The notes under the pieces: generated by a model
Database searches by the model: none
What the model saw: the letters and a program-made list of their open reading frames with translations, nothing else
Told to the model about the DNA's origin: nothing
Source: a virus
Taxonomy: Duplodnaviria > Heunggongvirae > Uroviricota > Caudoviricetes
Strand: one strand, 5' to 3'
Length of the DNA: 43,754 nt
Virus record (IMG/VR): IMGVR_UViG_2778261353_000008
Program-made: the position numbers and the translations under genes
In this document: piece by piece, positions 1 to 43,754 of the stretch
How positions within the stretch are numbered: the first letter of the stretch is position 1
How the letters are laid out: every line of letters starts with the position of its first letter

Positions 1-1164
1 TTACGCCTTCTTTATATCCTCCATAATTCCAGAGTGGGACATATTTGGGACATTATCACCAAAAATGTCGTCTATTTTCCTCGCATGCTCTGTCAAATGA
101 TTAGGCGCAAGGTGAGCATACCTACGAACCATTTCTATGGACTCCCATCCGCCCATTTCCTGAAGCACTGATAATGGGACGCCTGACTGAATCAGCCAGC
201 TTGCCCAGGTGTGTCTGAGGTCATGGAAACGGAAATCTTCAATTCCTGCACGACGACAAGCTGATAGCCATGATGTCTTGCTGTCGATGCGCATCTTCCT
301 GACCGCAGGCGTTGATGTTCCATCTGCTCGCTTAGCCGCCTTGGTATGTACAAACACCCATTTGTGATGCTTGCCTATTTGATCACGCAACACTTTACAG
401 GCGGTATCGTTCAGCGCCACACCAATGGCGCGGTTTGATTTGCTCTCTTCTGGATTCACCCAGGCAACTCGTCGCTGCATGTCGATTTGTTGCCATTCCA
501 GATTTATGATGTTCGACTTTCTCAGACCAGTTGCCAGCGCAAACTTGACGACAGATTTCAGTGGTTCGGGGCACTCATCAATAAGGCGTTTTGCTTCCTC
601 CTTTTCCAGCCATCTGACTCGCTTGTTTCTGACCGCTGGTATCTTGATGACAGGCGCTTTTTCCAGCCACTTCCAGTCGCGTTCTGCAGCACGGAGAATG
701 GCCTTTATCATGGCAAGATGCTTTGCCTTTGTCTGAGTTGATACTGGCTTTGGTTCATAAACAGGCAGTTCTTTACCTTTCCTGATGGCGGCCTGAACTT
801 TCTGTTTCCATATTTCTTTCGTCTTTCTGTTATGCATTCTGCTTACAGCAGAGTAAATCTTTGCCTCCGAGATATCTTTAAGCCTTATACCCTCAAAATG
901 TTCAAGCCAGAACTCAATCCGGCTTTTATCTGAATCGAGAGATTTTTTATCAGCTTTTTCCTCAAGCCATCTTAGGCAGGCCTCTTCAAAAGTGACATCA
1001 GGTAAATCCCCTAGCTTTTCTACTCGCCAGAGTTCTGCTTTTCGCTTGTCGTGCAACTCCTGAGCTTGCCGCTTGTCCTTTGTGCCAAGAGATTCCTTAA
1101 TTCGTTTCCCGCCCGGGAGCGAATACGAGGCATACCATATTTCATTTCTGCGGAAGAGTGACAT
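1..1164 (-). CDS. int: Phage integrase, tyrosine recombinase (P22/lambdoid Int-like)
   Basis: 387-aa ORF; N-terminus [35 protein letters not shown] resembles P22-type Int; C-terminal catalytic region with R..HDLRHT..RRYAHL; first gene of the prophage arm, overlapped by xis. Confidence 0.93.
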
Positions 1165-1391
1165 TTTCTTTCCTCTGTTATGCCATCACCCGCGCTCACC
1201 TGGACAGTATGCAGCGGAGACTGAAGCGCCGCAATGCAGGCTTGCCGTGTTGTGAGGTAAGGAGATTTTGGCTTGGTTGGATCTTTACGTGTTGCCTGTA
1301 GGCGGCCTGTTCGTATCCAGTTGGTGGCGGTTGGTCTGGATATCTTAAGAAACTGACAGGCCTCATCGAGTGTGAGGCTGTATGATTCCAT
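1020..1391 (-). CDS. xis: Excisionase (P22 Xis-like)
   Basis: ORF 1020..1421 trimmed to internal Met ([38 protein letters not shown]...), which matches my recollection of P22 Xis; overlaps int start as in lambdoid phages. Confidence 0.8.
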
Positions 1392-1641
1392 GGTTACCTC
1401 TGCTTTTTGAACGCATGTCACGTAACTTCTTAATGTGTTCTGCCGTTTCGATCTCTTCTGCTATCCGATCTGCATCAGCTTTATTCACAGGTTCAAAGTC
1501 ATGATTAAAGCGGAACATGCTGGCGATACATGTTCTGCCTTTTCGGATGTAGTGAACTTTGTTGTGGGTAGAACGCAGGATTTTGCAGGGAGTGCCGTGG
1601 TGGTCGACGTACCAGGTGTTAGGAAAAATGATTCTGAACAT
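1363..1641 (-). CDS. Hypothetical early-left protein (92 aa)
   Basis: ORF with GAGGTG RBS 6-7 nt upstream of ATG; same strand and operon as xis; no family recognised. Confidence 0.5.
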   Translation of the reverse strand: MFRIIFPNTWYVDHHGTPCKILRSTHNKVHYIRKGRTCIASMFRFNHDFEPVNKADADRIAEEIETAEHIKKLRDMRSKSRGNHGIIQPHTR

Positions 1642-1688
1642 TTTTACACCTCAGTTGGACGATGTTGAAATTTGCTGCTTTGAGGCCA

Positions 1689-1907
1689 TCACAGTCCCCA
1701 TTGTTTGTTCTTAAGTTCGATCTCCTCCTGGCAACTTGCACAAGTCCGACAACCCTGAACAGCCAGGCGTCTTCGCTCATCTATCGGATCGCCACACTCA
1801 CAACAATGAGTTGCGGATACAGTCTGGTAGTTCTGACGACGCATTTTTATTGCTGTATTGCGCTGTAATTCTTCGATTTCTGATGCTGAATCAATGATGT
1901 CTGCCAT
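1689..1907 (-). CDS. TraR/DksA-family C4 zinc-finger protein (lambda Orf73-like)
   Basis: 72 aa with CxxC...CxxC (CCECGDPIDERRRLAVQGCRTCASC); this DNA stretch is nearly identical to the lambda sequence I recall between xis and exo. Confidence 0.8.
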   Translation of the reverse strand: MADIIDSASEIEELQRNTAIKMRRQNYQTVSATHCCECGDPIDERRRLAVQGCRTCASCQEEIELKNKQWGL

Positions 1908-2005
1908 CTTCCATTAATCCCTGAATTGTTGGTTAATACGCTTGAGGATGAATGCGAACAATAAAAAAGGAGCCTGTAGCTCCCTGATGATTTTGCTTTT
2001 CATGT

Positions 2006-2221
2006 TCACCGTTCCTTAAAGACGCCGTTTAACATGCCGATCGCCAGGCTTAAATGAGTCGGTGTGAATCCCATCAGCGTTACCGTTTCGCGGTGCTTCT
2101 TAAGTACGCTACGGCAAATGTCATCGACGTTTTTATCCGGAAACTGCTGTCTGGCTTTTTTGATTTCAGAATTAGCCTGACGGGCAATGCTGCGAAGGGC
2201 GTTTTCCTGCTGAGGTGTCAT
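2006..2221 (-). CDS. Lambda orf63-like small protein
   Basis: ORF 2006..2320 trimmed to internal Met MTPQQENALRSIARQANSEIKKARQQ...; DNA nearly identical to the lambda b-region sequence I recall. Confidence 0.6.
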   Translation of the reverse strand: MTPQQENALRSIARQANSEIKKARQQFPDKNVDDICRSVLKKHRETVTLMGFTPTHLSLAIGMLNGVFKER

Positions 2222-2301
2222 TGAACAAGTCCCATGTCGGCAAGCATAAGCACACAGAATATGAAGCCTGCTGCCAGAAAAATGCATTCCGTGGTTGTCA
2301 T
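2218..2301 (-). CDS. 27-aa hydrophobic peptide (MTTTECIFLAAGFIFCVLMLADMGLVQ), conserved with lambda
   Basis: Hand-translated; start overlaps methyltransferase stop (ATGA) and stop overlaps the orf63-like start (ATGA); below the 60-aa cut-off of the ORF track. Confidence 0.35.
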   Translation of the reverse strand: MTTTECIFLAAGFIFCVLMLADMGLVQ

Positions 2302-2855
2302 GCAGCTTCCCGACGGGCAAGAATCCTTGAGCCGAACGCCATCAACTCTCCACGATCAACGGTCGTAAAGTGGCAGTGTGTACGGGGGTATGGGTGCCAG
2401 ATAATGAGCATCGAGCCTTTATTATTTCCACTGACGGGTTTCTCAGTGAGTGGGTTAATAAATGCCAGTCGTCCTGCCGTGATGAATCTGACCTCACTGG
2501 CGGTTTGTATCGCTTCATGAAACCATCCGACAGATGTGTCAGCAGGCAATAACATTACACATCCCACACTACTGAATTTGTTTTCAGTGGCTGCCTTTTT
2601 CACAAAAGGGGAAATATTGCTGTATGGTGGATTCAACCAGACATAACCAGAGGCATATCCCATTGCTTCAGGCCATGAAGTGGTTAATGTGTTCTGCTCC
2701 TGTGAGATAAAAAGCCGACATAGTCGGTTTTTTTCGCTGGCGGCAGCATCAAGTTGAAAAACGAACTCTGCATTAAGCGCAGCAAAAATCTCTGGTGGTG
2801 TGCGCCAGCTGTCGCGATGTTCGGCAGGAGTATTGCTTCCGGTGAAATCAGTCAT
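2298..2855 (-). CDS. Phage DNA N6-adenine methyltransferase (Dam family), copy 1
   Basis: 185 aa; WRTPPEIF motif and NPPYS (DPPY-type catalytic motif), GNNKGSMLIIW; lies where lambda carries orf61 in the early-left operon. Confidence 0.8.
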   Translation of the reverse strand: MTDFTGSNTPAEHRDSWRTPPEIFAALNAEFVFQLDAAASEKNRLCRLFISQEQNTLTTSWPEAMGYASGYVWLNPPYSNISPFVKKAATENKFSSVGCVMLLPADTSVGWFHEAIQTASEVRFITAGRLAFINPLTEKPVSGNNKGSMLIIWHPYPRTHCHFTTVDRGELMAFGSRILARREAA

Positions 2856-3015
2856 ACAGCCCCCGTTTATTATTTATCGCCTCAGCCAGCCGCTGTGCTT
2901 TCAGTGGATTTCTGATAACAGAAAGGCCGGGAAATACCCAGCCTCGCTTTGTAACGGAGTAGATGAAAGTGATCGCGCCTACCCGGATATTATCGTGAGG
3001 ATGCTTCATCGCCAT
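2848..3015 (-). CDS. Lambda orf60a-like small protein (55 aa)
   Basis: Hand-translated [55 protein letters not shown]; matches the lambda orf60a N-terminus as I recall it but ends earlier where the methyltransferase begins. Confidence 0.4.
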
Positions 3016-3686
3016 TGCTCCCCAAATACAAAACCAATTTCAGCCAGTGCCACGTCCATTTTTTCGATGAACTCCGGCACCATCTCGTCAAAATTCGCCA
3101 TGTACTTTTCATTCCGCTCAATCACGACATAATGCAGGCCTTCACGCTTCATACGCGGGTCATAGTTGGCAAAGTACCAGGCATCTTTTCGCGTCACCCA
3201 CATGCTGTACTGCACCTGGGCCATGTAAGCCGATTTTATGGCCTCGAAACCACCGAGCCGGAACTTCATGAAATCCCGGGAGGTAAACGGGCATTTCAGT
3301 TCAAGGCCGTTGCCGTCACTGCATAAACCATCGGGAGAGCAGGCGGTGCGCATACTTTCGTCGCGATAGATGATCGGGGATTCAGTAACATTCACGCCGG
3401 AAGTGAATTCAAACAGGGTTCTGGCGTCGTTCTCGTACTGTTTTCCCCAGGCCAGCGCCTTAGCATTAACTTCCGGAGCCACACCGGTGCAAACCTCAGC
3501 CAGCAGGGTGTGGAAGTAGGACATTTTCATGTCAGGCCACTTTTTTCCGGAGCGGGGTTTTGCTATCACATTGTGAACTTCTGAAGCGGTGATGACGCCG
3601 AGCCGTAATTTGTGCCACGCATCATCCCCCTGTTCGACAGCTCTCACGTCGATTCCGGTACGCTGCAGGATAATGTCCGGTGTCAT
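3006..3686 (-). CDS. exo: Lambda exonuclease (Red alpha)
   Basis: 226 aa, essentially identical to lambda Exo ([43 protein letters not shown]...). Confidence 0.97.
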
Positions 3687-4468
3687 GCAGCCACCTTCTG
3701 CTCAGTGGCTTTCTGTTTCAGGAATCCAAGAGCTTTCACTGCTTCGGCCTGTGTCAGTTCTGACGATGCGCGAATGTCGCGGCGAAATATCTGGGAACAG
3801 AGCGGCAATAAGTCGTCATCCCATGTTTTATCCAGGGCAATCAGCAGAGTGTTAATCTCCTGCATGGTTTCATCGTTAACCGGAGTGATGTCGCGTTCCG
3901 GCTGACGTTCTGCAGTGTATGCGGTATTTTCGACAATGCGCTCGGCTTCATCCTTGTCATAGATACCAGCAAATCCGAAGGCCAGACGGGCACACTGAAT
4001 CATGGCTTTATGTCGTAACATCCGTTTGGGATGCGACTGCCACGGTCCGGTGATTTCTCTGCCTTCGCGGGTTTTGAATGGTTCGCGGCGGCATTCATCC
4101 ATCCACTCGGTAACGCAGATCGGATGATTGCGGTCCTTGCGGTAAATCCGGCATGTGCAGGATTCATTGTCCTGCTCAAAGTCCATACCATCAAACTGCT
4201 GGTTTTCATTGATGATGCGGGACCAGCCATCAACGCCCACCACCGGAACGATGCCATTCTGCTTATCAGGAAAGGCGTAAATTTCTTTCGTCCATGGATT
4301 AAGGCCGTACTGGTTGGCAACGATCAGTAATGCGATGAACTGCGCATCGCTGGCATCACCTTTAAATGCCGTCTGGCGAAGAGTGGTGATCAGTTCCTGT
4401 GGGTCGACAGAATCCATGCCGACACGTTCAGCCAGCTTCCCAGCCAGCGTTGCGAGTGCTGTACTCAT
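3683..4468 (-). CDS. bet: Recombination protein Bet (Red beta)
   Basis: 261 aa, matches lambda Bet ([59 protein letters not shown]...). Confidence 0.97.
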
Positions 4469-4473
4469 CCGTT

Positions 4474-4890
4474 TTATACCTCTGAATCAATATCAACCTG
4501 GTGGTGAGCAATGGTTTCAACCATGTACCGGATGTGTTCTGCCATGCGCTCCTGAAACTCAACATCGTCATCAAACGCACGGGTAATGGCTTTTTTGCTG
4601 GCCCCGTGGCGTTGTAAATGATCGATGCAGAGTGATTCAAACAGGTGCTGGGGCAGACCTTTTTCCATGTCGTCTGCCAGTTCTGCCTCTTTCTCTTCAC
4701 GGGCGATCTGCTGGTAGTGACGCGTCCAGCTCTGAGCCTCAAGACGATCCTGAATGTAATAAGCGTTCATGGCTGAACTCCTGAAATAGCTGTGAAAATA
4801 TCGCCCGCGAAATGCCGGGCTGATTAGGAAAACAGGAAAGGGGGTTAGTGAATGCTTTTGCTTGATCTCAGTTTCAGTATTAATATCCAT
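4474..4890 (-). CDS. gam: Host nuclease inhibitor Gam
   Basis: 138 aa, matches lambda Gam long form ([55 protein letters not shown]...). Confidence 0.96.
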
Positions 4891-4988
4891 TTTTTATAAG
4901 CGTCGACGGCCTCACGAAACATCTTTTCATCGCCAATAAAAGTGGCGATAGTGAATTTAGTCTGGATAGCCATAAGTGTTTGATCCAT
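4845..4988 (-). CDS. kil: Kil (FtsZ inhibitor), 47 aa
   Basis: ORF 4845..5114 trimmed to internal Met [47 protein letters not shown], matching lambda Kil. Confidence 0.85.
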
Positions 4989-5121
4989 TTTTTGGGACTC
5001 CTGGCTGATTAAGTATGTCGATAAGGCGTTTCCATCCGTCACGTAATTTACGGGTGATTCGTTCAAGTAAAGATTCGGAAGGGCAGCCAGCAACAGGCCA
5101 CCCTGCAATGGCATATTGCAT
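4957..5121 (-). CDS. cIII: CIII (FtsH inhibitor stabilising CII), 54 aa
   Basis: Hand-translated from reverse complement: [54 protein letters not shown]; overlaps kil as in lambda; absent from ORF track (<60 aa). Confidence 0.88.
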   Translation of the reverse strand: MQYAIAGWPVAGCPSESLLERITRKLRDGWKRLIDILNQPGVPKNGSNTYGYPD

Positions 5122-5193
5122 GGTGTGCTCCTTATTTATACATAACGAAAAACGCCTCGAGTGAAGCGTTATTGGTATGCGGTAACGCCGCGC

Positions 5194-5562
5194 TCAGGCG
5201 GCTTTGATAGTCATATCATCTGAATCAAATATTCCTGATGTATCGATATCGGTAATTCTTATTCCTTCGCTACCATCCATTGGAGGCCATCCTTCCTGAC
5301 CATTTCCATCATTCCAGTCGAACTCACACACAACACCATATGCATTTAAGTCGCTTGAAATTGCTATAAGCAGAGCATGTTGCGCCAGCATGATTAATAC
5401 AGCATTTAATACAGAGCCGTGTTTATTGAGTCGGTATTCAGAGTCTGACCAGAAATTATTAATCTGGTGAAGTTTTTCCTCTGTCATTACGTCATGGTCG
5501 ATTTCAATTTCTATTGATGCTTTCCAGTCGTAATCAATGATGTATTTTTTGATGTTTGACAT
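5194..5562 (-). CDS. ea10: Ea10-like early protein (122 aa)
   Basis: Length and position (between cIII and ral) match lambda ea10; flanking DNA matches lambda sequence I recall. Confidence 0.8.
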   Translation of the reverse strand: MSNIKKYIIDYDWKASIEIEIDHDVMTEEKLHQINNFWSDSEYRLNKHGSVLNAVLIMLAQHALLIAISSDLNAYGVVCEFDWNDGNGQEGWPPMDGSEGIRITDIDTSGIFDSDDMTIKAA

Positions 5563-5724
5563 CTGTTCATATCCTCATAGATAAAAAATCGCCCTCACAC
5601 TGGAGGGCAAAGAAGATTTCCAATAATCAGAACAAGTCGGCTCCTGTTTAGTTACGAGCGACATTGCTCCGTGTATTCACTCGTTGGAATGAATACACAG
5701 TGCAGTGTTTATTCTGTTGTTAGT

Positions 5725-5753
5725 GCCAAAAATAAAGGCCGACTATGCGGCCT
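5725..5753 (-). terminator. Putative rho-independent terminator downstream of the membrane-protein cassette
   Basis: Minus-strand RNA would form AGGCCG/CGGCCT stem (6 bp, 6-nt loop) followed by UUAUUUUUGG; sits immediately 3' of ORF 5758..6207. Confidence 0.5.
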
Positions 5754-5757
5754 GAAA

Positions 5758-6207
5758 TTACTTAACCAATGATGCTGCATATTCGATAAGGTAAAGCTTT
5801 GGAGCCAGCAAAATTTTTAACCATGTCATATTGGTTACTGCACTAATAATAAAAATCCCCCACAGAGCCAAAACTCCAACTAATGGCATGATAAGAAGAT
5901 TAATATCACCTTTGCTATCCCAAACCATTGTCGGCCTGTATTTGGGATTTCCCTTCTCCCATGAATATCCTTCATCACTGATTTTACCTGTCTCAACTCT
6001 TCGACACTGCTTCTTCATAAACCAGAAAACCAGTGGGATTGTTAGAATGGCTATTAATGTTTTAATCAGACTGTCAACCATATTCCATAGCAGCAACTGA
6101 TGAACAACATCAGGAATCTGCGCCTGGCTGAATGAAACAGCCGTGTCTATTCCATTGCTGGCTTTTTGCAGTAGTTCTACGAGAATCTTGTTTGCTTGTT
6201 CTTCCAT
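5758..6207 (-). CDS. Hypothetical integral membrane protein (149 aa), cassette inserted between ea10 and ral
   Basis: Two strongly hydrophobic segments (LIKTLIAILTIPLVFWFM and LLIMPLVGVLALWGIFIISAV); AAGGGG RBS upstream of ATG; AT-rich; absent from lambda at this junction. Confidence 0.65.
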   Translation of the reverse strand: MEEQANKILVELLQKASNGIDTAVSFSQAQIPDVVHQLLLWNMVDSLIKTLIAILTIPLVFWFMKKQCRRVETGKISDEGYSWEKGNPKYRPTMVWDSKGDINLLIMPLVGVLALWGIFIISAVTNMTWLKILLAPKLYLIEYAASLVK

Positions 6208-6266
6208 ATATCCCCTTGATTGTAATAAGCATGAAATTATTTACGGCCAAAAAATAAAGGCCACCA

Positions 6267-6467
6267 TCAGGCAGCCTTGTTGTTCTGTTTACCAAGTTCT
6301 CTGGCAATCATTGCCGTCGTTCGTATTGCCCATTTATCGACATATTTCCCATCTTCCATTACAGGAAACATTTCTTCAGACTTAACCATGCATTCCGATT
6401 GCAGCTTGCATCCATTGCATCGCTTGAATTGTCCACACCATTGATTTTTATCAATAGTCGTAGTCAT
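6267..6467 (-). CDS. ral: Restriction alleviation protein Ral
   Basis: 66 aa, matches lambda Ral (MTTTIDKNQWCGQFKRCNGCKLQSECMVK.EEMFPVMEDGKYVDKWAIRTTAMIARELGKQNNKAA). Confidence 0.95.
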   Translation of the reverse strand: MTTTIDKNQWCGQFKRCNGCKLQSECMVKSEEMFPVMEDGKYVDKWAIRTTAMIARELGKQNNKAA

Positions 6468-6595
6468 ACGGATAGTCCTGGTATTGTTCCATCACATCCT
6501 GAGGATGCTCTTCGAACTCTTCAAATTCTTCTTCCATATATCACCTCAAATAAGTGGTTTGCTGCCTAATTTTATTTTCTGGCGACCAACACAAG

Positions 6596-6868
6596 TCACC
6601 TTGCTGTCAGTTGTTTTGATTTCCTGTAGCCTGCCGCGTAAAGAGCTACATTTGGAAGACAAGTTGAGCCTTCATATTTTCTGGTCAACGTTGTCAGTGT
6701 TATTACTTCTGCTCTCATTGCTGGTTTGCGCTTGCATTGCAAGACCACTCGAGAGGGGGTTGGTCTGTGTAGCTTGTCGGAGCTAATCGCCTCCTGACTT
6801 TGCAGGTTTGCGCGACGAGCTCTACGACGAGAAGCTGAGGTGCCTTTAAATTCTGTTTTTCTGGACAT
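6596..6868 (-). CDS. N: Antitermination protein N (P22 gp24-like, non-lambda)
   Basis: ORF 6596..6952 trimmed to Met preceded by GGGAGG RBS; arginine-rich motif SASRRRARRA near N-terminus; C-terminus LPNVALYAAGYRKSKQLTAR resembles P22 gp24 C-terminus; sits between ral and pL. Confidence 0.8.
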   Translation of the reverse strand: MSRKTEFKGTSASRRRARRANLQSQEAISSDKLHRPTPSRVVLQCKRKPAMRAEVITLTTLTRKYEGSTCLPNVALYAAGYRKSKQLTAR

Positions 6869-6966
6869 AGATTCCTCCCGAATAAACTTTGGTGATGCAA
6901 TCTCGAAGCTCCTCCTGAGACGGTTGCTTCGGCATTGCATCCCACAGCTCATGTGGTTGGGTGATC

Positions 6967-7013
6967 TGGCTTTTCAGCCACGTAGTCGAGAGTTCGACGT
7001 TGTTTAAAGAGCC
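6967..7013 (-). promoter_or_regulatory. Putative nutL (boxA-like GGCUCUUUAA followed by boxB-like hairpin UGGCUGAAAAGCCA)
   Basis: Seen on reverse complement between pL candidate and N start; boxB loop GAAAA as in lambda; stem differs from nutR by compensatory changes (GGC/GCC vs CGC/GCG). Confidence 0.5.
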
Positions 7014-7051
7014 TGCCAGTCTGTTCCGTTTGGCTTCCAGCGTCCTGCTGA

Positions 7052-7087
7052 CGGTTAAATAGTACGATATGTACTTTATTGGGTCAA
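7052..7087 (-). promoter_or_regulatory. Putative pL with operator OL1
   Basis: On minus strand: -35 TTGACC, 17-nt spacer, -10 TACTAT; palindrome AGTACATATCGTACT (7061..7075) overlaps spacer and -10 and closely matches a site in the pR candidate. Confidence 0.5.
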
Positions 7088-7272
7088 TACGATTTGTTCT
7101 AAAATGGGGTGATTTTTTATAACACTTTGTATTTAATAGTGTTGTTTTTTAGCGTGGGTGTATCGCCTCGGCGATGTAAGGAGAGATCAGAATTGCGTGG
7201 TTTAGTGAGTTGTATCTATTTATTTTTCAATAAATACATTTGGTTATGTGTCTTTAGATGGGGGCGTGAGGC

Positions 7273-7300
7273 AAAGAAAACCCGGCGCTGAGGCCGGGTG
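7273..7300 (-). terminator. t_imm-like rho-independent terminator ending the cI operon
   Basis: CCCGGC..GCCGGG stem followed on the minus-strand RNA by UUUUCUUUG; surrounding ~120 nt match the lambda sequence I recall between OL and rexB. Confidence 0.6.
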
Positions 7301-7308
7301 GGGTTTTG

Positions 7309-7479
7309 TTATTGGTGCATTTGGCAGACTGTAGTATCAGGTCCATAAGCCAAAGTAAAAACAGGCTTGTTGATCAATCCGTTGTTCTTTAATGATTGAA
7401 TCATTTTACCTTGCTCGCTAACTTTTTGCTTGCTAAGTATTTCTGCCACTTGCTGTGTCAGTGATTTGTCTTTGCTCAT
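7309..7479 (-). CDS. Small ORF (56 aa) translationally coupled to the upstream peptidase-like gene
   Basis: Hand-translated MSKDKSLTQQVAEILSKQKVSEQGKMIQSLKNNGLINKPVFTLAYGPDTTVCQMHQ; its ATG directly follows the TAA of the 300-aa gene (TAAATG); ends 9 nt before the t_imm hairpin; below ORF-track cut-off. Confidence 0.45.
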   Translation of the reverse strand: MSKDKSLTQQVAEILSKQKVSEQGKMIQSLKNNGLINKPVFTLAYGPDTTVCQMHQ

Positions 7480-8382
7480 TTATGACTCACTTTGTTCTGA
7501 GAAGGGGAATGAAGACAGAACAAGAACCTGTCGATTTGTCTTATACATGTATTCATTAATGACGTTGTGCAGATTTTTTAACGCCATGCTAAAATCTTTG
7601 TCGTATGTAAAGTCTTCTACTTTAATTCTTAAGTCATTGATAAGAGTATTTATTCCTATCGTTCTTCCGTGAGAATGCCACTTTCCGTTGTCACTAAGAG
7701 CGGTAGCGATCATTTTAGCTCTCGCTTCTTTTTCCCTCTTGGAAACTAGCTTTCCTCGTTTTGTGTTACCTTGATGAACCGTCCACTCTCTGAATTTATA
7801 CTCTACAAGCCACTTCTTAAGCAAGTCTATTGATAGCTCTCTGGCTTGCTCGTATCTCCTTAAGTGCGCAAGATCTAACTGACTAAGCATCATTAGTTCA
7901 GCTTGGGTAATGGTTCCTTCTCTGGATTTAGTAATCATTTCTTCAACTTTATCAAGGTATCCCAAAGCAGGAACCCATTTACCGTCAGAGGATTGCACTT
8001 GAGGGTCAATGGGGCCTAATGAAGAAGCATAGTTCATGTAAATTTTATCTCCAGACATACACCATATTGTGCCTGCCGACATGGCCATATCTGGAATGAT
8101 AAAATATACCTCTTGATAGAAATGCCTTGTAATTTCTACCATTTTTTCCACAGACTCAACAGAGCCACCATTTGTATTGAGTATAATAACTAGAAATCTA
8201 TTGGTACGACTGTTAGCCATCTCCCCAATAGCCTCAAGTTTTGGTTGGTAAACTTCTTTTGACCATGGAAAGATACCACCGTAGTACGCTATGACGTCGC
8301 AGCTTGGGAAAAAGTTATTTTTAAATTGCTCTAACTGCCAAGAAATGTATGTTTCTAGTGTTGAATCAAGATTTTGGCTCAT
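7480..8382 (-). CDS. Clp-fold serine-peptidase-like protein (S49/SDH-family-like) in the rexAB slot
   Basis: 300 aa; motifs VIILNTNGGSVESVEKMVEI, IIPDMAMSAGT (putative Ser nucleophile), SSLGPIDPQ; immediately downstream of cI on the same strand; AT-rich; family assignment is from motif memory only. Confidence 0.6.
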   Translation of the reverse strand: MSQNLDSTLETYISWQLEQFKNNFFPSCDVIAYYGGIFPWSKEVYQPKLEAIGEMANSRTNRFLVIILNTNGGSVESVEKMVEITRHFYQEVYFIIPDMAMSAGTIWCMSGDKIYMNYASSLGPIDPQVQSSDGKWVPALGYLDKVEEMITKSREGTITQAELMMLSQLDLAHLRRYEQARELSIDLLKKWLVEYKFREWTVHQGNTKRGKLVSKREKEARAKMIATALSDNGKWHSHGRTIGINTLINDLRIKVEDFTYDKDFSMALKNLHNVINEYMYKTNRQVLVLSSFPFSEQSES

Positions 8383-8454
8383 GTGATACCTTGCTATATC
8401 AACAATTTACAATAACATGTTGCACTATCGGTTTTTTATTAATCACAATTGGAA

Positions 8455-9114
8455 TTACCCAAACGTCTCTTCAGGCCACTGACTAGCGATAACTTTCCCC
8501 ACAACGGAACAACTCTCATTGCATGGGATCATTGGGTATTGTGGGTTTAGTGGCTGTAGAAACACCTGACCGCTATCCCTGATCAGTTTCTTGAAGGTAA
8601 ATTCATCACCACCAAGTCTGGCTATGCAGAAATCGCCGGGCTCAACAGCTTGCTCAGGGTCAACCAGAATTAACATCCCGTCAGGAAAACTGGGTTTGGA
8701 ACCTGTTGGTGCGGTCATTGAGTTACCTTCAACCTCAAGCCAGAATGCAGAGTCACTGGCTTTTTTGGTTGTGCTTACCAATCTCTCCGCATCGCCTTTG
8801 GTAAAGGTTCTGAGTTCTGGAGAGAACATCCCAGCCTGAACATGAGAAAATACAGGGTACTCATATTGTTTTTTAACTGGGGCCGATGAGTATTCGCCAA
8901 CAGGTGAAAATGTCCCGTCGTGGTTGAATGATATGTTATCAATACCAAGGTATTTAAACACCAAACCAATATCACTAAGAGATGGATGACGAGATCCGCG
9001 CAACCAGTGTCCAATCCCACCCTGCGTCATACCTAGCTCTTCGGCTAACTTCTCTTGAGTTATGCCGAGCTCTTTCATTCTGGATCTAGCCAGTTCATAC
9101 CATTTCATTTTCAT
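8455..9114 (-). CDS. cI: CI-type prophage repressor (HTH-XRE N-terminus, LexA/S24-like C-terminal domain)
   Basis: ORF 8455..9156 trimmed to Met with AAGGA RBS ([37 protein letters not shown]...); C-terminal [13 protein letters not shown]...[23 protein letters not shown] resembles P22 C2 / lambda CI autocleavage domain; divergent from cro across an operator region. Confidence 0.88.
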
Positions 9115-9169
9115 GTCCTTATTATTACGCTCTGTACTGGAACCATCCATGCACAATGTGTATTTTTGC

Positions 9170-9198
9170 TTGTATTTGGAAAGTACATATTGTATTTT
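9170..9198 (+). promoter_or_regulatory. Putative pR with operator OR1
   Basis: -35 TTGTAT, 17-nt spacer, -10 TATTTT, GGAGG RBS and cro ATG ~27 nt downstream; operator AGTACATATTGTATT (9182..9196) nearly identical to the OL site. Confidence 0.5.
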
Positions 9199-9224
9199 TT
9201 ATTCGAGGTTACTATGGAGGGCAT

Positions 9225-9440
9225 ATGAGCAACCTACGAAAATATCGAGAGTCACTGAATATCTCTCAAACAACACTTGCTAAGGCAGTTGGATGCACAC
9301 AGGGAGCTATCGGACATTGGGAATCTGGTCGTCGCTTCCCAGACCTTAAAACATGCCGTGCTCTTGTTGCGTGCCTAAATAAGTTAGGCGCAAAAGTAAG
9401 TCTTGATGACGTGTTCCCGCCGGAACACAAAGCCGCTTAA
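9225..9440 (+). CDS. cro: Cro-like repressor (HTH-XRE), 71 aa
   Basis: ORF 9156..9440 trimmed to Met MSNLRKYRESLNISQTTLAKAVGCTQGAIGHWESGRRFPDLKTCRALVACLN... preceded by GGAGG; divergent from cI. Confidence 0.8.
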   Translation: MSNLRKYRESLNISQTTLAKAVGCTQGAIGHWESGRRFPDLKTCRALVACLNKLGAKVSLDDVFPPEHKAA

Positions 9441-9451
9441 TAAGCGGAGCC

Positions 9452-9497
9452 GCTCTTTGTAACAACGGACATTCGTCCTACGTCGCTGAAAAGCGAG
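9452..9497 (+). promoter_or_regulatory. Putative nutR (boxA CGCTCTTTG, boxB-like hairpin TCGCTGAAAAGCGA)
   Basis: Located between cro and cII; boxA matches the CGCTCTT(T)A consensus; boxB loop GAAAA as in lambda. Confidence 0.5.
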
Positions 9498-9581
9498 TCC
9501 CAAGATATCTGACCAACTAAGGCCATATGCGTTTCCACGCATACCTTTCAACTAACTATTCACTATTGGAAATCTTAAGAA

Positions 9582-9878
9582 ATGGAAAGAACAAGTTACA
9601 GCAAACTATCACAACGTGACGTTGATCGCGCAGAAACAGATTTACTTATCAATCTGTCAACTATTACCCAGCGCGGTCTGGCAAAGATGATTGGCTGTCA
9701 TGAATCGAAGATAAGCAGAACGGACTGGCGGTTTATTGCTTCGGTCTTGTGTGCTTTCGGAATGGCATCAGACATCAGTCCAATTAGCAGGGCTTTTAAG
9801 TATGCGCTTGATGGAATCACAAAAAAAAAATCCCCGGTGGCCGCCGGGGACTCTAAGCAAATTGATATGCAATTCTGA
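9582..9878 (+). CDS. cII: CII-like transcriptional activator
   Basis: 98 aa; HTH region (GLAKMIGCHESKISRTDWRF) and C-terminus KKKSPVAAGDSKQIDMQF parallel lambda CII (KKRPAATERSEQIQMEF). Confidence 0.75.
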   Translation: MERTSYSKLSQRDVDRAETDLLINLSTITQRGLAKMIGCHESKISRTDWRFIASVLCAFGMASDISPISRAFKYALDGITKKKSPVAAGDSKQIDMQF

Positions 9879-9910
9879 GGGAATTACTGGATCAATCCAC
9901 AGGAGTCATT

Positions 9911-10810
9911 ATGACAAATACAGCAAAAATACTCAACTTCGGCAGAGGTAACTTTTCCGGACAGGAGCGTAATGTGGCAGATCTCGATGATGGTTACGCC
10001 AGACTATCAAATATGCTGCTTGAGGCTTATTCGGGCGCAGATCTGACCAAGCGACAGTTTAAAGTGCTGCTTGCCATTCTGCGTAAAACCTATGGGTGGA
10101 ATAAACCAATGGACAGAATCACCGATTCTCAACTTAGCGAGATTACAAAGTTACCTGTCAAACGGTGCAATGAAGCCAAGTTAGAACTCGTCAGAATGAA
10201 TATTATCAAGCAGCAAGGCGGCATGTTTGGACCAAATAAAAACATCTCAGAATGGTGTATCCCTCAAAACGAGGGAAAATCCCCTAAAACGAGGGATAAA
10301 ACATCCCTCAAATTGGGGGATTGCTATCCCTCAAAACAGGGGGACACAAAAGACACTATTACAAAAGAAAAAAGAAAAGATTATTCGTCCGAGAATTCTG
10401 GCAAATCCTCTGACCAGCCAGAAAACGATCTTTCTGTGGTTAAACCGGATGCTGCAATTCAGAGCGGCAGCAAGTGGGGAACAGCAGAAGACCTGACCGC
10501 CGCAGAGTGGATGTTTGACATGGTGAAGACCATCGCGCCATCAGCCAGAAAACCGAATTTTGCTGGGTGGGCTAACGATATCCGCCTGATGCGTGAACGT
10601 GACGGACGTAACCACCGCGATATGTGTGTGCTTTTCCGCTGGGCCTGCCAGGACAACTTCTGGTCCGGTAACGTGCTGAGCCCGGCCAAACTCCGCGATA
10701 AGTGGACCCAACTCGAAATCAACCGTAACAAGCAACAGGCAGTCGTGACAGCCAGCAAACCAAAACTCGACCTGACAAACACAGACTGGATTTACGGGGT
10801 GGATCTATGA
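9911..10810 (+). CDS. O: Replication initiator O
   Basis: 299 aa, near-identical to lambda O (MTNTAKILNFGRGNF.GQERNVADLDDGYARLSNMLLEAYSGADLTKRQFKVLLAILRKTYGWNKPMDRITDSQL...). Confidence 0.97.
   Translation: MTNTAKILNFGRGNFSGQERNVADLDDGYARLSNMLLEAYSGADLTKRQFKVLLAILRKTYGWNKPMDRITDSQLSEITKLPVKRCNEAKLELVRMNIIKQQGGMFGPNKNISEWCIPQNEGKSPKTRDKTSLKLGDCYPSKQGDTKDTITKEKRKDYSSENSGKSSDQPENDLSVVKPDAAIQSGSKWGTAEDLTAAEWMFDMVKTIAPSARKPNFAGWANDIRLMRERDGRNHRDMCVLFRWACQDNFWSGNVLSPAKLRDKWTQLEINRNKQQAVVTASKPKLDLTNTDWIYGVDL
10258..10385 (+). repeat. ori-lambda: four iterons (TCCCTCAAAACGAGGGA-type) plus adjacent A/T-rich region, inside O
   Basis: Direct reading: ccctcaaaacgaggga / tcccctaaaacgaggga / tccctcaaattggggga / tccctcaaaacaggggga followed by aaaagaaaaaagaaaaga. 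Confidence 0.85.
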
Positions 10811-11508
10811 AAAACATCGCCGCACAGATGGTTAACTTTGACCGTGAGCAGATGCGTCGGATCGCCAACAACATGCCGGAACAGTACGACGAAAAGCCAC
10901 AGGTACAGCAGGTAGCGCAGATCATCAACGGTGTGTTCAGCCAGTTACTGGCAACTTTCCCGGCGAGTCTGGCTAACCGTGACCAGAACGAACTGAACGA
11001 AATCCGCCGCCAGTGGGTTCTGGCTTTCCGGGAAAACGGGATCACCACAATGGAACAGGTTAACGCAGGAATGCGCGTAGCCCGTCGGCAGAATCGACCA
11101 TTTCTGCCATCACCCGGGCAGTTTGTTGCATGGTGCCGGGAAGAAGCATCCGTTATCGCCGGACTGCCAAACGTCAGCGAGCTGGTTGATATGGTTTACG
11201 AGTATTGCCGGAAGCGAGGCCTGTATCCGGATGCGGAGTCTTATCCGTGGAAATCAAACGCGCACTACTGGCTGGTTACCAACCTGTATCAGAACATGCG
11301 GGCCAATGCGCTTACTGATGCGGAATTACGGCGCAAGGCTGCCGATGAACTGACCTGTATGACAGCGCGAATTAACCGTGGTGAGACGATACCTGAACCA
11401 GTAAAACAACTTCCTGTTATGGGCGGTAGACCTCTAAATCGTGCACAGGCTCTGGCGAAGATCGCAGAAATTAAAGCTAAGTTCGGACTGAAAGGAGCAA
11501 GTGTATGA
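10807..11508 (+). CDS. P: Replication protein P (DnaB helicase loader)
   Basis: 233 aa matching lambda P (MKNIAAQMVNFDREQMRRIANNMPEQYDEKPQVQQVAQIINGVFSQLLATFPASLANRDQNE...). Confidence 0.96.
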   Translation: MKNIAAQMVNFDREQMRRIANNMPEQYDEKPQVQQVAQIINGVFSQLLATFPASLANRDQNELNEIRRQWVLAFRENGITTMEQVNAGMRVARRQNRPFLPSPGQFVAWCREEASVIAGLPNVSELVDMVYEYCRKRGLYPDAESYPWKSNAHYWLVTNLYQNMRANALTDAELRRKAADELTCMTARINRGETIPEPVKQLPVMGGRPLNRAQALAKIAEIKAKFGLKGASV

Positions 11509-11795
11509 CGGGCAAAGAGGCAATTATTCATTACCTGGGGACGCATAATAGCTTCTGTGCGCCGGACGTTGCCGCGCTAACAGGCGCAACAGTAACCAGC
11601 ATAAATCAGGCCGCGGCTAAAATGGCACGGGCAGGTCTTCTGGTTATCGAAGGTAAGGTCTGGCGAACGGTGTATTACCGGTTTGCTACCAGGGAAGAAC
11701 GGGAAGGAAAGATGAGCACGAACCTGATTTTTAAGGAGTGTCGCCAGAGTGCCGCGATGAAACGGGTATTGGCGGTATATGGAGTTAAAAGATGA
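11505..11795 (+). CDS. ren: Ren (Rex exclusion-resistance protein)
   Basis: 96 aa matching lambda Ren (MTGKEAIIHYLGTHNSFCAPDVAALTGATVTSINQAAAKMARAGLLVIEGKVWRTVYYRFATREEREGKMST...). Confidence 0.93.
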   Translation: MTGKEAIIHYLGTHNSFCAPDVAALTGATVTSINQAAAKMARAGLLVIEGKVWRTVYYRFATREEREGKMSTNLIFKECRQSAAMKRVLAVYGVKR

Positions 11796-11820
11796 CCATC
11801 TACATTACTGAGCTAATAAC

Positions 11821-11853
11821 AGGCCTGCTGGTAATCGCAGGCCTTTTTATTTG
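11821..11853 (+). terminator. tR2-like rho-independent terminator between ren and ninB
   Basis: AGGCCTGC / GCAGGCCT stem, 8-nt loop, then TTTTTATTTG. Confidence 0.7.
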
Positions 11854-11868
11854 GGGGAGAGGGAAGTC

Positions 11869-12309
11869 ATGAAAAAACTAACCTTTGAAATTCGATCTCC
11901 AGCACATCAGCAAAACGCTATTCACGCAGTACAGCAAATCCTTCCAGACCCAACCAAACCAATCGTAGTAACCATTCAGGAACGCAACCGCAGCTTAGAC
12001 CAAAACAGGAAGCTATGGGCCTGCTTAGGTGACGTCTCTCGTCAGGTTGAATGGCATGGTCGCTGGCTGGATGCAGAAAGCTGGAAGTGTGTGTTTACCG
12101 CAGCATTAAAGCAGCAGGATGTTGTTCCTAACCTTGCCGGGAATGGCTTTGTGGTAATAGGCCAGTCAACCAGCAGGATGCGTGTAGGCGAATTTGCGGA
12201 GCTATTAGAGCTTATACAGGCATTCGGTACAGAGCGTGGCGTTAAGTGGTCAGACGAAGCGAGACTGGCTCTGGAGTGGAAAGCGAGATGGGGAGATCGG
12301 GCTGCATGA
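11869..12309 (+). CDS. ninB: NinB (Orf recombination mediator)
   Basis: ORF 11851..12309 trimmed to MKKLTFEIRSPAHQQNAIHAVQQILPDPTKPIVVTIQERNRSLDQNRKLWACLGD..., matching lambda NinB. Confidence 0.93.
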   Translation: MKKLTFEIRSPAHQQNAIHAVQQILPDPTKPIVVTIQERNRSLDQNRKLWACLGDVSRQVEWHGRWLDAESWKCVFTAALKQQDVVPNLAGNGFVVIGQSTSRMRVGEFAELLELIQAFGTERGVKWSDEARLALEWKARWGDRAA

Positions 12310-12833
12310 CTATCAAATCAAATACGCCAGCACACGACAAGGACTGCTGGCAAACGCCGCTTTGGCTTTTTGATGCACTGGATATTGAGTTTGGATTCTG
12401 GCTGGATTCGGCAGCGAGCGACAAAAATGCTCTGTGTGCTCACTGGCTAACTGAGGCCGACGACGCGCTCAATTCTGAGTGGGTAAGCCACGGTGCAATC
12501 TGGAATAACCCACCGTACAGCAATATCAGGCCGTGGGTGGAAAAAGCTGCTGAGCAGTGCATACAACAGCGACAGACGGTAGTTATGCTTGTGCCAGAGG
12601 ATATGTCAGTCGGATGGTTCAGCAAGGCTCTGGAGAGTGTCGACGAAGTTCGCATTATCACTGATGGACGGATTAATTTTATCGAACCATCGACAGGGCT
12701 GGAGAAGAAGGGAAACAGCAAAGGCTCCATGCTGCTGATTTGGCGACCGTTCATCAGTCCTCGACGGATGTTTACTACCGTATCCAAAGCGGCATTGATG
12801 GCGATCGGGCAGGGCGTCAGGAGGGCGGCATGA
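12306..12833 (+). CDS. Phage DNA N6-adenine methyltransferase (Dam family), copy 2
   Basis: ORF 12246..12833 trimmed to [25 protein letters not shown]...; NPPYS motif and [11 protein letters not shown]; start overlaps ninB stop (ATGA); occupies the lambda ninC/ninD slot. Confidence 0.8.
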
Positions 12834-13006
12834 GGCGACAGCGACGAAGTTTCACCGACATCATCTGCGAAAACTGCAAATACCTTCCAACGAAACGCTC
12901 CAGAAATAAACGCAAGCCAATCCCAAAAGAATCTGACGTAAAAACCTTCAATTACACAGCTCACCTGTGGGATATCCGGTGGCTAAGATATCGTGCGAGG
13001 AAATGA
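12830..13006 (+). CDS. ninE: NinE
   Basis: Internal Met of ORF 12740..13006: [58 protein letters not shown], matching lambda NinE; ATGA overlap with upstream gene. Confidence 0.85.
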
Positions 13007-13350
13007 CAATGGATTATTCACAGTTAAGTGATTTTGAAATTAACAGAATGGTAGGAGACATAATTTTTAAAGGCCTTTGGGCAAGTAAACCGGAAACATC
13101 AGGGAATAACACCAACAAATGGTATTACGGAAATGCTGATACAACTTTTGAGCCATTAAATCATTTGCCTGACTACTGCAATGATCCGAGCGCTTCATGG
13201 CCGATTATTGAGAAATACAGGATTTCTATCTTAGACCAGTTAACTGAATGGTGTGTGGATGCAAAAGGCGTAAGCCCAATATTTGATACCAGACCTCTCC
13301 GCGCCGCCATGATTGTCTTTCTCCTGATGCAGGAGGCCAATAATGCTTAG
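13003..13350 (+). CDS. Hypothetical nin-region protein (115 aa)
   Basis: Internal Met of ORF 12967..13350 ([26 protein letters not shown]...); ATGA overlap with ninE; family not recognised with confidence. Confidence 0.55.
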
Positions 13351-13537
13351 CCCATCTCAATCCCTTCAATACCTGAAAGGAAGCATAGAGCGGGCTTCAA
13401 TGTGCACAGAGTGGATTCTATCTAGGTTTAGCGCATACAGAAGATTGCCGGTAAAGGGCATGCCAAGCAAGTCGATGCTGCATATGCAAAAGAATGCGCG
13501 CTGGAAGGTATGGCGAGAACACAGGTTATCTGGCTGA
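13343..13537 (+). CDS. NinF-like small protein (N-terminus matches lambda NinF, remainder divergent)
   Basis: First 10 residues [10 protein letters not shown] equal lambda NinF; downstream sequence lacks the Cys pairs I recall in lambda NinF. Confidence 0.45.
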
Positions 13538-13556
13538 AAGAGGGGGTTATTAAGGC

Positions 13557-13919
13557 GTGAATACCTACAGCATCACATTACCCTGGCCTCCGAGCAATAA
13601 TCGCTATTACCGCCATAATCGCGGGCGCACGCACGTCAGCGCAGAGGGGCAGGCATACCGCGATAACGTCGCCCGAATCATTAAAAACGCAATGCTGGAT
13701 ATCGGCCTGACTATGCCTGTGAAAATCCGCATTGAGTGCCACATGCCGGATCGCCGTCGCCGTGACCTGGATAATCTGCAAAAAGCCGCTTTTGACGCAC
13801 TCACTAAAGCAGGTTTCTGGCTGGATGATGCTCAGGTCGTTGATTACCGCGTTGTGAAGATGCCTGTTACCAAAGGTGGGAGGCTGGAACTGACCATCAC
13901 CGAAATGGGGAATGAATGA
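13557..13919 (+). CDS. rusA: RusA-family Holliday junction resolvase
   Basis: 120 aa, GTG start; RusA-like sequence ([31 protein letters not shown]...[18 protein letters not shown]...[12 protein letters not shown]); occupies the slot of lambda ninG. Confidence 0.85.
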
Positions 13920-14056
13920 TGTTTGAGTTTAATATGGCAGAACTTCTTCGCCACCGCTGGGGGCGTCTGCGCTTATATCGTTTCCCCGGTTCTGTTTTGA
14001 CCGATTACCGAATACTGAAGAATTACGCCAAAACACTGACAGGAGCAGGAGTATGA
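13916..14056 (+). CDS. YlcG-like 46-aa protein
   Basis: Hand-translated [46 protein letters not shown]; start overlaps rusA stop; same size and rusA-to-Q position as DLP12 ylcG. Confidence 0.45.
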
Positions 14057-14141
14057 AGTCAGAGATAACAATCAACTAATACTGTTTTGTTGATTTTTGC
14101 TTGTAATTGGCGTTCTGGTCTGAGTTTTGTGGAGTAAGTTG

Positions 14142-14519
14142 ATGCGTGATATTCAGATGGTTCTTGAGCGTTGGGGAGCGTGGGCGGCTAATAATCATGA
14201 AGATGTGACCTGGTCGTCCATTGCCGCCGGTTTTAAGGGATTAATTCCTTCAAAAGTAAAATCTCGCCCACAATGTTGTGACGATGACGCGATGATCATT
14301 TGCGGGTGCATGGCCCGTCTGAAAAAGAACAACAGCGATTTGCATGATTTATTGGTGGACTATTATGTCGGCGGCATGACTTTTATGGCGCTTGCACGTA
14401 AGCATGGGCGATCTGATTGTTGGGTTGGCAGGATGCTTCAGAAAGCTGAGGGCGTAGTGGAGGGTATGCTGATGGTGTTGGATCTCCGATTGGAGATGGA
14501 TGCTGATTGTTCGAAATAA
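14142..14519 (+). CDS. Q: Late-gene antiterminator Q (non-lambda Q family, DLP12/phage-21-like size)
   Basis: ORF 14127..14519 trimmed to ATG after GGAG RBS ([31 protein letters not shown]...); 125 aa; positioned just upstream of a terminator and the lysis region. Confidence 0.75.
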
Positions 14520-14619
14520 TTAAAGGAAAAGTTGCTGTCTGATTGTCATTAGTCTAACATTTTAAATGTTGGAATCGCAACGTAGTTATTATCATATAAC
14601 AGCTTGTTTCCTGATTTAG

Positions 14620-14648
14620 CCAGCCTCCCCAAAGGCTGGTCTTTTTCT
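14620..14648 (+). terminator. tR'-like rho-independent terminator downstream of Q
   Basis: CCAGCCT / AGGCTGG stem with CCCCAA loop followed by TCTTTTTCT. Confidence 0.6.
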
Positions 14649-14674
14649 AATAAGTATTATTTCGGGTAGGGATT

Positions 14675-15199
14675 TTATTGTTTAACCCATAATAATTCAT
14701 TGACATTGAATCCCAACTTTTGAGCGGTTCGCACATAGTCTGCTTTTACTTTATCTGGAATAGTTGGGGTCCTTGCCAGAATCCATAGGTATTCTCTGTT
14801 CGGACCACTGACAAGAGCATACTTATACTCATCATCCAGTTTGATTACATTATAGCCACCATAGAAGGGGCCAAAAAACGAAACCTTCAATGCTGCAGTT
14901 TTAGTATCTCCAGTAAAGTATGCTTTACCTTCGCTCTCGCTCCATTTATTTTTCGTTGGATCGTATCCACGGTTAAGTACACGAATCCCTCCGTCGTTCC
15001 GTTTTCCATAAGTAGCGCTGACCTGTTCCAGACCACGTTCGAACCGGTTCTCGAGGCGAGCTATTTCATACCATTTTCCGAGGTAGCGGTTGGCGTCAAA
15101 ATTTGTAATCGGCTGCACACCTTTAGGTGGTGTCGGGGCCTTACATGCTATAAGAGTGAAAGAGAGTGCAATGCCAGTCAACACAGGCCATAACTTCAT
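14675..15199 (-). CDS. blc: Blc-like bacterial lipocalin (outer-membrane lipoprotein)
   Basis: 174 aa; lipoprotein signal with lipobox LIAC; strong similarity to E. coli Blc as I recall it (NFDANRYLGKWYEIARLENRFERGLEQVSATY...YFTG...AALKVSFFGPFYGGYNVI...YLWILARTP). Confidence 0.85.
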   Translation of the reverse strand: MKLWPVLTGIALSFTLIACKAPTPPKGVQPITNFDANRYLGKWYEIARLENRFERGLEQVSATYGKRNDGGIRVLNRGYDPTKNKWSESEGKAYFTGDTKTAALKVSFFGPFYGGYNVIKLDDEYKYALVSGPNREYLWILARTPTIPDKVKADYVRTAQKLGFNVNELLWVKQ

Positions 15200-15391
15200 A
15201 ATAAATCCTGTACTTTTGATAGTTGAGAGTAAGTATGAAAGATAGATGATTACGACCGATCACTTAAAGAACTTTCATACTATATTAGGAATAGTCCATA
15301 ACAGAAAAATTGTCAGTGATGACGCCAGAAAGGCAATTTATTCCGTGCACTACACAGTTTATGTGTTAATGAATTAGTCAAGGGGGAGAAT

Positions 15392-16351
15392 ATGATAAAA
15401 AAACCTGTGATTGGAATCAGCGGTTGTTTGGCCGGTTCTGCTGTTCGTTTTGATGGTGGTCACAAAAGAGCTGACTTTTTAATGGACAAATTAGTGGAAT
15501 GGGTAACATTCAGACCAGTATGTCCGGAAATGGCTATAGGGCTGCCAGTTCCGCGTCCTGCTCTACGTCTTGTGCGCTCGATGCAAGGAAATATACGGAT
15601 GTGTTTCAGCCACGACCAGAATGAGGATGTGACAGAGAGAATGACAGAGTTTAGTCGTTCTTATATGGACAAATTAAAGGATGTATCGGGGTTTGTGGTT
15701 TGTGCTAAATCTCCCAGCTGTGGCATGGAGCGCGTGCGTGTCTATGATGAAAATGGTAATCGAGGTCGTAAAGATGGAGTGGGACTATTTACGAGCACTT
15801 TGATGGAAAAGTTTTCCTGGCTACCGGTTGAAGAGGATGGGCGATTACATGATCCAGTGCTTCGTGAGAATTTTGTTGAAAGAGTTTTTGCTTTGCATGA
15901 GCTCAATCACCTTTACAAGGAGAAATTATCAAGAAGAGAGTTATTAGCTTTTCATAGTCGTTATAAGCTTCAGTTGTTGGCGCATAGTCAGGCAGGCTAT
16001 AAAGATATGGGACCATTTGTGGCTGCAATACACGAGTGGGCGGACCTTGAATCATACTTTGAGGTGTATCGTGATAAGCTGATGGCGATTCTCAGAAAAC
16101 CTGCATCACGTAAAAATCACACGAATGTGCTGATGCATATACAGGGGTATTTTAGTAACTACTTAAGTACACGCCAGCGTAAAGAGTTGAGCGAGGTTAT
16201 ACTTAACTATCGTTCTGGCACATTACCTCTTCTTGCGCCGTTGACTCTGCTGAAGCATTATCTGGGTGAGTATCCTAATGATTACTTGCTTACACAGAAT
16301 TACTTCGATCCCTATCCGGACGAACTGGCTCTAAGACTGATGGTAAATTAA
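15392..16351 (+). CDS. DUF523/DUF1722 fusion protein (TudS-like N-terminal domain, YbgA-like C-terminal domain)
   Basis: 319 aa; N-terminal Cys in IGISGCLAG, PVCPE, AKSPSCGME consistent with Fe-S-binding DUF523/TudS-type proteins; C-terminal half YbgA-like; assignment from motif memory. Confidence 0.6.
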   Translation: MIKKPVIGISGCLAGSAVRFDGGHKRADFLMDKLVEWVTFRPVCPEMAIGLPVPRPALRLVRSMQGNIRMCFSHDQNEDVTERMTEFSRSYMDKLKDVSGFVVCAKSPSCGMERVRVYDENGNRGRKDGVGLFTSTLMEKFSWLPVEEDGRLHDPVLRENFVERVFALHELNHLYKEKLSRRELLAFHSRYKLQLLAHSQAGYKDMGPFVAAIHEWADLESYFEVYRDKLMAILRKPASRKNHTNVLMHIQGYFSNYLSTRQRKELSEVILNYRSGTLPLLAPLTLLKHYLGEYPNDYLLTQNYFDPYPDELALRLMVN

Positions 16352-16702
16352 TTGTATGCGATATCATCCAAAAGGATGAGTTCCTGCATGCAGGATATTT
16401 ACAATCGTAAAAACTACACTATGATACCCAGAGTGTCAGTTTGTATAAAAACTCTGTTTACGCTGAAGAAACAATTGAGATGCAACTTAAAGTTGGTAAA
16501 CATGCCAGTCAAAATATATAATATTATGATTCCACGCAGCTATATATAATATAACAGATTGGTTTAATAATTTGTCTTTGTGAGTTAAATACATAATTTT
16601 ATACTTGTGATGCAATGAAATTTTCCTTATTGTTGAACTGGCGAATATTGATTTTCCACCTATACTTACCTGGTGTAACCCCAATGATATCAGGTGGATA
16701 AT

Positions 16703-17434
16703 ATGCCATACATATGTTCTATCATTTTGGTGTTGAACTCGTTTGATGTCCGAATTGGTAAAGAAGATATTTTGTTTAAAAAAGGAAGTGCTGTTCTCAT
16801 TGATTACAATTTAAAAGATTTTTTTTCATCAAATATAGATCATGTAATGATCGTAGATGTTGAAGAGAAAACAGTTAATGATTTCTTTAAAAGCAACACA
16901 CTCTCACCTTTTTCTGTAAGAAGGTTTTATCCGGCATACTTGATGGTGGAATGTGAAGATTTTTCATTGTTAAAGAACTTGATTGCATGCTTGAATTGTG
17001 ATGGCAGAACTGTGGATTTTGTTAGAAATCAAATATCACTTGCATGTCTTGCTATCTTATCTTCAGAGAAAATAGTGCAAAGTTTTTTATTTGGATGTCT
17101 TAATAGTTTAGGAAGTAAAGTTAAGGCTATTATTCACACGGATATATCTGCAGCATGGAGACTTTGTGATATATCTTCAAGACTGTATCTGAGTGAAAGT
17201 CTGTTAAAAAGAAAATTAAAGCACGAAGGCTTATCATTTAGTAAGTTAATTCTTGAAGAGCGAATGGTGATGGCGGAAAGGTTATTAAGCTACAATTTAT
17301 ATTCTGTTGGAAAAGTTGCTGAGATATGCGGTTATGAAAACACGTCATATTTTGTAAGTGTTTTCAGAAGGTATTTTGGTGTTCCTCCCCATCAATATTC
17401 ATCAAGATTTTTTTTAGAAAAAGACATGATGTAA
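16703..17434 (+). CDS. AraC-family transcriptional regulator (AppY-like)
   Basis: ORF 16694..17434 trimmed to first ATG; C-terminal AraC HTH (LSESLLKRKLKHEGLSFSKLILEERMVMAERLL...VAEICGYENTSYFVSVFRRYFGVPPHQY); N-terminus MPYICSIILVLNSFD resembles DLP12 AppY; AT-rich gene. Confidence 0.8.
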   Translation: MPYICSIILVLNSFDVRIGKEDILFKKGSAVLIDYNLKDFFSSNIDHVMIVDVEEKTVNDFFKSNTLSPFSVRRFYPAYLMVECEDFSLLKNLIACLNCDGRTVDFVRNQISLACLAILSSEKIVQSFLFGCLNSLGSKVKAIIHTDISAAWRLCDISSRLYLSESLLKRKLKHEGLSFSKLILEERMVMAERLLSYNLYSVGKVAEICGYENTSYFVSVFRRYFGVPPHQYSSRFFLEKDMM

Positions 17435-17621
17435 CGTGATGCGTTTTAATGATTTTGTAATTTTCGTATTTGATAATTGTATGATGCTTTCAGCTACGCC
17501 AGAATAATCGCGGCGTTTTTCTTTTTGAATAGATGTTCAAGCCTTACGCTAATGTAACTTCTATACCTTTCCTCTTCGTTCCGAACCGTGTACACCATCC
17601 GTTATTTGCGGAGGTGAGGCT

Positions 17622-17837
17622 ATGAAATCCATGGATAAGTTAACAACGGGTGTCGCCTATGGCACCTCAGCAGGTAGTGCCGGTTACTGGTTTTTACAGC
17701 TGCTCGATAAAGTCACGCCCTCACAGTGGGCAGCAATAGGTGTGCTGGGTAGCCTGGTATTTGGCCTGCTGACGTACCTGACAAACCTTTATTTCAAGAT
17801 TAAAGAAGATAAGCGCAAGGCTGCGAGAGGTGAATAA
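17622..17837 (+). CDS. S: Holin, class II pinholin (phage 21 S21-like), dual-start motif
   Basis: 71 aa [45 protein letters not shown]... closely matches S21. Confidence 0.9.
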
Positions 17838-18334
17838 TGCCTCCATCATTACGAAAAGCCGTTGCTGCTGCTATTGGTGGCGGAGCAATTGCTATAGCAT
17901 CAGTGTTAATCACTGGCCCAAGTGGTAACGATGGTCTGGAAGGTGTCAGCTACATACCATACAAAGATATCGTTGGCGTATGGACTGTATGTCACGGGCA
18001 TACAGGAAAAGACATCATTCCCGGTAAAACGTATACCGAAGCAGAATGCAAAGCCCTCCTGAATAAAGACCTTGCCACGGTAGCCAGACAAATTAACCCG
18101 TACATCAAAGTCGATATACCGGAAACAACGCGCGGCGCTCTTTACTCGTTCGTCTATAACGTGGGCGCAGGCAATTTCAGAACATCTACTCTTCTTCGCA
18201 AAATAAACCAGGGCGATATCAAGGGCGCATGTGACCAGCTACGTCGCTGGGCATACGCTGGCGGTAAGCAATGGAAAGGCCTGATGACTCGTCGTGAGAT
18301 TGAGCGTGAGGTCTGTTTGTGGGGGCAACAATGA
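17837..18334 (+). CDS. R: SAR endolysin (lysozyme, R21-like)
   Basis: 165 aa; N-terminal signal-anchor-release segment ([20 protein letters not shown]) followed by lysozyme domain; ATG overlaps holin stop. Confidence 0.9.
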
Positions 18335-18792
18335 GCAGGGTAACCGCGATTATCTCCGCTCTGGTTATCTGCATCATCGTCTGCCTGTCATGGGCTGTTA
18401 ATCATTACCGTGATAACGCCATTACCTACAAAGCCCAGCGCGACAAAAATGCCAGAGAACTGAAGCTGGCGAACGCGGCAATTACTGGCATGCAGATGCG
18501 TCAGCGTGATGTTGCTGCGCTCGATGCAAAATACACGAAGGAGTTAGCTGATGCGAAAGCTGAAAATGATGCTCTGCGTGATGATGTTGCCGCTGGTCGT
18601 CGTCGGTTGCACATCAAAGCAGTCTGTCAGTCAGTGCGTGAAGCCACCACCGCCTCCGGCGTGGATAATGCAGCCTCCCCCCGACTGGCAGACACCGCTG
18701 AACGGGATTATTTCACCCTCAGAGAGAGGCTGATCACTATGCAAAAACAACTGGAAGGAACCCAGAAGTATATTAATGAGCAGTGCAGATAG
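18331..18792 (+). CDS. Rz: Rz i-spanin
   Basis: Internal Met of ORF 18319..18792 ([50 protein letters not shown]...); 153 aa; ATGA overlap with R. Confidence 0.9.
18551..18733 (+). CDS. Rz1: Rz1 o-spanin lipoprotein, embedded in Rz in +1 frame
   Basis: 60 aa, lipobox VVGC, proline-rich ([15 protein letters not shown]). Confidence 0.88.
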
Positions 18793-18823
18793 AGCTGCCC
18801 ATATCGATGGGCAACTCATGCAA

Positions 18824-19117
18824 TTATTGTGAGCAATACACACGCGCTTCCAGCGGAGTATAAATGCCTAAAGTAATAAAACCGAGAAATCCATTTACGA
18901 ATGTTTGCTGGGTTTCTGTTTTAACAACATTTTCTGCGCCGCCACAAATTTTGGCTGCATCAACAGTTTTCTCCTGTCCAATTCCCGAAACGAAGAAATG
19001 ATGGGTGATGGTTTCCTTTGGTGTTACTGCTGTCGGTTTGTTTCCAACAGTAAACGTCTGTTGAGCACATCCTGTAATAAGCATTGCCAGAGCGGCAGAA
19101 AACAACATTTTTTTCAT
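18824..19117 (-). CDS. bor: Bor lipoprotein (Iss-like serum-resistance factor)
   Basis: ORF 18824..19165 trimmed to MKKMLFSAALAMLITGCAQQTFTVGNKPTAVTPKETITHHFFVSGIGQEKTVDAAKICGGAENVVKTETQQTFVNG..., 97 aa, matching lambda Bor. Confidence 0.9.
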   Translation of the reverse strand: MKKMLFSAALAMLITGCAQQTFTVGNKPTAVTPKETITHHFFVSGIGQEKTVDAAKICGGAENVVKTETQQTFVNGFLGFITLGIYTPLEARVYCSQ

Positions 19118-19478
19118 CTTATTATCCTGCATTGTTAAAAACGGCAGAATCCTATGTGACAACAATTAAACGATAGTTAAATGGATTGATGAAAATTAAA
19201 ACTATATAGGTGGATGCTCAGCCTATTGGAGGAGGGGGGGGCACTCAGAATCCTGTGGAATGAAATAAACCGCTCTATCTGTCCATTACCCTTTTAGCTG
19301 CGCTGTATCGTCGCCGTATTCCCGCATTAACCATGACCGTAGCCCGACGGGGAATTCCTTCTGCGTGAGTGTGCGGGAATAATCAAAAACGATGCACACC
19401 GGGTTTTACTGTGCTGACAGACGCAGGGTTACCCTCATAGTCGCTTTTCCGGTGCGATGGTGGAAGAAACCGGGATGT

Positions 19479-19673
19479 TCATCCATCATCACTTTGGATT
19501 GATGTATATGCTCTCTTTTCTGACGTTAGTCTCCGACGGCAGGCTTCAATGACCCAGGCTGAGAAATTCCCAGACCCTTTTTGCTCAAGAGCGATGTTAA
19601 TTTGTTCAATCATTTGGTTAGGAAAGCGGATGTTGCGGGTTGTTGTTCTGCGGGTTCTGTTCTTCGTTGACAT
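19479..19673 (-). CDS. Conserved lambda right-end small ORF (64 aa), function unknown
   Basis: DNA nearly identical to the right end of lambda as I recall it; protein MSTKNRTRRTTTRNIRFPNQMIEQINIALEQKGSGNFSAWVIEACRRRL... Confidence 0.45.
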   Translation of the reverse strand: MSTKNRTRRTTTRNIRFPNQMIEQINIALEQKGSGNFSAWVIEACRRRLTSEKRAYTSIQSDDG

Positions 19674-19871
19674 GAGGTTGCCCCGTATTCAGTGTCGCTG
19701 ATTTGTATTGTCTGAAGTTGTTTTTACGTTAAGTTGATGCAGATCAATTAATACGATACCTGCGTCATAATTGATTATTTGACGTGGTTTGATGGCGTAG
19801 ATGCACGTTGTGACATGTAGATGATAATTATTATCATTTTGCGGGTCCTTTCCGGCGATCCGACAGGTTAC

Positions 19872-19884
19872 GGGGCGGCGACCT
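19872..19884. other. cos: cosN cohesive-end site (GGGCGGCGACCT)
   Basis: Exact lambda cos sequence ...ccgacaggttacg|gggcggcgacctcgcgggttttcgc read directly, ~180 nt upstream of Nu1; position +/-1. Confidence 0.85.
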
Positions 19885-20061
19885 CGCGGGTTTTCGCTAT
19901 TTATGAAAATTTTCCGGTTTAAGGCGTTTCCGTTCTTCTTCGTCATAACTTAATGTTTTTATTTAAAATACCCTCTGAAAAGAAAGGAAACGACAGGTGC
20001 TGAAAGCGAGCTTTTTGGCCTCTGTCGTTTCCTTTCTCTGTTTTTGTCCGTGGAATGAACA

Positions 20062-20581
20062 ATGGAAGTCAACAAAAAGCAGCTGGCTGACATTTTCGGT
20101 GCGAGTATCCGTACCATTCAGAACTGGCAGGAACAGGGAATGCCCGTTCTGCGAGGCGGTGGCAAGGGTAATGAGGTGCTTTATGACTCTGCCGCCGTCA
20201 TAAAATGGTATGCCGAAAGGGATGCTGAAATTGAGAACGAAAAGCTGCGCCGGGAGGTTGAAGAACTGCGGCAGGCCAGCGAGGCAGATCTCCAGCCAGG
20301 AACTATTGAGTACGAACGCCATCGACTTACGCGTGCGCAGGCCGACGCACAGGAACTGAAGAATGCCAGAGACTCCGCTGAAGTGGTGGAAACCGCATTC
20401 TGTACTTTCGTGTTGTCGCGGATCGCAGGTGAAATTGCCAGTATTCTCGACGGGCTCCCCCTGTCGGTGCAGCGGCGTTTTCCGGAACTGGAAAACCGAC
20501 ATGTTGATTTCCTGAAACGGGATATCATCAAAGCCATGAACAAAGCAGCCGCGCTGGATGAACTGATACCGGGGTTGCTGA

Positions 20582-20607
<26 letters not shown>
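20062..20607 (+). CDS. nu1: Terminase small subunit Nu1
   Basis: 181 aa identical in length and sequence to lambda Nu1 (MEVNKKQLADIFGASIRTIQNWQEQGMPVLRGGGKGNEVLYDSAAVIKWYAERDAE...). Confidence 0.97.
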
Positions 20608-24288
<3,681 letters not shown>

Positions 24289-24308
<20 letters not shown>

Positions 24309-25608
24309 TCTCCCGCATATTGCCAGCATGGCTTTTAATGAGCCGCTGATGCTTGAACCCGCCTATGCGCGGGTTTTCTTTTGTGCGCTTGCAGACCAGC
24401 TTGGGATCAGCCGCCTGACGGATGCAGTATCCGGCGACAGCCTGACTGCCGGAGAGGCACCCGCGGCGCTGGCGTTATCCGGTGATGATGACGGACCACG
24501 ACAGGCCCGCAGTTATCAGGTCATGAACGGCATCGCCGTGCTGCCGGTGTCCGGCACGCTGGTCAGCCGGACGCGGGCGCTGCAGCCGTATTCGGGGATG
24601 ACCGGTTACAACGGCATTATCGCCCGTCTGCAACAGGCTGCCAGTGACCCGATGGTGGACGGCATTCTGCTGGATATGGACACGCCCGGCGGAATGGTGG
24701 CAGGGGCATTTGACTGCGCTGACATCATCGCCCGTGTGCGAGACATAAAACCGGTATGGGCGCTGGCCAATGACATGAACTGCAGCGCAGGTCAGCTGCT
24801 TGCCAGTGCCGCCTCCCGGCGTCTGGTCACGCAGACCGCCCGGACAGGCTCCATCGGCGTCATGATGGCTCACAGTAATTACGGTGCTGCGCTGGAGAAA
24901 CAGGGTGTGGAAATCACGCTGATTTACAGCGGCAGCCATAAGGTGGATGGCAACCCCTACAGCCATCTACCGGATGATGTCCGGGAAACACTGCAGTCCC
25001 GGATGGATGCAACCCGCCGGATGTTTGCACAGAAAGTGTCGGCATATACCGGCCTGTCCGTGCAGGCTGTGCTGGATACCGAGGCTGCAGTGTACAGCGG
25101 TCAGGAGGCCATTGATGCCGGACTGGCTGATGAACTTGTTAACAGTACCGATGCGATCACCGTTATGCGTGATGCACTGGATGCACGTAAATCCCGTCTC
25201 TCAGGAGGGCGAATGACCAAAGAGACTCAATCAACAACTGTTTCAGCCACTGCTTCGCAGGCTGACGTTACTGACGTGGTGCCAGCGACGGAGGGCGAGA
25301 ACGCCAGCGCGGCGCAGCCGGACGTGAACGCGCAGATCACCGCAGCGGTTGCGGCAGAAAACAGCCGCATTATGGGGATCCTCAACTGTGAGGAGGCTCA
25401 CGGACGCGAAGAACAGGCACGCGTGCTGGCAGAAACCCCCGGTATGACCGTGAAAACGGCCCGCCGCATTCTGGCCGCAGCACCACAGAGTGCACAGGCG
25501 CGCAGTGACACTGCGCTGGATCGTCTGATGCAGGGGGCACCGGCACCGCTGGCTGCAGGTAACCCGGCATCTGATGCCGTTAACGATTTGCTGAACACAC
25601 CAGTGTAA
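24289..25608 (+). CDS. C: Prohead protease C (S49-type, GTG start)
   Basis: ORF 24154..25608 trimmed to the lambda GTG start (V)TAELRNLPHIASMAFNEPLML...; matches lambda gpC. Confidence 0.92.
25003..25608 (+). CDS. nu3: Scaffolding protein Nu3 (in-frame internal start within C)
   Basis: Internal Met at codon 239 of C (MDATRRMFAQKV...) corresponds to the lambda Nu3 start by co-linearity. Confidence 0.75.
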   Translation: MDATRRMFAQKVSAYTGLSVQAVLDTEAAVYSGQEAIDAGLADELVNSTDAITVMRDALDARKSRLSGGRMTKETQSTTVSATASQADVTDVVPATEGENASAAQPDVNAQITAAVAAENSRIMGILNCEEAHGREEQARVLAETPGMTVKTARRILAAAPQSAQARSDTALDRLMQGAPAPLAAGNPASDAVNDLLNTPV

Positions 25609-25617
25609 GGGATGTTT

Positions 25618-25950
25618 ATGACGAGCAAAGAAACCTTTACCCATTACCAGCCGCTGGGCAACAGTGACCCGGCTCATACCGCAACCGCGCCCGGCGGATT
25701 GAGTGCGAAAGCGCCTGCAATGACCCCGCTGATGCTGGACACCTCCACCCGTAAGCTGGTTGCGTGGGATGGCACCACCGACGGTGCTGCCGTTGGCATT
25801 CTTGCGGTTGCTGCTGACCAGACCAGCACCACACTGACGTTCTACAAGTCCGGCACGTTCCGTTATGAGGATGTGCTCTGGCCGGAGGCTGCCAGCGACG
25901 AGACGAAAAAACGGACCGCGTTTGCCGGAACGGCAATCAGCATCGTTTAA
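25618..25950 (+). CDS. D: Head decoration protein D
   Basis: [43 protein letters not shown]... matches lambda gpD. Confidence 0.96.
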
Positions 25951-26005
25951 CTTTACCCTTCATCACTAAAGGCCGCCTGTGCGGCTTTTTTTACGGGATT
26001 TTTTT

Positions 26006-27031
26006 ATGTCGATGTACACAACCGCCCAACTGCTGGCGGCAAATGAGCAGAAATTTAAGTTTGATCCGCTGTTTCTGCGTCTCTTTTTCCGTGAGAGCTA
26101 TCCCTTCACCACGGAGAAAGTCTATCTCTCACAAATTCCGGGACTGGTAAACATGGCGCTGTACGTTTCGCCGATTGTTTCCGGTGAGGTTATCCGTTCC
26201 CGTGGCGGCTCCACCTCTGAATTTACGCCGGGATATGTCAAGCCGAAGCATGAAGTGAATCCGCAGATGACCCTGCGTCGCCTGCCGGATGAAGATCCGC
26301 AGAATCTGGCGGACCCGGCTTACCGCCGCCGTCGCATCATCATGCAGAACATGCGTGACGAAGAGCTGGCCATTGCTCAGGTCGAAGAGATGCAGGCAGT
26401 TTCTGCCGTGCTCAAGGGCAAATACACCATGGCCGGTGAAGCCTTCGATCCGGTTGAGGTGGATATGGGCCGCAGTGAGGAGAATAACATCACGCAGTCC
26501 GGCGGCACGGAGTGGAGCAAGCGTGACAAGTCCACGTATGACCCGACCGACGATATCGAAGCCTACGCGCTGAACGCCAGCGGTGTGGTGAATATCATCG
26601 TGTTCGATCCGAAAGGCTGGGCGCTGTTCCGTTCCTTCAAAGCCGTCAAGGAGAAGCTGGATACCCGTCGCGGCTCTCATTCCGAGCTGGAGACAGCGGT
26701 AAAAGACCTGGGCAAAGCGGTGTCCTATAAGGGAATGTATGGCGATGTGGCCATCGTCGTGTATTCCGGACAGTACGTGGAAAACGGCGTCAAAAAGAAC
26801 TTCCTGCCGGACAACACGATGGTGCTGGGGAACACTCAGGCACGCGGTCTGCGCACCTATGGCTGCATTCAGGATGCGGACGCACAGCGCGAAGGCATTA
26901 ACGCCTCTGCCCGTTACCCGAAAAACTGGGTGACCACCGGCGATCCGGCGCGTGAGTTCACCATGATTCAGTCAGCACCGCTGATGCTGCTGGCTGACCC
27001 TGATGAGTTCGTGTCCGTACAACTGGCGTAA
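26006..27031 (+). CDS. E: Major capsid protein E
   Basis: MSMYTTAQLLAANEQKFKFDPLFLRLFFRESYPFTTEKVYLSQIPGLVNMALYVSPIVSG... matches lambda gpE. Confidence 0.97.
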   Translation: MSMYTTAQLLAANEQKFKFDPLFLRLFFRESYPFTTEKVYLSQIPGLVNMALYVSPIVSGEVIRSRGGSTSEFTPGYVKPKHEVNPQMTLRRLPDEDPQNLADPAYRRRRIIMQNMRDEELAIAQVEEMQAVSAVLKGKYTMAGEAFDPVEVDMGRSEENNITQSGGTEWSKRDKSTYDPTDDIEAYALNASGVVNIIVFDPKGWALFRSFKAVKEKLDTRRGSHSELETAVKDLGKAVSYKGMYGDVAIVVYSGQYVENGVKKNFLPDNTMVLGNTQARGLRTYGCIQDADAQREGINASARYPKNWVTTGDPAREFTMIQSAPLMLLADPDEFVSVQLA

Positions 27032-27072
27032 TCATGGCCCTTCGGGGCCATTGTTTCTCTGTGGAGGAGTCC

Positions 27073-27471
27073 ATGACGAAAGATGAACTGATTGCCCGTC
27101 TCCGCTCGCTGGGTGAACAACTGAACCGTGATGTCAGCCTGACGGGGACGAAAGAAGAACTGGCGCTCCGTGTGGCAGAGCTGGAAGAGGAGCTTGATGA
27201 CACGGATGAAACTGCCGGTCAGGACACCCCTCTCAGCCGGGAAAATGTGCTGACCGGACATGAAAATGAGGTGGGATCAGCGCAGCCGGATACCGTGATT
27301 CTGGATACGTCTGAACTGGTCACGGTCGTGGCACTGGTGAAGCTGCATACTGATGCACTTCACGCCACGCGGGATGAACCTGTGGCATTTGTGCTGCCGG
27401 GAACGGCGTTTCGTGTCTCTGCCGGTGTGGCAGCCGAAATGACAGAGCGCGGCCTGGCCAGAATGCAATAA
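27073..27471 (+). CDS. FI: DNA packaging protein FI
   Basis: MTKDELIARLRSLGEQLNRDVSLTGTKEELALRVAELEEELDD... matches lambda gpFI. Confidence 0.93.
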   Translation: MTKDELIARLRSLGEQLNRDVSLTGTKEELALRVAELEEELDDTDETAGQDTPLSRENVLTGHENEVGSAQPDTVILDTSELVTVVALVKLHTDALHATRDEPVAFVLPGTAFRVSAGVAAEMTERGLARMQ

Positions 27472-27482
27472 CGGGAGGCGCT

Positions 27483-27836
27483 GTGGCTGATTTCGATAAC
27501 CTGTTCGATGCTGCCATTGCCCGCGCCGATGAAACGATACGCGGGTACATGGGAACGTCAGCCACCATGACATCCGGTGAGCAGTCCGGTGCGGTGATAC
27601 GTGGTGTTTTTGATGACCCTGAAAATATCAGCTATGCCGGACAGGGCGTGCGCGTTGAAGGCTCCAGCCCGTCCCTGTTTGTCCGGACTGATGATGTGCG
27701 GCAGCTGCGGCGCGGCGACACGCTGACCATCGGTGAGGAAAACTTCTGGATAGACCGGATTTCGCCGGATGATGGCGGAAGTTGTCATCTCTGGCTTGGA
27801 CGGGGCGTACCGCCTGCCGTTAACCGTCGCCGCTGA
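27483..27836 (+). CDS. FII: Head-tail connector FII
   Basis: 117 aa matching lambda gpFII. Confidence 0.93.
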   Translation: MADFDNLFDAAIARADETIRGYMGTSATMTSGEQSGAVIRGVFDDPENISYAGQGVRVEGSSPSLFVRTDDVRQLRRGDTLTIGEENFWIDRISPDDGGSCHLWLGRGVPPAVNRRR

Positions 27837-27847
27837 AAGGGGGATGT

Positions 27848-28426
27848 ATGGCCATAAAAGGTCTTGAGCAGGCCGTTGAAAACCTCAGCCGTATCAGCAA
27901 AACGGCGGTGCCCGGTGCCGCCGCAATGGCCATTAACCGCGTTGCTTCATCCGCGATATCGCAGTCTGCGTCACAGGTTGCCCGTGAGACAAAGGTACGC
28001 CGGAAACTGGTAAAGGAAAGGGCCAGGCTGAAAAGGGCCACGGTCAAAAATCCGCAGGCCAGAATCAAGGTTAACCGGGGGGATTTGCCCGTAATAAAGC
28101 TGGGTAACGCGCGGATTGTCCTGTCCCGACGCAGGCGTCGTAAAAAGGGGCAGCGTTCAGCCCTGAAAGGTGGCGGCAGCGTGCTTGTGGTGGGAAACCG
28201 TCGTATTCCCGGCGCGTTTATTCAGCAACTGAAAAATGGCCGCTGGCATGTCATGCAGCGTGTGGCCGGGAAAAACCGTTACCCCATTGATGTGGTGAAA
28301 ATCCCGATGGCGGTGCCGCTGACCACGGCGTTTAAACAGAATATTGAGCGGATACGGCGTGAGCGTCTTCCGAAAGAGCTGGGCTATGCGCTGCAGCATC
28401 AACTGAGAATGGTAATAAAGCGATGA
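27848..28426 (+). CDS. Z: Tail completion protein Z
   Basis: 192 aa matching lambda gpZ. Confidence 0.93.
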   Translation: MAIKGLEQAVENLSRISKTAVPGAAAMAINRVASSAISQSASQVARETKVRRKLVKERARLKRATVKNPQARIKVNRGDLPVIKLGNARIVLSRRRRRKKGQRSALKGGGSVLVVGNRRIPGAFIQQLKNGRWHVMQRVAGKNRYPIDVVKIPMAVPLTTAFKQNIERIRRERLPKELGYALQHQLRMVIKR

Positions 28427-28818
28427 AACATACTGAACTCCGAGCAGCCGTACTGGATGCACTGGAGAAGCATGACACCGGGGCGACGCTTTTTGATGGT
28501 CGCCCCGCTGTTTTTGATGAGGCGGATTTTCCGGCAATTGCCGTTTATCTCACCGGCGCTGAATACACGGGCGAAGAGCTGGACAGCGATACCTGGCAGG
28601 CGGAGCTGCATATCGAAATTTTCCTGCCTGCTCAGGTGCCGGATTCAGAGCTGGATTCGTGGATGGAGTCCCGGATTTATCCGGTGATGAGCGATATCCC
28701 GGCACTGTCAGATTTGATCACCAGTATGGTGGCCAGTGGCTATGACTACCGGCGCGACGATGATGCAGGCCTGTGGAGTTCAGCCGATCTGACTTATGTC
28801 ATTACCTATGAAATGTGA
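28423..28818 (+). CDS. U: Tail terminator protein U
   Basis: 131 aa matching lambda gpU. Confidence 0.93.
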
Positions 28819-28825
28819 GGACGCT

Positions 28826-29566
28826 ATGCCTGTACCAAATCCTACAATGCCGGTGAAAGGTGCCGGGACCACCCTGTGGGTTTATAAGGGGAGCGGTGAC
28901 CCTTATGCGAATCCGCTTTCAGACGTTGACTGGTCGCGTCTGGCAAAAGTTAAAGACCTGACGCCCGGCGAACTGACCGCTGAGTCCTATGACGACAGCT
29001 ATCTCGATGATGAAGATGCAGACTGGACTGCGACCGGGCAGGGGCAGAAATCTGCCGGAGATACCAGCTTCACGCTGGCGTGGATGCCCGGAGAGCAGGG
29101 GCAGCAGGCGCTGCTGGCGTGGTTTAATGAAGGCGATACCCGTGCCTATAAAATCCGCTTCCCGAACGGCACGGTCGATGTGTTCCGTGGCAGGGTCAGC
29201 AGTATCGGTAAGGCGGTGACGGCGAAGGAAGTGATCACCCGCACGGTGAAAGTCACCAATGTGGGACGTCCGTCGATGGCAGAAGATCGCAGCACGGTAA
29301 CAGCGGCCACCGGCATGACGGTAACGCCAGCCAGTGCTTCCGTAGTGAAAGGGCAGAGCACCACGCTGACCGTGGCATTCCAGCCGGAGGGCGTAACCGA
29401 CAAGAGCTTTCGTGCGGTGTCTGCGGATAAAACAAAAGCCACCGTGTCGGTCAGTGGTATGACCATCACCGTGAACGGCGTTGCTGCAGGCAAGGTCAAC
29501 ATTCCGGTTGTATCCGGTAATGGTGAGTTTGCTGCGGTTGCAGAAATTACCGTCACCGCCAGTTAA
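28826..29566 (+). CDS. V: Major tail protein V
   Basis: ORF trimmed to [45 protein letters not shown]..., matching lambda gpV. Confidence 0.96.
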
Positions 29567-29581
29567 TCCGGAGAGTCAGAG

Positions 29582-30004
29582 ATGTTCCTGAAAACCGAAT
29601 CATTTGAACATAACGGTGTGACCGTCACGCTTTCTGAACTGTCAGCCCTGCAGCGTATTGAGCATCTCGCCCTGATGAAACGGCAGGCAGAACAGGCGGA
29701 GTCAGACAGCAACCGGAAGTTTACTGTGGAAGACGCCATCAGAACCGGCGCGTTTCTGGTGGCGATGTCCCTGTGGCATAACCATCCGCAGAAGACGCAG
29801 ATGCCGTCCATGAATGAAGCCGTTAAACAGATTGAGCAGGAAGTGCTTACCACCTGGCCCACGGAGGCAATTTCTCATGCTGAAAACGTGGTGTACCGGC
29901 TGTCCGGTATGTATGAGTTTGTTGTGAATAATACCCCTGAACAGACAGAGGACGCCGGGCCTGCAGAGCCTGTTTCTGCGGGAAAGTGTTCGACGGTGAG
30001 CTGA
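29582..30004 (+). CDS. G: Tail assembly chaperone G
   Basis: 140 aa matching lambda gpG. Confidence 0.93.
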   Translation: MFLKTESFEHNGVTVTLSELSALQRIEHLALMKRQAEQAESDSNRKFTVEDAIRTGAFLVAMSLWHNHPQKTQMPSMNEAVKQIEQEVLTTWPTEAISHAENVVYRLSGMYEFVVNNTPEQTEDAGPAEPVSAGKCSTVS

Positions 30005-30420
30005 GTTTTGCCCTGAAACTGGCGCGTGAGATGGGGCGACCCGACTGGCGTGCCATGCTTGCCGGGATGTCATCCACGGAGTATGCCGACTGGCACCGCT
30101 TTTACAGTACCCATTATTTTCATGATGTTCTGCTGGATATGCACTTTTCCGGGCTGACGTACACCGTGCTCAGCCTGTTTTTCAGCGATCCGGATATGCA
30201 TCCGCTGGATTTCAGTCTGCTTAACCGGCGCGAGGCTGACGAAGAGCCTGAAGATGATGTGCTGATGCAGAAAGCGGCAGGGCTTGCCGGAGGTGTCCGC
30301 TTTGGCCCGGACGGGAATGAAGTTATCCCCGCTTCCCCGGATGTGGCGGACATGACGGAGGATGACGTAATGCTGATGACAGTATCAGAAGGGATCGCAG
30401 GAGGAGTCCGGTATGGCTGA
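29582..30420 (+). CDS. T: Tail assembly chaperone G-T (frameshift fusion product; T frame 29986..30420)
   Basis: Co-linear with lambda G/T; T-frame translation matches lambda gpT. Confidence 0.85.
29980..29986 (+). other. Programmed -1 frameshift slippery site GGGAAAG (G to G-T fusion)
   Basis: Heptamer read directly near the 3' end of G; the T reading frame (29986..30420) continues in the -1 frame exactly as in lambda. Confidence 0.8.
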
Positions 30421-32974
30421 ACCGGTAGGCGATCTGGTCGTTGATTTAAGTCTGGATGCGGCCAGATTTGACGAGCAGATGGCCAGAGTCAGGCATCATT
30501 TTTCCGGTACGGAAACTGATGCGAAAAAAACAGCGGCAGTCGTTGAACAGTCGCTGAGCCGACAGGCGCTGGCTGCACAGAAAGCGGGGATTTCCGTCGG
30601 GCAGTATAAAGCCGCCATGCGTATGCTGCCTGCACAGTTCACCGACGTGGCCACGCAGCTTGCAGGCGGGCAAAGCCCGTGGCTGATCCTGCTGCAACAG
30701 GGTGGTCAGGTTAAGGACTCCTTCGGCGGGATGATCCCCATGTTCCGGGGGCTTGCCGGTGCGATCACCCTGCCGATGGTCGGGGCCACCTCGCTGGCGG
30801 TGGCGACCGGTGCGCTGGCGTATGCCTGGTATCAGGGTAACTCAACCCTGTCCGATTTCAACAAAACGCTGGTCCTTTCCGGTAATCAGTCGGGTCTGAC
30901 GGCAGATCGTATGCTGGTCCTGTCCAGAGCCGGGCAGGCGGCAGGGCTGACGTTTAACCAGACCAGCGAGTCACTCAGTGCACTGGTTAAGGCGGGGGTA
31001 AGCGGTGAGGCTCAGATTGCGTCCATCAGCCAGAGTGTGGCGCGTTTCTCTTCTGCATCCGGTGTGGAGGTGGACAAGGTCGCTGAAGCCTTCGGGAAGC
31101 TGACCACTGACCCGACGTCGGGGCTGACGGCGATGGCGCGCCAGTTCCATAACGTGACGGCGGAGCAGATTGCGTATGTTGCTCAGTTGCAGCGTTCCGG
31201 CGATGAAGCCGGGGCATTGCAGGCGGCGAACGAAGCCGCAACGAAAGGGTTTGATGACCAGACCCGCCGCCTGAAAGAGAACATGGGCACGCTGGAGACC
31301 TGGGCAGACAGGACAGCGCGGGCATTCAAATCCATGTGGGATGCGGTGCTGGATATTGGTCGTCCTGATACCGCGCAGGAGATGCTGATTAAGGCAGAGG
31401 CTGCGTTTAAGAAAGCAGACGACATCTGGAATCTGCGCAAGGATGATTATTTTGTTAACGATGAAGCGCGGGCGCGTTACTGGGATGATCGTGAAAAGGC
31501 CCGTCTTGCGCTTGAAGCCGCCCGAAAGAAGGCTGAGCAGCAGACTCAACAGGACAAAAATGCGCAGCAGCAGAGCGATACCGAAGCGTCACGGCTGAAA
31601 TATACCGAAGAGGCGCAGAAGGCTTACGAACGGCTGCAGACGCCGCTGGAGAAATATACCGCCCGTCAGGAAGAACTGAACAAGGCACTGAAAGACGGGA
31701 AAATCCTGCAGGCGGATTACAACACGCTGATGGCGGCGGCGAAAAAGGATTATGAAGCGACGCTGAAAAAGCCGAAACAGTCCGGCGTGAAGGTGTCTGC
31801 GGGCGATCGTCAGGAAGACAGTGCTCATGCTGCCCTGCTGACGCTTCAGGCAGAACTCCGGACGCTGGAGAAGCATGCCGGAGCGAATGAGAAAATCAGC
31901 CAGCAGCGCCGGGATTTGTGGAAGGCGGAGAGTCAGTTCGCGGTACTGGAGGAGGCGGCGCAACGTCGCCAGCTGTCTGCACAGGAGAAATCCCTGCTGG
32001 CGCATAAAGATGAGACGCTGGAGTACAAACGCCAGCTGGCTGCACTTGGCGACAAGGTTACGTATCAGGAGCGCCTGAACGCGCTGGCGCAGCAGGCGGA
32101 TAAATTCGCACAGCAGCAACGGGCAAAACGGGCCGCCATTGATGCGAAAAGCCGGGGGCTGACTGACCGGCAGGCAGAACGGGAAGCCACGGAACAGCGC
32201 CTGAAGGAACAGTATGGCGATAATCCGCTGGCGCTGAATAACGTCATGTCAGAGCAGAAAAAGACCTGGGCGGCTGAAGACCAGCTTCGCGGGAGCTGGA
32301 TGGCAGGCCTGAAGTCCGGCTGGAGTGAGTGGGAAGAGAGCGCCACGGACAGTATGTCGCAGGTTAAAAGTGCAGCCACGCAGACCTTTGATGGTATTGC
32401 ACAGAATATGGCGGCGATGCTGACCGGCAGTGAGCAGAACTGGCGCAGCTTCACCCGTTCCGTGCTGTCCATGATGACAGAAATTCTGCTTAAGCAGGCA
32501 ATGGTGGGGATTGTCGGGAGTATCGGCAGCGCCATTGGCGGTGCTGCCAGTGGTGGAGCATCCGCGTCAGGCGGTACAGCCATTCAGGCCGCTGCGGCGA
32601 AATTCCATTTTGCGACCGGGGGATTTACGGGAACCGGCGGCAAATATGAGCCAGCGGGGATTGTTCACCGTGGTGAATTTGTCTTCACGAAGGAGGCAAC
32701 CAGCCGGATTGGTGTCGGCAACCTGTACCGCCTGATGCGCGGCTATGCCACCGGCGGTTATGTCGGTACACCGGGCAGCATGGCAGACAGCCGGTCGCAG
32801 GCGTCCGGGACGTTTGAGCAGAATAACCATGTGGTGATTAACAACGACGGCACGAACGGGCAGATAGGTCCGGCTGCTCTGAAGGCGGTGTATGACATGG
32901 CCCGCAAGGGTGCCCGTGATGAAATTCAGACACAGATGCGTGATGGTGGCCTGTTCTCCGGAGGTGGACGATGA
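30413..32974 (+). CDS. H: Tape measure protein H
   Basis: 853 aa matching lambda gpH. Confidence 0.96.
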   Translation: MAEPVGDLVVDLSLDAARFDEQMARVRHHFSGTETDAKKTAAVVEQSLSRQALAAQKAGISVGQYKAAMRMLPAQFTDVATQLAGGQSPWLILLQQGGQVKDSFGGMIPMFRGLAGAITLPMVGATSLAVATGALAYAWYQGNSTLSDFNKTLVLSGNQSGLTADRMLVLSRAGQAAGLTFNQTSESLSALVKAGVSGEAQIASISQSVARFSSASGVEVDKVAEAFGKLTTDPTSGLTAMARQFHNVTAEQIAYVAQLQRSGDEAGALQAANEAATKGFDDQTRRLKENMGTLETWADRTARAFKSMWDAVLDIGRPDTAQEMLIKAEAAFKKADDIWNLRKDDYFVNDEARARYWDDREKARLALEAARKKAEQQTQQDKNAQQQSDTEASRLKYTEEAQKAYERLQTPLEKYTARQEELNKALKDGKILQADYNTLMAAAKKDYEATLKKPKQSGVKVSAGDRQEDSAHAALLTLQAELRTLEKHAGANEKISQQRRDLWKAESQFAVLEEAAQRRQLSAQEKSLLAHKDETLEYKRQLAALGDKVTYQERLNALAQQADKFAQQQRAKRAAIDAKSRGLTDRQAEREATEQRLKEQYGDNPLALNNVMSEQKKTWAAEDQLRGSWMAGLKSGWSEWEESATDSMSQVKSAATQTFDGIAQNMAAMLTGSEQNWRSFTRSVLSMMTEILLKQAMVGIVGSIGSAIGGAASGGASASGGTAIQAAAAKFHFATGGFTGTGGKYEPAGIVHRGEFVFTKEATSRIGVGNLYRLMRGYATGGYVGTPGSMADSRSQASGTFEQNNHVVINNDGTNGQIGPAALKAVYDMARKGARDEIQTQMRDGGLFSGGGR

Positions 32975-33300
32975 AGACCTTCCGCTGGAAAGTGAAACCC
33001 GGTATGGATGTGGCTTCGGTCCCTTCTGTAAGAAAGGTGCGCTTTGGTGATGGCTATTCCCAGCGAGCGCCTGCCGGGATGAATGCCAACCTGAAAACGT
33101 ACAGCGTGACGCTTTCTGTCCCCCGTGAGGAGGCCACGGTACTGGAGTCGTTTCTGGAAGAGCACGGGGGCTGGAAATCCTTTCTGTGGACGCCGCCTTA
33201 TGAGTGGCGGCAGATAAAGGTGACCTGCGCAAAATGGTCGTCGCGGGTCAGTATGCTGCGTGTTGAGTTCAGCGCAGAGTTTGAACAGGTGGTGAACTGA
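32971..33300 (+). CDS. M: Minor tail protein M
   Basis: 109 aa matching lambda gpM. Confidence 0.93.
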   Translation: MKTFRWKVKPGMDVASVPSVRKVRFGDGYSQRAPAGMNANLKTYSVTLSVPREEATVLESFLEEHGGWKSFLWTPPYEWRQIKVTCAKWSSRVSMLRVEFSAEFEQVVN

Positions 33301-33998
33301 TGCAGGATATCCGACAGGAAACACTGAATGAATGCACCCGTGCGGAGCAGTCGGCCAGCGTGGTGCTCTGGGAAATCGACCTGACAGAGGTCGGTGGAGA
33401 ACGTTATTTTTTCTGTAATGAGCAGAACGAAAAAGGTGAGCCGGTCACCTGGCAGGGGCGACAGTATCAGCCGTATCCCATTCAGGGGAGCGGTTTTGAA
33501 CTGAATGGCAAAGGCACCAGTACGCGCCCCACGCTGACGGTTTCTAACCTGTACGGTATGGTCACCGGGATGGCGGAAGATATGCAGAGTCTGGTCGGCG
33601 GAACGGTGGTCCGGCGTAAGGTTTACGCCCGTTTTCTGGATGCGGTGAACTTCGTCAACGGAAACAGTTATGCCGATCCGGAGCAGGAGGTGATCAGCCG
33701 CTGGCGCATTGAGCAGTGCAGCGAACTGAGCGCGGTGAGTGCCTCCTTTGTACTGTCCACGCCGACGGAAACGGATGGCGCTGTTTTTCCGGGACGTATC
33801 ATGCTGGCCAACACCTGCACCTGGACCTATCGCGGTGACGAGTGCGGTTATAGCGGTCCGGCTGTCGCGGATGAATATGACCAGCCAACGTCCGATATCA
33901 CGAAGGATAAATGCAGCAAATGCCTGAGCGGTTGTAAGTTCCGCAATAACGTCGGCAACTTTGGCGGCTTCCTTTCCATTAACAAACTTTCGCAGTAA
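33300..33998 (+). CDS. L: Minor tail protein L
   Basis: 232 aa matching lambda gpL. Confidence 0.95.
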   Translation: MQDIRQETLNECTRAEQSASVVLWEIDLTEVGGERYFFCNEQNEKGEPVTWQGRQYQPYPIQGSGFELNGKGTSTRPTLTVSNLYGMVTGMAEDMQSLVGGTVVRRKVYARFLDAVNFVNGNSYADPEQEVISRWRIEQCSELSAVSASFVLSTPTETDGAVFPGRIMLANTCTWTYRGDECGYSGPAVADEYDQPTSDITKDKCSKCLSGCKFRNNVGNFGGFLSINKLSQ

Positions 33999-34003
33999 AT
34001 CCC

Positions 34004-34747
34004 ATGACACAGACAGAATCAGCGATTCTGGCGCACGCCCGGCGATGTGCGCCAGCGGAGTCGTGCGGCTTCGTGGTAAGCACGCCGGAGGGGGAAAGAT
34101 ATTTTCCCTGCGTGAATATCTCCGGTGAGCCGGAGGCGTATTTCCGTATGTCGCCGGAAGACTGGCTGCAGGCAGAAATGCAGGGTGAGATTGTGGCGCT
34201 GGTCCACAGCCACCCCGGTGGTCTGCCCTGGCTGAGTGAGGCCGACCGGCGGCTGCAGGTGCAGAGTGATTTGCCGTGGTGGCTGGTCTGCCGGGGGACG
34301 ATTCATAAGTTCCGCTGTGTGCCGCATCTCACCGGGCGGCGCTTTGAGCACGGTGTGACGGACTGTTACACACTGTTCCGGGATGCTTATCATCTGGCGG
34401 GGATTGAGATGCCGGACTTTCATCGTGAGGATGACTGGTGGCGTAACGGCCAGAATCTCTATCTGGATAATCTGGAGGCCACAGGGCTGTATCAGGTGCC
34501 GTTGTCATCAGCACAACCGGGCGATGTGCTGCTGTGCTGTTTTGGTTCATCGGTGCCGAATCATGCCGCCATTTACTGTGGTGATGGCGAGCTGCTGCAC
34601 CATATTCCTGAACAACTGAGCAAACGAGAGAGGTATACCGACAAATGGCAGCGACGCACACACTCCCTCTGGCGTCACCGGGCATGGCGCGCATCTGCCT
34701 TTACGGGGATTTACAACGATTTGGCCGCCGCATCGACCTTCGTGTGA
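34004..34747 (+). CDS. K: Tail assembly protein K (JAB/MPN plus NlpC/P60-like)
   Basis: HSHPGG JAMM-like motif; matches lambda gpK; start taken from the long ORF (the classical lambda annotation starts later in the same frame). Confidence 0.85.
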   Translation: MTQTESAILAHARRCAPAESCGFVVSTPEGERYFPCVNISGEPEAYFRMSPEDWLQAEMQGEIVALVHSHPGGLPWLSEADRRLQVQSDLPWWLVCRGTIHKFRCVPHLTGRRFEHGVTDCYTLFRDAYHLAGIEMPDFHREDDWWRNGQNLYLDNLEATGLYQVPLSSAQPGDVLLCCFGSSVPNHAAIYCGDGELLHHIPEQLSKRERYTDKWQRRTHSLWRHRAWRASAFTGIYNDLAAASTFV

Positions 34748-35316
34748 AAACGGGGGCTGAAGCCATCCGCGCACTGGCCACACAGCTCCCGGCGTTTCGT
34801 CAGAAACTGAGCGACGGCTGGTATCAGGTACGGATTGCCGGGCAGGATGTCAGCACGTCCGGATTAACGGCGCAGTTACATGAGACTCTGCCTGATGGCG
34901 CTGTGATTCATATTGTTCCCAGAGTCGCCGGGGCCAAGTCAGGTGGCGTATTCCAGATTGTCCTGGGGGCTGCCGCCATTGCCGGATCATTCTTTACCGC
35001 CGGGGCCACCCTTGCAGCATGGGGGGCAGCCATTGGGGCCGGTGGTATGACCGGCATCCTGTTTTCTCTCGGTGCCAGTATGGTGCTCGGTGGTGTGGCG
35101 CAGATGCTGGCACCGAAAGCCAGAACTCCCCGTACACAGACAACGGATAACGGCAAACAGAACACCTATTTCTCCTCACTGGATAACATGGTTGCCCAGG
35201 GCAATGTTCTGCCGGTTCTGTACGGTGAAATGCGCGTGGGGTCGCGGGTGGTCTCTCAGGAGATCAGCACGGCAGACGAAGGGGACGGTGGTCAGGTTGT
35301 GGTGATTGGTCGCTGA
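34645..35316 (+). CDS. I: Tail assembly protein I
   Basis: 223 aa matching lambda gpI. Confidence 0.93.
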   Translation: MAATHTLPLASPGMARICLYGDLQRFGRRIDLRVKTGAEAIRALATQLPAFRQKLSDGWYQVRIAGQDVSTSGLTAQLHETLPDGAVIHIVPRVAGAKSGGVFQIVLGAAAIAGSFFTAGATLAAWGAAIGAGGMTGILFSLGASMVLGGVAQMLAPKARTPRTQTTDNGKQNTYFSSLDNMVAQGNVLPVLYGEMRVGSRVVSQEISTADEGDGGQVVVIGR

Positions 35317-35375
35317 TGAAAAACGTTTATGTGAAACCGCCTCCGGGCGGTTTTGTCGTTTATGGAGCGTGAGGA

Positions 35376-38300
35376 ATGGGTAAAGGCAGCAGTAAGGGGC
35401 ATACTCCGCGCGAAGCGAAGGACAACCTGAAGTCCACGCAGTTGCTGAGTGTGATCGATGCCATCAGCGAAGGGCCGGTTGAAGGTCCGGTGGATGGATT
35501 AAAAAGCGTGCTGCTGAACAGTACGCCAGTGCTGGACAGTGAGGGGAATACCAATATCTCCGGCGTCACGGTGGTGTTCCGGGCCGGTGAGCAGGAGCAG
35601 ACACCGCCGGAGGGATTTGAATCCTCCGGCTCCGAGACGGTGCTGGGTACGGAAGTGAAATACGACACGCCGATCACCCGGACCATCACGTCGGCAAACA
35701 TTGACCGACTGCGTTTTACCTTCGGCGTGCAGGCACTGGTGGAAACCACCTCAAAGGGGGACAGGAATCCGTCGGAAGTCCGCCTGCTGGTTCAGATCCA
35801 GCGTAATGGTGGCTGGGTGACGGAAAAAGACATCACCATTAAGGGCAAAACCACCTCGCAGTATCTGGCCTCGGTGGTGGTGGGTAACCTGCCGCCGCGC
35901 CCGTTCAATATCCGGATGCGCAGGATGACGCCGGACAGCACCACAGACCAGCTGCAGAACAAAACGCTCTGGTCGTCATACACCGAAATCATCGATGTGA
36001 AACAGGGCTACCCGAACACGGCACTGGTCGGCGTGCAGGTGGATTCGGAGCAGTTCGGCAGCCAGCAGGTGAGCCGTAATTATCATCTGCGCGGGCGCAT
36101 TCTGCAGGTGCCGTCGAGCTATAACCCGCAGACGCGGCAATACAGCGGTATCTGGGACGGAACGTTTAAGCCGGCATACAGCAACAACATGGCCTGGTGT
36201 CTGTGGGATATGCTGACCCATCCGCGCTACGGCATGGGGAAACGTCTTGGTGCGGCGGATGTGGACAAATGGGCGCTGTATGTCATCGGCCAGCATTGCG
36301 ATCAGTCGGTGCCGGACGGTTTTGGCGGCACGGAGCCGCGCATCACCTGTAATGCGTACCTGACCACACAGCGCAAGGCGTGGGATGTGCTCAGTGATTT
36401 CTGCTCTGCGATGCGCTGTATGCCGGTATGGAACGGGCAGACGCTGACGTTCGTGCAGGACCGACCGTCGGATAAGGTGTGGACCTATAACCGCAGTAAT
36501 GTGGTGATGCCGGATGATGGTGCGCCGTTCCGCTACAGCTTCAGCGCCCTGAAGGACCGCCATAATGCCGTTGAGGTGAACTGGATTGACCCGAATAACG
36601 GCTGGGAGACGGCGACAGAGCTTGTGGAGGACACGCAGGCCATTGCCCGTTACGGTCGTAACGTCACGAAGATGGATGCTTTTGGCTGTACCAGCCGGGG
36701 GCAGGCACACCGCGCCGGGCTGTGGCTGATTAAAACAGAACTGCTGGAAACGCAGACCGTGGACTTCAGCGTGGGTGCCGAAGGGCTTCGCCATGTACCG
36801 GGCGATGTCATTGAAATCTGCGATGATGACTATGCCGGTATCCGCACCGGCGGGCGCGTGCTGGCGGTAAACAGCCAGACCCGGACGCTGACGCTCGACC
36901 GTGAAATCACGCTGCCATCTTCCGGCACCACGCTGATAAGCCTGGTTGACGGGCAGGGGAGTCCGGTCAGCGTGGAGGTTCAGTCCGTCACCGACGGCGT
37001 GAAGGTGAAAGTGAGCCGTGTTCCTGACGGCGTTGCTGAATACAGCGTATGGGGGCTGAAGCTGCCGACGCTGCGCCAGCGCCTGTTCCGCTGCGTGAGT
37101 ATCCGTGAGAACGACGACGGCACGTATGCCATCACCGCCGTGCAGCATGTACCGGAAAAAGAGGCCATCGTGGATAACGGGGCGCACTTTGACGGCGACC
37201 AGAGCGGCACGGTAAATGGTGTCACGCCGCCAGCGGTGCAGCACCTGACCGCAGAAGTCACCGCAGACAGCGGGGAATACCAGGTGCTGGCCCGCTGGGA
37301 CACGCCGAAGGTGGTGAAGGGCGTGAGCTTCCTGCTTCGCCTGACCGTGGCAGCGGATGACGGCCGTGAGCGGCTGGTCAGCACGGCCCGGACGACGGAA
37401 ACCACTTACCGCTTCACACAACTGGCTCTGGGGAACTACAGGCTGACAGTCCGGGCAGTAAATGCGTGGGGGCAGCAGGGCGATCCGGCGTCGGTATCGT
37501 TCCGGATTGCCGCACCGGCAGCGCCGTCGCGGATTGAGCTGACGCCGGGCTATTTTCAGATAACCGCCACGCCGCATCTTGCGGTTTATGACCCGACGGT
37601 ACAGTTTGAGTTCTGGTTCTCGGAAAAACGGATTGCGGATATCAGGCAGGTTGAAACCAGCGCGCGTTATCTTGGTACGGCACTGTACTGGATAGCCGCC
37701 AGTATCAATATCAAACCGGGCCATGATTATTATTTTTACGTTCGCAGTGTGAACACCGTTGGCAAATCGGCATTCGTGGAGGCTGTCGGTCAGCCGAGTG
37801 ATGATGCATCAGGCTATCTGGATTTTTTCAAAGGAGAAATCGGGAAAACACATCTGGCCCAGGAGCTGTGGACGCAGATTGATAACGGTCAGCTTGCGCC
37901 GGACCTGGCTGAAATCAGGACGTCCATTACGAATGTCAGCAATGAAATCACGCAGACCGTCAATAAAAAACTGGAAAATCAGAGTGCGGCAATCCAGCAG
38001 ATACAGAAAGTTCAGGTTGATACAAATAATAACCTGAACAGCATGTGGGCCGTGAAACTGCAGCAGATGCAGGACGGACGCCTTTATATTGCGGGTATCG
38101 GTGCCGGTATTGAGAATACGCCAGCAGGAATGCAGAGTCAGGTGCTGCTGGCGGCAGACAGGATTGCGATGATTAATCCTGCGAATGGCAACACAAAGCC
38201 GATGTTTGTTGGTCAGGGCGATCAGATATTTATGAATGAAGTGTTCCTGAAATATCTGACGGCTCCCACCATTACCAGCGGCGGTAATCCTCCGGCATTT

Positions 38301-38855
38301 TCCCTGACACCGGACGGGCGGCTGACGGCGAAAAATGCCGATATCAGCGGTAACGTGAATGCGAACTCCGGGACGCTCAACAACGTCACGATTAACGAGA
38401 ACTGTCGGGTTCTGGGAAAATTGTCCGCGAACCAGATTGAAGGCGATCTCGTTAAAACAGTGGGCAAAGCTTTCCCCCGGGACTCCCGTGCACCGGAGCG
38501 GTGGCCATCAGGAACCATTACCGTCAGGGTTTATGACGATCAGCCGTTTGACCGGCAGATTGTTATTCCGGCGGTGGCATTCAGCGGCGCTAAACATGAG
38601 AAAGAGCATACTGATATTTACTCCTCATGCCGTCTGATAGTGCGGAAAAACGGTGCTGAAATTTATAACCGTACCGCGCTGGATAATACGCTGATTTACA
38701 GTGGTGTTATTGATATGCCTGCCGGTCACGGTCACATGACACTGGAGTTTTCGGTGTCAGCATGGCTGGTAAATAACTGGTATCCCACAGCAAGTATCAG
38801 CGATTTGCTGGTTGTGGTGATGAAGAAAGCCACTGCAGGCATCACGATTAGCTGA
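35376..38855 (+). CDS. J: Tail tip / host-specificity protein J; N-terminal ~800 aa lambda-like, C-terminal receptor-binding region divergent
   Basis: 1159 aa (lambda J is 1132 aa); lambda-like up to about ...[21 protein letters not shown], then diverges apart from a conserved [20 protein letters not shown] block. Confidence 0.92.
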
Positions 38856-38874
38856 ATTTTATAACCCAGATACG

Positions 38875-38898
38875 GGCGCCAGAAATGGCGCCTTTTTT
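38875..38898 (+). terminator. Rho-independent terminator between J and lom
   Basis: GGCGCC-AGAAAT-GGCGCC hairpin followed by TTTTTT. Confidence 0.6.
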
Positions 38899-38922
38899 AT
38901 TGCAGAAAAGCGAGAGGTAATT

Positions 38923-39522
38923 ATGCGTAAATTATGTGCTGTTATTTTGTCCGCAGTAGTCTGGCAGGTCGCCGCTGCTACGCCAGCGAGTGCAGCAGAA
39001 CATCAGTCCACGCTGAGCGCGGGGTATCTCCATGCCTCGACGAACGTTCCCGGTAGTGATGATCTGAACGGGATTAACGTGAAATACCGTTATGAGTTTA
39101 CGGACGCGCTGGGGCTGGTGACGTCATTCAGCTATGCAGGAGACAAGAATCGCCAGCTGACCCGTTACAGCGATACCCGCTGGCATGAAGATTCCGTTCG
39201 TAACCGCTGGTTCAGCGTAATGGCGGGGCCGTCTGTGCGCGTGAATGAATGGTTCAGCGCGTATGCGATGGCGGGTGTAGCTTACAGCCGTGTGTCGACT
39301 TTCTCCGGGGATTATCTTCGCGTAACTGACAACAAGGGGAAAAAGCACGATGTGCTGACCGGAAGTGATGACGGTCGCCACAGCAACACGTCTCTGGCGT
39401 GGGGGGCTGGCGTGCAGTTTAACCCGACCGAATCCGTGGCCATTGATATTGCTTATGAAGGCTCCGGCAGTGGTGACTGGCGCACTGACGGTTTCATCGT
39501 GGGTGTCGGTTATAAATTCTGA
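38923..39522 (+). CDS. lom: Lom/Ail-family outer membrane protein
   Basis: 199 aa with signal peptide and C-terminal beta-barrel ending ...GSGSGDWRTDGFIVGVGYKF as in lambda Lom; same position as lambda lom but divergent sequence. Confidence 0.85.
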   Translation: MRKLCAVILSAVVWQVAAATPASAAEHQSTLSAGYLHASTNVPGSDDLNGINVKYRYEFTDALGLVTSFSYAGDKNRQLTRYSDTRWHEDSVRNRWFSVMAGPSVRVNEWFSAYAMAGVAYSRVSTFSGDYLRVTDNKGKKHDVLTGSDDGRHSNTSLAWGAGVQFNPTESVAIDIAYEGSGSGDWRTDGFIVGVGYKF

Positions 39523-39550
39523 TTAGCCAGGTAACACAGTGTTATGACAG

Positions 39551-39576
39551 CCCGCCGGTTCAGGCGGGCTTTTTTG
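39551..39576 (+). terminator. Rho-independent terminator after lom
   Basis: GCCCGCC-GGTTCA-GGCGGGC hairpin followed by TTTTTT. Confidence 0.7.
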
Positions 39577-39580
39577 TGGG

Positions 39581-42500
39581 GTGAATATGGCAGTAAAGAT
39601 TTCAGGTGTACTGAAAGACGGTGCAGGTAAACCGGTACAGAACTGTACAATCCAGCTGAAAGCAAAACGTAACAGCACCACGGTGGTGGTGAACACGGTG
39701 GCCTCAGAAAATCCGGATGAAGCCGGGCGTTACAGCATGGACGTTGAGTACGGTCAGTACAGCGTTATTCTGTTGGTGGAAGGATTCCCGCCGTCACATG
39801 CCGGGACCATCACCGTGTATGAAGATTCCCGACCCGGTACGCTGAATGATTTTCTCGGTGCCATGACGGAGGATGATGCCCGTCCGGAGGCTCTGCGCCG
39901 TTTTGAACTGATGGTGGAAGAGGTGGCGCGTAACGCGTCCGCGGTGGCACAGAACACGGCAGCCGCGAAGAAATCAGCCAGCGATGCCAGCACATCAGCC
40001 CGTGAGGCGGCAACCCATGCGACTGATGCTGCAGATTCAGCACGTGCAGCCAGCACGTCAGCCGGACAGGCCGCTTCGTCGGCTCAGTCAGCGTCTTCCA
40101 GCGCAGGAACGGCATCAACAAAGGCCACTGAAGCCTCAAAAAGTGCTGCCGCTGCAGAGTCCTCAAAAAGCGCGGCGGCTACCAGTGCCGGTGCGGCGAA
40201 AACGTCAGAAACGAATGCGGCAGCGTCACAACAATCAGCAGCCACTTCTGCATCCACCGCGACCACGAAAGCGTCAGAAGCTGCCACCTCAGCCCGGGAT
40301 GCGTCGGCCTCAAAAGAGGCAGCGAAATCATCAGAAACGAACGCATCATCAAGTGCCAGTAGTGCAGCTTCCTCGGCAACGGCGGCAGGAAATTCCGCGA
40401 AGGCCGCAAAAACGTCTGAGACGAATGCAGATAACAGCGCACAGGCGGCAGCAGACTCACAAACTGCATCAGCAAACTCCGCGACAGCAGCCAAAAAATC
40501 AGAAACCAACGCGAAAAATAGCGAGGCAGCAGCAAAGAGCAGCGAAACCAACGCTAAAGCCAGCGAAACTAATGCTAAATCCAGTGAAACAAACGCGGCG
40601 AAATCTGCGGCGGACGCACTTAATTATCGCAACCAGGCGCAAGTAATTGTTGGCGATAATATCGGTCTTGGTGAAGTTGCCATGACCTGCACTGATATCT
40701 CTGTTGAGCCATCAGGTTATATTGGATTTGTCAGGATTTACATCTCAGCGAAAGGTTATCCATCAGTAGCGTCTAGTGCCGGTGATAATCTTATTTCTGG
40801 TTATATAGTTAGATCAGAAGTGTCAACAAAAAGATATTCCGGTCTATTTGTTGGTTCAGATACAAAATCATTGTATTCGTACATTTACAGCCAAAGTTCT
40901 GGCCCGCAATGGATACGTCATACCCGCAGAGATGAATTAAGCCGCTTTGGTCAAAATGAATCAACAACTCGTATGTATGGTCCAACTGGTGATCGTTTCT
41001 TTGAAATCCATACTAACGGGAGTTGGGGAGTTTATGATTCTTCTTCTGGACAATGGTCTCCGTTAGGTTTAGCCCAGGGCGGTACTGGTGGAAGAACTAT
41101 CGAGCAAGCACGTGCGAACTTGCGGGTAATGTATGAGCAAAAAGCTGGCCTTGCTAATACTGACCTAAACACCCTTACCGGTGAATATTCTGGTTTCTAT
41201 CAACAACCAACGAGCGCTTACGCAACAGAAGAATTAAATTACCCAATCGGTCTGGCGGGCGCTTTAATAGTGCTCCAAACGAGAGCCAACACTGCTTCTT
41301 CCTGCGTTCAGGTGTACTACCCTTATAATAATCCGGGAATTACTTATAGACGAATATATGAAGGAGGAAGCGGTACCTGGTCTGAATGGAAGAGAGATGT
41401 ATCAACAGAAAGGGTTGAAGAGGGAAAAGAAACAACTTACGTATATTCTACGTATTCTTCAGGCGCACCACGCTTACAGGTTTCCAAATCTGGTTTGTGG
41501 GGTTGTCATAATGGCACTGGCTGGTTGCCATTAGCTGTTGGGCAAGGAGGTACAGGTGCGACAACAGTAGAAGATGCGCGAAACAACTTAAGTCTTGGCG
41601 AAAGTAGCGCAGTTAAATTTAAAAACCTTACTTTAACCGAAGCGCTCGACACGACATTAGGACTGCTTACAAAAACAGGACGAGACTGGAACACGCAGCA
41701 TACTGATAACATTAATAAATTTATACCAATTGCAGGCAGTACAAACGGCCCGGCAGGTTCTATGGTTCTTGGCGGCATTCATGTTCAATTTAGTAAAAAT
41801 TATGCTGTGCAGTTCGGAGGCCGCAATTCCGGTTTTTGGGGAAGAACAATTGAAAATGGAACGACGCAGGAATGGAAGAAATTACTAACAGTAGACGATC
41901 TCAATTCATCTACCGATCTTGCTGTCAGGTCATTAACCACATCTAACCCGGTAAAATCTGGCGGAGGGCGAATTGATGTCCTTGGAAGCACGTCAGACTA
42001 TAGCAAAATGGATTGCTTTGTACGTGGGTTTGATAGCACCGGTAATTCTCTCGCGTGGGCGTTGGGTTCATCAGTCGGCGTAAGTAAGATGCTGTCGCTA
42101 AAAAATTTCTTTAGCGGAGCTGAGATACTGTTAAATGGTAATGACGGCGCGGTTCAACTCAAAACAGGTGCTGTTAACGGGGCTAAAGCGCAGGCGCTCA
42201 CTATCAACAAGGATGAGGTTAACTCAACTGTTGATTTAACTCTTACAAAACAAACAGGGACTGGAAATCGTTTTGTTTTACAGAACTTAGGTAATACAGA
42301 ACTATCATTTGCCGCAAAAGTATGGGGATCAAGTGATCGACAAAACGTTTTTGAGGTTGGAACGTCTGCTGCGTATCTGTTTTATGCGCAAAAAACGTCA
42401 GCAGGCCAGTTGTTTGATGTAAATGGCGCTATTAATTGCACAACGCTGAATCAGTCATCAGACCGCGACCTTAAAGACGATATTCTCGTTATCAGCGACG

Positions 42501-42892
42501 CGACGAAAGCAATCCGTAAAATGAACGGATACACCTACACGCTCAGGGAAAACGGGATGCCTTATGCTGGCATTATTGCACAGGAAGTAATGGAGGCGAT
42601 ACCAGAAGCTGTGGGATCGTTTACTCATTACGGTGAAGAGTTGCAGGGACCAACGGTTGACGGCAATGAATTACGTGAAGAAACACGTTATCTGAATGTT
42701 GACTACGCCGCCGTGACGGGGTTACTTGTTCAGGTCGCCCGTGAAACAGATGGTCGCGTTACCGCGCTGGAAGAGGAAAACATAACGCTACGTAAAAATC
42801 TGGCAACAGCAGGCACCCGGATCAGCACTCTGGAAAATCAGGTAAGCGAACTGGTTGCACTTGTCGGGCAGTTAACAGGAAGCGAACATTGA
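39581..42892 (+). CDS. stf: Side tail fibre with lambda-Stf-like N-terminus, Ala/Ser-rich repeat shaft and C-terminal intramolecular chaperone (peptidase S74-like) domain
   Basis: 1103 aa; N-terminal ~200 aa match lambda Stf; C-terminus contains ...NQSSDRDLKDDI... followed by NGYTYTLRENGMPYAGIIAQEV...YLNVDYAAVTGLLVQ, typical of self-cleaving IMC domains (endosialidase / T5 pb1 type). Confidence 0.85.
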   Translation: MNMAVKISGVLKDGAGKPVQNCTIQLKAKRNSTTVVVNTVASENPDEAGRYSMDVEYGQYSVILLVEGFPPSHAGTITVYEDSRPGTLNDFLGAMTEDDARPEALRRFELMVEEVARNASAVAQNTAAAKKSASDASTSAREAATHATDAADSARAASTSAGQAASSAQSASSSAGTASTKATEASKSAAAAESSKSAAATSAGAAKTSETNAAASQQSAATSASTATTKASEAATSARDASASKEAAKSSETNASSSASSAASSATAAGNSAKAAKTSETNADNSAQAAADSQTASANSATAAKKSETNAKNSEAAAKSSETNAKASETNAKSSETNAAKSAADALNYRNQAQVIVGDNIGLGEVAMTCTDISVEPSGYIGFVRIYISAKGYPSVASSAGDNLISGYIVRSEVSTKRYSGLFVGSDTKSLYSYIYSQSSGPQWIRHTRRDELSRFGQNESTTRMYGPTGDRFFEIHTNGSWGVYDSSSGQWSPLGLAQGGTGGRTIEQARANLRVMYEQKAGLANTDLNTLTGEYSGFYQQPTSAYATEELNYPIGLAGALIVLQTRANTASSCVQVYYPYNNPGITYRRIYEGGSGTWSEWKRDVSTERVEEGKETTYVYSTYSSGAPRLQVSKSGLWGCHNGTGWLPLAVGQGGTGATTVEDARNNLSLGESSAVKFKNLTLTEALDTTLGLLTKTGRDWNTQHTDNINKFIPIAGSTNGPAGSMVLGGIHVQFSKNYAVQFGGRNSGFWGRTIENGTTQEWKKLLTVDDLNSSTDLAVRSLTTSNPVKSGGGRIDVLGSTSDYSKMDCFVRGFDSTGNSLAWALGSSVGVSKMLSLKNFFSGAEILLNGNDGAVQLKTGAVNGAKAQALTINKDEVNSTVDLTLTKQTGTGNRFVLQNLGNTELSFAAKVWGSSDRQNVFEVGTSAAYLFYAQKTSAGQLFDVNGAINCTTLNQSSDRDLKDDILVISDATKAIRKMNGYTYTLRENGMPYAGIIAQEVMEAIPEAVGSFTHYGEELQGPTVDGNELREETRYLNVDYAAVTGLLVQVARETDGRVTALEEENITLRKNLATAGTRISTLENQVSELVALVGQLTGSEH
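40195..40600 (+). repeat. Tandem degenerate repeats encoding K(S/T)SETNA units in the stf shaft
   Basis: Repeated ...aaa(a/t)c(a/g)tc(a/t)ga(a/g)ac(g/c)aa(c/t)gc... units read directly; the same repeat class is present in lambda Stf. Confidence 0.7.
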
Positions 42893-42943
42893 TATCCTTC
42901 AAGCCCTGAAGGAGGCTGTTCCTGGTACGTTCAGACTGTTGTT

Positions 42944-43066
42944 GAGCTGGAAATCGCAACGGAGGAAGAAACTTCGTTGCTGGAAGTCTGGAAAAAGTAT
43001 CGGGTGTTGCTGAACCGTGTTAATACATCAGTAGTACCGGATATTGAATGGCCAGCACTGCCGTAG
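42944..43066 (+). pseudogene. tfa: 3' remnant of tail fibre assembly gene tfa
   Basis: Frame continuing after the stf stop encodes ...[40 protein letters not shown], matching the lambda Tfa C-terminus; no start codon or N-terminal portion present. Confidence 0.7.
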
Positions 43067-43163
43067 GGTAAAACATATAAATTCTATAATTAGATGTATC
43101 TTTCCATTTACGGCAAGGAAGGGGGCTTGGAAGACGTAAAGCATCTCACACCGAGATTATTTT

Positions 43164-43754
43164 TTATATGTCAGGTGTCTGAAGTTTTGCTTTGGCTCTT
43201 AAAATGGTTTGCCGCGAGGTTTTGAATTCCCGGGCAATGGCACTTATACTTACACCTGACTTAATTCGTTCGAATACCACCTGTTTCTGTTCTTCATTTA
43301 ACACAGGTGGTCGACCAAAACGTTTCCCTGCGCCGCGGGCTCTTACTATCCCGGAATGAGTGCGTTCAAGTAAAAGGTCTCGTTCAAATTCAGCGACTGC
43401 TGAAATTACTTGCATCATCATTTTTCCTGTTGGACTGGTCAGGTCAATGCCACCCAATGCTAAGCAATGCACTCTGATACCTGTTTCGGTCAGTTGTTCC
43501 ACTGTTTTCCTGATATCCATTGCATTACAACCAAGGCGATCCAGTTTTGTCACAATCAATTGATCACCACATTTCAGGCGAGCAAGCAACCGGTTAAAAC
43601 CAGGACGCTCACTGGTTGCTGCTGAGCCGCTAATGTGTTCTTCGATTATTTGCTGAGGTTTGATTTTAAAACCTGCACTTTCGATTTCCCGGCGTTGATT
43701 TTCGGTGGTCTGATCCAGCGTTGATATCCGACAGTAAGCAAAAATTCGAGACAT
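43164..43754 (-). CDS. pin: Serine recombinase / DNA invertase (Pin/Hin/Gin family)
   Basis: 196 aa; N-terminal resolvase catalytic domain ([17 protein letters not shown], catalytic Ser) and C-terminal HTH; start codon is the last 3 nt of the window; typical position next to tail-fibre genes. Confidence 0.88.

Follow-up and report, generated by a model that had tools for sequence, protein, structure and literature searches.

A probable fibre-cassette replacement at the right end of a lambdoid late region: an S74-type side tail fibre, a tfa stub and an orphan PinR/PinQ-type recombinase

The right end of the lambda-like prophage DNA analysed here (a stretch of 43,754 nt, called the window below) is very probably a standard lambdoid late-region right end (J, lom, stf, tfa, pin), in which the distal part of stf and most of tfa were replaced by a foreign, self-chaperoning receptor-binding cassette via illegitimate and then homologous recombination. 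On this reading, stf lost its distal two-thirds and tfa its first three-quarters. All the sequence features named in the first-pass annotation were recovered, at or close to their given positions. The arrangement is already known and is annotated in hundreds of E. coli genomes, with its junction present in 805 of 5426 complete ones, and is thus ordinary; RefSeq already labels all three of its parts (fibre, stub and recombinase), and its significance beyond correct annotation is small.

The side tail fibre gene stf is located at 39587..42892 on the plus strand and encodes 1101 aa from an ATG, which gives the lambda-type start MAVKISG and is the RefSeq start for the 100%-identical protein WP_097586172.1 (strain UTAK-18). 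An in-frame GTG at 39581 adds 2 aa, giving the ORF of 1103 aa (39581..42892) in the ORF list. The protein is a lambda-type Stf by its anchor and by its place after J (35376-38855) and lom (38923-39522) in the late operon: the tail-attachment domain phage_tail_N (PF08400) covers 39587..39988 on the plus strand (residues 3-136, E 4.5e-72), and PDB 9e7m ("Tail fiber protein") is near-identical to residues 3-96 (E 2.9e-51). The left flank common to Rac StfR and other lambdoid Stf proteins extends over 39587..40639 on the plus strand (Stf 1-351 vs StfR 1-393, 79.6% identity by blastp), has a GC content of 0.52-0.61 and contains Ala/Ser-rich repeats together with a 21-nt tandem repeat at 40540-40596 (TRF). 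The left breakpoint lies where the StfR homology stops, at Stf aa 351, and GC steps down to 0.40-0.47 from about 40600.

The exchangeable distal cassette, delimited by homology and GC, occupies 40640..42928 on the plus strand and consists of shaft, knob, tip, S74 domain and a 36 nt 3' spacer. A region at 41171..41605 (plus strand, residues 531-675) resembles the tail-fibre knob of PDB 6cl5_A ("Tail fiber protein", E 2.4e-06), and RefSeq names the identical proteins "pyocin knob domain-containing S74 family peptidase". The top PHROG match of Stf was PHROG 6578 "tail fiber protein" at residues 675-1090. Stf 670-1101 is 89% identical in amino acids to mEp460, and the DNA of the cassette matches lateral fibres of the virulent phages FritzHoffmann (74%) and slur09 (68%). 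Beyond about 42780 the cassette no longer matches virulent-phage fibres, and no donor was found for the last ~150 nt of the cassette plus spacer.

The last 144 aa of Stf (42458..42889, plus strand) comprise a Peptidase_S74 core followed by a predicted coiled coil, in support of the first-pass annotation, which had proposed an intramolecular chaperone of this type. Peptidase_S74 (PF13884) matched residues 960-1011 of 1103 (GTG numbering, also for the residues below) with E 2.4e-11 and 44.2 bits against a Pfam cut-off of 22 bits, and homologues of the Stf C-terminus are also assigned PF13884 in precomputed data. The motif S960-D-R-D-L-K965, whose Ser960 codon begins at 42458, is a Ser-x4-Lys dyad, in which Ser and Lys are each at least 90% conserved among 28 homologues, and the alignment to PDB 6f45 (S16 gp37) spans SSDR[DR][LI]K, which reads SSDRRIK in 6f45 itself. 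An AF2 monomer model of moderate confidence (pLDDT 68, pTM 0.35) has a long C-terminal helix at 183-241; with this model as query, Foldseek against PDB matched the chaperone structure 3gw6 only at a non-significant E of 1.8.

The dyad spacing equals that of Ser1264/Lys1269 in T5 pb1, which cleaves itself between Thr1263 and Ser1264 with Lys1269 as the partner (PMC4690869). By analogy, autocleavage of Stf is predicted directly before Ser960 with Lys965 as the partner, namely at NQS/SDRDLK. The earlier placement of the cut at around 42458 had the right coordinate, that of the Ser960 codon, but the bond shifts one residue upstream from NQSS/DRDLK. If Stf behaves as its family does, the polypeptide would trimerise from the C-terminal S74 domain, which would template folding of the fibre tip and then cleave itself off before Ser960 via the Ser960/Lys965 dyad, so that the mature fibre would lack the last 144 residues and need no separate Tfa. 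Such a built-in chaperone may make Tfa dispensable, as the first-pass annotation had proposed; neither the isolated lambdoid phages mEp460, Ayreon and PhiR70_1, downstream of their S74-type Stf, nor FritzHoffmann, downstream of its related fibre, have an annotated intact tfa. The T5 pb1 L-shaped fibre, K1F endosialidase and S16 gp37 are trimeric fibres or spikes that likewise end in a Peptidase_S74 domain, with Ser-x4-Lys at the first residues of the domain and a long helical region after the dyad. In contrast to them, the fibre here combines the S74 domain with an N-terminal anchor of lambda Stf type and belongs to a temperate siphovirus, and its cleavage is a prediction.

Lambda-type phages form plaques without Stf, so that viability of mEp460 and its relatives is no proof of a functional fibre. 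The S74-type Stf might then be an inert passenger that is missing from virions, as in lambda PaPa, in which case neither chaperone mode would matter, and decay is seen next door in some relatives (lom and J pseudogenes, and IS1 truncating stf in LR-06). We consider this unlikely, as stf is an undisrupted 3.3-kb ORF with a 100%-identical counterpart in another genome, the N-terminal anchor hardly differs from the solved tail-fibre chain 9e7m, the catalytic dyad is conserved, and the isolated phages mEp460, Ayreon and PhiR70_1 have all retained an intact copy of the cassette.

Downstream of the cassette, the stub of a lambda/Rac-type tail fibre assembly gene (42929..43066, plus strand) retains the last 45 codons and the stop and is a pseudogene. 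By tblastn, 42929..43063 corresponds to TfaR residues 147-191 and is followed by the stop at 43064-43066, so that 45 codons survive, from 42929. Pfam Caudo_TAP matched the stub at profile positions 87-130 of 131 (E 8.5e-18), a fragment in which the full-length ORF of about 190 aa with its start codon is absent; the ORF list holds no start codon giving at least 30 aa in the stub, and RefSeq marks it "incomplete; missing N-terminus" in related genomes. An in-frame tfa remnant after stf had been noticed before, and this stands, but it has 45 rather than about 40 codons, starts at 42929 rather than 42944, and lies 36 nt past the stf stop rather than immediately after it.

Base-level alignment (A2) of the stub assigned its left half to the mEp460 lineage and its right end to the Rac/Qin lineage. 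The mEp460 homology runs from 42300 to 43052 with 98.8% identity, and the Rac/Qin homology from 42930 through 43754. These comparisons point to two joints. In the first, which would be illegitimate, the 3' end of the cassette landed in tfa at about codon 147; in the second, probably homologous and within the stub (about 43020-43045), the stub was linked to the pinR-ydfK module. The 45-codon stub is non-coding. It would fall within the 3' end of tfa, a highly conserved stretch that is taken to serve lambdoid phages as a right-hand anchor of homologous recombination, so that the S74 cassette and stub could move between backbones. Homologous recombination lets lambda swap stf/tfa DNA with Rac and Qin, and in a third of the Rac recombinants the right-hand joint fell in a tfa region of 95% identity (PMC3945230). 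Tritos and PhiR63_1 have an independent, shorter stub (TfaR 156-191) beside a different fibre cassette, which also favours exchange of this kind. In K-12, Rac (stfR-tfaR-pinR) and Qin (stfQ-tfaQ-pinQ) have the same gene order and orientation as this locus and share 97.5% identity with it from tfa codon 147 to the far side of pin; they differ in that the S74 cassette here takes the place of the distal stf and of tfa codons 1-146. On the other hand, mEp460 (JQ182728), Ayreon and PhiR70_1 share the S74 distal cassette, the 36-nt spacer with a palindrome and the stub breakpoint, but have no pin and another central fibre part; next after the stub come dinI and int in mEp460, and other cargo in Ayreon and PhiR70_1.

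The gene at 43164..43754 on the minus strand encodes a complete small serine recombinase of the pinR/pinQ type (196 aa), whose ATG is the final three bases of the window. It has a Resolvase domain (PF00239, E 2.5e-36), an N-terminal nucleophile Ser within the motif Y-x-R-x-S-T-x-D-Q that aligns with PinE, and a C-terminal HTH (HTH_7, PF02796, E 3.8e-11). The identity is 100% to K-12 PinR and 99% to PinQ, compared with 38% to PinE and 36% to Gin; PinE and Gin share 78% identity. The first-pass annotation had called it a complete Pin/Gin-type invertase in opposite orientation; completeness and orientation hold, while the type is PinR/PinQ, distant from PinE/Gin. Both the close sequence kinship of the Din-family invertases (Gin/Cin/Hin/PinE) and their adjacent invertible segment with inverted 26-bp gix/pix/hix-type sites are missing. 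PinQ, PinR and PinE are reported to invert the e14 P segment (PMC12529663). The recombinase is an orphan, with no site in cis and with reported action in trans on the e14 P segment.

A different origin had been suggested for the locus, namely recombination by the invertase at a tail-fibre shufflon, with a palindrome at the stf stop as the relic crossover site and an invertible segment just past pin. Pin-type genes do adjoin fibre genes in e14, in Mu and here, and an older proposal, cited in PMC3945230, sees fibre-associated invertases as the driving force of stf segment exchange among phages. Mu G/gin, e14 P/pinE and P1 C/cin resemble this locus in that a serine recombinase adjoins tail fibre and tfa genes, but they have two inverted 26-bp sites around duplicated alternative fibre ends plus tfa, absent here, and an invertase that reads away from the segment, which is not so here. 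In a search with the 18-base gix/pix consensus, which recovered the control sites of e14 and Mu at 1-2 mismatches, neither the window nor any of 13 related loci yielded a crossover site with up to 4 mismatches, and there were no convincing inverted repeats around pin. The palindrome itself is real (42895..42913, no strand assigned), lies after the stf stop in the 3' spacer of the cassette, and has perfect 7-bp arms (42895-42901 and 42907-42913) with a 5-nt loop; it is identical in mEp460. As a relic crossover site it was rejected, for it differs from the gix/pix consensus at 10-11 of 18 bases and is a chance-level hairpin, unremarkable among the 30 such hairpins in the window (14.7 +/- 4 in shuffles). 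Its RNA fold z-score was 0.10, no terminator-like site was found, and no function is indicated.

Neither the breakpoints nor the flanks fit a shufflon. The stub tracks the S74 cassette and not pin, as the same junction occurs in phages without pin, and Rac, Qin and phage ev081 have pin next to a tfa of full length; moreover, the junction falls inside tfa and not at the constant/variable boundary of the fibre gene. The DNA beyond 43754 was inferred from relatives: three related genomes, which cover two integration sites, have ydfK and ynaM/ynfT after pin (similar to the ydfK/ynaE and ynaM/ynfT past pin in Rac/Qin) and then host genes, which at the DLP12 site are preceded by DLP12-type ybcY'/tfaX' remnants. 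These flanks contain no inverted sites or alternative fibre ends, which speaks against the suggested invertible segment close to the window's end. In published BLAST surveys, e14 was the one element with inversions, and Qin and Rac had none (PMC12529663). Invertase-mediated origin of the locus is therefore highly improbable, and finding a Pin gene next to fibre genes should not be taken as a sign that a segment nearby can invert. PinR/PinQ are orphans with reported action in trans.

Two further readings give the retained genes a role of their own. In one, the tfa 3' end is kept as a landing pad for capture of fibre cassettes, possibly aided by PinR/PinQ at non-canonical sites, or else a phage-borne PinR beside stf acts on other prophages of the lysogen and switches their fibre-like genes, as a form of superinfection exclusion. 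The landing pad is suggested by stubs of different length that recur beside unrelated fibre cassettes, 36 codons in Tritos and PhiR63_1 vs 45 here. We regard this reading as very unlikely. In the other, to which we give the least credence of all, the stub is alive: UGA read-through of stf, or an internal start, would yield a mini-chaperone or an adaptor, or the stub would be retained to regulate the convergent pin gene. The stub is in the stf frame, the stf stop is UGA, conservation in these Tfa proteins peaks over the C-terminal 40-45 residues, and the junction is kept in 805 genomes. However, the in-frame position is a 1-in-3 chance event, the stub has no start usable as above, and anything added by read-through would be attached to the chaperone domain, itself predicted to be cleaved off. 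Moreover, the stub differs from TfaR at 11 of 45 amino acids while the adjacent pin is 100% identical, independent stubs have another length, RefSeq handles the stub as a pseudogene, and it has no Rfam family and no stable fold.

Cassette replacement by illegitimate and then homologous recombination makes this locus a base-resolved case of a lambdoid receptor-binding cassette swap, with the conserved 5' part of stf and the 3' end of tfa as the anchors. Gaining a self-chaperoning S74 fibre tip may make the neighbouring tfa disposable. For phage engineering, the cassette limits (about 40640-42928) may mark natural fusion points for Stf chimeras without a helper chaperone. The Qin site is found in two allelic states, stfQ-tfaQ-pinQ in K-12, and S74-type stf, stub and pinQ in LR-06 and RM9088.

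The tail-fibre locus at the right end of the window is an ordinary, already annotated mosaic derived from cassette exchange, with an orphan PinR alongside. The gene order there is J (35376..38855), lom (38923..39522), a long stf ORF for the side tail fibre, a short intergenic stretch and a recombinase gene, and the first-pass annotation correctly recognized stf, a tfa remnant and the recombinase as features of the sequence.

The stf ORF extends over 39581..42892 from a GTG, and the lambda-type start MAVKISG corresponds to the ATG at 39587, giving a protein of 1101 aa; a 100% identical protein of E. coli UTAK-18 carries the ATG form in RefSeq. Residues 3-136 are the prophage tail-fibre N-terminal domain (Pfam, E 4.5e-72), and the N-terminus is near-identical to the solved tail-fibre N-terminal chain 9e7m (E 2.9e-51). 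Another solved tail-fibre chain, 6cl5, aligns to residues 531-675 (E 2.4e-06), and RefSeq labels identical proteins 'pyocin knob domain-containing'; NCBIfam search gave no family for Stf. The S74 domain, proposed earlier at the C-terminus, was confirmed by Pfam, since residues 960-1011 match Peptidase_S74 above the curated cut-off (E 2.4e-11, 44 bits; cut-off 22). Residues 939-1011 align with gp37 of Salmonella phage S16 (6f45) through the motif SSDR[DR][LI]K. Among 28 homologues (41-93% identity), the motif Ser and the Lys five residues downstream are each at least 90% conserved, and the stretch N-terminal of them varies freely. In T5 pb1, the Thr1263|Ser1264 bond is cut, Lys1269 activates the serine, and the serine departs with the chaperone (PMC4690869). 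By analogy, the predicted cut of Stf is NQS|SDRDLK, which would free a domain of 144 residues. The cleavage coordinate suggested before, 42458, is indeed where the Ser960 codon begins, but the bar in NQSS|DRDLK had been drawn one residue too far right. Ser960 is numbered from the GTG; counted from the ATG, it is Ser958.

This S74 assignment is based on sequence evidence. The last 244 residues, modelled as a monomer with AlphaFold2, gave a pLDDT of only 68, and Foldseek with this low-confidence model found no significant match to a solved chaperone in the PDB. Matches of the predicted structure were left out, since none was significant and a single chain of an obligate trimer had been modelled with too little confidence. 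A PDB profile search with the homologue alignment returned a T4 gp34-like motif upstream of S74 and only a weak match to MYRF (E 0.12), with no endosialidase or T5 entries. The upstream motif, Stf ~905-955 (window ~42300-42450; VWGSS..RQNVFEVG..YLFYAQK..VNG), has its counterpart in the C-terminal part of gp34, the proximal long tail fibre of T4 (PDB 4uxe, profile E 2.5e-09), and is common to temperate-phage and T-even fibres.

Behind stf, 57 codons match Pfam Caudo_TAP at profile positions 87-130/131 only (E 8.5e-18), and residues 147-191 of Rac TfaR align to 42929..43063 (tblastn), followed by a stop at 43064-43066. The reading of this stub as the 3' remnant of tfa is thus upheld. It lies in the stf frame as claimed (a one-in-three chance), but not immediately after stf, as it begins 36 nt past the stop codon. 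The ORF listing holds no in-frame start that would give the stub at least 30 aa, and RefSeq annotates an identical stretch as 'tail fiber assembly protein, incomplete, missing N-terminus'. It is reasonable to suppose that the predicted internal chaperone made tfa dispensable. Phages Tritos (L006 954-5123) and PhiR63_1 (L007) have a 790-aa Stf, a 93-aa ORF, a 346-aa second fibre protein and a 97-aa ORF, a distinct fibre module followed by a 36-codon tfa stub (TfaR 156-191) and then PinR. Their stub is a second, independent truncation at another position of tfa, left by cassette replacement.

The joints of the exchanged DNA can be placed by comparison with relatives. By blastn, the isolated phage mEp460 is homologous to the window from a point within stf, across the stub, up to 43052 (98.8%), and the tfaR-pinR region of Rac and the tfaQ-pinQ region of Qin are homologous to it from 42930 to the window end (97.5% identity). 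At base level, the window agrees with mEp460 from the stf 3' end into the stub until ~43020 and with Rac and Qin instead from ~43045. This switch suggests that the stub holds a homologous-recombination joint between a lineage carrying the S74 cassette plus stub and a lineage carrying the tfa 3' end and pinR. On the left side, similarity to StfR stops at residue 351 and GC content falls from ~0.6 to ~0.42 near 40600. DNA relatives of the distal cassette are lateral fibres of the virulent phages FritzHoffmann (74%) and T5-like slur09 (68%). In experiments by De Paepe et al., lambda recombined homologously with Rac and Qin and swapped stf/tfa DNA with them; in a third of the Rac recombinants, the right-hand joint fell in a 95%-identity tfa region (PMC3945230). 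Separately, a 21-nt tandem repeat of 2.7 copies at 40540-40596, close to the left edge of the cassette, encodes SETNAK-type heptads of the Ala/Ser-rich Stf shaft.

The arrangement had been explained instead as the product of a tail-fibre shufflon, with the neighbouring recombinase as the invertase, a palindrome at the stf stop as a relic crossover site and any invertible segment outside the window. The evidence says that pin was not involved. mEp460, Ayreon and PhiR70_1 share the S74 cassette, 36-nt spacer and stub of the window but lack pin and any annotated intact tfa, and pin stands beside full-length tfa in Rac, Qin and phage mEp460_ev081. The Qin site has stfQ-tfaQ-pinQ in K-12 versus S74-stf, stub and pinQ in E. 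coli LR-06 and RM9088, a difference that reads as allelic replacement. In LR-06 Qin (L012 3962-6593), the 5' end of the S74-type stf allele that replaces K-12 stfQ-tfaQ is cut off by IS1.

Crossover sites were sought by scanning the window and 13 related loci with a 26-bp gix/pix/hix consensus, allowing up to 6 mismatches. The scan recovered both e14 sites (1 mismatch) and both Mu sites (2 mismatches) as controls. No site with four or fewer mismatches was found in the window or the 13 loci, and none up to 6 near stf, stub or pin; the few 5-mismatch matches in the window are all distant from stf and pin. The palindrome (42895-42913) differs from the consensus at 10-11 of 18 positions, and 7-bp hairpins of its kind, itself included, number 30 in the window versus 14.7 +/- 4 in shuffles. 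As a terminator or structured RNA it was also rejected: it is no terminator-like site, no T-run follows, its fold z-score is shuffle-like (0.10), and no Rfam family was detected in the region. Inverted repeats around stf-pin in the window and in 7.5 kb around the UTAK-18 pin are only short, imperfect chance pairs. The sole long repeat around the latter is direct: at the UTAK-18 DLP12 site, tfa 3' remnants at L001 12633-12745 and 15405-15517 (113 nt, 82%; stub versus tfaX-like) flank pin-ydfK-ynaM-ybcY'. Repeats in this orientation could give deletions but no inversions. In three related genomes, representing two integration sites, pin is followed by ydfK and ynaM/ynfT. Next come IS1 (one strain) and the host gene ydfJ at the Qin site, or ybcY' and tfaX' remnants and then host genes at the DLP12 site, and none of the three has inverted sites or alternative fibre ends.

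The recombinase itself (43164..43754, minus strand) is complete, as had been stated, with 196 aa and Resolvase and HTH_7 domains, but the label Pin/Gin-type does not fit. Its identity is 100% with K-12 PinR and 99% with PinQ but only 38% with PinE and 36% with Mu Gin, two proteins that are 78% identical to each other. These values place it in the PinR/PinQ group, outside the classical Gin/Pin/Hin/Cin clade; NCBIfam search gave sub-threshold matches only. Kirigo et al. reported that PinQ, and also PinR and PinE, invert the 1797-bp e14 P segment in trans, and that BLAST surveys found inversions in e14 only and none in Qin or Rac (PMC12529663). PinR beside this locus is an orphan.

Of 5426 complete E. 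coli genomes, 805 have the junction of the S74 end and the stub (42780-43010), frequently in multiple copies. The entire 42300-43754 arrangement is present in 145 genomes, two of them at 100% identity. RefSeq names the fibre 'pyocin knob domain-containing S74 family peptidase' or 'prophage tail fiber N-terminal domain and S74 family...', and already labels the remaining parts as tfa pseudogene and pinQ.

The window is a lambda-like prophage and seems to have been trimmed to gene boundaries that leave out attL and attR, because its edges are the stop codon of a tyrosine-type integrase (1..1164, minus strand; stop beginning at base 1) and the pinR start codon (43752-43754, the final three bases). 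In relatives, ~1.3 kb of extra prophage DNA (ydfK, ynaM/ynfT) lies past pin; relatives served to read the DNA beyond 43754, since the best genome matches to the window are 97% identical and have different J alleles. The J protein has 1159 aa in the window, and the closest complete genomes encode a version of 1132 aa (3399 bp), while the other tail genes are ~97% alike, which suggests that the central fibre was also swapped, independently of stf.

On the minus strand, genes for a Dam-type N6-adenine methyltransferase (2298-2855), a YqaJ-like exonuclease (3006-3686) and a RecT annealase (3683-4468) form a RecT/Rad52-like recombination module. Such modules have been shown to drive relaxed homologous exchange with defective prophages. 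The sole Rfam family detected in the window is Lambda_thermo, the cIII thermoregulator element (5076-5134, minus strand; 88.5 bits, E 2e-20). Next to the CI-like repressor gene (8455-9156, minus strand), in the position of rexAB in lambda, an ORF of 300 aa (7480-8382, minus strand) has a ClpP-like SDH-type serine protease domain (PF01972, E 1.6e-10) and may be a cargo or defence gene expressed in the lysogen. Between the replication and late regions, 14675-17434 holds cargo-like genes for a Blc-like lipocalin (minus strand), a 2-thiouracil desulfurase/DUF1722 protein and an AraC-family regulator.
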